Below, in pieces: positions 1 to 64,000 of a DNA stretch of 64,000 nt (positions are counted from its first letter, which is position 1; each line of letters starts with the position of its first letter). The DNA is from Mobula hypostoma. Taxonomy: Eukaryota. The notes under the pieces were generated by a model that saw only the letters and a list, made by a program, of their open reading frames with translations, was not told where the DNA came from and searched no databases. The stretch spans positions 24,490,001-24,554,000 of the forward strand of contig NC_086108.1 of assembly GCF_963921235.1 (NCBI RefSeq). The letters are read 5' to 3'. The translations under genes and the position numbers were made by a program.

Positions 1-97
1 GAGAATGAGGTAGAGTGAAAAAATAAATTAGCTCTGATGAAATAACGGAGATGACACGATGGGCCAAATGACTTAATTCTGCTCCTATGATGTATGG
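1..97 (+). mobile_element. CR1 LINE 3' terminal fragment
   Basis: gatgggccaaatgacttaattctgctcctatg resembles the reverse complement of the CR1 3' end at 53921-53965. Confidence 0.7.
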
Positions 98-159
98 ACA
101 TCAGTGAACCTCACGTCCATAAGAGATAGGATCATTTTATAAAATTATAAAATGCAGCA

Positions 160-608
160 TTACATCAAGGCCCAATACGAGCTTGAGGTAGAACACCCTC
201 ATCTTTTATCTGGGTAAATGGTAGGCTTCCAGATTTGATAAAGAATTCTCCAACTGAAGGTAACTCACTCTTTCTTTCTGTCTGCATCAGAACTTGCCAT
301 TTCTGTCTGTAGTCAATCTGTGATATTTGCTCTGGTTTTCTATTAATAAAGCAAGCAGAGTGGGGCATGCCCCACAGCCTTGCCACTTGCATCATATCAC
401 ACAGTCAAAGCAGTATAATCCACTTTTAACTGCCACAGTAGTCCATTTCATCTCACCTCACCCAACCCTCCCCAACGTTCTCTGCATTTAAAACCAATCT
501 TTTTCTCAAGTTCTGACAAAGGATTGTGGACCTAAAATATGAACACTGTTTCTCTCTCCATAGATACTGCCTGGTGTGCTGATTGTTTCCAGCATTGTTT
601 GTTTTTGT
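160..608 (+). mobile_element. Old Penelope-like element 3' end
   Basis: 165-270 resembles the GIY-YIG C-terminus (LEExHLIF.LG...FSNF) seen at 63685-63780. 512-608 resembles the terminus (decayed ctgac..aaa, then ccatagatactgcctgg...ccagcatt). Confidence 0.6.
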
Positions 609-629
609 TATGAACCTGTCCAATTACTT

Positions 630-800
630 GCAACACGCACAAGATGCTGGAGGAACTCAGCAGGTCAGGCGGCATCTATGGAAAAAAGTACGGTAGACAT
701 TTCAGGCCGAAACCATAGATACTGCCTGGCCTGCTGATTTCCTCCAGCATTTTGAGTGTGTTGCTCGGATTTCTAGCATCTGCAGATTTTCTCTTGTTTC
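630..800. mobile_element. Short fold-back element from the Penelope-like terminus
   Basis: gcaacacgcacaagatgctggaggaactcagcaggtcaggcggcatctatgg (~630-681) is inverted relative to ccatagatactgcctggcctgctgatttcctccagcattttgagtgtgttgc (~714-764). Confidence 0.85.
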
Positions 801-3025
801 TGTCTAGTTACTTGTTAGACTGGATTCACTTATGGGCACTAGGTAAGTACACCAGGATTCCACCTCCTCCCCCCACCCACCGCCAATCAGAAAAAAATTA
901 TTTTTATAAAAGTAAAGTGGCTTCATTTTGTCATTATGAAACTATATCATTATTTCAGTATTGTTTTTCATTAAATTCAATTCACAATCTGCATAGTAGA
1001 TTTATATCTCAAGTATTGCCAGCATTAATCCAGGATTATGGATTATAAATCTGAATTATCTGATCCAAGTACAAACAGGAAGCTTGGTGCACCATTTTTT
1101 CTTCTCTCTGGGCAACTTATTAAGTTATTGACATAGAGGGAAAATAGAGAATTAGTGAGAAATTATGAACAGGTGGATACTTTGTGAACTGCAGGTAAAT
1201 AACATTTTGCTCTTTTATGTACAGCAGGACTGGAAATCACTTGCAATTTACATCGGCAGTTTCTATGTACTGCAAATTGCAAATATCAGAAGGGAAAATA
1301 ACTAAAACGTCTGGTGCTTCCTGGAGGTGCATTCAGCACATTCCCAGAGAACTTTTCTACTTGTTTGCTTTAAGAAATTTCTTAGTTCTGTTTTTTTGCT
1401 CCCTGTAACACTGGTGAGAGTTTTTAAGTTTTCCTTTCACAGCTGGATGCAAATTTGAAATTGCTGGGTGCATTGCAGTTTAAAGTAAGCTTTTAAGATT
1501 TAATATTTGGGTAGGCACTGTTAATGCCCATGACAAAGGTAGTGTTTAAGAGTAATCAGCTAGAAACTTCCTTTATTATTAAGCAAATAGCAAGAAGCCT
1601 AGAACCTTGAAAAATACTTCCCCTTAAAATTAAATGAAACATTCACTGATAGGGTAAAAAAATAGCATGTTGTCATGAGTGCAACAAATTTTCTCCTCTA
1701 AACGCATTTACACTTACATCGTGGTACAACAATTATGCCAATATGAGGTAATTTATCATTTGCTTTACTATGTATCATTCACCTTCATGATTCCAGACCA
1801 GAGTAATGCAGCTCAGTGATTTGATGCTTAGGATGGAAAACCGATGTGACTTTGCTGGAGAATCAATTGTTGCAAACCATTGATTTACCGTTGAACTATG
1901 CACGGCTGTTTATTTGGAAATCCATGTGAGCGCAAGGATCAGTCTGAAGATTAGCTGCATGAACTAGGCTTCTCCGGAAAACAGTTCTCACTGCTGTTCA
2001 CCAAACAAGGGCTACAGCAGATGAGTGCCACATACACAAAATAATAAAGATAAAAATAGCTGGTTACCGGCTCTCATAGAGCACTGAACATATGGAAACC
2101 ATTGATGTCATTGAAAATAAAATGAACAGGCATTTAAAACAGCTAGTACCTCTAAATATGCTATATCCACTGACGTATGACCCTTATCTATATGTGTAAG
2201 CTTACATCTGTGAAAACCATGTAATTAAACTAAGTACACATAAGTGTTGATATTTGAACAGTAAACTAGTTAATTACAGCTGTATAATTCATTGAAGCCT
2301 GTCTATTTATTCTCTTTATTTCTATCTCCACTTCATGCCCAAATAGAAGACACTGAGTTACCAAGGGATGCAATACTACATTTCGAGCTGGCAATTAGAA
2401 TTTCACTAAATTCTCATGAGGTAACAGATACAAAGAGGTAGGTTGAACTTGTCATCCAAACATAAAACTGAAAATGAAACTCAAGTGGTTTCTTTAATGG
2501 ACAATCCACTATGTTAGTTTTACATCTCGATAGTTGTTAAAAATCCACCCATGAATTTAAAGAATGAGCTTGATCATGATGGATGTCACAGTGCACAGCT
2601 CCAAATTACATCAAGGCAGGCTGGGAATTTAAATTCTGTTTATTAAGCAGCTTCTGGAAAATTAAACCAAATAAAATCAGTTACTATTAGCATTGGAACA
2701 TTGAAGCTTACTGGATTGTTGTTAAAAAAAATCCATTCTGTCTTTTGAGATAGAAAATCAACTACCCTACACAAGTTTGACCTATGTGAAACTCCAGATC
2801 CACAGCAATCTGCTTAGTTCCCTGAATGTTGGTGAGAGCCTTTCCATTCAAGGGCAAGGAGTAATGCTCATAAAGTGTATGAATGAACATACGTAGTTAT
2901 GTTATGTGAACAATTCTAAGCTCCCTGTGGTCTGATTGGTGAAAGGGTACATTCTTCTCCCTGAACTTATGTTTATCTTGGTGAGCTTATTCAAATCAAA
3001 ACAGTTTTTCTTTTACAAATCTAAT

Positions 3026-3313
3026 GAGCACGGTAGCGCAGTGGTTAGCCCAATGGTTTACTGTATCAGTGACCTGGGTTCAATTCCTGCTGCTGTCCAT
3101 AAGGACGTTGAAAGTTCTCCCTGTGATCGTGTGTGTTTCCTCCGAGTACTCCAGTTTCCTCCCACAGCTGTAAAACATGCCGGTTGGTGGGTTAGTTGGT
3201 CATGCTAAATTTTCCCATGGCTAGGCTAGGCCTAAATTGGGGGGTTGCTGGGCAATGCGACGCCAAGGGCGGGAAGGGCCTATTCCGTGAAGTATCTCAC
3301 TAACTAATAAATA
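3026..3313 (+). mobile_element. tRNA-derived SINE (V-SINE/HE1-like)
   Basis: A box-like ggtagcgcagtgg, B box ggttcaattcc, central tttcctccgagtactccagtttcctcccaca, CR1-like 3' end and (taaa)n tail. Confidence 0.85.
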
Positions 3314-4054
3314 ATTTGGTTCACACACTATTGACAGCAAGTCAGCTTAATGCTCAAAGCTCCAGAACAAGCTGGCAAAATAAAAATAATGGAAGAGAAG
3401 GTTTTTGATTTTGAGAACTGAGACTCAAAACAGAAACTGAAGTCATGAAGAGAGAACCAGAGAAAGTAAAGATAATTGGAAAAAAACAATGCAAAAAGGA
3501 ACCAATTGCCAATGGATTTCAGATTAGGTACGATCGGCAGACAGATGGCCACCAGCTTTATCATTTATGAACTATCATTTTAACTGAATAACAGAGGAAA
3601 GCGAAGTCCTGGTGTTTTTGATTATTCATCACAAAATGCCGAAACAAATAGATTTTTGACCCACATAAATAAGAATATAGAACAAAAATATGACCAAGCA
3701 GGTACCAACGAAACAATTTAAAACAGCTCAATTTTTTTCAGTGTAGCATTAGTCCACAAATTTTACTGTCTTCACAGTCTTTTGTAATACCCTAAGATAG
3801 AATGAAATGGAATATAACACCAACGATTATTTTCAAATTGTTGAATCACTATCATCTCTCCAGAATACAAATATGAACTTGTTAAAATCAATAATCACGG
3901 TCCTGTCTAGCAATGCACTTAGACACACTCATGCAAGACATAATAGGCAACCATCCAGCACTAAACAGAAGTCATTTTCACTCTTATTCAGTTCTGGAGG
4001 CACTGTGAACTTTCAGTCAGTATCTGATCCGGACCTTTTTGACTGATGTATGTA

Positions 4055-4243
4055 TAGTGCCTATAAAAAATATTCACCCTCTTTGCAAGTTTTCATGTTT
4101 TACAACATTGAATGACAATGTTGGCTTTTATAACACTGATCAACAGAAAAAGACTCTTTTGTGTCAAAGTGAAAATAAATTTCTACAAATTGGTCTAAAT
4201 CACAATTATTAAACACAAAATAATTGATTTCATCATTACTCAC
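4055..4243. mobile_element. Tc1 terminal inverted repeat (TIR) fragment
   Basis: TA|tagtgcctataaaaaatattcaccc... is the reverse complement of the end of the Tc1 at 60240-60442. Confidence 0.75.
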
Positions 4244-6289
4244 TTCTTGTCTCAGTCCTAAATAGCTGATCCCATGTCCTGAGATCAGAACTCTTACTTC
4301 TGTATTTGCAACAGAGGGAAAAGAGAGTCACATGAGCCACAAATCCCTTGCATATTTCAATGAGGTCATGCTCATCCCCTGATGCTTCTAAACTCCAGCA
4401 ACTTGTGATGACAGAACAGATGAGGGGTCGCTGCCCAAAACATCAATTGTCCATTTCCCTTTTTCGATGTTGTGAGACTCACTGAGTTCTTCCAATGTTT
4501 TGTGTTACTCAAATTCTAATGAGCGGTCTTTGAACTGAAGCATGAGCTCAGTTTTTCTCTCCACATTTTGCCTATCCTTTCCTAAGAATGCTGTCACACC
4601 TGAGACCTCACACGATCGCTATGTGTGTAAGCTGTTGGGCCACATCCAAAACAGTGACCAGTTTATAAGTATCAACAAGCAACAATGAGATCTTGTAAGT
4701 TTGTCTCTAATCACTTAAGTCATTAATAAAAATCAAGTATGACTGAAAAACTGCTCTGATCTATATTGCACCCCAGAAGAAACAGCTGGGTATCTGAAAA
4801 TGGCCCATTTATTCCTACTCTTTTCATTCATCCCTCAGCATACTAATATACTGAACCTGGTAATGTGAGCTCTTATCTTGCAGAGCAGCTTTAGGTGTGG
4901 TACTTTATCAAATTAAATTTGAAATTCCAGATGCATCACTTCTATCAGTTTCCCCCTTTCTCCCTTTCTGCATCTTAAGTGAGGTAGACGCTTTTATGAT
5001 GTAGGAAATATGACACTCTTTGCAGACAGCAAGATCCTGCAAGCTGAAATGTGATAACGACCAGAACATCTGCTTTAGTGTTGTTGATTGAAAAATGAAC
5101 ATTGGCAGGAGAACAAAGACAAAACCTCTGCACTTCCTCAAATGGTTAGATAGAAATTAAAACATTTGTCTTCACTGAGCAACTGAATGTTGAGAGAAAG
5201 CAGACTGCAAAACATGGCCGAGTACTTGGTGTGCACATAGCATTCCTCCTGCCTCCTACATTGGTTTTCTATGCACACACAAGGAAACTGCTGGCCACTA
5301 ACATGCTGTCAATGTGCAGGCAATGAACCAGTGAAGGTACTTTTAATGACTTTGTTAGTTACATGGGTTATGACCAAAGAAAAAAATGGGTGAAGTTGCT
5401 TTAGCACTTTAGTCCAAGGATTATCAGGTAAGTCAAAAATCAAACTTACAAAAATTAGATAAAAAGAAAAATGTCAGTATTTACAAATGAAATTTGCAAT
5501 AAAACAATGATAGTCCATACTTATTCTTGTCCAGTGAGAACTGCTGGCAGCCCCCATTTCTCTCTCTCTCCTACTGAGGGTGAATAGCTTCTTTTCATTC
5601 GGCACTAGGAGATCACATCTTTAACTACACATCCCCATTACTGAAGAAATGGAATATTTTGCCATATTTGGTGGAAGAAGCACCATAAGGCCAACCCAAG
5701 TGTGTCAGGTGGGTTTAGGACCCAGTGGTTGCCACATGACTGCCTAGAAATGACAGATTGAAACAGCAAATTCTCAAAATAATTGCACACTTACAGTTAA
5801 GTACAAATGAAGAATGAAGTTGGTGTCTAACTTTGAATGCTTGTAACTATGTAAAGGGAAAACAGTGGATTAATTATGGGAATATATTTGGGAAGATATT
5901 GAAGTGCGTACACGCACAATGACATCAAAATGACAAGGCAATGTTTGTGTGTGAGTGAAGGAGCATGTGTAAAGTGGGTGTTTATTGAGTGTTCTCTATC
6001 ACAGACTTGCAGCCATGAACATGATATACCTGTATGTGTAGTCCTTAAATACAGAAGTTGACTGGCCTTGCATAGAGTACTCAGATCACTGGGAAAGGGA
6101 GTCCAGTGGGGAACTTCTCAGAGGAGCACCAGTGGCTACTTAATACATAAGGGATTCCTCTTATGTGTTAATATCCTCACTAACTGTTGCCACCATCTTC
6201 ACTCCCTACGATTGGAATTCCTTCCCTTTGATGTTAACTCAGTCTAATTTGATCACAAGCAATAAGCAACACAATTTACAGGTGTCATT

Positions 6290-6545
6290 TTTTTTAAGCC
6301 CATCACACCTACTGGGGCAAAGGCCAATAACAGCAGCTTACCAAGAAAACCTGTCACGGCTAAGCCTACAATTTGTTTCCCCGTGTAGTCCACTTCCAAA
6401 GATCCTTCCTCTCCCAGGGATGAGGTCTTCGGAGATTTTGTTGGCATTTCTATGGCACTAGGTTTTTATGGGATGGGGATAAAAGCCTCATGCCCAACCC
6501 TCCTTCTTTTGCAGTTGGGCTCAGGACTGTCCATGGTGGAATTGT
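6290..6545 (-). mobile_element. RTE-like retroposon fragment
   Basis: Minus strand ggagggttgggcatgaggc...ccccatcccataaaaac resembles an RTE 5' region. No ORF support. Confidence 0.45.
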
Positions 6546-7996
6546 ACCCTCTTTAGCACTGGTGACAGTTTGAGACTCTTGTGCCATCCGTTGTGAAAAT
6601 CCCAATTCTTCTATATTGTTTTAATTGTCAATTTATCAGTTTTAAAATTAAAAGCTTTCAAAGGCATTCAGTATTGCTTGTACTCTGCTGCAAAGATGTA
6701 TTTCTCCAGATTGCAGCTCTTTAACTGGCACCATGCCACTCGGTCTAATACTGTAATCTTGTCTAATATTTTCACTCACAACTCTGCAGGATGGCAGTGA
6801 CATTTACAAAGACTGCTCTTGGCTCCAACGTATAACACAATCTAATCGAAGGCCCAACACAGCTGTCATGAATCTTTCAACAGCTGCTTTATTCTGTCCA
6901 ATGAGGTTGTGTGAAACATTTTTCCCCTGAAATTGCAACATTTGGTTGACAAACAGAAGGTCACTGTATTCTAGAGAATGCCTCTAACTCATATATAAAT
7001 ATCAGCCTCTGGTTTGTTAAGATGATTAGATGTTTGTATTGACTCAAAAAGTGTCAATAGGTAAATAAGAAAGAAACAACTTGGAATGTTTTCTTGGCTG
7101 ATTTCCTACATCTTTTCCTCTAGCAGGTGTTGATGTTTCAGAAAATAACAGACAGATTATTTCCATAATTGTTTATAGACCTGAAGCCATACTAAGGCAA
7201 GAGATTCTGCAGATCCTGGAAATCTAGACCAAAACTGAAGCCACACTGATACCCAAGGTTTTAGCTAAGTATGCTTCTATAGATGATTTCACTTAGACAA
7301 ACTGGAATTAATGAAGCGAAGAGAACACAGCAAAAAAAAAACATTTTTGGAATGAACTTATTTATATGTTTGCCTTGTGGAATGCTGATTTATTCAAATT
7401 TTGATGATTTTCACCATGCTATGTTAATGATTATAGCTGGTACAACAACCAATACAGTTAAAAATAATTGCTCAATATGTCCAGATACAGATTATGAAAG
7501 CACCTTAAATCTTAATTACCTTACAAGGTAACAGAGCACTAAATAATCAGGGTTCCCCCGACTAAGTTAGAAATAAAGAACTTTCAACCATTTGAATAAA
7601 TAGAATCCCCACAATGCTGATTAAGCACTATTCTGCTGCGATGGGAATGGCCCTTACTTTGGTGAAAAATATTGGAACTATACAGTACATATTTTTATGT
7701 TGGCAAGTTTCTTACTCTGATGAGTGAGGCTTAGTGATCTTCAGACTATTGTGCGCCACCAGACACATAACCAAGGACTGGGCAATCAGAAAGGGAAGGG
7801 CTGGGAGGTCAAGTACCTGCACACTTCTATAAGTACCTAGGCTCTTACAAATCCATAGAAGTGTTAAAAGTTATCTAGTTGCTTAAAAAATGAATCCGGG
7901 ATTGTAGATTTTCAGACATTACTTGGATGAATTAATACAGAATGACATCCAAAGCCATTTCACTGACACTTAACGAAGCTGCATTTAAAGAATAGT

Positions 7997-8118
7997 CACA
8001 AACAGAAAATCTCCAGAAGCTGGAAATCCGAGACCCTTTGGCCCAAAACATCGACTGTACTCTTTTCCTAGATGGTGCCTGGCCTGCCCAGTTCCTCCAG
8101 CATTTTCTGTATCTTGTT
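7997..8118. mobile_element. Short inverted-junction Penelope-terminus element
   Basis: agaaaatctccagaagctggaaatcc (minus-orientation end) is joined to ggcccaaaacatcgactgtactcttttcctagatggtgcctgg (plus orientation). Confidence 0.75.
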
Positions 8119-8793
8119 TAAAGTATGGCATTTAAGGAGACTGGCAAGCTGACGAGTTTTGAGAGAGAATTCTGGAAAACAGGACCAAGTGTCTGAAGGC
8201 ATGAAGAGAAATGTAAAGCAAAGGATAAAGGAGATAAATAAGCAATGAAATGGTGGGAAATTATTGAAGTTTGGAAGTATAAGCATTAACCTCTAAAACT
8301 AGCAAGAAATACAAGACGCCTGAACTTCCACACAGCTAACAGCAAGGCCATTACCCAAATGGAGAGGAATGTCTCAGGGACAGGGTAATTATAAGGTAAT
8401 TTACATGTCTTGAAATGGTCAAACTAATTAACTGTGCTTAATTTTAAGGGTTCTCTAGAGACATATATTTTTAAAGAATGTCATAACTTCTCATACCGTT
8501 TAATTTAGCTTTGTAATGTTTCTCAACAGATCTTTGACACTGAACATTAATAATCAGCTTGATAGCCAGGAAAAGTTAAGCTGGAGCTGATGGTTCTCAA
8601 AGCAATCCTGTGGGTGAAGCTTTCCTTTAGTGATCACAGAACCCCAAGGTGTATTCAGGTTGGAGGGGATATTTGAGATGGGGACCTGTTCCAGAAAAAT
8701 GCAAATTTTTGTGGGTAGGTAACAGGGGACTGCCACAGTCAGCCACTCCATAGCAGATTCAGAGCGAGCCACTGTCTGGTTTTGAAGATCTTA

Positions 8794-9070
8794 AAAACAT
8801 CGAAAACGTACAGCAAAATACAGGCCTTTGGCCCACAAAGTTGTGCTGAACATGTCCCTACCTTAGAAATTACTAGGGTTACCCATAGCCCTCTATTTTT
8901 CTAAGCTCCATGTACCTATCCAGAAGTCTCTTAAAAGACCCTATCGTATCCGCTTCCACCACCGTTGCTGGCAGCCCATTCCACGCACTCACCACTCCCT
9001 GTGTTAAAAATCTTACCCTTGACATCTTCTCTGTACCTACTCCCAAGCATCTTAAACCTGTGCCCTCCTG
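8794..9070 (-). mobile_element. CR1 LINE 3' fragment
   Basis: ORF 8879..9142 contains FLTQGVVSAWNGLPATVVEADTIGSFKRLLDRYM (CR1 ORF2 C-terminus), followed by the 3' UTR and tail. Confidence 0.9.
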
Positions 9071-9764
9071 TGGACCCTCTTCTGACCTTTCTTTAGTAAG
9101 AATTTCCACACCATGATTTGTGAAGGGAGATTGGAAAAACAAGATATTTCCAGAAAATTAATTCTAAAGGTTTGGCTGAAGAGCCCAAATTAACTAACAT
9201 AACTAGAATGAAATAAAATACTCACCGAAGTTGTTAAACTGGGTATCCTGTAGATGTGCTACAAATGTTGCTGGGGTTGTTTGACATTTCATACAATTCT
9301 AAATTTGTGCTGACTGCTTATTTTTAAATTATTGCTGAAAGATATAGCTCTAGAATTGCTTGCCATCTCTGATGTATTACTTGAGCTTAGACAATGATCA
9401 TAATTGTTGTCGATGTAGGAATTAAAATATGGAAGAAAACATCAAACCTTGAGTCAAGGACAGTGAAAATAGACAAATCAAATGTCTTTGTTCTTGCTAT
9501 TTGGTTGAAGGAATAGAGGCTGCCATTTTCTGAAGCTGCTCTGTAACCTCCTTTTTGAGAGCTGTCGTATGAACTAATTTTGCTCATGAATCGCTGTATG
9601 AAAGTGCTTTAAAGTGGACATAATGCTCCTGATTATCTGATGAATTAGGGATAATTTCCAAATAAGTAGTTACTTGCGAAGTGTTCTTTGGTACAGTGAA
9701 GATTTATGAATAAAGGAGTTATGTTTGATCTGAGTAACCTGAGCCTAGTAATTGGCTGATCTAC

Positions 9765-10464
9765 TGTGATTCAGAACAAAGAGACATTAATTACAATTGT
9801 CATTTGCGAGAAGGGCAATATATTGATGCTGACTTGGACCAGAGCCAATGGGAAGCTGACACACGTTAGCCAGATAGGACAGAGGCAGTGAGATTGAAAC
9901 ACAACATTTGAACTGGTAAAGAGAGTATAAAAGTGAGAGGCTACACATGTAAACTAGTGAAACTCTGTTGACTAAATATCGCAAGGATGACTCCCATGCT
10001 AACGGCTGGGAGAAGGAGGATTAATCGTCTGGCCAATGGGAGATCTTCTATTTTGGTGTTATAAATTGGAGAAGTGATCTGAGTGAGTATTGGTATAGAG
10101 GGAACAGTAGAGTTCATACTTTAAGTTGATAGCCCAGTGTCAACATAGTTAAGTTGATGTTTGTGCAGAGAAAATAGTGTCAGCATTGATGATTTAAGAG
10201 CTGTGTAGTGACTTGTCAGTTGATAATAGTCAATAATTGAATTATTAATTAAATAAATAATTTAAACATTAACATTGTTTCCAACTCTGTGCTAAGGTTA
10301 TGTTTGATAAATTCATAATAGTCAGTATTTACTCAACTGCTTAATTCAAGATCCCAGCATTTGGTCATCCGATCACATATCAAGCACATATAAGGTAACT
10401 TGCACCTCTGTTGCGTTGGTTTCCAAATCCTGATCCTTAGTTGGGTGAATCCCCTTCTATCACA
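9765..10464. mobile_element. Possible old solo LTR
   Basis: TGTGAT...ATCACA ends, TATA-like motif near 9925 and AATAAA near 10252. No matching TSD. Confidence 0.35.
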
Positions 10465-11848
10465 TGCAAATCTGAGCTAATCAAAAATGTTGTTCTTGTT
10501 CTCACACTGCAACAAGTCCCCTCACTCATCACTTCAGTGTGCTCTGAGCTACATGCACTCATGGTTAAACAATATGTTTTCAGATCCCTCCATGACCTGG
10601 CCTCCCTTCCTCTCTGTTGCCTCTTTTATTTGAGATATCTTCCCTCTTCAATTCTGGCTACTTGTTAATTTCTCAATTGAATCATTACACTGTTCACAGA
10701 CCAATTTTTTGCTGCGTTGGCACTGCTCCAGAATTCCATCCCTGATTTCTTTGTCGTCCTCTGTTTTAAAATTCTCCTTAAATTGATTTAACACGGCATC
10801 AATCACCCACCCTAAAACCTGCTTCTGTGACTTGATATCAAAACTGTTCATTGACACTTCTCTGAATGCTTTGGAATATAGTACTTCGCTAAAGGTTTCT
10901 GTAGAACATTGATCATTTCTTTCAGGAGTCCTTGTGGAAGATGCTAATTCATATTCTTCACATTAATTTTAGCTTCCACATATTAGATTTACTGTTTACT
11001 CTTTACATAACTGCATAAAAGCAGAAGAATAAATAATTATATTTTTATATGTGTGATTTAAGGGGCAAGTCATATACCTAATAATATAGAGAATTCTACG
11101 GAGATACAAAGGGGGCTGAAGCAAGTTGCCTGAACATAGAACATAGAACATAGAATAGTACAGCACAGTACTGAACAACAATGATTTTACAAGCTCTACC
11201 ATTTCACCCATTGGCACCTCTTTGATGCAGGTCCCAGATGAGATGCTGCACGAGCTGAAGCCTCAAAATAGGTGTCAAAGCTAGGGGAGGTGTGCCTGAG
11301 AACTGCAAGAAGAGAAAAGGCTCATGCCCACAAGTTCTTTACTGACAGTGTATTCAGGCAGCTGTGGACTTTTGTGGGAATACTTCCAGACAAATGCCCA
11401 CAATAGGGTGCATCGAGTTCCAGGGTGACTGACACCCTGAATCACCTGGTCATTGGATCCACCTGTCAGCAATGGCAGATGATCCTGCTTTGCTGGAATT
11501 TCTCATGTCGGGTGGTGGCTGACTGATGTTCTCCGCTCAACAGAAAGGACCTTCTTTTTCTTTGACCATGAGAACACAGCTTCAGGGTAACTGTGGAAGA
11601 GTCCTTTCCTGATATCCTCCATTATGTGGCTTTGTGGGTTCCCCTTGAACTGTTGGACAATAAAGGCTCTTCCTTGCTTCTTAGCTCCTGCCTTCTGTTT
11701 GTGCTCCAGCTAATGCAGCAAAATGTCTTTATAATGACTGTCATGGACCACCAGCCAGTTTCACAGGGATCTTCAAGATAACACATCAGAGGCTGTACCC
11801 TTCTGGATCGTCCACTGTGGGAGATTTGCTCAATGATCTAGGTCACTT

Positions 11849-11925
11849 CTAAGGTAAGGACATGTTCGGTACAGCTTTGTGGGCGAAGGGCCTGTATTGT
11901 GCTGTAGGTTTTTCTATGTTTCTAT
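11849..11925 (+). mobile_element. Very short 5'-truncated CR1 3' end
   Basis: Reverse complement of the 8795-8870 tail, ending tttctatgtttctat. Confidence 0.85.
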
Positions 11926-14924
11926 CACATTCTACAGGGTTTAACTTTTCTGAGATATTCTCGTGGAGAGAATGATACATGGGGAGTTGAGGAGGAAAAC
12001 AAACAAGCATAGTAGCCAGCTGAAGAAGTGCATGTCCGCACATGGCAGTGAAGGGTGATCCTCTCTGAATGGTTGGTCAGAGCCAATCGTATTGCTCTGA
12101 CTTGCTCTTAATGAGGTATTCCTTTGGTTCAGCGCCCAGCCCAGTGCCATGGTTTGAGATCACCTCGTGACCTGAACTCCACACATCAACTACAGCAAAT
12201 CTTACTGTCAGTTGTGAATGACATAATCGATATTTGTCATAAAAGTTTTAACAAGCTTCCACATGTTGATCATGATAGCTATGCAGCTTGCAAGTCAAGG
12301 ACTTCGATAGCTATGTCCCTCGATAGCTATGGGGTTCAGACCAAGCAATGGAAGGGGCATAATTTCCTTGCTGTTAAAAAAAAATATAATTCCGGTTTAA
12401 GCAGCAGGTTAGTCCAGATAGTACTGGCTTAGTGAAAGATACCACATAGATGATTTATCAACCGCTGTGCTCTTGGGGACTCTTCAGAATACACAAGGAA
12501 TCATTCAATCCAATCAACTGGTTTCACTAACATGCACAGTATGCTTTAATGATTTCCCACATCTAGTATTCCAGTTTCATCCTTGCAACCACTTCTCACA
12601 CTGCTACTTAAAGCAGGAAAATTTATTTCTTTACTTTTCAACATCATATCAGATGCAGCAGCTGTGGTGCCATTCTGGTTATGCTGATCCTCAAGCTTGT
12701 CAAATCAATGTACCACATTGAATGCAACACAATGAAAACAAAGATAAAATGAATAGAGGCAAAACATTGACCTTACTCACGCAAGGAAAGAAAGCTAAGT
12801 AATAGGGGACACTTTTAAGATTGCAATTGGCTTCTCAGACACAAAGTCTCTTCTTGAGCTCAGTAGTGTCTGCATACTTAAATGTCACAGATCCAATGTA
12901 AGAACACTGAAGAAAGTTGCCACTTCTTTTAAAACCCTTCACCGGGGATCGCAAAGAGTGATGTAACCACATGACTAAAGTGAACATTGACCTATATCTG
13001 GGAAGGTGCTGAGCAGAATATGAACCTTGCCCATGCAAATAAATGGCAGTCCTCAAATAAGTCATTGCTGATTACCCAGTCCCAAGAATGTCTTCACCCC
13101 AAGAACTTCACTGCATGATTTATATCTAAGGCTTCAGGACTTTATGTGGTGCAAATTTCCTTATCTATGTACCATCTACCTTTAGCTTTTGTAAACTACC
13201 AAATGTTTACAAAATGTTTTGTTGAATGGTGATCTGTAAGGAAGCCATATTGAAGACCAACATTTCAACCAACCCTTGGTGGTTGAGCTTCAGCTTCAAC
13301 TTATGCATCATTTGAGAGATTCTTCAAGATTTTAATGCTGCACCTTTCAGGCTATAGCTTTTATAACTGCTTCCCATTTAGCTCTCTGGTTATACAATTA
13401 TCAATCAATGTTCCTTCCATGGCTGTAGTTGTACTGGTGTACTCCCAAATATCCATTCAGAAGATCTTCTGTTGCACACTGGTATGTTTGGGATGGAAGG
13501 TAACTCCCTTCTGACTCTTTTGACAGAAATGGTCATTTTTCGGCACTTTTGTGGCACAAATATTACGTGTCTCTACTGACCTAAAATAAACCTGCACTGT
13601 ATACTAAAACATATGCAGGGATATTTTTGGCAAGATCATGATCAGTACCTGCACTGTCATGAATAGAAAGGGTTTAACCACACAATGAAGGTTCACTGCT
13701 CTTATTGGCAACCTCCACCCTCTGCACAGTTAACACCTTTCATAATTCTCCCACACATTTTCTAACATCATTTTACTCTAATTTCCATTGAACTTCGTAT
13801 TTCATCCATTTTAAGAAAATATTTACTTTGTTTCTATCCTGTATTTCATTTTGACTGGTTAACATGATATTTTATGTGTCAAAATGGCCTCACATACTCC
13901 AGGGCCTTTTTTTAACAATGTACAGTCCTTTAGCCAAAGATCCCAAAGTTACCTGATTACTCTTCTAGACCTAAAGCTACATGTATTTAAGTATTTTTGA
14001 AGTCTTGCTGAGCATAAAGCTATATGTTTTGCTTTGTTGTGGGCATTGACCTCAGTTACAAGGTATGGCTCTAAGTGTTCCTAAAGGCAGTGCCCAAAGC
14101 CCAATTATTTTTAAGAGCTTGATCAAACATCTTACTTTAATTGTAAGGTCAGATATGAGAATGTTCACGGAAAATTGTACAATGTTCAGTTCCATTTGTA
14201 ATTTCTTAAAAAGTGAAGTAGTTCATGACTACACGCAATAAAACCTGTAAACTATTGTTGTGGGGGCCAAAATCGAACATTATTCATTCAACACATCTGT
14301 CAATCATTATTCATCGCTGATTCCCCAGCAATGTCTGGTTGGTCATCTCCAATGAGAAACTAAACAGGATTAGTGGTTTCATGCAAAGGTCAGGGGCTGA
14401 GTTATCCTGTCTAATGACCTCATAAAGTCTTTCATCATGTACAATTCAGGAGCACCTTGGAATGGTTTCTGCTTGCTAGGTGCATCTCCAATAATGTTCA
14501 AGACTATATAATACTCAAAGATATAGCCAAACCACTATGCTAAATTTTCAGGTGTCCCAATAATTAGTCCATAAAAATTCCACACCAGCGACTCTGAAGG
14601 CTTCTTTGATCAAACCAAGCATCCCTACAATTTAGGATAAGGTCAGAAAGGTCATGGGAATGTGCCAACTGATGATGCATATATCTTCTTTGGAAATATA
14701 TTTCCATCCCTTCACTAACGTCACCATTCTACATTTTCTGTTGGAGTGCTCTCAATTTGAGGCAAAAACAGTTTGAGGTGACCTTTCAAGGGCAAAAAGT
14801 GATGAATTAAATAGCATCTTACTCAAACTCCTTGAGAAATTCAATGATATGCAAAGAACTGGGTAACAACAGTCACATGCATCTATGACCAACTCATTAC
14901 TTGGATACATAAAGATAAAGGATA

Positions 14925-15490
14925 AAAGATTAAGGTCATGATGAATGGAGTATCCTTAGGCTTCAGTGTAAAGTAAATCAGGTTTTGGAAGAAAAGAGGG
15001 GTCACAAAGGTACGAAGGGGTGTTGTCAAACTGAGATGAAGAGGTAGCAGGACAACAGATTTGTGGAACGGCCAACCTGAATAATGATCTTTTGGGGAGA
15101 GGTGCAGCAGTTATCAGGATTTGAAAGTGTGGAGGTGGGGTAAACAGGTTGTTTGATTGGAAGGATTGGATTTTTATGAAAAGATGTTTCCACTTGAGGA
15201 AATCCAAATCTGGGAGTCAGAAATATGTGATAGTCACTGACAAATCAGTAAGTCATCCAGGAGAAAAAGCTTTATCCAAAAAATAAGTTCAGTGCAAAAC
15301 TCACTATCACACATAGCAGCTGAGGAAAATAGCAAAGCGATTCTTCAGGGATCGCTAGATAAGGAGAGCAGGAATAATACAAAAATGAGTCAGTCAGATG
15401 AAGTAGTTTGAGGGAGACTGGGCAGCAAAAACACTGGCAAAGACTGGTCAGGTTATTTGGCCTTTTCTTGGCTGTGGTAACAATGTAATA
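14925..15490 (+). mobile_element. Highly decayed CR1-like fragment
   Basis: gaaaagatgtttccacttgaggaaatccaaatctggg and the sequence after it resemble the CR1 ORF2 3' region. Confidence 0.45.
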
Positions 15491-16196
15491 CTCTGGAAGC
15501 TATTGCCAAGGACTCATTAATCAAAGTGTGCAGAAGGATAAGACCTTCCAGTGATAAGCACAGGTTGTGGGAAAATGTCGAAAATACAATAACAGACAGC
15601 AGTATAAATGAGCAGGCAGAGGAAAGGGTAATGATCCGTGCTGATGTGCTGACCATCTAATGGGTTTACTTGTTTATTTCATGATTACCTACATTATCAC
15701 ATCAAACACTTTAATAACACTATCGACAGAAGCACAAATAACAGTCTAAATTAAGTTTTAGCTCTCTGACAAACACGCTGTTCACAAGTTTAGGGTGGCA
15801 ATTCCAAGCGTACGTGCTGGCTCAGTGTGCTTAATTTTAATTCTTCACTTCTCCTTTTTGATGAGGTACTGGTCAATAGCCACATTCCTTTGCTGCACAG
15901 GAACTCTGATTCTCTTCATCTCCTTTCTATCCAAACAATTACTTGCTCCCCGACTTTTCAGTCTGAGAAGCATTCATCCTGAAATGTGGTTTCTCCCTCC
16001 ACTGATGCTGCTTGACCTGCTGAGCATGCACCACATTTTCTGTTTTTAATTCAGATGACAATTATACATATATTTAGTAGAAATGATGGTGAAACAAATG
16101 TTAGTTCACTTTTTGTTTCATTGTTATTTAAAACAATGCCTTCTGCTTCTGTTGGGATGCGTAATCACTGAGTATGCATGTGGAACAAGTGCACTA

Positions 16197-17748
16197 TGGA
16201 AAGGTACAGCACAAAAACAGGTCCTTAGGCCCACAGTGAAGTGCTAGACCAATTAAAATTAGTAATCAAATGGCCAACTAAACTAATCAATTCTGAATAC
16301 ACACTTTCATAGCCTTTTATTTCCTCACATCCATGTGTCTATCCAAACACCCCTTAGCAGTCTCTAATGTATCTGCCTCTACCACCACCCTAGGCAGCAC
16401 ATTCCAGACACTCACCACCATTCACTGTGATTAAAAAAAACATTACCCCTCACGTCTCCCTGAAATTAACCTCTATCACCATAAACGCCATCTGGAGTTA
16501 GATATTACAGTGCTTGGAGAAAGATATTGTCTGACTACTCTATCTATGCCTCTCATAATCTTATAAATATCAGATCTCCACTCAGTCTCCACCTCTCAAG
16601 TGAAAAAAAAGCAAAGTTTGTCCAACCTCTTGTTACAGCACATGCCCTTTAATCCAGACAACACCTTGATAAACTTCTTCTTCATCCTCTCCAAAGTCTC
16701 AGCATCCATTCTGCAAAGGTGTGCCCAGAATTGTATTCAATATGAAGATGTGGCTTAACTAGAGCTTTATAAAGCTGCAAAATAACATTCTGACTGTTAA
16801 ACTCAATGCCTCAACTACTAAACGTAAGCATGCCATTTACCTTTGTCCACCATTCTTTCAACCTATGTAGCTATTTTCGAGAACGATGATTTTTGACCCC
16901 AAGATCCCTCTGCTTATCAACACTGTTAAGGACCTTGCCCTCAACAGTGTACTGTCTCTTTGCTTTTGAGCTATCATATTTGACTGTCGTAAACCCCATG
17001 TGCCATATCTGCAACTAATCTATATCCTGTTGTATTCTTTGTTGGACTTCTATGCTATCCACAACATCAGCATTCTTTGTATCATCTGCAAACTTATTAA
17101 CCCACCCATGCACATTTTTATCCAGGTTACTTATTTACATCACAAACAGCGGAGGTCCAGTACAGATCCCTACATAACACCACTAATCACAGTCCTCCAG
17201 CTAGAATAAATCCCTTCGACCACTGTCCTGTCTTTTATGGACAAGCCAGTTCTGAATTCAAATGGAAAATTTATCTATATATAATTAAACACATAACATC
17301 ATGCAACCCACGCATCTTAATCTTCTGGATGAGCTTCCCATGAGGGATCATGTCAAATGCCTTACTAAAGTCCATGTAGACAACAACAATCATGCTCATC
17401 ACTTTATCAAAAAATTCAATCAAATTAGTCAGACACAACTTGCCCAGCACAAAGCCATGCTGGCTCTCCCCAATTAGGCCATGGTTTTCCAACTGCTCGT
17501 AAAACATATCCCTAAGAATTCTCTCCAGTAACTTCCACACCACTGATGTAAGACTAGTTTCTAGGACCATTCTATAGTTTCCAGGATTATTTCTGGTTCC
17601 CTTCCTGAATAATGAAACAAAACTAGTTACATGCTAGTCCTCCGGGATCTTGCCCTTGGCTAGAGAGGAAATGAAGGTATCGGTCAAGGTCCCAGAATTC
17701 TCTTCTCTTGCCTTTCTCAATAACCTGGGGTAAATCATCAGGCTCTGC
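16197..17748 (-). mobile_element. CR1 LINE, RT region to 3' end (decayed)
   Basis: ORF 17271..17570 contains SLTSVVWKLLERIL...QHGFV..KLCLTNLIEFF...YMDFSKAFD. CR1 tail near 16200. Confidence 0.9.
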
Positions 17749-17759
17749 AAGAAGTATCG

Positions 17760-19692
17760 TAAAAAAGGTAGATGAGATCAGGGTATGGATCAACACATGG
17801 ATATATGATATTGTAACCATTAGTGAGACTTGGTTGCAGAACGAGAGGACTGGCCACTCATTATTCCAAGGTTCATTGTTTTAAATGTGACAAATTGAGA
17901 GGCATTAAAAGATCACGTAGACCAGTGAAGGAAAATGTCACAGCAGTGCTCAGTCAGGTCAGAAGGAAAACTCATATTGTTAGGCATTATGGCTGGAACT
18001 GAGAAAAGTACGACCGCATTAATGGGACTGTATTACAGACAACCCAACAGTCAGAGGGATTTTGAGGAACAAATTTGTACAGAGATCACAGATGGTCGCA
18101 AGAAATAAAAGGATGTTATACTAGGTGATTGTAACTTTCCACATATTGACCAGGACTGTAAAAGGGCTAGATGGGATAGAGTTTGTCCAATGTATTCAGG
18201 AAAGTTTCCTTCATTAGTACATAGAAGTCCCAATGAGACACTGCGTGATACTTGATCCGCTATTTGGAAATGAGACAGGGCAGGTGACAGAAGTTTCTGT
18301 GTAGGGGAAGATTTCACATCTAGTGATCATAATTCCATTAATTTGAAAGTAAATATGGAAAAAGATAGGTCTGGTCTATGGGTTGAGATTCTAAACTGGA
18401 GAAAGGCCAATTTTGATGTTATTAGAAAGGATCTGGCAAATGTGGATTGGGACAGACTGTTTTCTGGCAAAGGTGTACTTGGTAAGTGGGAGGACTTCAA
18501 AAGTGAAATTTTAAGAGCACAATTCCTGTCAGAATAAAAGGCAAGGGTAACAGGTTTGTGGAAGCTTGATTTTAAAGAGATATTGAGGCCCTGGTTAAGA
18601 AAAAATAGGAGGTGCATTGCAAGTATAAGCAAGTAGGAACAAATGAGCTGCTAATGGAGTATAAGAAATGCAGGAAGACATGTAAATAAATCAAGAGGGC
18701 TAATAGGAAGCATGAGCTTCCCTTAGCAGACAAGGTGAAAGAGAAACCTAAGGGATTCCAGAGACAGGTTAAGAGCAAAAGAATTGCAAAGGACAAAATT
18801 GGTCCTCTGGAAGGTCAGAGTGGTAATTCATGCATGGAGCCAAAAAAGATGGGGGTGATTGTAAATGAAGTTTTAGCAACAGTTCTGGAAACAGATACAG
18901 AGTCTATAGATTGTGAGGCAAAGTGGCATCAACTTCATGGACTCTATATACATTACAGAGGAGGAGGTGTTTGCTGTTTTGAGGCAAATTAGCGTGGATT
19001 AGTCTGCAGGGCCTGGCAAGCTGTTCCCTCAGACTGCGTGCAAGGCAAGTGTAAAAATTACCTTAGCCCCAACACAGATATTCAAATCATCCTCAATGAC
19101 AGGTGAGGTACTGGAGGCTTGGAGGATAGCCAATGTTGTTCTGCTATTTAAAAAAGGCTCTAAAAATAAATAGGAAATTATAGGCCATTGACCCTGACAT
19201 CTGTAGTGGAAGGTATTCTAAGGTACTTGATATACGAGTATTTGGATAGACAGGGATCATGGATGGTCAGAATGGTTTTTTGCATGGCAGGTCATGCCTT
19301 AACAAACTTAGAGATGTTCGAAGCGGTCAACAGGAATGTTGATGAAAACTAGGTAGTGGATGTTGTTTACATGGATTTAACAGGGCCTTTGACAGGGCCC
19401 AACATGGAGATTGATCAAGAGGGTTCAACCACTCGGCATTCAAGATGAAGCTGTAAAGTGGATTGGACATTCGCTTCGTGGGACAAGCCAGAGAGTGGTA
19501 GTAGATGGTTGCCTCCCAGACCTGAGACCTGTGACCAGTGAAGTGCTGCAGGGATCAGTGCTGGATCCATTGTTGCTTGTTACCTATATCAATAGCCTGG
19601 ATAATAACGTGCTCAGCACATTTGTAGATGATACTAAGGTTGGGCGTGTAGTGGACAGTGAGGAAGGCCATCATGGCTTGCTGCAGGATCTC
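17760..19692 (+). mobile_element. CR1 LINE, endonuclease to RT (decayed)
   Basis: ORFs 18343 (LNWRKANFDVIRKDLANVDW), 18735 and 19411 (QGSVLDPLL...FVDDTK). Confidence 0.9.
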
Positions 19693-19744
19693 CAACCCTA
19701 TCAAGGCCTTTCAGCAGTCGATTGGTTTCAATGGGGTCACCTTC

Positions 19745-20280
19745 ATTGTTCTGAATTCTAGTGATTACATATCCAGAGCCATCAAACGCTCTTCACAAGG
19801 CAATCCATTCAATCCTCGAATCATTTTCGTGAACCCCTTTGAAACCTCTCTGGTTTCAGCACATCCTTTCTTTGATAAGAGGCTCAAAACTGCTCACAAT
19901 ACTGTCAGTGAGACCTTTCCAGTGCTCAACTTTACATGCTTGCTTTTATATTCTAGTTCTCTTGAAATGAATGTTCACAACACATTTGCCTTCTTCACCA
20001 CAGACTCAACCAGCAAATTAACCTTCAGAGAATCCTGCACAAGGACTATCAAGTTCCTTTGCACCTCTGTTTTTTGTATTTTTTCTCCATTTAGAAAACA
20101 GTCTAACCTTTCATTTCCTCTAACAAAGTGCATGACCATAAACTTCCCAACACTGTATTGCATCTGCCACTTCTTTGCCTATTCTCCAAATCAGTCTGTA
20201 CTTCCGTAGCCTCTCTACTTTCTCAAAACTACCTGCCCCTCTACCTATCTTCATAACATCAGCAAATTTGAGATATCCCA
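19745..20280 (-). mobile_element. CR1 LINE RT fragment
   Basis: ORFs 20120..20305 (KFADVMKIG) and 19975..20163 (VMHF...VESVVKKAN). Confidence 0.85.
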
Positions 20281-20384
20281 GGCCCTGGCATCCACGAATC
20301 AACATACCATCTGGGAATCTCGTTCTTTCCCACAGAACCTTCTGTCCATTCCTCTAACTAACAAATCCCCTGTCCCCTATTGTA

Positions 20385-20787
20385 GAAAAGCAGCATCCAT
20401 TATCAAAAAATCTCACCACCCAGGCCATGCTCTTTTCCTCACTGCTGCCATCAGATAGAAGGTACAGGAGCCTCAGGACTTGCACCACCAGGTTCAAGAA
20501 CAGTTACTACCCCTCAACCATCAAGCTCTTGAAGAAAAGGGGATAACTACACTCATTCTATTTCTGGTGTTCCCACAAATGATGGCCTCACTGTAAGGAT
20601 TATTTATCTTGTTATTTCATGCTCATTTTTTGCCATTTATTCATATTTGCACTTGCACCGTTTATTGTCCATTGATCCTGTTTACAGTTACTGTTCTATA
20701 GATTTGCTAAGTATGCCTGCAGAAAAAAATATCTCAGGGTTGTATGTAGTGACATGTATGTACTCTGATAATTAACTTTACTTTGAA
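20385..20787 (+). mobile_element. Rex1/Babar LINE 3' end
   Basis: Encodes HHPGHALF.LLPS..RYRSLRT.TTRFKNSYYPS, with a 3' UTR ending ...actttactttgaa. Confidence 0.8.
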
Positions 20788-20789
20788 CC

Positions 20790-21560
20790 ACAATGTGCCT
20801 TCCCCTCCGCCCCCCCCCCGCCTTACTTTCCCTTCTGAGTCACAGAGCCAGACCCAGTGGCAGGGACTCTCCTCTGTTAGGTCAACCCCTCCCACCTCCC
20901 TTAACTATATCCAAAGTGATATACCTGTTGTTGAGGTAGATAGCCACAGGGGTACTCTGCACTGGCTCATTAGCCCCTTTCCTGTGCCACCCAGTTTCCT
21001 GTGTCCTGCACCTTGTGTGTAACTATCTCTATGTATGTCCTATCCATCACCCCTTCAGCCGCCTGAATGATCCGGTGTTCATCCAGTTCCAGCTCCAACT
21101 CCCTCATGCAGATTGTTAGAAGTACAGCTGGATGCACTTCTCCCAACTGTAGTTGTCGGGCTCATTGAATGTCTCCCTGCCTTCGCACATCTCGCAAGAG
21201 GAGCTTTTCGCTAACCTGCCCGGCATCTCTACTGTCCTAGCTGCGCAGATATTAAGAAGGGAAGGAGACAAAGAAAAAAACAACTTAACCTTGAACTTGT
21301 TTATCGCTTTCTCTGAATGAAGCCTTTAAGAGTTAAAGCCTCAGGATCATCACTCCGACTCTGTCCACTCAGATGATGGCCACTGCGATTGCCCCTGCCT
21401 TCCTTTAATTTGTTCTTATTAATCAATCACAAACATTGGTTTGGTCACTGGTCAAAGCTCTATTAAGCTACTGCAACCAGCTGCTCCCCTCCTCTACTTG
21501 GCAGTGGACCTGTATGAAACTCCTCCACTCAATCTTCCAACATTCAGATTGGTCGCTGGT
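20790..21560 (-). mobile_element. Probable CR1 5' region / ORF1 remnant
   Basis: Minus strand shows a C..C.QL...ELELE-like remnant near 21080-21150, preceded by UTR-like sequence. Confidence 0.5.
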
Positions 21561-21677
21561 CAAAGCTCTACTTTGATTACTCATTAAGAACCTTACCCAA
21601 ATCCTCCACATTCAAGCAAAGGAGTCTCCTTTATCTTTCAGTGGTTCTGCCCTCTCCCGAGTTATTCTTTTGATGTA

Positions 21678-23192
21678 CAGTGCTTTGAAAAAATATTCAG
21701 CCTCAAACCATTTGTTCACATAAATGTATATTGCAACCAGGGATTTTGATCAATTTAACTGAGAATTTCTTTTTATGAATCAGATACTCCTTTTCCACAA
21801 CACAGCACAAAAACAATATTGCAAAGCATGAAAAAGTAAAAATTCAAAAACGGAAATGTCAGCAGTTCAAAAGTATTCATCCCTCTTTGCTTGGCACTTA
21901 GTTACACCATCTCTCAGAGCCATTACAACTAGGGGTCTTTTTGGATAAGTCTCTATTTGGATCAAGATTTTCTCATTCTTCCTTGCTAAATTACTCAAGC
22001 TGTGCCAGTTTAGTTGGGGAGCGGTGGTGGACAGCAATCTTGAGGTCTTACCAGAGATGTTCGATTGGATTAAGGTCAGTGCTGACTGGGCCACTCAAAG
22101 GCATCAATTTTCTTCATTTGAAGCCTCTGTATGGTTGCACGAGCAGTGTGTTTTGGGTTGTTGTCTTGCTGAAAGATCAGCTTCTTCCCTAGTTTAAGCT
22201 TTCTGTCAGAATCTAGCAGATTTTTATCCAGGATCTCACAGTATATAGAAGCATTCATTTTCACATCATTTTGAAATACAACTATCCTCCACCATCCTCA
22301 TTTTTCCAATTTTTCAAGTTGCACTTAGTGCTAAATCCAAAAAGTTCCACTTTAGACTCATTTGAACACAAACTCTTCTTCCACATGTTTACAGTGTCTT
22401 TTAAGCAATGCTGTGCAAAGACTTTACAATCAGAAATATGCTTTTTTATTTAGCCAGGGATTCTTCCTTGCCACTTTTCCATTAGTATCCTTTCTGTGCA
22501 ACGCCTTAGAGATTGTGGAGCCATGAGTGTCTTCTGCAGTTGCATCTGTTGACTACTGAAGCTCACTCAGAGTGACTGTTGCTGACACAGTAGCCTCTCT
22601 TACAAGTGTCATCTTTCTCCAGAGGCTGTTTAAAGACGCAGCCTGACTTAAGCAGGGTGGCTGTGATTTTATATCTTTTTAACTTTTTCACAATGGACTC
22701 TGAAATATGTTCAGTGCCTTTGAGATGGTCTTATATCCTTCCTCAGCTTTGTGCTTCTTTATTATCATTCCTGACTTGTCTTAAATGCTCTTTTGTCTTC
22801 ATTTTGGTTTGGTATGTTGAAAACCTACCATACCGTTGAACCTCACAGAGAGAGGGGGTATTTATTCTTTTGAATTAATTGAAAACAGGTGATCCTCCAA
22901 TTTTCTACATCAATAAATTTGGGTGATTTGGTAAGGTAATGTACAGTATTGCACCTGACGAAAGTTAGTCAAGTAATTACCAGGGGGATGAATATTTTAT
23001 CAGTTTCACAATTTTGATTTTTACTTTTTAATAAATTGTTAACAAGCTTTGGAATTTTTCTATTGATTTATATGATGCACAATATTTTGTAGATTAGGTC
23101 AAAAATCCTACTTTATTACATTTCAAATTTTTAAAAAAGAGATGGTAAACAATGAAAATAGTTGTGGGGCTGAATACTTTTTCAAGGCACTG
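21678..23192 (-). mobile_element. Tc1/mariner DNA transposon, near full length, defective
   Basis: TIRs cagtgctttgaaaaaatattcagcc / ggctgaatactttttcaaggcactg, with TA at the left. ORF 22076..22264 contains FQQDNNPKHTA...EWPSQ. Confidence 0.92.
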
Positions 23193-24292
23193 TTTGTGGA
23201 GAATGTCTCTTTAATCCCACTTGCCAAGGTGATTTCATGGCCCCTCCAGGCTTTCCTAATTCCCTTGATATCTTTTCTGGCTTTGGTATCATCTTCAAGA
23301 GCTCTGTCTGATTCTAGGTTGTTAATATTTACATACTGTTCCTTCTTGACCAGATTCATCTCCTCCCGGCACTAACATTGTCATCCTTGACTTTCCTTCT
23401 GAATGGAACATAACTCTCCTGTACTCTGTACAGATGGTCTTTAAACACTTTGCACAAATCAAAAACAGCTGTTCCCAAATAACTTACCCTAGTTCCCATC
23501 TAAGGCTCTCATATTTTGCCCTGCTCCAATTTAATATTCTCTCGCAAGGTCCATACTTATCCTTATCTATAGCCATCTTTAAACTCAAGGAATTATGGTC
23601 ACTGTTCCCTACCCGCCCACCCACTGAAATATCAGTCACCTATTCCGGTTTGTTGCACAAAACGAAGTCCTGTACAGCCCCTCCTCTTGTTGGACAATCT
23701 ACATATTGATCTAAGAAACCCCCGTGGATGTACCAAACAAATTCTGCCCAATCAAAACCTCTACATAAAGAAGGTCCCAGTTTATATTAGGAAAGTTGAA
23801 GCCCCCAAAACATATCTCTTCTTCAATGTCTCAGTGGCTCCTGGGGGTCTGTATCACAATCCCATCAGCATGATTGATACCTTCTTATTTTTGAGTTTGA
23901 TCTATGTAGACACAGTAGACAAATCCTCATTTATGCTCCCTCTGAGTGCAGCTCTGCTATTGTCCCTGATTATTAGTGCAACTTCCACCCCCCAACCACC
24001 TCTTTAACCTTCCTCTGTCTTGTCAAAAGAAAAATAGTTGAAACCCCTGAGCATTCAGCACTATTCCTGTCCCTGTCTCAGTCAAGTCTCTGTAATGGCC
24101 ACAATATCATATTTCCATTTACAGATCCATGTTACCCATAATTCTATTAGCATTAAAATACACACACTTCGAACTGTCCATCCCATTGCATCTATTGCTT
24201 TGCTCCTGCCTGTTATTACTGGCCCTGACATCTTCCTACCTCTCCATTTTCTGATGGTTCTCTGGTTTCCATTCCCTGCCAAACTAGTTTAA
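23193..24292 (-). mobile_element. CR1 LINE endonuclease-region fragment
   Basis: ORF 24082..24282 ends WKYDIVAITET. ORF 23123..23359 contains IRKAWRGHEITLA. Confidence 0.8.
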
Positions 24293-24769
24293 GCTATGAG
24301 CACTTGTATTATGTGACAAAGTGATCTGATTAAATTCCAGCAAGCTTGGCCAATTCAAAGGGGCATTAGAGAGAACTATACATTTTGAGTTGCATCCAGA
24401 CCAATGACCAATAGTCGACAGATTCCCTTTGTGAAGGGCATTAAAGAAGCAAGAGGTTTCCAGCTATTTTCTTATTAATTTATTTTCATGCCGAGGTTGC
24501 AAGTTTAAATTATGAGAGCTTTAATCTTGCAATCTTGAGTTATTGGTATAGTGCGATAAGCACTGACAATTCCATATTTTCAAAGACTGCATATCATTTC
24601 CTTTCATAATTATTTCCTTTAATTTCAAAGGTGAAAATACAAAAGACAATAAGACTCGACAAGCAATCCTTTTAAACTGGTTTTGCCTTTATTAACTTTG
24701 TACCTCATGGATTAATGTTGCAAGTTCCATTTTAAATGTTAAAATTCAGTGCGAAACATCTTTAAGAGT

Positions 24770-25962
24770 TCAGAATCAGATTTAATATCACTGTCTTACG
24801 TCATCAATTTGATGTTTTGCAACTGCAGAGCATTGCAATACATAGTAATAAACAATAATAACTGACAGTAAGAAATATATTAAAAATTAATAAATAGTGC
24901 AAAAAGAGGAAAAAAAACAAAAAATATATTGAGGTAGTTTACATGAGTTCATTGTCCATTCAGAAATTTGATGTTGGTGGGGAAGAATCTGTTCCTCATT
25001 GTGTTGGGTGCGTGTCTTTAGGCTCCTGTAGCACCTCCTTATTGGCAACAATGAAAAGAGGGCAAGTCCTAGGTGATGGAGGTCATTGGATGCTGCCATG
25101 TTGAGGCCTTGCCTTTTGAAGATGTCCCCTATACTAGGGAGGTTAGTGCCCATAATGGAGCTGGCTGAGCTTTCAACTTTCTGCAGCTTTTCCTGATCCT
25201 GTGCAGTCACCACTCCATACCAGACGGTAATGCAACCAGTTAGAATGCTCTCCACAGTACATCTGCAGATATATGTGAGAGGTTTTGTAATTGCAACAAT
25301 ATGTTGGGCCCAGGATAGATCTTCAGAGATGTTGCCATCCAGGAACTTGAAACTGCTCAGCCTTTTCACTTCTAATCCCTCTATGAGGACTGGAGTCTTC
25401 CCTCAACTTCACCTTCCTGGTCGACAATAAATCCCTCGGTCTTACTGACGTTGAATGCATAGTTGTTGTTAATATACCACTGAACCAGCTAACCAATTTC
25501 GCTCTTGTGCCCTGCCTCCTCACCATCTGAAATTTGACCAATAATTGAGTCACCTACAAATCTTAGATGGCATTTGAGCTGTTCCTAGCCACACGGTTAT
25601 GGATGTAGAGAGAGTCAAGCAGTGTACCAAGAATGCATCCTTGAGGTGTGCTGGGGTTAATTGTAAGCAAGGAGGTGTATTTCCGATCCTCACTGACTGT
25701 AGTCTCCCAATGAGGATGTCAAGGATCCAGTTGCTGAAGGAGGTACAGCGGTCCAAGTTTTGGATCTTGTTGATTAGTATTGAGGGTATGATGAGGTTGA
25801 ACGATGAGCCCAGGTGATTGAAGGTCATGACAAACTAGTGAGATTGAATCCACTGTAAAACTGTTCTGGCAATAGGCAAATTGCAGTGGGTCTAGGTACT
25901 TGCTTAGGCAGGAGCTTTTTCTGGCCATGACCAACCTCTCAAAGAACTTCATCACAGTAAAT
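24770..25962 (-). mobile_element. Rex1/Babar LINE, 3' part of a nested copy
   Basis: MMKFFERLV...LDPLQFAY, FNLIIP..LI.K, ESILTGCITVWYG, HHLGLALFSLLP, and a tail near 24770. Confidence 0.9.
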
Positions 25963-28655
25963 ACAAGAGAAAATCTGCAGATGCTGGAAATTTCAAGTAA
26001 TATACAAAATGCTGGAGCAATTTAGCAGACCAGGCAGCATCGATAGAAAAGAGTATAGTCGACGTTTCAAGCAGAGACCTATCAGCAGGACTGGAGAAAA
26101 AAAGATGAGGAGTAGCGTTAAAAGGTAGAGGGAGGGAAAGGAAAAACACAAGGTGATAGGTGAAATTGAGAGGGACAGGGGTGAAGTAAAGAGCTTGGAA
26201 ATTGATTGGTGAAAGTAATACTAGGCTGGGGCAGGGGGGGATCTAATAGGAGAGGACAGAAGCCCATGAAAGAAAGAAAAGGGGGGGAGGAGCACCAGAG
26301 GGAGGCAATGGGCAGGCAAGCAGATATAGGTTGGAGGCTACACAGATAGAATACAAGGTGCTGTTCCTCCATCCTGAGTGTGACGGTAGAAAAGGCCATG
26401 GATAAACATATTGGAATGGGAAAGGGAAGTGGAATTAAAATGGGTGGCCACTGGGAGATCCCACTTTTTCTGACAGATGGAGCATAGGTGCTCAGCAAAG
26501 TGGTCTCCCAATCTACGTTGGTTCTCACTGATATACAGGAGGCCACACCGGGAGCACCGGACACAGTATATGACCCCAACAGGCTCACAGACTAAGCGTT
26601 GATTCACCTGGAAGGACTGTTTGGAGCCTTGAATGGTACTGAGCGAGGAGGTGTAGCAAATGTTCCATTTTCAAGGATAAGTGCTAGGAGGGAGATCAGT
26701 GGGGAGGGTCGGATGGACAAGGGAGCGATCCCTGTGGAAAGCAGAAAGTGGGAAGAAGGGAAATATGTGCTTGGTGGTGGGATCCAGTTGGAGATGGTGG
26801 AAGTTGCGGAGAATCATGTGCTGGACGTGAAGGCTGGTGGGGTGGTAGATGAGGACAAGAGGAACTCTAAACTTGGTAGGGTGGTGGGAGGGTGGGGTGA
26901 GAGCAGACATGCGTAAAATAGGAGAGATGCGGTTGAGTGTGGCATTGATAGTGGAAAAAGTGAAGTCCCTTTCTTTGAAGGAGGACTTCATTCTAAAATG
27001 AAAATCTTCATCCTGAGAGCAGATGCTGCTGAGGTGGAGGAATTGAGAGAAGGGGATGGCACTTTTACAAGTAACAGGGCGGGAAGAGGTATAGTCTGGG
27101 TAGCGGTGAGAGTCGATGGGTTTATAATAGATATCATTAGATAAGCTGTCTCCAGAGGTAGAGACAGAGAGAACAAGAAAGGGGAGGGAGGTGTCAGGAA
27201 TGGATCAGGTAAATTTGAGGGCAGGGTGGAGGTTGGAGGCAAAGTGGATGAAGTTGACGAGTTCTGCATGGGTGCAGGAAGCAGCACCAATGCAGTTGTT
27301 GACATAACATAGGAAAAGTGGGGGAACAGCTGCCAACACAGGCTTGGAACATAGACTGTTCCACGCAGCCAACAAAAAGGCAGGCACAGCTGGTACCCAT
27401 GTGAGTGCCCATGGCTAGACATTTTGTTTGAAGGAAGTGGGAGGAGCCAATGGAGAAATTATTAAGATTGAGGACAAGTTCTGCTCAGCACAGGAGAGTA
27501 GTGGTGGAGGGGAACTGGTTGGTTCTGGTGTCCAGAAAGAAATGAAGAGCTTTGAGGCCTTCCTGGTGGGGGACGGGGGAGTATAGAGACTGGACATCCA
27601 TAGTAAAAATAAGATTATGGGGCCAGGGAACTTGAAATTATTGAAATGATCCAGAGCATTTGAAGTGTCACAGATGTAGGTAGGAAGGGACTGAACTAGG
27701 GGGAATAAAACAGAGTTGAGGTATGCAGATGTGAGTTCAGTGGGGCAGGAACAAGCTGAAACAATGGGCCTACCTGGACAAGTCTGATTGTTGATCTTGG
27801 GTAGGAGGTAGAAACAGGAGGTGTGGGGTGCAGGAACTATGAGGTTGGTGGCAGTGGATGGGAGATTCCCAGAGCTAATACTGTTAGTGATGGTGTGGGA
27901 GACAATGGCCTGGTGCTCCATAGTGGGGTCTTATTTGAGGGACAAATATGAGGAGGTGTTAGAAAGTTGTCACTGGGCCTCAGCAAGGTAGAGGTCAGTA
28001 CAACAGGTTAATACAGCACACTCCTTATCTGCAGGTTTGATGATGAGATTAGGATTAGTGCAGAGGGAGTGGAGAGCACAGCCTTTGCAAGGAGTGAGGC
28101 TGATATTGGAGAAAGGAGTGTTGAAGTTGAGACGGCTGATGTCCCTTCGGCATTTGGCAATGAAATGATCCAGAGCAGGCAGAAGACCAGGGTGGCAGGG
28201 TGGGGTGTCCAGGGAGGAAGGTTGAAGACAGGAGAAGGGGTCATTGGTGGGGGGTGGAGTGTTCTCCAACCTGATGGCAATACCATCGATTTCTCAAACT
28301 TCCGGTAATGGCCCATTTCCTCCCCCCCCCCCCCGCCCATGTCACTCTTTCATCATTCCCTCCCTCACTTTATCTCCTTGCCTGCCCATTGTCTCCCTCT
28401 GGTGCTTCTCCCCCTTTCTTCCATGGCCTTTAATCCTCTCTTATTAGATTCCCCCTTTTCCAGCCCTGTATCTCTTTCACCAATCAACTTCTCTGAACTT
28501 TACTTCATCCCTCTCCCTCTCAGTTTCACCTATCACCTTGTGTTTCTCCCTCTCCTCCACCTACCTTTTAACTCTACTCCTCATCTTCTTTTCTCCAGTC
28601 CTACTGAAGAGTTTCAGTCCAAAGCATCGACTACTCTTTTCCATAGATGCTGTCT
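25963..28655 (-). mobile_element. Penelope-like retroelement (RT + GIY-YIG) with inverted 3' arm
   Basis: IIKPADK, YLLPKI, GRPIVS, MGTHMG, HPALKFT and GVIYCVRCSRCGLLYISE...FAEH. Inverted copy of the 3' end at 28264-28655. Flanked by tcacagtaaat / tcacagtagat. Confidence 0.93.
26056..26093 (-). ncRNA. Minimal hammerhead ribozyme, core variant CUGCUGA
   Basis: cagtc-CTGCTGA-taggtctctgctt-GAAAC-GTC-gacta. A6 of the CUGANGA core is replaced by C. Confidence 0.65.
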
Positions 28656-28815
28656 TCACAGTAGATGTGAGTGCATGTGACTGACAGTGTTGAGGCAGCT
28701 CACCCTGCTTTTCTTGGGCACTGGTATGATTTTCATCCTTTTGAAGCAAGTGGGAAAATTTGGCTACAGCAGTGAGAGATTAAAGATGTCCTTGAACACT
28801 TCGGCCTGTTGGTTG
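28656..28815 (-). mobile_element. Rex1/Babar, middle part of the same nested copy
   Basis: Minus strand gives VFKDIFNLSLL...FPTCFKRMKIIPVPKK...ALTSTV, which continues into MKFFERLV across the Penelope insertion. A short stub resumes after 30192. Confidence 0.85.
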
Positions 28816-30192
28816 TGTTACGTACGTCTAGGATTCTTTTTTTGCTGTGGACTGTCACTTTAAGGCACAGGAGAGAACTGAAATTTATTTTTGGATTTCT
28901 GCTGAGAGAGAGAGGGGCAGAGTCTGCCTTTCAGTTCGTGTTTACACTTCTACAAGGACACTGACTACTGCTGTCAGCTTCTGGGTTGCCATGGAAAGAC
29001 AGAGAGAGGGAGAGAGAGAGAGAGGTGGAGTTATTTGATAGACAATCAATGTTATGGTTTCTTTGCAGCTTGTTTTGAATATACTAGGACACGCAGACAC
29101 ACACAGTCAGAGTCAAGATGGATTCGGTCAATGAAGGACACCAGTGATTGAGGTCCTGGTTTAAACTTTCAGTAGCCCAAAAGGGGTGAGTTGAGATCAT
29201 TCCTGAGTATTGATAAATGACTCTCACATGTTTTTTGCAACTAGAACAAATTTGCAGGAAGAGAAAAGAGGAGAGATAGGTTTGAAACTGAAGTAACCTA
29301 GTGATAAAGAGATCACTGTTTGGACTCTCTCTCTAAGAGCCCGTGAGGGTGAGTTTGTTTCCATTTGACTACGAAAGTGTGATGGTCACTTAGTTAATCC
29401 ACAGGAGTGGGTTCTCTGGTGAGGGGAGTACCTTGTGAATACCACTTGTGTGTTACCCTTGTTTAGGTGTGGTAGTTCACTGAAGAAAGGCACCCCTGTG
29501 GCAAATCACTGTTGGAGTTATTTTGTATGTCGTGGAACTGGAAGTGGCTATCACATTGTGTGTTCGGGGTAACCTTCTGTGGAAACCACCTGTGTATGAT
29601 TGCAGGAAACAACCTGTGCCTGGGTTGGTAGGTTTACCACTTGAAGACGGTACCTCAGTGACAAGCTACTGTTGGTGATAATCCATACGTGGATTCTGTT
29701 GGAGTATCCTGTGGCCACAACTTTGGGATGACCCGTAGATGAATTTGGGTGTGGTGCCAGTTGTGTTGAAAGGATATTCATTGAAGATCACTGTCGGTGA
29801 TATCTCATGTGTGGAGTGGAACAACTTCGGAGATAAAACCTGCTGCTATTGTTATCTTGTATTGCTGTCATGGAAGCTGTGGAATATTGACGTAATTGCC
29901 TTCTCTCAACATTTATCCTGGATTACAAATATCTCTCTCTCATCACCTGTTCTGTGGATGAACTGAATTTTCATATTTTACCATCTCAAGATTCTAAGCC
30001 TTGTTTCCCCCAAGCTCAATAGTTTGGGAGTTACATTTGCACACATATACACTGTTAACTTTTGGTTACCTTGCTTAAGTTACTACATTATAAGTGGATA
30101 CTAATAAAGATAGTGGTTTTAACACCAAACCCAGACTAAAGGTGTTGTCCATATCTGCTGGTCCTTTTTAACCTGTTACGGGGTATGTAACA
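28816..30192 (+). mobile_element. Solo LTR (1377 bp)
   Basis: TGTTAC...GTAACA ends, perfect 4-bp TSD GTTG (28812-28815 / 30193-30196), AATAAA near 30103, no coding content. Confidence 0.88.
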
Positions 30193-30448
30193 GTTGGCAC
30201 AGGTTTTCTGTGCCCCACCTGTACGCCATCAGGGCCTTGATGCCTTGTGAGTGTTCCCCTTCATGGAAGCCCCTCTTGAAAGCATTTCAGCATGTATTCA
30301 AATGCAGAAAGTAAACTCAGAATTACAATGCCCTCTGGTAATATGAAATATTTAAGATTTATTGTCTTTTGTTACCAGCTGTACTCAAGATTTCAACATG
30401 TTTATTTCTGAGGTGTAATTAATCAGTGAGTGAACAGAGGAGACTCAC

Positions 30449-30615
30449 CCGCAAAACATCACAATGTTGTAGAGTGAGGGGTTATCTGGAAGAGGCACAG
30501 TTTGCTGCAGACAGAGTTGCTCACAACCTCCGTTCATTCCATCCGAACAATCAATACCAATGTGCCTGTCATAACAGCCAGAGCCATCCTTCATTGGGCT
30601 GAGCCCCAAAGGGCA
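30449..30615 (-). CDS. astn1: Internal coding exon of astrotactin (ASTN1-like), EGF-like region
   Basis: Minus strand reads ...ttttacccattctttatcccgcag|TGCCCTTTG...ATGTTTTGCGG|gtgagt, with a pyrimidine tract, AG acceptor and GTGAGT donor. The 167 nt give [55 protein letters not shown]+GG (phase 0 to 2). This matches the ASTN1 segment as I recall it ([38 protein letters not shown]...LYNILMFCG). Confidence 0.95.
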
Positions 30616-31904
30616 CTGCGGGGATAAAGAATGGGTAAAATCATTACAGATTGAACAAAAGATAGCATGCTATCTGAGTACAACACTAAAATGATTGCGA
30701 TGAAAGATCTGCCCATTTCAGTCAATGTGACTACCAGCTTGAATAGCACGTTACTCTTTTGCCTATAATAACAAATCACCCAATTATCCTTTACCCTCCT
30801 TGGTACTTTATTTAATAGATTTGCTTATTTATGTTTATTGTTTGTTTTTTCTCAAACATTGTTACATTCATTTATGTATTTTGAATAAATATACTCAGCA
30901 AAGTGCTCCGGGTGGTAATCAAATGTAAAGGACACACAGCAGTAAGTTTAGAATCTAACTGAAGGGTATGATTGCTGAAATATTATTTATCTTGTATGAG
31001 TGTATGCTTCCTACCAATTAACCAGAGGCTCTAGTGACATTGGAGTCACAGTCACAAAGTAAAACAAGGATGTAAACTTATGTGTCTATACTTTCAAACT
31101 TTGTAGCTTCAGATCTCAAGTTTAAGGGACCATAAGACAGAGGAGCACAATTTAGCCATTTTGCCCATTAAGTCTCCATTGTAAGTTTGAATGATTGTCC
31201 ACCATACCTTCCAGGTTCTGGGTTCTTTAATCCACTCCTACATGTTGCTCAAAGTGTTAGCTTTCTCATTAATCATTGACATTCATTATCAAGCGCACTT
31301 TATGCCTCACAGTCCATTGTTAACCTCTGGCTGGAACTTCCAGCCAATGCAATAGTATATATGTCTGTCATGTACACTTCTCTGACAACATCTGACCTTC
31401 TTTGCTTTGGGTCATTTTTTTCACCCTACTGACATGCATATCCTGCCCTGTATCAGCCAGCAGCCACTATTACACCGGCCTTCCCAGTTAAAAAAAAGAA
31501 TCAAGGTGCAAACCAGTTGCAATTGAATTGAATAATTGAAGGTGCTCAGGTAGCTGACTGACCTACTCATGTTCCCAAATGTCATGTCACAGGTGAAAGT
31601 TTAATCGGTAAAAATGCGTTCCTCTCCATCACCTTGCCAGGCTGCCAGTCACACTGAGTGGTGCTCTGCTTCAGGAAACAATCACATAAACTTCAGTCCC
31701 AAAGCAGATTCTCAGTCTGAAACATCAACGATCCCTGTGCCTCCTGAAATACTGCATGACCCAACGAGTTCCTCCAGCAACTTGCAAACATTTCACCTTG
31801 ATTTGAAATGTATTTCAAATTTTATTCTTTAATTCTCCCTGTGGTTTCCACTAGGAAGAAATGTTTCAAAAGTTGGCCAGAATCAACAAAAATATTTCTG
31901 CAAC

Positions 31905-33075
31905 ATTGGACAGTACAGCACAGGAACAGGCCCTTTGGTCTACAATGCCATGCCGAACCAATTATATCAGAAAGCAAATGGTCAACTAAACTAGTCCCTA
32001 TTGCCTAAAAGGTCCATATCCTTCCATTTTTCTCAAAGTCCTGAGCCCATCTAAATGTCCTTTAGAAGTCCCAAATTATAAGCTTTTACCACCACCCTAG
32101 GTAGTGCATTCCAGGCACCCAACATTCATTCTCTATGTAAATAAGCTTGCTGTTCATATCTGTGTCACTTGTCCTGAAACATCAACTGTTTATTCATTTG
32201 TTCACAGATTCTGCCTGGCCTGCCGTGTCCCTCGAGCATTTTGTGTGCGTTGCTCCTCAAAAGTCCTTGAAATTATTCCCTCTCACCTGAAATGCATGCC
32301 ACTCTGCTGTTAGACATTTCAACCCTGGGAAAAATATACTGTCTGTTAACTCTATCTATGCATCTCATGCCTCTGTCAAATCTTCACTCAGTCTCTGCTG
32401 CTTCGAGCCAACAACCCTAGTTTGTCCAGCCTCTGATGACAGCACGTGCTGTCTAATCCAGGTAGCATCCTGCTAAATCTCTTCTGCATCCTCGCCAAAG
32501 CCTCAACATCCTTCCTATAGTACAGTGACTAGAAATGAACTCAATACTCCAGATGTGACCTAACTAGAGTTTCATAAACCTGCAACATAACTTCATGACT
32601 TTCGAATTCAGTGCCTCAACTAATAAAGGCACGCATGCCATATACCTTCTTAACCATATGTATAGCCACTTTCAAAGAGTTATGAACAGGAACCCCAAGA
32701 TTCCTCTGCCCTTCAACACAGTTAAGGGTCTTGCCATTAACAGTGTACTGTTTCCACTTTACATTTGACCTACCAAGGTGCAATACTTGACGGATGTTCA
32801 GGTTAAACTCCATCTGCCATTTCTCCATTCATATCTACAACTGATCAAAATTCCACTCTATTCTTTAGCAGTCATCTATCCTATCCACAACACTTGTCAG
32901 TCTTTGTATCATCTGCAAACTTACTAACACACCCATTTATGATATTATCCCTGATTATTAGTACAACTCCAGCTCCCACAATTCTTTTACCTTCCTCTCT
33001 TTCTTTCTTAAAACATCCAAACCCTGGAATATTAAGCAACTGTACCGTCCTGGTTAAGATTTTTACTGCTAAGGC
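31905..33075 (-). mobile_element. CR1 LINE, internally deleted, with a Penelope-terminus piece at ~32170-32255
   Basis: ORFs 32616..32828 (KWQMEFN...VLHLGRSN) and 32881..33090 (SKFADDTK). CR1 tail near 31905. CR1 sequence resumes at ~33887-34040. Confidence 0.8.
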
Positions 33076-33886
33076 TGTAGGGTATTTCACTTAGTAGTTT
33101 TCTGTAGAAGCAGTGTGTCTTGCTGATAGCATGCTTGAGTTTCAGGTAAAGATAAGGGGCTGTGATGTCCAACTTAGGAATGTTGAACATCAGGGTGGTG
33201 GAAGTGGGAGAAGGTTCCAGAGAAAGCCGGGCAGAGAGAGCTTTGTGACAGACACTAGGGTGGGGGGTTCGGGGTCTTTTTGGTGGAAGCTGCGGAGAGG
33301 ACAGGAAGGAAGAAGGCTGAGGATGCTGTGGGAAGGAGCGTCCGCAATGCACAAGGTGCTTTGTGCAGATGAATAGCTCCAAAGAGGAAGGGCCAGTACT
33401 CCAGAGAGAGCCCATTTGATTGAGATGGATTTTGAGTGATGTTCATAATGTGGTGTGTTCTTTCATGCAGACCTTGGATCTGGTGCACAAGTAAAAGACT
33501 ATCAAGATGAGCTCCAACGATGAGTGGTTAGACCGATTTATTGTAATGGGCCCTTTTTATTTTTTTCCCCCTTTTCTTTTTCCTACTAACTGTTCGATAA
33601 TTTGTAAATTTGTAAATATACTTTCTTTATAACTGTATGTGGGGTACAATTTGTTATTTCTTGCCGACCGACAATTGTGTATGGGCAGTATTTATGCAGC
33701 ATTCGCTCATACTGAGGTTTCTTTAATCGGAACACCATAACGTTCCTGTTTGGTTGAATCCCAAATCACACCAACCCTGGATGCCTATTGTTCATGAAAG
33801 GTGGCTTTCCCACCGCTGAGTTCTGCGGCTGTCAGTGATGCCGACAAAGAGCCAAGCTTCTATATGAGCCCGCTGAGGGGGATACA
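33076..33886 (+). mobile_element. Probable solo LTR inside CR1
   Basis: TGTA...TACA ends and a GC-richer block interrupting CR1 sequence. TSD not evident. Confidence 0.6.
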
Positions 33887-34099
33887 CACTCATTCCTGTT
33901 CATCTCTCAATAATATTTCTGCGTACTGATACATGCTCACTTTTATCCATAATACTCCTAGCATTAAAATACATACACTTCAAATTATCTGCCCCATCAC
34001 ATTTATTACTTGCTCCTGCCCTTACTGGCCCTGACATCTGCTGTGATGGTATTTGGTTTGCTTACAGAGAGGTTCAAAACTCTAATGAATGCTTTAAAC

Positions 34100-35135
34100 C
34101 CCATTGGATATAACTCCCCAATCTTCAAAGACTAGTTTACTTTCCTGTTTAATCTCCATGGCGAGTTTAGCTGCAAATACTCACAATTCAAGCAGTGGGA
34201 GCCCCTGCTCACTACCAAAGAGACTTCCAGTGAACAAAAGTAGCTAAAACACAGTTCATTTATTTACAATGATACATGTTTAAATCCACAAGTGCATTTA
34301 AAGCTGATAGATTATTTCTATTTGAAACATTTCCCAATTACAAACCATTTCTAAAACACAATCCATTTCCAAAACCTAAAATATTAAACACAAAGGATAA
34401 AACATGAACCAAAAAGGGCAAAGTATTCCCAAATCATAGGTTCAATACCTAAAAACTAAAAAGCCATACCAAAGATAATGACAATCATGTTATCTATCGC
34501 AGGAAACAAAGTTGGAGGAATGGGTTCTAGCTCTTCCAGATTCTTGATGTTCCTTACCCTATTCCTAATAAGCCTGAACAGCTCTCTACATTTGTACCCA
34601 TTTCAGCTTCATGACTTCACAAAAATGCTTGTAGACCATTGTGTTAAAAGTATATCTGAGATATCCTTTTAATACAAATAAGACTCTCAGCATTTTCAGA
34701 GACATAGATCTTAGCTAGCTACCATTAATGGTGAAAAGCTAACTACTGAGCATATAAAACTCTTCCAGCTATAAACGCATCAGTTATTGATATGCTAAAA
34801 TGATATTATCCATCTGCTCTGCAAGCTTCCTTGAACTAAGCAACTTAAGAGTCAGCTTCTTTGTTTGAAACAACCCAAATTAAACAACCCATTGTCTTAT
34901 ACTCTACTCTTGAGCAAATTTGAAAATTCAGTGATTCTTTACAGCTGAGCATCTTCAAAGTAAAGAGCATATTTACAAATCTGTTCTATAGAGAGTGCTT
35001 CCCATTTACATTTTAAGAAATGAAAACTGTCTTCCATTTGCAACTAGAAGTTAAACAAAGCAATGTAGTTGAAGGTTTATTTATAACTGCTTGTGACCTT
35101 TCAAATAGCAGCTGCTATTTAGAAAACAAGCTCAG
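34100..35135. repeat. Diverged ancient repeat, copy 1
   Basis: Colinear similarity to 46620-47510, e.g. tctgcaagcttccttgaactaagcaactt versus tctgcaaacctccttaaactaaataactt. Confidence 0.7.
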
Positions 35136-35725
35136 CAAACATGAGATAGAATCGAATATCTATCATATTATCTTCCTCTCCATCCCTCCATTTTCTGACC
35201 TGGTGTGCTTGGGTGTCACTCTGTATTTGGTCTCCAATGTAGACAAAAGTCATTTTCTCCATTTCCAATTCTATTTGATCCCTATGTTGCACTGAAACTT
35301 TCATTCTTTACCCACACTATCTAGATATGAATTAGCACAAAGCTCAACAAAATTGCTACAAAGCTGTATACAAAGATAATGCGTTCACATATCTTGATGC
35401 AGCAGCATGAGCTTATAGATAATTGCTCCTATTTTCTTTCATGCATTCACTTGGATACTGTAACTCTAAGTCATACACATGTGCAATTCCTGTTTGCATT
35501 TACCTCAATTTTTTTTGTAGGTGCCATCATTCTGTGAGTATATTCTTGATATTGCAAGGATCATAGCTGCATGAATTAAGTTGATGAAGCTTTCTTACTA
35601 CTTTAATTTTACAGTTCTGAATGGATGCTTTCATATTTCAGTCTGGATGGAAATTCAATTTGGGCCAAAGAAAAGTAGCAACACATTCTGATACAATCAT
35701 AGTCTTTAAATCAATCTTAATAATA

Positions 35726-36333
35726 TGTAACGTTCAGTTATATTGGCTCGTGTATGTCTAGGGGAAATCCAGCCCAGCACCCGCCTCAACACTCCCCACA
35801 GGGTCAGTGGCCGCCCGAATCAATCACAAACATCAATCATCAGCCAGCACACCCAGTGAATTTTAACAAATACACTTTATAGATATTACTAATTCTATGA
35901 CATTAATATACACTTGATACAGAGAGGAAAGTAATGAAAAAAAAAGGCGCCAACACTTGTCAAAATCCAAGTTCTTTGCGCGCTACGTTGGAGCTCAATT
36001 CGACTTCAGACGACCACCCGAATTCAGTCGACTCAGGGCTCGGGACCACCTTGAGTGATCGACCGGAGCCTCTCCACACGTCTGCGGTCTTCCTCGTCTC
36101 TCCTCCGACTCCCCGCCAAAACTCAGTCCACAGTCATATCATACAGCATGGTATCCGAAAACAAAACGATACATAACCACCCATTGGCTAATAGAACCTT
36201 GTTATCTCATTTTAAAGTAAAACAAACTGTTAGCGCAAACTCTCTTCAGCGTTAAAGCACAACAAAGCCGCATTCCCCAGATCAACATAACAAAGTCGCC
36301 ATTTTAAATGTAACAAAAGAAAGACCCCGTACA
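35726..36333. mobile_element. Solo LTR (608 bp), CpG-rich
   Basis: TGTA...TACA ends, perfect TSD AATA (35722-35725 / 36334-36337), many intact CpGs. Confidence 0.88.
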
Positions 36334-37029
36334 AATATTTGATCTTTATGCTAATCCAGTAGCTATTATTTTGATCACTCTTTTAAGAATATCATGTCAT
36401 CATACCTAGTGTTGGGAAGTTAAGTGGCGAGATGTCCAGAAATTGGTCAAAAGTATCAAAGATTTATCAGCACATTGCTTTTGGCCTGCAAAGTTCCAGT
36501 GCAGAAGTTGGATTTGAAGGGAAATATTTCAAGAAGTAGATACCTCAGGATTTAATGCTACTTGTTTCTCCTCTGGCTTGTTGTTTCTGAGAAGACTGAT
36601 GTGGTAACCACAGATTCACAGAGGTGGAGTAGGATATTGCTTATGGGAAGGGTTAGCTGTTTGTGGAGTCACATGACACAGAAGTTCTCAAGATCATGCT
36701 GTATGATCTTTCTCCAATTTGAATGGGCTTGAGAATCAGTGCAATCATAGGGCATGGTAGATTTCCAACAGGAGGCGTTGAGCTTGCATTTTCATCTTTT
36801 CCTCTATCCACCTGGTAATGTCTTCTGGAGGTAGTACTTCGAACAGAGTATTTGTTTTGGAAATTTGTTGTTGGCCATATGGATGATGTGGCTTATCATA
36901 ACATAACTAATTGTGTCAGACAAGAGTCTCATACTGAAGATGCTCTGCTGGTAAGTGAATATGGATATACCTGTTTAATTGCTCAGTGGATTTGCAGAAT
37001 CTAATAATATTTTCCCGGGGTCTAGGTGA

Positions 37030-37222
37030 ACCACAGCCTGTGGACACATTTTCAAGGCCTCTTCATCCCATGTTCTTGATATTTATTGCTTACTTCTTTA
37101 TTATTTCTGATTTCTTCTTTTATATTTGTACAGTTTATTGCCTTTTGCACACTGGTTGTCTGTCCTGTTGGGTGTGGACTTTCATGTATGTACTTTGATG
37201 ATAAATTTACTCTAAACTTTGA
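37030..37222 (+). mobile_element. Rex1-type 3' UTR fragment
   Basis: Ends tgtactttgatgataaatttactctaaactttga, like 20755-20787. Confidence 0.6.
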
Positions 37223-37447
37223 GCAAGTGAAGTCAGGTATTTTACTTTTATACATTGTCTTTCATGATCTGTTGAATTTGATTGGCTCAGTATACCAGGG
37301 TGAATGGTTTGTTTAACCCAAGCCTTGGAATCTTTACTATCTATCTGAGAAAGCAGACATGCCCATGTTTTACCAACTTAAGCACTGAAGGAAACAGCTG
37401 AGAGGAAGCATCACTTTTTAAGATTATGTATTCAAGTACTTCTAGGA

Positions 37448-37528
37448 CAGGGGTTCCCAACCTTTTTTATGTTACGGAAAAATACCATTAAGCAAGAGGT
37501 CCATGGACCCCCAGAGTGGAAATACCTG
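37448..37528. mobile_element. hAT/Charlie-type MITE (81 bp)
   Basis: CAGGGGTTCCCAAC...ggaaataCCTG ends, with 8-bp flanks ttctagga / tgctaggc resembling the NTCTAGAN target. Confidence 0.75.
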
Positions 37529-39360
37529 TGCTAGGCCTATGTAGACCAACCCGCATAAACAACAGTTTATTCTACAACAAAATGAGGGCTGGTTACAGGT
37601 TGGAATCAGATTGAGCTGATCAGATGGCTTACATAAAATAATGAACAGGCCAAATGTCTAATTGAATGTCACACCAGAATTATGAAACTGAATGAATTCC
37701 AACTGAAAGAAGTCATGGTAGTCATTCCCTGTCGTATCATCATGACTTGCATCACAAGTTGCTGTAGTGACATTCAGTTTCAATCTGCTATGGCAAAGAC
37801 TTTTTTCAATCATAGGCAATGGCATTATGACTCAAACAAGTTGCTGAGAACAGGAATTATTTAAGTGTTGCCATAGCATAAAAAAACAATGCAAAATGAA
37901 TGTGCTTCTGAAAAACACTATTGTCCTCCTTGCTGCCGAGGCAACCTTACAAATTTATTATACCCATTGTACTGAAAAATATATCAAGGGTTATTTAGTA
38001 AACTACAAATTGCATCACAGACAGAATCCCAGCTTCATCAAAACAATCAGTGTTTCTGTGCTGTGAGGAAGTGTCCTTGAGTTCTCAGGCTGTATCATTT
38101 CTAAACTTTCACCCCAGTCTCCAGCAGCCACCCTGAATCATTACAGCTGTCGACTTTTGTGTTCTTCACCAAGTCACCTCAGTCTTTCACCCTTGTCGAA
38201 TATCCTGCAATAAAGACCTTGGAAGGGTGAAGGACTGAGTTCTCTTGCCCAATAGGTTAATAACTGGGGCATCGACTTAATGCTCCCGACAGGAAATGGC
38301 AGGACATTGGGGAGGTTGGGTAGAGGCCAAAAGCTCACTGCCTGGAAGAGTGAGGGTGGAAAAACACTTCTCATTTAAATACATACTTGGAGAAAACTGG
38401 ATGACCCATTTTATCAAATAGACTTCCATTGTTCAAATGTTTTATAATAAATAAATAAATATGAAGACTTATTTTGAAGAATTAATTTCCTGTAATTTTA
38501 TTCCCAAGTTGTTAGCAGTAGTGCTCCAGAGAGTATTGCTGGATACCACACTCTAATACTGCCAGTTCCAAAATAAAGTTAACTCTCTGATTTTCTTTTA
38601 TTTCTTCCTCCAACATACAAGCTTTTAGAATACAAAACCACCATGACTTAAACAGCATCTCATCTTTGATCCTGTATTTTGGACCAATTGTGGTCCAGAA
38701 GTCAATCTTTCTTGGCTGGCAGCCAACTTTCTAAAATTCATCAGGTAAAAGAGTAAAATCAGGTAAAATTCATCACTATTTTATGTTCAAGGTGAGTGTT
38801 AAAAATGTCACATTATATTTATACAGTAGCCATTACTAATTGAGACATATGCTGCACTTGATTTTTGCCCTGAAACCAAAGTGTATACTTAGTTTAGACA
38901 AATGGAATATACGTTACACATTCCTACTCAAAATATAATTTTTATAATTGGGAATCTCCACACACTTTCCAGTTGATGTATGATGACAATAAATCTGTGT
39001 GTTTAAGTTAGTGCAAGAATACTTTTCACAGAGAGATTAAAATGGACACATTACACATTCACAGAAATCATTAAGGTTGGGTTAAAATCCATGGCTGAAG
39101 CCGCATACGTACACAAAACATTAACTCTACCTGCTCTTTTCAAACATATAGCAGGCACTGTACAAATGCTCATTCTTGTTCCATTCCTCACACTAAGAAG
39201 GGTATAATTCTTTTTTGGGCTAAATAGAAAGCAGTCACATTAAAAATAATATAGCCAATTCTCAATTTAAAAAGGGGTGCATTCCTGGAAAACATTTTGT
39301 TCGGCAGCAGTTCACAAACTGTAAAGATTATTGTAAAATACAGTGGTGCTAGAAAAGTTT

Positions 39361-40848
39361 ACAGTTGATTGAAATGCTTGAGCATATAGACATTAAGAAA
39401 GAGGATGTGCTGGAGCTTTTGAAAAGTTAGATATGTTGCTGGTTTCAGACGAGATATACCCTCGGTTACTATGGGAAGTGAGGGAGGAGAGTGCTGAGCC
39501 TCTGGTGAAGATCTTTGCATCATCAATAGGAACGGGAGAATTCTTGTACCTGAGGATCGCAGAGTTGCAAATGTTGTTACCTTTTTCAAGAAAGGGAGTA
39601 TGGTTAACCCAGGAAATTATACACCAGTGAGTCTTACTTCAGTAGTGGGCAAGTTGTTGGAGAAGATCCTGAGAGGCAGGATCTATGAGCATTTGGAGAA
39701 ACATAATCTGATTAGGGATAGTCAACATGGCTTTGTGAAAGGCAGGTCACGCTTATGGGTCTGAATGAATTCTCTGAAGATGTAACAAAATACATTGATG
39801 AAAGTAGAGCAGTGTTTGTAGTGTATATGAATTTCATTAAGGCTTTGATAAGGTTCCACATGCAAGGCTCATCCAGAAAGCAAGGAGGCATGGGATCCAA
39901 GGAGACCTTGCCTTGTGGATCCAAAATTGTCTTGCCCACAGAAGGCAAAGGGTGGTTGTAGACAGCTTGTATTCTGCAAGGAAGTCGGTTACCAGTGAAG
40001 TTCCACAGGGATCCTTCTGGGACCTTTCATCTTTGTGATTTTTATAAATGACTTGGATGAGGAAGTAGAAGGGTGGGTTAGTAAGTTTGCTGATGACACA
40101 AAAGTTGGGGGTGTTCTGGTAGGTTAAATTTGAAGACAGAATATAATATACAGTATATGGTAAGACTCTTGGCAGTGTGGAGGATCAGAGAGATCTTGGG
40201 GTCTGTGTCCATAGGACACTCAAAGCTGCTGCACAGTTTGACAGTGTTGTGAAGAAGGTGTATGGTGTGATGGCCTTCATAAAACATAGGATTGAGTTCA
40301 AGAGCCATGAAGTAATTGTTACAGCTATAAAAAAAACCTTAGTTAGACCCTACTTGGAGTACTGTGTTCGATTCTGTTCTGTTGTAAAGAGGAAGGACTC
40401 GGATTCTATAGGGAGAGTGCAGAGGAGATTCACAAGGATGTTGCCTGGATTGGAGAGCCTGCCTTATGAAAATAGGCAGAATGAACTTGGCCTTTTCTCC
40501 TTGGAGCAACGGAGGATGAGAGGTGACCTGATAGAGGTGTATAAGTTGATGAGAGGCATCAATCGCATGGATAGCCAGAGGCTTTTTTCCAGGGCTGAAA
40601 TGGCTAATACGAGGGGGCATAGTCTGAAGGTGCTTGAAAGTAGGTACAGGGGGGATGTAAGCGTTAAGTTTTTCACATAGATAATGGTGGGTGCATGAGA
40701 CTCTTAGATAGGTATATGGAGCTTAGAAAAATAGGGGGCTCTGTGTTAGGATAATTCTAAGCAGTTTCTAGAGTAGGTTACATAGTTGGAACAGCATTCT
40801 GAGCCGAAGGGCCTGTAATGTGCTGTAGATTTTCTATGTTCTATGTTT
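39361..40848 (+). mobile_element. CR1 LINE, RT to 3' tail
   Basis: QHGF and SKFADDTK motifs, ORF 40177..40680 (LVRPYLEYC...RVQRRFTRMLPGL), and (ttctatg)n tail. Confidence 0.92.
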
Positions 40849-41186
40849 CTGAACGCTGTTGAATTTTCTCTCTTTCTGCATAACTTCACATAAGTCCTAA
40901 AACTATATGAGAACAAAATTAAATAAATAACACAAAAAATTATACTTGTTCATTTAATTATTGAGAAAACTGATCCAATATTTCATGTGGAGTATTTGTT
41001 GGAATAAGTATGTGAACCTGTGGGGTAATGCCTTCTACAAAAAGCTATTTGGAGTCAGGTGTTCCAACCAATGGAGTCAAATTGGAGGTGTAGGTTGTAG
41101 AGATGCCCTGCCCTCTGAAAAAAGGCAACAAAGTCAGGTTACTGACAGAGTCTGTTCTTCTCAAGAAAGATTTGATTATGTGCACC

Positions 41187-42164
41187 ATGCCTCGATTAAA
41201 ACAACTTTCACAGGACCTTAGAAGATGAATTGTAGAGATGCATGAAGCTGGAAAAGGCTACAAAAATATTCCTAAAGATCTGAGTGTTCATCAGTCCACA
41301 GCAAGAGAAACTGTCTACAAATGGAGAACACTTGGTACTGTTGCTACTTTCCCTGGGAGTAGGCATCCTGCAAAGATCACACTAAGAGCACAACGTACTG
41401 TGCTAAAGCCAGTGAAAAAGAGCCCAAGGGTAACAGCAAAAGACCTGCAGAAATCTCCGGAACTTGCTGAAGTATCTGTTCATGTGTCCATTATAAGAAA
41501 TACACTGAACAAGAATGGTGTTCATGGAAGGACACCACGAGGGAAACCACTGCTCTCCAAAACAAAATATTCCTGCACATCTCAAGTTTGCGAAAAACCA
41601 CCTGAATGTTCTACAATGCTTCTGGGGCAACATTCTGTGGACAGAGGAGACAAAGTTGAACTCTTTGGCAGAAATGCACATTACCATGTTTGGAGGGAAA
41701 AGGGCACTGCACACCAACACCAAAACCTCATCCCAATTATGAAGTATGATGGAAGGAGCATCATGGTTTGGGGCTGCTTTGCTGCCTTCGGAACTGGACA
41801 GCTTGCAATCATTGAGGGACCAATGAATTTTACAAGAGAATGTCAGGATGGCAGTCCATCACCTGAAGTTTCATAGAAGTCGGATAATGTAACAAGGCAA
41901 GAGTAAAACAACAACAGAATGGTTTAAAAAAAAGAAGATTTGTGTTTTGGAATGGCCAAGTCAAAGTCCTGACCTTAATCCTATAGAAAAGACCTGAACC
42001 AAGCAGTCATGCAAGGGAGCCCCCCTAACATCCCAGAGTTGAAGCAGTTTTGTAAGGAGAAATGGCCTAAGATTTCTTCAAGCCAATGTGCAGGACTGAT
42101 CAACAGTTACCAGAAACATTTGGTTGAAGATATTGCTGTACTAGGGGGTCACACCAGTTACTGA
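41187..42164 (+). pseudogene. Tc1 transposase pseudogene
   Basis: HEAGKGYKNI...(HTH region), ILWTEETK, GRSIMVWGCF and [13 protein letters not shown], broken by stops and frameshifts. Confidence 0.88.
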
Positions 42165-44614
42165 AAGCGAAGGTTCATATACTTTTTCCAACACATACAT
42201 GTAATATTGGATCATTTTTCTCAATACATGAATGAGCAAGTATAATTTTTTGTGTTATTTATTTAATTGGGTTCTCTTTATCTAGTTTTAGGACTTATGT
42301 CCACATCTGATCGAATTTTAGATCATATTTATGCAGAAATAGAAAAAATACTACAGGGTTCACGAAACTTTCTAGCACCACTGTACATAGTGGGGATTTG
42401 GTAAAGTACATTCCTATGGGTAGAGAATGGTGTGCGATTGATGAGAGGGAAACAGATTAATCAATCTGTATATAGCAAAGAAATAGATTCCTGAACTGGT
42501 AATTCCAGTAAAAATGAATTTAATCATTGCCAGAAAGATGAAAAATGAAAACGAAAGCCTGTACCTTTATAAGCAGTGCCATGCATTTCAATTCCTAGCC
42601 TTTGGCTCCCTACTGCCTCTCTGGATTTAAACATTGTGAGACTGTCTGGACTAAAGTACTCGGCACACATGTATAGTAGCAGTAATCTAGGGACTTGCTT
42701 CTTGAAAAAGTTAGCTGTGCCATAGGATTACTGACTATGACCCTTAAAGCCTTGCAATGTTTCTCTATTCCAGAGCATCAATAGTGCTGTAAGTGGAATG
42801 CTTGTCTGGTATGCAGCATTCCCAGTGTCATTAACAGTACAATACATGAAGGAGAGCTTGCCAATATTGACACCTGGCTGGCCCTTTCTAGTTATGAATT
42901 GTACTTGCACTAAGTAGGTAATTTTTGCATCAAATACACAGTTAGAGCTTTCATCGACATCACAGTGCTCCTTCAGATAGCCCCCCTCCGTGCACATTCT
43001 CAAAACCCAATGAAGTTTTAATGGGCTGTGTATAACTCAGCAGTGCCATATGAAATTGACCTCTCAGAGGAGTTTGCAACTACCAGCACTCTAACATGGG
43101 TAGCCCTCTACACAATTTAACTTAAATACAGAGGAAATTTCTTCTTTATTTTAACCTTTATCCCGCAATCCCTTCAGCTAAGATTTCTCAGCTGACTTCT
43201 TCAGCCACAATCTTTCACTTTCAACCTCTCACTAACCACTGTCCCTGCAATTCCGCTGGCTCCTAATGCTAGAGTCCTTTCAGTGCTTGTCATGGACTTA
43301 AGAAAAAAAATACTTGCACTCTTCACAGTTGCACAATACTGTGTGGAAAATGTGCACTGACTGTTCTGTGCTGGTCCATTGAATACCTTGGCCTTTGCAC
43401 ATGATTGAATCTTTAAGTGATCCACAATAAAACCACCTTCGGCATGCTATAGAATGATGCATTAACTTGCCCATGATTAATAGTCTTTGAAATTCTAGCA
43501 CATTTCCCACAAAGACATCAGGTGGTTTAAAATGAATTTCAAATCAAAATATGTATATTAAAACAAATTACTATGTAAAATAATGCTCTTAACAATAAAC
43601 GAAAATTATTTTGCTTTCCATCTCCATTTCTTGAAAAAATTCAATCGCTAACTTCATCCACATGATGCTTTACTTTGAAGAACAAATGGGTCCTTGTGTT
43701 CTTGATTGAATACCTTTCAAAATCATCAGCTAGAATTGCACACAAAATGCAAAGGATGTTGTCATATTTTCCCCTGATTCTAGGGTGGAAAGGATAAATC
43801 TTATCTCTACTTCCATCCCATGAGCTCAAGTCACTTTACACAGATCGATACAAGGGCTTTGTGGTCTGCATAGCTCAGATGCTGACTGCACTTCAGATGT
43901 CAGGGACTGCAGAGTTTAGTTTTTAAATGCCACTTTCCTGACCTATATGCTGACTTTACAATAAAGCTTGATCTGTCTTACTGTACACCAACAAATCAAT
44001 GTTAGTTACATAGGACCATGACATAGTCAGGGAAGTGCTCAAGCTGAACAGATCCAAGTCCTTTCAACTAGTAAATTGTTTCATATGGATCCTGTGTCAC
44101 AGATTGATTGATGATAACCAAAAATTATGCTGAGAAGGTAAAATTAACAGCATCTGCCAACAGACTAATACAAAAAAGTCTTATAATAATGGGTTAAAAT
44201 CATCCAGAAGTGCGTTATAGCTGATAGTTCCACTGAAATGTCACCACTGCACAACGTTAATCACACACAGCAAAATCTCACTAAAGCATGAAGGTGATCA
44301 AATTAAGGAATAATCATGGGCCAAGATACTGGATCTAAGTCCCCTGACCTTTACTGGGTCGTTAGTCATTTTGCATTGGTGTTGGACAGAGAGGGTTTCA
44401 ATTCCACATTTATCTGAAAGATAGCATTTCCAAGAGAGCAACAACGCCTGAATACTGGACTGGATTTTCAGTGCAATTTTCTCTGACCAAGTTTCCAGAA
44501 TGGGACTTGAACCCAGAAACTTCCAACTCGGAGATGAAATGCTACTAACTGAAGCATGGCTGACAGGTGTCAATGTTACAGAGCTTTAAGCAGCTAGTGA
44601 CAGATGACAGTAAC

Positions 44615-44780
44615 GACCAACGTGCTAGAGGAATTCAGCGGGTTGAGCTGCAAATGAGAGAGAAAAGGGGTTATTGATGCTTCAGGTTGAAACCCTGCAT
44701 CAGGTCTTCCCTTCCACGGATACTGTTCAAACTGCAGGGTGTGTGTTCCTCCAGGCTCCAGCATCTACCTCTCCTGTGCC
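44615..44780. mobile_element. Decayed Penelope-terminus fold-back
   Basis: gctagaggaattcagc...tgcttcaggttgaaaccctgcatcagg (reverse strand CTGATG...GAAGC), then a plus-orientation ttccacggatactg...ccagcatct. Confidence 0.55.
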
Positions 44781-44831
44781 TCCCAACTCTAAGCAGCTAT
44801 GACGTATGCATCCCAAAGTATTGAACCAATA

Positions 44832-45627
44832 TAGTCATAGGCATAGTCATACTTTATTAATCCCGGGGAAAATTGGTTTTCATTACAGTTGCTCCATAAA
44901 TAATAAATTGTAATAGAACCATAGATAGTTAAATAGTAATATGTAAATTATGCCAGTAAATTATGAAATAAGTCCAGGACCAACCTATTGGCTCAGGATG
45001 TCTGACCCTCCAAGGGAGGAGTTGTAAAGTTTGATGGCCACAGGCAGGAATGACTTCCTATGACGCTCTGTGCTGCATCTCGGTGGAATGAGTCTCTGGC
45101 TGAATGTACTCCTGTGCACACCCAGTACATTATGTAGTGGATGGGAGACATTGTCCAAGGTGGCATGCAACTTAGACAGCATCCTTTTTTTCAGACACCA
45201 CCGTGAGAGAGTCCAGTTCCATCCCCACAACATCACTGGCCTTACGAATGAGATTGTTGATTCTGTTGGAGTCTGCCACCCTCAGCCTGCTGCCCCAGCA
45301 CACAACAGCAAACATGATAGCACTGGCCACCACAGACTCGTAAGACATCCTCAGTATTATCCGGCAGATGTTAAAGGACCTCAGTCTCCTCAGGAAATAG
45401 AGACGGCTCTGACCCTTCTTGTAGACAGCCTCAGTGTTCTTTGACCAGTCCAGTTTATTGTCAATTCGTATCCCCAGGTATTTGTAATCCTCCACCATGT
45501 CCACACTGACCCCCTGGATGGAAACAGGGGTCACCGGTACCTTCGTTCTCCTCAGGTCTACCACCAGCTCCTTAGTCTTTTTCACATTAAGCTGCAGATA
45601 ATTCTGTTCACACCATGTGACAAAGTT
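44832..45627 (-). mobile_element. Rex1/Babar LINE 3' fragment
   Basis: ORF 45172..45669 (LQLNVKKTKELVVD...YKYLG...QSRLYFLRRLRSF) and 44985..45236 (SFLPVAIKLYN). Short-repeat tail near 44835. Confidence 0.92.
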
Positions 45628-46272
45628 ATTGAATATAAAATATTGAATCAATGGAACATTCTCTGTCAATGAACAAAACAGGAAGCAAGACAGAGTCTGT
45701 CATCAAACCCTCGTGCTTAAATCTTTCTTGCCACAACTGATAAGACTTGTTTTATTTTAAATATGGGGATCTCTCACAGCCCAGCATTATGGATTGGACA
45801 AGATTGTGAAGCTAATTTACAGTTCTTGATCCACCAACTGTCTGGAGATTGGCCAATACAATCATGAGGACCAAAAAGATTGTTCCTTGTGCTCTCTGAT
45901 TCCATAGAAGACCCTGCATTCTTACAGCATTTTTCAAGTCCACTGGATACAGCAATGGTTTTACAAGCAATTAACTGCTTTTCAAAATTAATCATCATTA
46001 AAATGACATAGGTACAGAATCTAAGTTACCTTTTGACCAGAAGGTTGGCTAGGCTCCAAGAAGTACTTCATAACATACAATATATTCCAGTAGCTCTCTA
46101 TTAGGGAAAAACCTTGTCATATTTCGAGGTGTTGTAGAGTCTAAGTACATAAATAGGCACTGTGGACCACAATTTCCCCCACATCCTTCAACAACCTTTG
46201 GGTGTCACGATAGCATAGCGGTTACAGCGACATTCTGAAGTTCGGAATTCAATTCCAGTGCCTTCTTTAAGG

Positions 46273-46474
46273 AACACACACATCATGCTGGAGGAACTCA
46301 GCAGGCCAGACAGCATCTATGGAAAAGGGTGAACAGTCAATGTTTTGGACCGATACACTTGCTGAAGACTGTTTACTCCTTTCGATAGATGCTGCTTGGC
46401 CTGCTGAATTCCTCCAGCATTTTGTGTGTGTTGCTTTGGAGTTCTAGCATCTGCAGATTTTCTCATATCTGTGA
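46273..46474. mobile_element. Penelope-terminus fold-back, after a SINE head at ~46200-46272
   Basis: acacacacatcatgctggaggaactcagcaggccagacagcatctat...aacagtc is inverted relative to gactgttt...atagatgctgcttggcctgctgaattcctccagcattttgtgtgtgt. Confidence 0.88.
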
Positions 46475-46619
46475 TACTGCTGTCTTGTACTGTGATGGCA
46501 TATGATTTGCTGACCATGAAGTTCTGAACTCAAACAAAGATCTTAAGCTATCTGAAATATAGTTACAGATATCCTCACCTAAGGGAGGTTGTATTGTAGC
46601 CATCTACTCTTCAAAGGCT

Positions 46620-47510
46620 AAATTAGTTCTCCTTTTATCCTCTACAGCAACATTAGCTGCCAATACCCATTATTTCAGTGGTGCTCCCTACCAAGGAGCA
46701 TATGCTTCCAGTAGTTTAATCAAAGTTCATTTATTTCTAGTGATACACATCTAACCAGACAAAATTATTAAAGCACATTTAAAACTCAGAGGTTTTCTAT
46801 CTTATAAAAGATTTCCAAATTACAGATGGCTTCTAAAACAAAATGGATTTTCAAAACACAGGTAAAATTCCTACAAGGTAAAAAGATGTAGCAGTGAGTT
46901 GTACATGAATGAGTTGTCCATTGCAGAAGTTGAAGGCGGAGGAATGGATTCTAGTCACCACGGCTTTTTGTCATTCTTCTTGCTGCTCCTCATCCATTCC
47001 TAATAATCCTGTCTACTCATTCTTTACCTTTATATTGTTTTATATATTTTTTGTCATTCGAATGACTTCACACACAAGATATTTTTTCAGTTACCTTTTC
47101 ACATAGGTGGTCTAAATACTCCAACCACCAATAGATCAGCTTTTTAATGTGCTAACTAATAATATCAATCTGGTCTGCAAACCTCCTTAAACTAAATAAC
47201 TTGACCAGTCTGGTTTGACTGAGGCCAAATTAATACAACTCCATTGTCTTACACTGTATCTCTTGAGCAGCCAACCCTGTGCTGTGGACCAACAGTCTGT
47301 GCTCTATAGACAGTGCTGTTTGTTTGCAAAGCTGTCCTTTTAACTCCAGTCTGAATATTTCTAGCCATTTATATTAAGAACTGAAGATTGGCTCCCGTTT
47401 ATGACAAGAAGCTGAATAAAGAATATTGTTTGAAAGTTTAACTTACTCAATAACAACTCTTTAAGTTCAAGAAGAGTCAGCTGCTGTTTTGGAAAACTGA
47501 GCTTGGCAAA
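46620..47510. repeat. Diverged ancient repeat, copy 2
   Basis: Same orientation and block order as 34100-35135. Confidence 0.7.
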
Positions 47511-47525
47511 ATAAAGGCCCACTTG

Positions 47526-48181
47526 TGTCACGGTCCAGTCCGTTGACTCATCATTTTACTTAATTTCCTGTTCCCCATGTTCCACCGGGCTCCATGATTA
47601 GGGCACCTCATCCTCATTCGAACCAGCAGCATAAAAACTCTGGTTTGCATCTACTCACAGCTGGTTCGCCGCCTCAGCAGTGCGGCTATGCTCGTTCCGG
47701 CCACCAAGAATGGGTCGAGTCGAGAGCCTGCCATTTGCTGTTCTTGGGTCCTGTCTAGAGACTGCCATCCGCAATTCCTGGGTTGAGTCGAGAGCCTGCC
47801 ATCCAGCTGAGTTTTGCCAGCTGTTTGCCGCTTCGCATGCGACCCGGAGTCGAGATACGAATGGACTGTCATTGTTCATTTTTGTCGTCTTGTGTCCAGC
47901 TGAGTATTGCTGGCCGTTTCCCGCTGCTCCGAGCCACAGTACTAATTGTCTGTCATTGTTCGTTTTCATTGTCTTGTGTCCAGCTGAGTATTGCTGGCCA
48001 TTTGCCGCTGCTCCGAGCCGCGATACCAATTGTCTATTGTTGTTTGGTTTTGTCGCTCTGTGTTCCAGTCAAGTCCAAGTCCAGGCTCGGAGTCCAAGTC
48101 AAGTCCAAGTCCATCTCCGTGTCAAGTCTCCGTGCCTGTGTCCTGCACTTGGTTCCGCTCCAGTCGCCAATCATTGCAACA
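47526..48181 (+). mobile_element. Solo LTR (656 bp) with internal tandem repeats
   Basis: TGTCAC...GCAACA ends, flanks ACTTG / ACTAG (5 bp, one mismatch), ~84-bp unit at ~47867-48060, and agtccaagtc repeats. Confidence 0.82.
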
Positions 48182-48234
48182 ACTAGCCCTGGATAGTGAA
48201 TATCCATCACAGTATATTCTATCCGTGAACAACA

Positions 48235-48945
48235 TAGGTTTCCTCCAGGTGCTCAGGTTTCCTCCAGGTGCTCTGGTTTCCTCCCACAGTCCAAATATGT
48301 ACCGGTAAGTAGGTTCATTGGTCATACTAAATTATGCCATGAATCAGTTAGGGTTAAATAGGTAAGATGCTGAGTGGTGCAGATCAGTGGGCCAGAAGGT
48401 CCTGTTCCTCACTTTATGTCTAAATAAATATAAAAGTAAAATTAAAAACTCTTTCAGGTTCTACTCTTTCCTACACATTAAGGTAATTTAAAATGAGCAA
48501 TTATGTCTTTGAAATGCAGGAAGAAAACAGAGCACCCCGAGGAAATTCCCATGGTCACAGGGAAAACATGCAAACTCCACACGGATGATATCAGAGGTCA
48601 GGATTTAACCAAGTTTCTAGAGTAGCATTTGTTTTACAACCAGGGCATAAGTACTGTTTCTTCTGGTTAACTGTTCCTAAATCAGGGAAAAAGACAAGTA
48701 GGCAGGTACAGAAGAATTAGATCTTCCAGTCTCCCCCTCAAGACAAGCAGTACCACGACATAGTTGGTAGCATTGCTACCTCATAGCTCCAGCATATCAT
48801 GTTCAAATCCTGATTTCGGCTGCTGTCCCCATGTAATTTACATATTTTTCCTGTGGCTGCTTAGGTTCTTCTGGTTCCTCTCCACATCCCAATAAGGGTT
48901 TATAGGTTAATTGGACACTGTAAATTGCTACTAGGGTATAAATGA
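48235..48945. mobile_element. Cluster of three V-SINE-like fragments (+ 48235-48430, - 48470-48620, + 48750-48945)
   Basis: ggtttcctccaggtgctctggtttcctcccaca core, its reverse complement near 48520-48545, and a B box gttcaaatcc at 48801. Confidence 0.7.
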
Positions 48946-48954
48946 GGAATATCC

Positions 48955-49275
48955 TGGAAACAGGCCCTTTGGCCCGATGGGTCCATGTCAACCAAGATGT
49001 CCATCCAAGCTAGTCCCAATTTGGCCTATATCTTCTAAATCTTTCCTATCAATGTGTCCAAATGTCTTTTAAATCTTATTATTGTAAGTCTCAACCACTT
49101 CCTCTAGCAACTCATTCTATGTAGTTTCCTGTCCCCCAAGGATAAAAGTACTAGCCTGGACAACCTCCCCCTATAACATAATCCCCCAGGTTCTGGCAAC
49201 ATCCCTGTAAATCCTTTCTTCACTCTTTCCAGCTTATTAACATTGTTTCTCCAGCACGGTAACCAGAACTGAACA
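48955..49275 (-). mobile_element. CR1 3' fragment, internally deleted
   Basis: ORF 49104..49301 contains VQFWLP...KLERVKKGFTGMLP. CR1 3' UTR near 48960. Confidence 0.75.
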
Positions 49276-50074
49276 CCTGCTAGGGAGACCAAACTGAGCA
49301 TCTGGTAGGATGCTGAAATATGGGGTAAATAGGTACAGAGGATTATTAGTAGAAAATGGATTCTTCTGTCAACATAGCCTCATTGGGCTGAAATGACTTC
49401 CTTCTCCATTACCCATGTCTATGGAAACATATGGAATTTTGAATAATTTATATTTTTCTTGTCAATGATTTGTAGTTAATCCACGTGATTGTGCTGCAAG
49501 TAAGAGTTTCACTGCATTTGTGCATACACGTACTTGTCCACACAATAATAAACTCGACTTTGAAACTGGAAAAGTTGTCTAATGTAAACATTTAAATATG
49601 GAAATTCAAACTAAGAATCAAATCATAGTGATAACGCAATTATAAACCTCTTTGCACATCTCCATTCATGCTGAACTCAGAGATGCCTGTCACTTTCTGT
49701 TAACACCTCCCTCTGATATTGTGAAGACGTTGATCACCTACATCTTCCCATATGGTATATGACATTTTCCGGAATGAACAATTGACCCAGCAATTCAGTC
49801 ATTTTAATCTTGTCTTGCTCATTTGTAGTATTCAATACTTCCCCTCTTGCTGGTGTTTTAGACTGCATTCATCTCTTCACACCTCCAGATAAACTATTTG
49901 ATAATTACCAGCCTATCCGCACTCTCTTTCAACTGGTGCCACCACTGTCTGCTTCATTCAATCACTCTACCATTACTCAGGCTTAACTTTCAGCTCTTTG
50001 GAATCTCCCACCCATCTCCTTACAAAGTGAAAATGTGTTTTATTTCTAACTTTGACCAGTTCTAACAAAAAGGT

Positions 50075-50375
50075 AATATAGCTGTTAGAGCCACTGCTTC
50101 TATGAGGCGACAATCCCACTTTAACTTTGACCTCCAAATCTCTCTATGTGGAGCTTGTACTTTCTCCCCATCACTGTATAGCATTCCTCCCACATGCCAA
50201 AGATATATAGATTGATTAGTTAATTGGTCACTTTAAATTGTCGCAAATGTGCAGGTGAGTGATGGAACCGGAAAGTGATTAGAATGTGCACAGAATAATA
50301 TGGATTTGTGCAAAACAGGTTGGCCAGGACTCTGTGGGCCAAAGGGCTAATTCCATGCTCTCTATCTCTTTGAAT
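50075..50375 (+). mobile_element. Old V-SINE-like element
   Basis: ttcctcccacatgccaaaga...taattggtcactttaaattg...gtgggccaaaggg. Confidence 0.6.
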
Positions 50376-51339
50376 CTATGAGAGATTCATCAAGCTGGTA
50401 AATTGACTCAGTTTCTCTCTCTGGAGACACTGCAAATAATCAACATATCAGCCATCATTTTGTGTAATTATTCAAGAAATAATGATTTTGTTCAGTTTTG
50501 TTATTTGCTTGAGTGGTTCAAATAAATGGCTTTATATCAATGAATTCCATAAGATAAGCAACCTAATTGTGATGACTAGTTTTTATTTCTGGTGTGAAGA
50601 CTGACAAGTCTTTCAGGGATGAAGGCTGCAGGGCTAATATTTTAACTTAAATGTTTATACTTTTAATTATGTGGCAGAACAACAGCATCAGGTCAACTTG
50701 CAAAATTCAAGTGCATTTACCATAATGGATGGATTCCTATTTATTCTTGGTTACTTACTTTAACATTTACTTTTCTCTTTGTGTAATTCGATTAAAAACA
50801 ATGGCTTAACATTGTTAACAGGTGCACTGTGAAACTCCCTCATTGTTCTTCCAGTCTCCATTCAGTAAAATTTAATTTTGGGTTTGTGATGATATTGAGT
50901 GTATCTATTCTAAAGTTCTAAACTTAAATAAAGACCATAAATTTTATAATTACAGATGTCTACCGGTACTTTCACTTTAGGGAGATTATACTATATCAAC
51001 TTGCACTTCACAGACTAATTTACTTCACTACTTTCATCTCTATTTTAAAAGGGTTTTTCTGTCAATAATCATTATTTTATGTCGTGAGCCCTAGCCAACC
51101 AAACTATTGCCAGAACTCTTTAAATTAGTGGATTCAGATGAATCTAGGACAGGGGAAGCAGACGAGCCAATTGTTTTTGTTCCCTCCCCACTTTGTGAAC
51201 GCTGGACTGATTCTTGTTCTGGGATAATCTAATCAAAGCAATTGAACGTGGACATAAGGAGCTTCAGGCAATGACCTGCTAAATAAACCTGAGACCATTC
51301 TCAGATGAGTAGCTATTTATTATGTAAAGTTCCTGACCT

Positions 51340-51745
51340 ACCAAAGAAGCCATCTGTGATCTCGTTAGACTTGGTGTCTGGGTCGCCTAGTTTAACTGGT
51401 TTAGACCAGTCAAAGTTGAAAGACACAAATACACAAAGCTGGAGGAAGGTGGTCAGCTCAATGAAACAATGTTGGTTGTAGCCCTGGACCTGAACCAGTA
51501 ATATGGTGACTTGGGTAACTCAAGTGACCTTGAGCCAATGGGACGGAGATCTACCAATTCAACTGAAAAGGAACACGAGAAGAGTCAGGAGCTCCAAATA
51601 CATAGTGGCAACAACTCTCCAGCAACTCGAGACCAACCATTGTGGATGAGGTGGACCTCACGGACATGTGGAGATGGAGACTGCAAGTAACGCCTGGCCA
51701 GCGTGGACTCCTCTCCCAGGTAATACTGTTTCTCTTCATTGACTG
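51340..51745 (+). mobile_element. RTE-like retroposon fragment
   Basis: RTE-like 5' region (ccaatgggacggagatctacc) and GC-richer than its flanks. No clear ORF. Confidence 0.4.
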
Positions 51746-52528
51746 TTCATGGAGGGTCAGGGAACTCTAGTGGGTGTGCACACAGGTAGTTAGTTTGTGA
51801 ACCCATGAACATTTTAGTTGAGACAATTAAGGTTACTAGTCGGTAAATACAGATTCTCTGTGCCTCACTGATCATTACTACAAGGGGTGATTTTGTAACA
51901 CAACCAAGGAGGAAACACTTCCAGCTAATGAAGCAGATTAAACACAGAGGCACATTTATTCATGAAATAAATTCTAACAGATTATAATTCTACAAAATAT
52001 TTGCAAATACAAGAACAGTTCTTACAAACTAGAAAATCATGTCAATGTTTTGCAGACAAACTTATCTGTTTCAAAAAGAAGGCACTAAAATGAGATCCTT
52101 CTTGGGTTGAGGTTGTGGCGTGGATTTTTATAATCTCTGAAACTCCTCCCCACCCCAATACTTTCTAATATTCACATGGTTTTTTTGCCAGTTATCTGCG
52201 GACAATCTCATCTGCAATGTGATGTTTTCACAAATTCATTGATCAGGTCAGTTGGTAGGAGCCTTAGGTTATCAGACAATGTTGACTCTTCAGATTAGGT
52301 TGCAGTCCCAGTTAAATCAACAGTTTGCTCCCTGAACCTGAACAGTGCTGTTTCTCCAGAGGATGTTAGTTAAAATTAACAATAAACATCCTGAACCTTA
52401 AACAGCTTCTTCGGTGCTAAAAACCTGAGTTCAGGAAAAGGCCTCCTGACTCTAAATGGTAAATGTCCATCATAACCTGCAAGCTGGTATTTAACCAGAA
52501 AGAGATTTTCATCAAATATTGTCTGGTA

Positions 52529-53511
52529 GATAGATAGATAGATATACTTTATTGATCCTGAAGAAAATTGGGTTTCGTTACAGCTGCACCAACCAAGAAT
52601 AAAGCATAAATATAGCAATACAAAAACCACAAACAATCAAACAACACTATGCAAACTGTGCCAGATGGAAATAAGTCCAGGACCAGCCTATTGGCTCAGG
52701 GTGTCTGACCCTCCACGGGAGGAGCTGCAAAGTTCAATGGCCACAGGCAGGGACAGCCTCCCATGACACCCTGTGCTGTATCTCGGTGGAATATGGCCGG
52801 AGTCCAACAGCAAAAAGTTCAATATCCGGTCTACAAACACGTTCCTCGATCGTAATATGACGAGGATTGCACCATCCGTTGTTAACCAGAACAGCAAGCC
52901 CCCAACTCCTTAATGCTTACTGCTTAGTGCTTAGTGCACTTTTGGTCAGCCCGAATGTTCTGGAAGCCCTCCATGGAAAAGTTTTGGTCGGGTATGTTCT
53001 CGTGCAGCCCCGTTTCAGTAAAACACATAACATTGCATTCCCGAAATGTTCTCTGACTCCTGGCTAGCACCGTCAACTCGTCCATTTTATTACCCACCGA
53101 ATTCCTCTTCTCCATAAGTCTCTGTTGTCTCGACCCGGTCCTCTTTCCTCGCCTTTGTGATCCCCCTCTGCATCCTCTGTGTGTTTTCCTCCAGATTTTA
53201 GCAGGGGTGTCCACCGCTCTGTTCGCTAAACCAGCCAGCATAAGCGCAATCAGCTGGTCCCTGGAATAAACAATGCAACCATACTGCTGCCCCGCTAATG
53301 AGCCATTTCCGAATGTAACTATTTCCAGCGCTAAAAACGCAAATAGAACTGTTTCCACCAGCATGTTAGAGAGGGCGCAGCTTCAACATGTTACCGTGAA
53401 AAAAAAATACAACAAGTAACCTGAGTTAAAAAAGTAAGAAGGAAAAAGTAATACAACTAGTTGGAACGGCTGTAACAGGCTGCATGCACGACCGGTGCAT
53501 GCGCACTTTTT
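52529..53511 (-). mobile_element. Internally deleted Rex1/Babar-type retroposon
   Basis: The 5' part encodes an N-terminus and endonuclease start (NKMDEL...MCFTET). The 3' end matches 44870-45090. (gata)n tail, with TGGTA on both flanks. Confidence 0.85.
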
Positions 53512-53920
53512 TGGTAAGGGGTAACTAAAACACTACCCTAAATTCAAAACATAGCTGTTGTTGGGAAACATGTAAGACCAATGTGTTTCTTTTACTGAGC
53601 TCAGGTGTCAGACTTAAATAGGTGTTTCCATTTGTTGACCCTTTATTAGTTTATGCCAAATGGGTTCCAAAGATTGTCATAGCGGGGGGTTGGGGAGGAA
53701 GTGGGAACAAGTTTGTCACAGCTGGGGTGTACGGGGTAGAGGGGATAAGTTCCCACTGCCTATTAAGTGCTCCCAATGGCATGAATCTCAAACAACCCCT
53801 CACAGCCAGGTCTAGCTCCTGGCCATTAGCTGTGGATTTGTACTAAGCCCAGCAGAACCATTTCTACAGACAGGAGAAGAAGCAAAGGCAGGTTTCAGGT
53901 GCTTTAAAGTCAGCCACTTC

Positions 53921-54297
53921 CATAAGACCATAAGATAAAGGAGCAGAATTAGGCCATTTGGCCCACAGAGTTTACTCCACCATTTCATCACAGCTGATCC
54001 ATTTCCCTCTCAGCCCCAGTCTCCCGCCTTCTCCCTGTAACTCTTCATGCCTTGACTAATCTGAAACGTATCAACTCTGACTTAAATATACCCAATGACT
54101 TGGCCTCCACAGCCACCTGTGGCAAAAAAAATTCCACAGATTGACCACTCTCTGGCTGAAGAACCTCCTCCTCATCTTCATTCTAAATAGATGTCCCTCT
54201 ATTGTGAGGCTGTGACCTCTGGTCCTAGACTTCTCCACCCAAGGAAACAAACTCTCCACATCCAATCTGTTGAGACCTTACAACATTTATTCTGTTT
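53921..54297 (-). mobile_element. CR1 3' end, host of the 54-60 kb nest
   Basis: cataagaccataaga tail. ORF 54071..54265 contains SRTRGHSL...RRFFSQRVVNLWN. Confidence 0.9.
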
Positions 54298-57213
54298 TAT
54301 TGTGTATTTAATATTTAAATAAAATTTGAGTAATCTTGTATATAAAGCAGTTGATTAAGCATTCTTGGTTATTTAAATAATTAATTGTAAGTTATATGTA
54401 AAAAATACATTAATTGAAAATGTCATCATGTTACATGTGCAAGATACATGCATTTGGTTCAAAAGTAAAGATGAAGCTACACCCACATTCTTCAGATTCC
54501 CATGTTTCCTTTGAATTATTTTAATGTTTTAAAGTTACAAAATGTAACACTGGTGAACAGGTATTTTTAAAATTAATCTGAAAATGGCTGTTAAAACGGA
54601 GTGAAAAGTTTGAACTAAAAATAAATGCAAAGGACAGTGTAGTTTTTTTGAAAAAGCAGTCCTCCACATGGAAATGTTGAGTTTTAAGCAAAAAGCAGCA
54701 CAGCCCAAATTCTTTGGAGGGAAGACAGGAATGATTTAAAAAGAAAGTAAAAAAATGGAGAATTTGTGGATTTATAAAGAGTACTAGGTGATAATAATTA
54801 TAAAGTAGAAATAGCTGGCTACGTTGGAAAGCTAGGTCAATTTGATTATACAATGGGTAACTGGCTCATGTATACTGAAGTATTGGAATAATATTTTGAA
54901 GCAAATGAAATAGCCAAAGAGAAGCAAGTGCAAATTTTGCTGTGTTCGTTTGGTTCAAAGCACACAGTTTGCGTCGAAGTTTTACTGCTCCAACCAAACC
55001 ATCAGAAATTAGCTTTGCTATTTACTGTAAATGTAATGCAGGAGTACTGAGAACCTAAGCTGTTGCTGATTACAGAACACTTTAGGTTTCATAAGTGGAA
55101 TCAAAACTAAGGGAGTCCATTTCAGCATAAGTGGCTGAATTGAATTGTCCCAGTATTGTCAATTTAGTAATGGATTTAATATTACACTGCGAGATTGTTT
55201 AGTTTGTGGAATCTTAATAGAAAGCATTCAAATACAGCTCCTAACTGAAGTACAGCTTTCATTTAAAAGAGTAGCTGAAATCACAGTATCAATGGAAACA
55301 GCAAATAGAGACATAATTGAGTTGCAGTCAGGAATGAAAGGGAGTATGAATAAAATTACATTATCTAAACAGAAACAACCTTGGGTAAACAAATTGCATT
55401 TACAGTTGTGGCAGGAGCTTACATACAAAAACATACATATTTAAAGGTGAAACATGCAGAAAATGCTATAAAGTAGGAGACATTTGAGAGTATGTCAGGT
55501 AGACAAAAATAAATGGACTGCTCAGGGAAGAGAAGAAGCTGAACAATCAAGTTGCAGTTTCAAAAAGAGCACTAATCTGGGTGCTGTTAATGAAAAGTCT
55601 GATAATGATGAGAGTGACACAGGACTATGTAGCTTTGAGATTTACAGTGTGAAAATTAGGGGAACAAGCAATATGGCTTACACCAGAAGTGAACGGAAAT
55701 TTACTTAAAATGGAATTGGACACTGGTTCAGCTGTTTCAGTCATTCCACAACATGAGTTTAAACAGCATCTCAAAGATATTAAACTGAAGCCTGCAGATA
55801 TCCAACTCAGAACATACTGGAGAAAAGATAACACCCGTAGGAATTAATGTCCGTAACTGTGAACACAATGAGCTTCTACGTGGTTAAAACAGAAGGACCT
55901 GCATTGGGTGATTGGCTGAGACAAATACGACTTGATTGGAGTTCCATCCACAATTTACCTGCCACATCCTCTGCAAAGAAACCACATGAAAGTGAATTAA
56001 GAGAATTACTGGGTGATGCCACAACTGTCTCCGTGCTGAACACCAAGAACCATTGTCCAACAGGGGACAAACAGTTGCTGGTGCCATCCTCTGTGCCTCT
56101 AGTTGGAAAGCATACTGGACCAATGAAGGACCATGCTGCTCAGAGGAATTGTGAAAGTGACAAAAGCAGTAGTCTGACTACAACAGTTTTCACAGGCAAC
56201 AAGCTTCCAATATGTTAATTAGGCAGTTACTTGTGAAATGTGGCTATGATTTAAGCTGAAAGAAAGTTCAAGGAGCTTCAGGAAAGTTGCAATCATTTGG
56301 CCTTAAAAGAACCAGGCTTTAGTGTAAAGAACTAAAATCTACTCTGTGTGCATTAAGGTTATTATGGGAGACAAAAAGCTGCTTGTAAAAGTAGATGTGA
56401 AGACCAAAGCCCAGCAGAATGAATGGAAGACCAAAAAGAAAGGAGTCACTGGTGATATGAAACATGAAATTCATCAGATGATATTGTGGATGAGGAAATC
56501 AAGAGGAGAGATCAGATCTTAAAGGGAAAAATAGAAGGATTAGTAAGAGAATACTCCAGTGAACTAAATGCACCTTCCCAAGATCAAAATGCACAAACTA
56601 GAAGAAAAAAAAGGAATTAGAAAGGTGGCTAATGCTGTCAGAACCATTTCCTGCAGTCTCAGAGTTAACTCTTACAACCACCGTGGAGGAGGTCACAGAA
56701 CTTGAGATTGCTTCACAACCACAACTCTCATCTGCCAAGAGAATGATCCCTCATGTCAGAAAAGACGTTATCCCACAAGAGTAAGAAATCCTCCACAGCG
56801 ATTAAATCTTTAGGCCTGAATGAGACAATTTAAAAATTGAGTATGCTGTGGTTATCTGTATGGCATTTGTACTACATAGTACACCATGCATATAGTTGAG
56901 ATGCATTCTGTATTGAGTTGGAGTTTATAGCGAAGCAGGGAAGATTTACAACATTTAATCCGTTTTGTTGTGTATTTAATACTTCAATAATACTTGAGTA
57001 ATCTTGTATATAAATTAGTTGATTAAGCAGTCTTGTTCATTTAAATAATTATGGGTTATATGTGAAAATACATTAATTGCATACGCCATCACACTACCAA
57101 GTGATAATAAGTGTGCGCCTTGCTAAAAAGTAAAGACGAGCTACACCCACATTCTTTAGACCCCCTTGTTTCCTTTGAATTTGTTTAATGTTTTAAAATT
57201 ACAAAACATAACA
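54298..57213 (+). mobile_element. Gypsy LTR retrotransposon, internally deleted
   Basis: Direct LTRs at 54298-54549 and 56966-57213, PBS-like tggtgaacagg (54551), purine tract near 56932-56944. Gag remnants (YFEANEI, CRKCYKVG) and protease MELDTGSAVSVIP (55710). No RT visible. Confidence 0.9.
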
Positions 57214-57552
57214 GGTTTCAATGAGATCCCCAAGTTCTTCTGAATTCCAGTGAGTTCAGGCCCAGAACCATCAATATGGTAACCCTTTCATTCACAGAAC
57301 CATTCTCCTGAACATGATCTGAAGCCTCTTCAAAGTCAGCACATCCTTTCTTAGATAAGGCCCAAAATTGGTGCAATATTCTAAGGGAGTTCTTACCAGT
57401 GCCGTATAAAACCTCAACATTACATTCTTGCTTCTATATTTTAGCCCTCTCGAAAAGAATACTAATATCGCATTTGCCTTCTTCACCACCGACTCAACCT
57501 GCAAGATAATATTTATGGAACCTTACACAAGGACTCTGAAGTCCCTTTGTCC
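57214..57552 (-). mobile_element. CR1 continuation
   Basis: ORF 57292..57504 contains QVESVVKKAN...LVRTPLEYC. Confidence 0.88.
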
Positions 57553-58380
57553 CTTTGGAGGCGGAGTTAAGATGGCGCTAAACGGCAACACCTTTGCTTG
57601 CATCTTCGGGAACCGCTCTATATCCATCTTTAATATCTTTATTTTTCCCTTTCAGGGTTCTTTTGAAGACCCTGATCTGGAGTTAAATGCAGACTTCGGT
57701 TCTTTGCAGGAATAGGACCCATTCTCAGGGTTTCAGGACCAGCCGTGCTGTTCAGCACACCAAGGGTTCGGCCTGAGTGCTGGCCTCGTACTTGGAAGCC
57801 GAAGATCGCAGGGCTCTGGAGACTGGCGGATCAAGGGTTAGTGTCATGGCAGGAGACTCGTGTGTTGTTGGGGAGACTGGAAAATCTTTTGCTGTGGGCT
57901 CAAAGACCCGAGATCTTTGCAATCTCCGGGCACAGAGCTCGTAAAAAGCGACAAAACAGACTTTTTAACATCGTAAACCAACAGGTTGTTGTTATGCCTC
58001 TTGCTCACTGTGAAAATAGGGGACACCTCCCTCTCCCTTATTAGGGACAGAGAGAACCTGTGGTTTGTTGAATGATGCATGAAATATGATAGTCTTTGGG
58101 GTAACTGCAAGGTCTGTGTTTTTGCTATCACCTAGCTCACGCTTGTGCTCAGCAGAAGTTGCGCTTTTTTGCCGGGGTGGGGATAAAGATATTATTGCCC
58201 TGCTGCCACTTACGTGTGGGAGGGGGGAGCTGGGGGGGACTTTGGGGTTCTCACGTTTAATAGTTGTTCATTCTTTGGGGCACTTCTCTGTTTTCATGGA
58301 TGTTTTGTCAAGAAAAAGCATTTCAGGATGTATATTGTATCCATTTCTCTGACATTAAATTGGACCTTTGAATCTTTGAA
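57553..58380 (+). mobile_element. Non-autonomous retroposon of unclear family inside CR1
   Basis: Starts ggaggcggagttaagatggcg and ends attaaattggacctttgaatctttgaa. CR1 resumes at cctcagatttt. Confidence 0.7.
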
Positions 58381-59098
58381 CCTCAGATTTTTGAATTTTC
58401 TCTCCATTTAGAATATAGACTCCACTTTTACTTCTTCTACCAAAGTGCATGACCGTACGCTTCCCAGCACTGTATGCCATCTGCCACATCTTTGCCTATT
58501 CTCCTAATCTGCAGACTCCATACTTCCTCAACACTACCTGCCCCTCTATCAATCTTCATATCATCCAAAAACTTGGCAACAAAACCATCAATTCCATTAT
58601 CCAAATCATTGATATATAATATAAAAAGAGGCAGTCACATCATAGACCCTTTGGAAAACTACTAATCACTGGCAGCTAACCAGAAAAGGCTCTCTTTATT
58701 CCCACTCATGCCTCCTGCCAATTAACCAAAGTTCTATTCATGCTACCACCTTTCCTGTAATACAATGGGCTCTCAACTTGTTAAGCAGCCTTATGTGTGG
58801 CACCTAGTCAAAAGCCTTCTGAAAATCTAAGTACACAGCATCCATTGATTCTCCTTTATCTATCTTGCTTGCTATTTCTTCAAATAATTGTGTTTCATCA
58901 ATGATTTCTCCTCAAAGAAACTACACTGACTTATCATGTGCCTCCAAGTACCCCAAAATCACATCGTTAACAATCAATTCCAACATCTTCCCAACCACTG
59001 AAGTCAAACTAACTGGCCTATAACTTCCTTTCTTCTACTTCTCTCCCTTCTTGAAGAGTGGCATTTGCAATTTTCCAGGCCTCTGGAACCATGCCAGA
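58381..59098 (-). mobile_element. CR1 continuation (RT region)
   Basis: Minus strand contains AKFLDDMKI and YLDFQKAFD-like motifs. Confidence 0.85.
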
Positions 59099-60442
59099 GG
59101 TCTGTATCAAGCTTTCACATCTGGACACTGCAATTTTTCCCCATTCTTCTTTATAAAACTGTTCAAGCTCTGTCAGATTGCATGAGCATCGTGAGTGAAC
59201 AGCCCTTTACCAGTCTAGCCACAAATTCTCAATTGGATTGAGGTCTGGACTCTGACTTGACCACTCCAGAATATTAACTTTACTGTTCTTAAGCCATTCC
59301 TGCATAGCTTTGGCTTTATGCTTGGAGTCATTTCTTGCGGAAAACAAATCATGTCCCAAGTCACAGTTCTCTTGCAGACTGCATCAGGTTTTCCTCCAGG
59401 ATTTCCCTGTATTTTTCTGCATTCATTTTACCCTCTACCTTCACAAGCCTTCTGGGGCCTGCTGCAGTGAAGCATCACCACAGTATGATACAGCCACCAC
59501 CATGCTTCATGGTAGGGATGAGGTATTTTATTGATGTGCGGTGTTTGTCTTATGCCAAACATAATGTTTAGTCTGATGGCCAAAAAGCTCAATTTTGGTG
59601 TTCTTAGACCATAGAACCTTCTTTCAGCTGAGTTCAGAGCCTCCCACAGAGCCTTCTGCCAAACTCTAGCTGAGATTTAATGTTAGTTTTTTTAACAGTA
59701 GCTTTCTCTTTGCCACTCTCCCATAAGGCTGTGACTGGTGAAGCACCCAGGCAACAGTTGTATGCACAGTCTCTTCCTTCTCAATCCTTGAAGCATGTAA
59801 CTCCACCAGAGTTGTCATATGTCTCTTGGTGGCCTCCCTCACTTGTCCCCTTCTTAAATGGTCATTCAGATTTTGAGGATGGCCAGCTCTAGGCAGATTT
59901 ACAGTTGTGCCATATTCTTTCCATTTCTTGATGATTGACTTAACTGTATTCCAGGGGATGTGCAGTGACTTGGAAATTTTCTTGCATCCATCTCCTGACT
60001 AGTGCTTTTCAAAAACTTTTTTGTGGAGTTGCTTAGAGTGATCTTTTGACTTCATGTTATAGTTTTTGCCAGGATACTGAGCCACAAACAGTTGGACCTT
60101 CCAGATACAGGTGTCGTTTTACTACAATCAATTGAAACACCTTGACAGTGATTTCCATTTAACTAATTATGCGATTTCTCAAACCCATTGGCTGCAACAG
60201 TGGAGGTTTGGTGTGTCGTATTAAAGGGAGTGAATACTTATGCAATCAGTTATTTTGTGTTTTACATTTGTAATTAATTTGATCACCTTACATTGATCTG
60301 TTTTCACTTGGACATAAAAGAGTCATTTTTTATTGATCACTGTCAAAAAAAGCCAATTTAAATCCACTGTGATTCAATGCTGTAAAACAATAAAACATGA
60401 AAACTTCCAGGGGCGGGGTGTGAATAACTTTTATAGGCACTG
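59099..60442 (-). mobile_element. Tc1 transposon missing one end
   Basis: Right end ...ttttataggcactg|TA. Minus-strand transposase remnants GGCIILW.CF and [15 protein letters not shown]. Confidence 0.88.
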
Positions 60443-60444
60443 TA

Positions 60445-60810
60445 TACAGTATATCCTGGCCCTTAGAATACTTCCAAAAAATTGCGCACGACTAACAACA
60501 GACTCAATGGTCTATAATTTCCCTGTTTATTCTTGGAGCCTTTCTGAAACAACGGAATAACATTAGCAATCCTCCAGTCCTCCTTCACTTATAGCTAAGG
60601 ACCCCAAAGCCCCTGCATTTTCTGCACAAACCTCCCACAAGGTCTATGGGACATCTTGTTGGACCTTGGAAGTTTATCCACCCTCATTCACCTCAAGACA
60701 GCTAGCACCTCCTCCTTGAATCTCGATAGATTTCATGACCTCACTACTCTTTTACTTCAGCTCTAGAATCTCTCAAATAAATATGGATGCAAGAAGTTCA
60801 TTTAGTACTC
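60445..60810 (-). mobile_element. CR1 fragment
   Basis: Minus strand gives EDWRIANVIPLFQK and linker-like sequence. Confidence 0.7.
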
Positions 60811-61305
60811 TGGAACAACTTATCACGTAGCTAATTGGCTTGGGATAGGCTCATACCAATAATGCATTCTGCAATCCCTTTATGTTGCTTAGAACTTGAA
60901 ATTCAGATAAGCTCATGAAAGATCAAATGAGGAAATGCGTCACATGTTCCTACAGTGAGGATGCAAAACAGTAACTCCTTTTGAATTTTGAGCGTGCTTC
61001 AGTAAAGGACAAGAAGGAGCAAAGTGCAGGGAGGAATATGAACATGTGACAAAGGGTTTGAAGGAGATGAGAGAGGAGTGAAGGATGAAGAGAATTAAAG
61101 TGAAGGAAATAGGGAGAACTAAACAATGAGAATGGATTGAGGAAAGGCTGGAAGGAGGAAAGGAAGGAGAGGGAGGGTGAAAGTGCTTGAGTTGAACAGA
61201 GTAAAAGAAGATGAAGAAACGGAAGTAGGAGATGGGGAGGGAGAAGCAAAGTGGATGAATAAAGTGAATGAGCTAGTAAGAGATTTGTGGTTAGAAAGCC
61301 AAGGC

Positions 61306-61440
61306 ATGAGAAAATCTGCAGATGCTAGAAATCCAAGCAACACACAAAAAATGCTTAAAGGAACTCAGGCCGAAACATCGACTGTACTCTTTTCCATAGA
61401 TGTTGCCTGGCCTACTGAGTTCCTCCAGCATTTTGTGTCT
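61306..61440. mobile_element. Penelope-terminus fold-back
   Basis: gagaaaatctgcagatgct...acacaaaaaatgcttaaaggaactcag is joined to gccgaaacatcgactgt...ctgagttcctccagcattttgtgt. Confidence 0.85.
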
Positions 61441-63256
61441 ACGGCTGGGAGGCCAAAGCTGTGACTCCTGTAATGTGTGAGCAATTCCTCTTTGGGAGAT
61501 ATTGAGTATTTTAAAGCTCAGAAATGGTAAAAGGGTTTTGCATGCTGGAATAAGATTTAAGTTTTAAATATAATAAATGCTAGCTGTACTCACATTGAAA
61601 AACACTCTGGATAAAATTACCAATTACAGCCCAACATACGTGCTTTGTTTCAGTTACTTTGAGAAAATCTTCATTTCTCAGCCAAATAGCTGTAATTTAA
61701 AAGATAAATATTGCAGTTAAGCGTTCTGTTAAAACAGACACTGGAATTTGTATAGATCCTTTTTTTATATTGCCATTTTGTTTGCTGCATGACTTATCAG
61801 GTTTAACAGTTTGAAACTAAATTATTATTTAGATAAAGCATAAAACCAAATGAGTTTTCAGAGCAACATAATGGTTGGCTAAAATGTGCTGAAAAATATT
61901 TTCTCCAATTCTTTTGTATGGAATATTCTGAAACCTGCATAAATCACATCTCAATGAGCAAATTTAAGGATTCAAAGGAGAACATAGGCACTGAGAAGGA
62001 AAGGGGGCTCGGTAGAGAATACAGAAGTGGCCAATGAGAACCATAAACATATGGAGAGAATCACTGCAGAAACATAGATGAGAGAATGTTTGCAAAAGTT
62101 AATGTTGGTTACACAGACACTGAGGCAGAGGAAATTATATTGTAGAATGATGGAAATTTGCTGAGTAATTAAATATATTGTGTCTGAGCCAAGTAAATGT
62201 TGATTAATGAAACGGAAGAGCTAATATAAAATTATGGAGAGGAAACCATGAGGTTTGACAAATGGTCTTGAACAAAAAACATTCTTTTTCCACAGATACT
62301 ATACATGAATCAAAGTTCACACGCATGTTCAGCCGTCAGTTAGGGAAGTATAAAGTATATAGTATATTTCCCTTAATTGCAAGATGATCAGATTAAGAGA
62401 ATTTGTGTTTCAATTGTATGGAGCTGTGGTGAAACTGCACTTGAAATATTATTGAGACTGTTTACCCTTTTCCATAGATTCTACCTGGCCTGAGGTTCTC
62501 CAGCATTTTATAAAGGATGCTTCTCATTTTTCTTCTTCACTTCTCCTCACCTTTCCTTTAGCTTTCTTTCCTTCATTTATATTTCCTTTCTTATCTTGCC
62601 TTTTGAAAGCCCTTTCTTGTCCTTTCCTCTTTCCATCTGTTGCATGCTGTTCCCACCACTAATCCTCCACCTTCTGCACCCGAGAGCTGTCTCTGGTCTC
62701 AAGAAAGTCGTCTGCCGTATCTTCACAGCAGGTTAATACTTGTGGCAATTCAATCAGCCATTTCTGCCATGTATTCCTTTCCCTGTTTATCTAACTAGGT
62801 GAAAACAAAAGGTCCTCATATATGATTCAAAGAGGAGCAGATGATATAAGCCTGCAGTATTAACATATATTTATCCCATAATCAGATTTATGTTAACTTA
62901 TCATGTTTGTCATGTTTATAATGCACTGTACTGCCAGTCCCAAAGCTAATTTACACTCTGTATGTACACCTACGATAATAAACTTAAATAGCAAGCTTCA
63001 TTAGTGTTATAGAACTACATTTGTACTAAATTTGTTCCAAAAATACTTCACTGGTTGCAAAACACTTTGAGATAAAAATAATGAAATCAAGTGTATGAAT
63101 TCAATCTATTTGTTCTTTTATCCTAAAATTTAACTTCCACACCTGGAGTTAGAGATATTAATGTGTACTTCTTAATAATATGCCTTACAATCAAGTCTAA
63201 ATTAGTCTCCTGGCAGAGTCTCCATTTTGTGTGTAAACTGAACTGTAACAGCTTGT

Positions 63257-64000
63257 ACACAACAGGAATTCTGCAGATGCTGGAAATTCAAGCAACACAC
63301 ATCGAAGTTGCTGGTGACGCAGCAGACCAGGCAGCATCTCTAGGAAGAGGTGCAGTCGACGTTTCAGGCCGAGACCCTTCGTCAGGACTAACTGAAGGAA
63401 GAGTGAGTAAGAGATTTGAAAGTTGGAGGGGGAGGGGGAGATCCAATATGATAGGAGAAAACAGGAGGGGGAGGGATGGAGCCAAGAGCTGGACAGGTGA
63501 TTGGCAAAAGGGATACGAGAGGATCATGAGACAGGAGGTCCGGGAAGAAAGACGGGGGGGGGGGGGGAACCCAGAGGATGGCAAGGGGTATATTCAGAGG
63601 GACAGAGGGAGAAAAAGGAGAGTGAGGGAAAGAATGTGTGTATAAAAATAAGTAACAGATGGGGTACGAGGGGGAGGTGGGGCATTAGCGGAAGTTAGAG
63701 AAGTCGATGTTCATGCCACCAGGTTGGAGGCTACCCAGACGGAATATAAGGTGTCGTTCCTCCAACCTGAGTGTGGCTTCATCTTTACAGTAGAGGAGGC
63801 CGTGGATAGACATGTCAGGATGGGAATGAGATGTGGAATTAAAATCTGTGGCCACTGGGAGACCGCTTTGCTGAACATCTACGCTCTGTCCGCCAGAGAA
63901 AGTAGGATCTCCCAGTGGCCACACATTTTAATTCCACATCCCATTCCCATTCTGACATGTCTATCCACGGCCTCCTCTACTGTAAAGATGAAGCCACACT
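63257..64000 (-). mobile_element. Penelope-like 3' end with inverted arm, running off the window
   Basis: ORF 63685..63924 contains PVATDFNS...EATLRLEERHLIFRLGSLQPGGMNIDFSNFR (GIY-YIG C-terminus). From 63861 the same sequence runs in plus orientation. Confidence 0.92.
63353..63390 (-). ncRNA. Minimal type I hammerhead ribozyme, intact core
   Basis: UAGUC-CUGACGA-AGG gucucgg CCU-GAAAC-GUC|GACUG: stem I UAGUC/GACUG, stem II AGG/CCU, palindromic ACGU stem III. Predicted cut between 63358 and 63357. Confidence 0.88.

Follow-up and report, generated by a model that had tools for sequence, protein, structure and literature searches.

The question raised by this locus is how the end of a ribozyme-bearing retroelement came to lie in two opposed copies at positions 630-800 of the window (the whole 64,000-nucleotide stretch analysed here, whose numbering is used throughout) and at four further short loci. 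An earlier note on this DNA had offered two answers: a non-autonomous, ribozyme-associated palindromic system of retrozyme- or MITE-like type, or the abortive synthesis or collapse of longer inverted insertions of Penelope-like elements (PLEs).

Anatomy of the five short loci

At all five loci the 3' end of a PLE, probably of Neptune type, is present in two opposed pieces, with the 3' ends outward (Table 1). They are described in a frame taken from the copy at window position 25963, where position 1 is the 3' end of the element; in this frame the hammerhead motif occupies 95-130 on the opposite strand, with a predicted cut at 98/99, whose exact position is deduced from the minimal type I motif described in PMC4209133. 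Arm ends were placed by eye, to within a few nt. A profile built from the window arms found 22 matches to a single terminus across the 64 kb: the main arms at 630, 8036, 46266 and 61358 gave E-values of 1e-23 to 1e-31, and weaker matches were the left arm at 61302 (5e-15), the tail at 8002 (1e-3) and 44619 (5.5e-5), values that are not independent, as most such arms sat in the profile seed. The best E-value in five reversed or shuffled windows was 0.097. The earlier description of one terminus occurring in both orientations, head to head, is thus borne out for the opposed arrangement at all five loci and has to be corrected for the ends themselves, which are not the same: in every short element one arm carries a tail of ~33 nt that the other lacks. 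None of the five contains an ORF of 120 aa or more, in agreement with the absence of coding sequence noted before.

Table 1. Features of the Penelope-like insertions in the window (frame positions count from the 3' end of the copy at 25963)
Positions	Strand	Feature	Evidence or remark
616..630	+	Left target-site duplication, 15 bp	13/15 identical to 800-814
631..714	-	Tail-less arm, frame ~33 to 117, inner end in hammerhead stem II	
692..714	-	Decayed minimal hammerhead, 3' half: stem I 3' strand, cut site, GAAA core, part of stem II	Aligned to complete motif of the 63259 copy; pattern scan
713..799	+	Tail-bearing arm, frame 84 to 1	45/52 identical to left arm
765..799	+	One-sided ~35-nt tail, unpaired in the hairpin	
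800..814	+	Right target-site duplication	Pairs with 616-630, 2 mismatches
7197..7233	-	Tail-only 37-nt insertion (frame 3-37)	13-15-bp duplication
7999..8116		Tail (frame 1-33), short stem II-like filler, then opposed core 115 to 32	
25963..28652	-	Long copy: decayed RT and GIY-YIG body, tail on the left, ~390-bp inverted tail-less arm on the right	tblastn 643 aa, 40%, E 2.7e-126
44607..44786		Two-armed copy of an old subfamily: tail-less arm (frame 33 to ~131) opposite a degenerate one that starts at ~90	
46272..46468		Hairpin-forming copy in which a tail-less arm (frame 34 to ~130) faces a tail arm (99 to 1)	
61306..61439		Hairpin-forming copy with a tail arm (frame 2 to 63) and a tail-less one (~112 to 39)	
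63259..64000		Younger-subfamily long fold-back running off the window end	

The first element, which had been delimited as 630-800, spans 631-799, bounds that are set by its 15-bp target-site duplication, whose score is matched by 1.5% of 2000 random site pairs. Positions 713-714 at its junction are common to both arms, a 2-nt microhomology, and the CUGAUGA half of the hammerhead is missing from it. The unit at 44607 is bounded by a 22-23-bp duplication (44584-44606/44787-44808) with a score of 28, where 0.15% of 2000 random pairs reach 26; its right arm, at 44709, is old and weakly supported (nhmmer E 0.089), and the score of its alignment to the other right arms was equalled by 1-3 of 500 shuffles. 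At 7999-8116 there is a possible, weak 10-bp duplication, and at 61306-61439 the flanking duplication is not significant (37% of random pairs attain its score of 14). A search of the flanks of 46272-46468 found no duplication. The joint of this last element lies at the 4-nt stem I complement, and its tail arm begins at the predicted cut site. The adjacent stretch 46200-46271, which we take to be a SINE-like 5' fragment, stops exactly at the left arm and does not continue on the right, suggesting a deletion at insertion.

Ends, junctions and folding

The asymmetry of the ends extends to their positions. The tail-less arm has its outer end at frame 32-39 in each of the five short elements and its inner end at 117 (630), 115 (7999), ~131 (44607), ~130 (46272) and ~112 (61306), whereas the tail arms end inwards at 84, 33, ~90, 99 and 63, in no case more than one base past the cut. 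Inverted matches at the joints, judged by eye, measure 2 nt at 630, 4 nt at 46272, ~4 nt at 61306 (allowing a 3-nt deletion) and 7 nt at 63862. No junction is common to any pair among the seven elements of the window, the best score between different elements being 19/40, so that the earlier observation of differing junctions holds; unique as they are, these junctions do not look uniformly spread. Duplications exceed the 5% random level in four of seven elements tested for them (630, 44607, 25963 and 7197) and are weak or absent at 7999, 46272 and 61306.

The designation as fold-back elements suits three of the five loci, where DNA folding gives hairpins beyond those of shuffled sequences (z of -8.8 at 630, -11.9 at 46272 and -5.2 at 61306; 0 of 100 shuffles in each case), and does not suit 7999-8116 (z -0.6) or 44607-44786 (z +0.6). 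The former of these two has no hairpin because its arms, tail 1-33 and core 32-115, do not overlap. Sizes run from the 37-nt tail up to 2.7 kb. Judged by their sequence, the arms come from at least two subfamilies and probably three: a 2-nt insertion marks 46272, 44607 shares ~50-60% identity with the rest, and 63259 is a separate type.

The parent element and other copies in the window

The Penelope origin proposed for these loci is confirmed by the long copy at 25963, which bears the same terminus at both ends, head to head as in the short loci, and has relatives with RT and GIY-YIG domains. Its natural ORF matches 106 proteins, the top three from cartilaginous fishes, and among the 106 many have RT and some GIY-YIG Pfam domains; the alignments to P0004 (643 aa) and P0039 (625 aa) run through RT and GIY-YIG, both Pfam domains being on record. 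A Cys-rich linker between RT and endonuclease, described as the defining trait of Neptune (PMC3846280), is found in the relatives P0004, P0039 and P0056, and the window copy is decayed there. The parent is Penelope-like in the broad sense and probably of the Neptune clade, and the top protein matches point to an elasmobranch host genome. Pfam and PDB sequence searches of the decayed parent, covering 24 of 25 long ORFs and three read-through frames of the long element, gave no identification. The copy is flanked by a 14-bp duplication (25949-25962/28653-28666), directly against which its inverted arm has its outer end, at frame ~73 and not ~36.

The second long element, at 63259, turns ~600 nt in, at 63862/63908, inside the GIY-YIG coding part and on a 7-nt inverted match, and its stretch 63770-64000 is a near-perfect palindrome (97%); the end of its partner arm falls beyond the window. 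Relative to the 25963 copy, it has an apparent internal deletion between 63721 and 63770.

Older solo termini are also present at 501-603, 4411-4512, 15958-16060, 31692-31790 and 32170-32255. A further solo, tail-less copy at 62455-62512 starts at most a few bases away from the predicted hammerhead cut site and sits in what we presume to be a CR1 LINE fragment. The six solo copies all share one orientation, with the element sense on the + strand; a search for their duplications found none for five of them, and for the sixth only a far, low-complexity 9-mer. Other residents of the window are a DNA transposon resembling Tc1/Sleeping Beauty, which has long inverted repeats and part of a transposase (40850-42362), and LINE-type remnants with an ALKBH8_N-like domain and an RT fragment, at 45172-45699 and 17271-17633, both on the - strand. 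No tRNA genes were found in the window.

The hammerhead motif

The terminal repeat contains a predicted minimal type I hammerhead, with a complete core found by pattern scan at 63385 on the minus strand (~63353-63388), the sole full core in the window, and decayed forms elsewhere. That the terminus is ribozyme-bearing is therefore supported by the pattern, with aligned remnants in other copies, and finds no counterpart in Rfam, where a search of the window at E<=1 gave four chance-level matches and no hammerhead. The only local hammerhead fold to stand clearly above shuffles was that of the 46325 region, which is part of a hairpin.

As had been noticed before, one arm ends within the motif at each of the five loci. 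This is the tail-less arm, whose inner end falls in the 36-nt hammerhead in five of five short elements and in five of seven when the long ones are included. The probability of at least five such ends in seven ranges from 0.06 to 5e-5 depending on the null, for an idea that came from the same data; under a uniform 50-150 null it is 0.06, and that of at least eight ends in 14 is 0.08. Inverted microhomology of at least 3 nt has a share of 0.017-0.021 at frame 95-130 against 0.025-0.032 at 50-94, and beyond 130 the frame is 75-80% purine with about half the microhomology. The supply of microhomology was set aside as the cause of the pile-up: it partly explains the fall-off beyond 130 and does not explain the lack of ends at 50-94.

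The junction in outside assemblies

Contigs from four of 24 public runs, of which X1 may be the source sample, aligned to window 480-900. In organism B, a close relative, the left end of the 630 insertion is present with 1 difference in 178 nt. Over the arms the summed depth reached 10^6-10^7, against ~10-13 on the single-copy flank contig, and from such depth ratios the number of termini in the genome is, roughly, of the order of 10^5 or more. Junction base 712 had a depth of 476 in run X1 and 254 in X5, and the 712/713 junction is considered not amplified because these depths amount to 3-4 x 10^-4 of the value at base 721 of the arm. In single-copy depths, base 712 corresponds to at most ~37 (X1) and ~25 (X5), against ~10^5 at base 721; depth does not equal copy number, base 712 falls in a part of this copy that has diverged and some joints are uncounted in X1 and X9, therefore the figure for 712 is a bound, not a count. 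This is the sole junction that was compared with data outside the window.

Head-to-head joints among the best 15 of 478 had 1-3 contigs each. Seven of them can be placed on both sides, a set that leaves out joints marked 'between: not known': three, all from run X22 (708-760, 707-761 and 680-779), fit the hammerhead pattern, and four (664-722, 670-733, 663-781 and 662-713) lie outside it, in a layout that favours seeing such joints. The terminus is present in X22, a run guessed to be RNA. The strongest contig support among the same best 15 goes to the tail-to-tail joints 799-630 (8-17 contigs) and 765-799 (14-15 contigs), seen in X1 and X5, in which the tail end abuts the tail-less end; they perhaps reflect an element that inserted into its own end, or fold-back units in tandem. 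Viral, metagenome and prokaryote collections, scanned by pattern, returned 3, 0, 1 and 16 loci, and all 20 were dropped because in no case did the similarity to the terminus profile extend past ~35 positions around the seed.

Origin of the short loci

The short loci are probably separate, dead-on-arrival insertions of a very abundant Neptune-clade PLE, made by two-strand priming and cDNA joining. They look like the shortest form of a described PLE insertion mode and not like a new self-spreading element. The anatomy of the insertions, their duplications, the parent ORF and the unique junctions are direct observations. As the route at these loci we infer two-strand priming, with the following order of events. 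The GIY-YIG endonuclease would nick both target strands ~14-15 bp apart, and RT would prime on both nicks, from one RNA or two; the outer start site would give the tail-bearing arm, and a start ~33-40 nt inside the tail-less one. After stopping early, the two cDNAs would be joined by their 5' ends, often with the help of an inverted microhomology of 2-7 nt. Overlapping copied stretches would yield a hairpin (630, 46272, 61306), their lack of overlap a plain inversion (7999), and long synthesis the classical element with an inverted pLTR (25963, 63259), while 7197-7233 would be the smallest product of the outer start site.

There are precedents for such a route. In the in vitro work on an Anolis Poseidon element, as described in PMC11167929, the PLE protein cuts and extends both target strands, the tail being the stretch between two RT starts, and twin and dual priming are described for L1 (PMC2837659). 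The PLE pattern reported in PMC8557442, PMC3846280 and PMC8969392 joins an inverted 5'-truncated copy to a 30-40-bp tail at one end, and in Schistosoma pairs of min-HHRs on opposite strands, 100-700 bp apart, are on record (PMC4209133). Snap-back of a single cDNA as a general route is rejected by inference, because one cDNA cannot add a tail or give the non-overlapping copy at 7999.

Abortive synthesis or collapse of inverted PLE insertions, the second of the two answers first offered, fits the data, and the collapse could also have come late, the short forms being what is left of longer palindromes that lost their centres once inserted. Long near-perfect palindromes do exist (63770-64000), microhomology-mediated deletion of PLE copies has been reported (PMC3846280), and the filler at 8033-8039 fits a loss between 5-nt direct repeats. 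Later deletion does not by itself account, though, for the tail-only insertion at 7197 with its intact duplication or for the consistently longer tail-less arm, and PLEs are described as 5'-truncated already on insertion (PMC8969392). We hold this origin to be quite unlikely, even if sequence alone does not separate joining at insertion from later deletion. Two-strand priming, for its part, has against it the lack of a significant duplication at 46272 or 61306 and its weakness at 7999, the start of the inverted 25963 arm at ~73, and the hammerhead ends, seen in each of the five short elements and not expected from random truncation.

These ends might be understood if the insertion route is the same and the hammerhead sets the cDNA stops, with a folded or protein-bound stem II/core blocking RT from the inner site, the ribozyme cut capping the other arm, or both; this would be a modifier and not a separate class, and we regard it as possible but doubtful. 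The inner ends of the tail-less arms (112-131) and of the tail arms (at or before 99) speak for it, as do the three X22 joints that follow the pattern, the four of six solo copies that appear to start at frame 102-135, upstream of which no element sequence was detected, and an inverted microhomology that is not richer at 95-130 than at 50-94. On the other side, the loci were picked as short and tested on the same data, where the uniform null leaves P at 0.06 and 0.08; four of the seven placeable head-to-head joints (among the best 15 of 478) miss the hammerhead; and the ends spread over 20 nt rather than one base. Some cut-off at 130 is expected anyway because the upstream sequence is purine-rich, with about half the microhomology, in old solos the upstream homology may just have faded beyond detection, and an arm to ~119 whose middle was lost later is a possible reading of 7999. 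By the account in PMC11167929, hammerhead mutants left PAc insertion unchanged in vitro and no RNA reads ended at the cut. Only tentatively, then, can the hammerhead be said to leave an in vivo footprint, in which cDNA from the inner site would stall in stem II/core (frame 110-130) and tail-bearing cDNA would rarely pass the cut.

Far less probable is the first answer, a non-autonomous palindromic family whose unit-length RNA is copied by the PLE RT. The terminus is extremely abundant, PLE derivatives of such a kind are described (MRC1, PMC8557442; tandem retrozymes, bioRxiv 10.64898/2026.07.22.740005), and 44607 and 46272 both turn at frame ~130. These two belong, however, to different subfamilies with 49/99 identity, none of the seven window elements has a junction in common with another, and 712/713, the sole one compared outside the window, is not amplified. 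Neither is there a tandem array of units, and the 630 element is without half of the catalytic core. Nor did the contigs, a kind of data ill suited to it, reveal a position at which many molecules start or stop. With the mixed subfamilies, the asymmetric ends and sizes from 37 nt to 2.7 kb, the proposal of a retrozyme- or MITE-like system is not upheld, and for 630-800 it is already largely refuted.

Comparison with known systems

The candidacy of these loci as an undescribed system falls with their anatomy, which matches the insertions of endonuclease-bearing PLEs as published (PMC8557442, PMC3846280, PMC11167929). Like the complex tandem or inverted insertions reported there, the seven elements of the window have an inverted 5'-truncated copy adjoining the 5' end; the one-sided 30-40-nt tail, seen in all five short elements, the target duplication and the predicted hammerhead in the terminal repeat are further common features. 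What differs here is that the body is cut to 35-130 nt, therefore only the termini remain; that the element is probably of the Neptune clade, in a cartilaginous fish and at very high abundance; and that the duplications measure 13-23 bp, against the 8-10 bp given for Adineta. With the twin and dual priming of L1, as depicted in PMC2837659, they have in common two opposed cDNAs, one per nick, joined internally inside one duplication, and the layout of 7999-8116 is non-overlapping as in twin priming; unlike L1, they lack poly(A), the second cDNA starts at a preferred internal position, and the arms often have 25-65 nt in common and fold into hairpins. Non-LTR retrozymes (PMC7229834; bioRxiv 10.64898/2026.07.22.740005) are likewise described as non-coding and PLE-related, of ~120-200 nt and with a type I hammerhead motif, but as head-to-tail fixed units with complete hammerheads and circular RNAs. 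The elements of the window are head-to-head, single and variable, with mostly partial or decayed motifs, and no head-to-tail tandem units each with a complete hammerhead were found in it.

The definition of MITEs is taken partly in its general sense. These are short and non-coding, with inverted ends and a target duplication (PMC5172404), as are the loci described here, whereas in the latter one end has an unpaired ~35-nt tail, length and centre vary per copy, and the parent is a retroelement and not a DNA transposon. A fixed structure with a shared internal junction in many dispersed copies was not found among the seven window elements or, for 712/713, outside. Such two-armed copies should not be annotated as MITEs.

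The class of insertion is already known, and the window holds a new, very abundant member of it. In the openly accessible literature, to which the search was confined, we found no publication that treats these elements in elasmobranchs or a clustering of junctions at the hammerheads of PLEs. How the inverted ends of PLEs form and what the hammerhead does are presented as open questions of the field in PMC8557442, and the in vitro study, as reported in PMC11167929, found no role for hammerhead cleavage. If the footprint of the hammerhead is real, the short two-armed copies would record, as a fossil map, where RT started and stopped and what state the ribozyme was in during PLE integration. A genome with ~10^5 or more of these termini would make both the formation of inverted ends and the role of the hammerhead testable by a census of junctions.

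Follow-up and report, generated by a model that had tools for sequence, protein, structure and literature searches.

Does the pre-mRNA of astrotactin-1 (astn1), a neural gene, carry a ribozyme able to cut it in the ray Mobula hypostoma? The question is raised by a hammerhead-like motif near one end of the 64,000-nucleotide stretch of contig C50 analyzed here (the window; coordinates without a prefix are window positions). A preliminary description took the motif for one of the minimal type I hammerheads that a Penelope-like element (PLE) carries. It listed all core nucleotides and stems I and II on the minus strand, with stem III reduced to the palindrome ACGU, and suggested that the motif, should it lie in the astn1 intron upstream of the exon at 30449-30615, could be a self-cleavage site.

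A minimal hammerhead on the astn1 sense strand

Checked base by base, the core nucleotides, both stems and the palindrome are all present as described, and we confirm that the hammerhead motif is real. It consists of the following parts:

63354..63389, minus: minimal type I hammerhead (stem I, CUGACGA, extra A, stem II, GAAA, ACGU palindrome, GUC)
63389-63386 with 63357-63354, minus: stem I, AGUC with GACU, 4 bp; a U-G extension (63390/63353) is possible
63385-63379, minus: core CUGACGA, followed by the unpaired extra A at 63378
63377-63374 with 63369-63366, minus: stem II, GGGU with GCCU, 4 bp, loop CUCG
63365-63362, 63361 and 63360-63358, minus: GAAA, C and GUC, the 3' part of the core
63358/63357, minus: predicted cut, positioned from the sequence

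Read on the minus strand, stem III has shrunk to A15.1-C15.2-G16.2-U16.1. The traits of minimal hammerheads are present: a CUGANGA/GAAA/NUH core in type I order, a helix I of 4-5 bp closing the motif, a 4-bp helix II, no helix III, a palindromic 15.2-16.2, an extra base between 9 and 10.1, and a location inside the pLTR of a PLE. The PLE minimal hammerheads of Cervera and de la Pena 2014 (PMC4209133) are likewise of type I, lack helix III, are palindromic at 15.2-16.2, carry the extra base 9/10.1, have a helix I of 4-5 bp, lie in pLTRs, and occur mostly as solo motifs or opposite-strand pairs. Helix II is shorter in the ray, with 4 bp against 7-8 bp in the Schistosoma families (PMC4209133). 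Its closing pair also differs: the published class has a highly conserved G-C there (PMC4209133), which is typical rather than defining and does not figure in the published search descriptor, whereas the dominant ray subfamily has G10.1-U11.1. We assign G10.1-U11.1 to the present copy because the register that leaves the extra A unpaired is favored. Of 92 distinct relatives (from 102 matches in 1.86 Mb of astn1), 91 keep the first pair of stem II in this register (G-U 51, G-C 36, A-U 4), compared with 52 of 92 in the alternative register.

The 36-mer occurs exactly 32,886 times in the 3.48-Gb genome (16,386 and 16,500 copies by strand) and its backwards control 0 times, so the motif is not a chance sequence. 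The variant with C at 11.1 has 4,891 exact copies, fewer than the dominant subfamily, in which U at this position (63366, minus) forms the G-U wobble. Both bases were seen in four of 16 sequencing runs, all of them sets of contigs; these four were aligned to 62600-63760, which cover the repeat and not its unique flank. Together the two variants amount to at least 37,777 exact copies, compared with the ~4,000-9,000 motifs reported in coelacanth and Xenopus (PMC4209133). Sequence heterogeneity within the ray family is low, as in the D. virilis case (PMC4209133).

A covariance-model search, as proposed in the preliminary description, was run with Rfam; it returned nothing at gathering score in the whole window. 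Within 61000-64000, allowing E values up to 10, no hammerhead was matched, and the hits were just weak miRNA-precursor ones at the palindrome center (63841-63929). The loose pattern CUGANGA..GAAA has 10 matches in the window, and stems were scored for the one at 63354-63389. A consensus match arising by chance inside a repeat, never a ribozyme, would account for the empty Rfam search, for a 56-nt piece around the motif folding no more stably than its shuffles (z=0.15), and for the scarcity of true two-sided covariation among the 92 relatives. Against this reading, every core base, the two stems, the additional base that follows position 9 and the palindrome at 15.2-16.2 are as published (PMC4209133) and sit at the expected place in the pLTR. 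Moreover, stem II pairs are preserved in 83-91 of the 92 relatives, the subfamily substitutions (G-C/G-U, U-G/U-A) leave the stem paired, and among the core columns the free position 7 varies most (C 44, U 33, A 13, G 2). We therefore regard a chance match as extremely improbable.

Using sawfish astrotactin-1 as the query of a genome search, we located the astn1 exons on the minus strand of C50, running from 26.41 to 23.57 Mb. The coding exons spread over ~2.84 Mb, and a paralogue on C67 spans ~1.8 Mb. The exon that follows the host intron is:

30449..30615, minus: astn1 coding exon, ~residues 580-635 of P0004

Read from 30615 to 30449, this exon specifies a stretch of 55 residues that matches sawfish astrotactin-1 at 100% identity. 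The host intron extends for 136.8 kb from a GT donor at C50:24657431, after the exon for residues 527-579, to an acceptor at window position 30616. The exons on either side are consecutive and in frame, and tblastn of the stretch between them found no astn1 coding exon inside the intron. The motif (C50:24553354-389) is in astn1 sense orientation, with the nearest exon 33 kb away, and the gene model thus agrees with the intronic placement originally suggested.

On the minus strand, 63420-63388 consists of a pyrimidine tract followed by CAG and TAG right before stem I, resembling a 3' splice site, and overlaps an initiator-like TCAGTT that lies 4 nt upstream of stem I. The intron of D. virilis Penelope is reported to end at the corresponding place before stem I.

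A head-to-head pair of element ends

The hammerhead is part of a 1,222-bp insertion (63258-64479) that crosses the window edge and joins two element ends head to head:

63247..63257, plus: 11-bp target-site duplication AACAGCTTGTA; second copy at 64480-64490, outside the window
63258..63862, minus: left arm, in astn1 sense orientation; 3' end of a PLE, 5'-truncated
63258..63291, minus: 34-nt tail, confined to the left arm
63854..63862: 9-nt junction microhomology joining the 5' ends of both arms
63854..64000, plus: right (inverted) arm, running on past the window to 64479 (L006:4479)
64381-64416, plus: second hammerhead, in the right arm, outside the window

The left arm comprises, in order, an endonuclease C-terminus, a stop codon (63687-63685), a pyrimidine-rich 3' UTR, the hammerhead, a downstream segment and the tail. 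Its hammerhead core is perfect, while the partner in the right arm has one change; dual hammerhead motifs on opposite strands are already known (PMC4209133). The arms differ at 25 of 568 aligned bases, with 11/604 and 14/626 private changes (~2% each). These show no one-strand A>G excess, and no editing scar was seen in the arms. At ~93% identity to dozens of sibling copies, the insertion is a young repeat copy.

Inverted pLTRs, a one-sided tail and a target-site duplication (TSD) form the typical layout of such insertions (PMC8557442, PMC3846280), and an optional tail of 30-40 bp has been described (PMC8557442, PMC11167929). The astn1 copy resembles the insertion units of endonuclease-bearing (EN+) PLEs in its head-to-head arms, one-arm 34-nt tail, 11-bp TSD and junction overlap (PMC8557442, PMC3846280, PMC11167929). 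It differs from them in holding no direct-repeat pLTR and no ORF, just two 600-nt 3' ends.

These features suggest a single insertion event in which both cut DNA strands would have served as primers for reverse transcription; its two start sites would define the tail. Two adjacent reverse-transcription starts have been reported (PMC11167929), and the 34-nt tail fits them. The template RNA was probably not cut by the ribozyme, since both arms keep 66-100 nt past the cut site, still joined to the preceding sequence. The two cDNAs may then have been joined through the 9-nt microhomology, after which both arms would have gained their private changes as unselected DNA would.

Such pairs are common in the family. 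Of the 37 young copies in 1.86 Mb of astn1, 18 are in inverted pairs, and of 30 exact copies sampled on contig C1, 11 have an antisense match no more than 1.5 kb away. Seven of 10 young inverted pairs checked have a shared flank match of 11-14 nt, and in most of the 10 one arm has a long 3' end and the other a short one. The 3' ends of young copies fall into two groups, at ~+97 and ~+131 counted from where the hammerhead begins.

Each arm holds the end of an ORF, the final residues of which match the 668-residue frame of a sister copy in astn1:

L171:6658-8661: sister-copy ORF, with a reverse transcriptase (RT), a CxxxCxxC linker and GIY-YIG as its C-terminal domain; same C-terminus as the arms

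Pfam hits to the sister ORF fall below the cut-offs, for both RVT_1 (E=3.4e-6, score 27.4, cut-off 29.6) and GIY-YIG (E=5.8e-4, score 20.5, cut-off 22.6); a two-cysteine motif is visible between GIY and YIG. The element protein has 843 homologues, many with PF00078, and its closest named relatives are from Mobula hypostoma (87-90%). The RT, zinc-finger-like linker and C-terminal GIY-YIG are as in EN+ PLEs of the Neptune or Nematis type, and the insertion-unit features (inverted pLTRs, a tail of the 30-40-bp class, TSD) were found as well. Judged from sequence, the parent is an EN+ PLE. The linker by itself points to the Neptune or Nematis type, as the CxxxCxxC-type linker of Neptune also occurs in Nematis (PMC8557442). 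Anatomy and pLTR position thus bear out the original attribution of the hammerhead to a PLE.

Elsewhere in the window, 25963-28655 holds older, rearranged remnants of a related PLE, with RT-like frames at 26674-27930 and a decayed hammerhead near 26092. A Pfam scan gave no match in three older element fragments at 26121-27930, nor in the arm's 66-aa frame. Short opposite-strand matches to the element 3' end at 630-797 and 46276-46463 are probably small old fold-back stubs. A frame at 41229-41876 resembles what we take to be a fragment of a Tc1-type transposase.

Prospects for cleavage of astn1 pre-mRNA

We folded a 1,541-nt transcript spanning the insertion. In this equilibrium prediction, which models RNA outside the influence of proteins, helicases and editing, the right arm takes up 557 of 628 left-arm bases in pairs; for 35 of the 36 bases of the ribozyme the pairing probability is >=0.98, and stems I and II form with probability 0.0. 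In astn1 pre-mRNA the plus-strand arm would be transcribed first, as antisense, and the hairpin is predicted to zip from its center outward, capturing the ribozyme bases as they emerge. The order of transcription would thus favor pairing of the ribozyme with its mirror arm. Even the bare 36-mer has a predicted minimum of -10.0 kcal/mol, compared with -6.0 kcal/mol for the hammerhead fold, and its preferred structure pairs core GACG with CGUC in the region of the cleavage triplet.

Dimer cleavage has reportedly been described by Lunse et al. The ACGU palindrome could make a 4-bp intermolecular helix (-3.1 kcal/mol predicted). The nearest sense copy, 10.8 kb upstream, is not intact and is itself paired; the next, 52 kb upstream in the same intron, is exact and solo, and is the nearest intact unpaired dimer partner. 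In published work, no cleavage was seen for a Schistosoma monomer and little for dimers (PMC4209133), and an anole element hammerhead cut only with the element protein, was not required for insertion, and had no RNA-seq ends at its cut site in the data reported (PMC11167929). Given the predicted mirror-arm pairing, the G-U closure of stem II and the inactivity of unaided monomers of this class, cleavage of astn1 pre-mRNA at 63358/63357 is unlikely. A cut inside a long intron need not block splicing of the flanking exons.

We compared strands within this one gene, using 1.86 of its 2.84 Mb and ungapped copies with at most 7 substitutions. The 102 related copies divide into 56 sense and 46 antisense (p=0.37; control 0). 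Those with an intact core number 28 and 26, those fully intact by our own criteria 11 and 13, intact solo copies 7 and 8, and young copies 19 and 18. No strand bias is therefore seen among related or intact copies, in a test of one gene with modest power. Exact 36-mers number 2 sense and 8 antisense (p=0.11). They total 10, where genome density predicts 17.6 (p=0.037), which weakly hints that perfect copies in sense orientation may be slightly disfavored in astn1. By the same density, a gene spanning as much as astn1 should hold ~13 exact sense copies, and the 136.8-kb host intron ~1.3 exact copies. The suggestion of a meaningful self-cleavage site in a neural pre-mRNA is not supported, given the expected frequency of such placements, the equal sense and antisense numbers, the predicted capture by an inverted arm just outside the window, and the distance to the nearest usable partner.

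Two functional alternatives were considered. In the first, the copy occasionally cuts astn1 pre-mRNA at a low, unselected level, as a dimer with another sense copy or transcript or aided by protein. The intact core, the 11 intact sense copies within astn1, including the exact solo copy in the same intron, the intermolecular ACGU helix, the help given by the element protein in vitro (PMC11167929) and the 2:8 ratio of exact copies would all fit. The predicted full capture by the inverted arm, the competing fold of the 36-mer, the G-U at 10.1-11.1 and the even strand distribution of intact copies argue against it, and the candidates for such cutting would be solo copies rather than this one. We judge it improbable.

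In the second, the ribozyme or the surrounding hairpin has been taken over by the host as a regulator of astn1 splicing or output. Cases of domesticated intronic hammerheads are known (PMC6155905): those of RECK, C10orf118/CTCL and DTNB are, like the ray motif, of type I and in an intron of a protein-coding gene, and are described as conserved across amniotes, and the two human ones as active (PMC6155905, PMC10761166). The ray copy is also intronic, on the sense strand of a neural gene and intact in its core, and the 570-bp hairpin could serve as an editing substrate. However, the RECK type is a complete three-helix ribozyme outside young repeats, whereas the ray copy lacks helix III, is one of tens of thousands of young repeats, ~93% identical to dozens of siblings, and is masked by its inverted arm. 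Its placement is expected by chance, the nearest exon is 33 kb away, and no feature sets it apart from other copies. Host use seems still less probable than occasional cutting.

With ~33,000 identical copies in the genome and an adjoining mirror-image copy that would zip it shut, the copy is most likely ordinary inert debris. Our preferred reading, which we hold to be very probable as a whole, is that a real and correctly placed hammerhead of an already known kind, the PLE minimal hammerhead, belongs to an element end repeat, forms half of the 1,222-bp head-to-head insertion in an astn1 intron, and should be inactive there, its bases being predicted to pair with the mirror-image arm.

Where young copies end

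Across the family, the 5' ends of copies are unevenly distributed. In C50:23.89-25.75 Mb (L006-L105, L131-L210), 122 alignments reach the element 3' end. We analyzed the 58 with >=88% identity to the reference copy and set aside the remaining 64, as older subfamilies differ in the sequence upstream of the ribozyme. Relative to stem I, 26 of the 58 young copies have their 5' end at -9..+25, none at +26..+35, 7 at +36..+69, 10 at -10..-499, and 15 extend beyond that. The stop rate at the front half of the ribozyme is 18-fold higher than upstream (p=2e-16, the arms of one insertion not being independent). On C1 (L001-L005, L211-L235), 15 of 30 exact copies have their 5' end no more than 44 nt from stem I, with no ends from -45 to -263, while 4 of 25 C-variant copies end within 26 nt of stem I. 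The edge is blurred, as some 5' ends lie at -21 to -44. Many copies consist of the ribozyme and tail only; the copy at 63354-63389 is not among these short ones. Clear target duplications flank 3 of 9 short solo copies checked in astn1.

The pile-up is not a fossil of cleavage: with the cut at +32, not one of the 58 young copies starts within +26..+35. Spliced copies were rejected as the source of the short copies, whose upstream sequence is unrelated or target-duplicated, with no common 5' exon by eye. The pile-up at the front edge of the ribozyme may mark the start of the element RNA. Its pattern can be read as run-off at the RNA 5' end after internal priming in the upstream pLTR; an internal promoter is known in the pLTR of D. 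virilis Penelope (PMC2377424). A barrier or fold-back at the ribozyme hairpin is a rival explanation of the same ends.

We tentatively propose, as a reading we consider possible but somewhat short of an even chance, that solo hammerheads are a fossil map of the element RNA. This RNA would start a few bases before the hammerhead, where the initiator-like TCAGTT lies, and reverse transcription, often beginning at the tail site of the upstream pLTR, would run off its end to leave TSD-flanked copies of 100-135 bp. Since no pile-up occurs at the cut site, the copied RNA would have been uncut, making the ribozyme dispensable for amplification in this vertebrate. In the subfamily that amplified most, the G-U at 10.1-11.1 would also weaken the ribozyme.

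Our search of openly accessible literature found no paper on the ray family or on a 5'-end pile-up; the supplements of PMC4209133 and of a 2026 preprint may list cartilaginous-fish motifs. One chondrichthyan has been sampled for retrozymes and PLEs (bioRxiv 10.64898/2026.07.22.740005), and further passages on the subject are found in PMC6765202, PMC2837043 and 10.1101/2020.10.19.344200.

For astn1, the site is probably of no consequence, a piece of chance debris. More generally, a regulatory role for an intronic hammerhead of a shark or ray should be proposed only once its flanks and copy number have been checked. The front-edge pile-up without cut-site ends bears on what PLE hammerheads do and why most are solo. 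With >37,000 near-identical copies, roughly half of them sense wherever they lie in genes, the ray genome offers a genome-wide test of whether such ribozymes cut host transcripts, namely the strand bias of intact solo copies compared with paired or dead ones.
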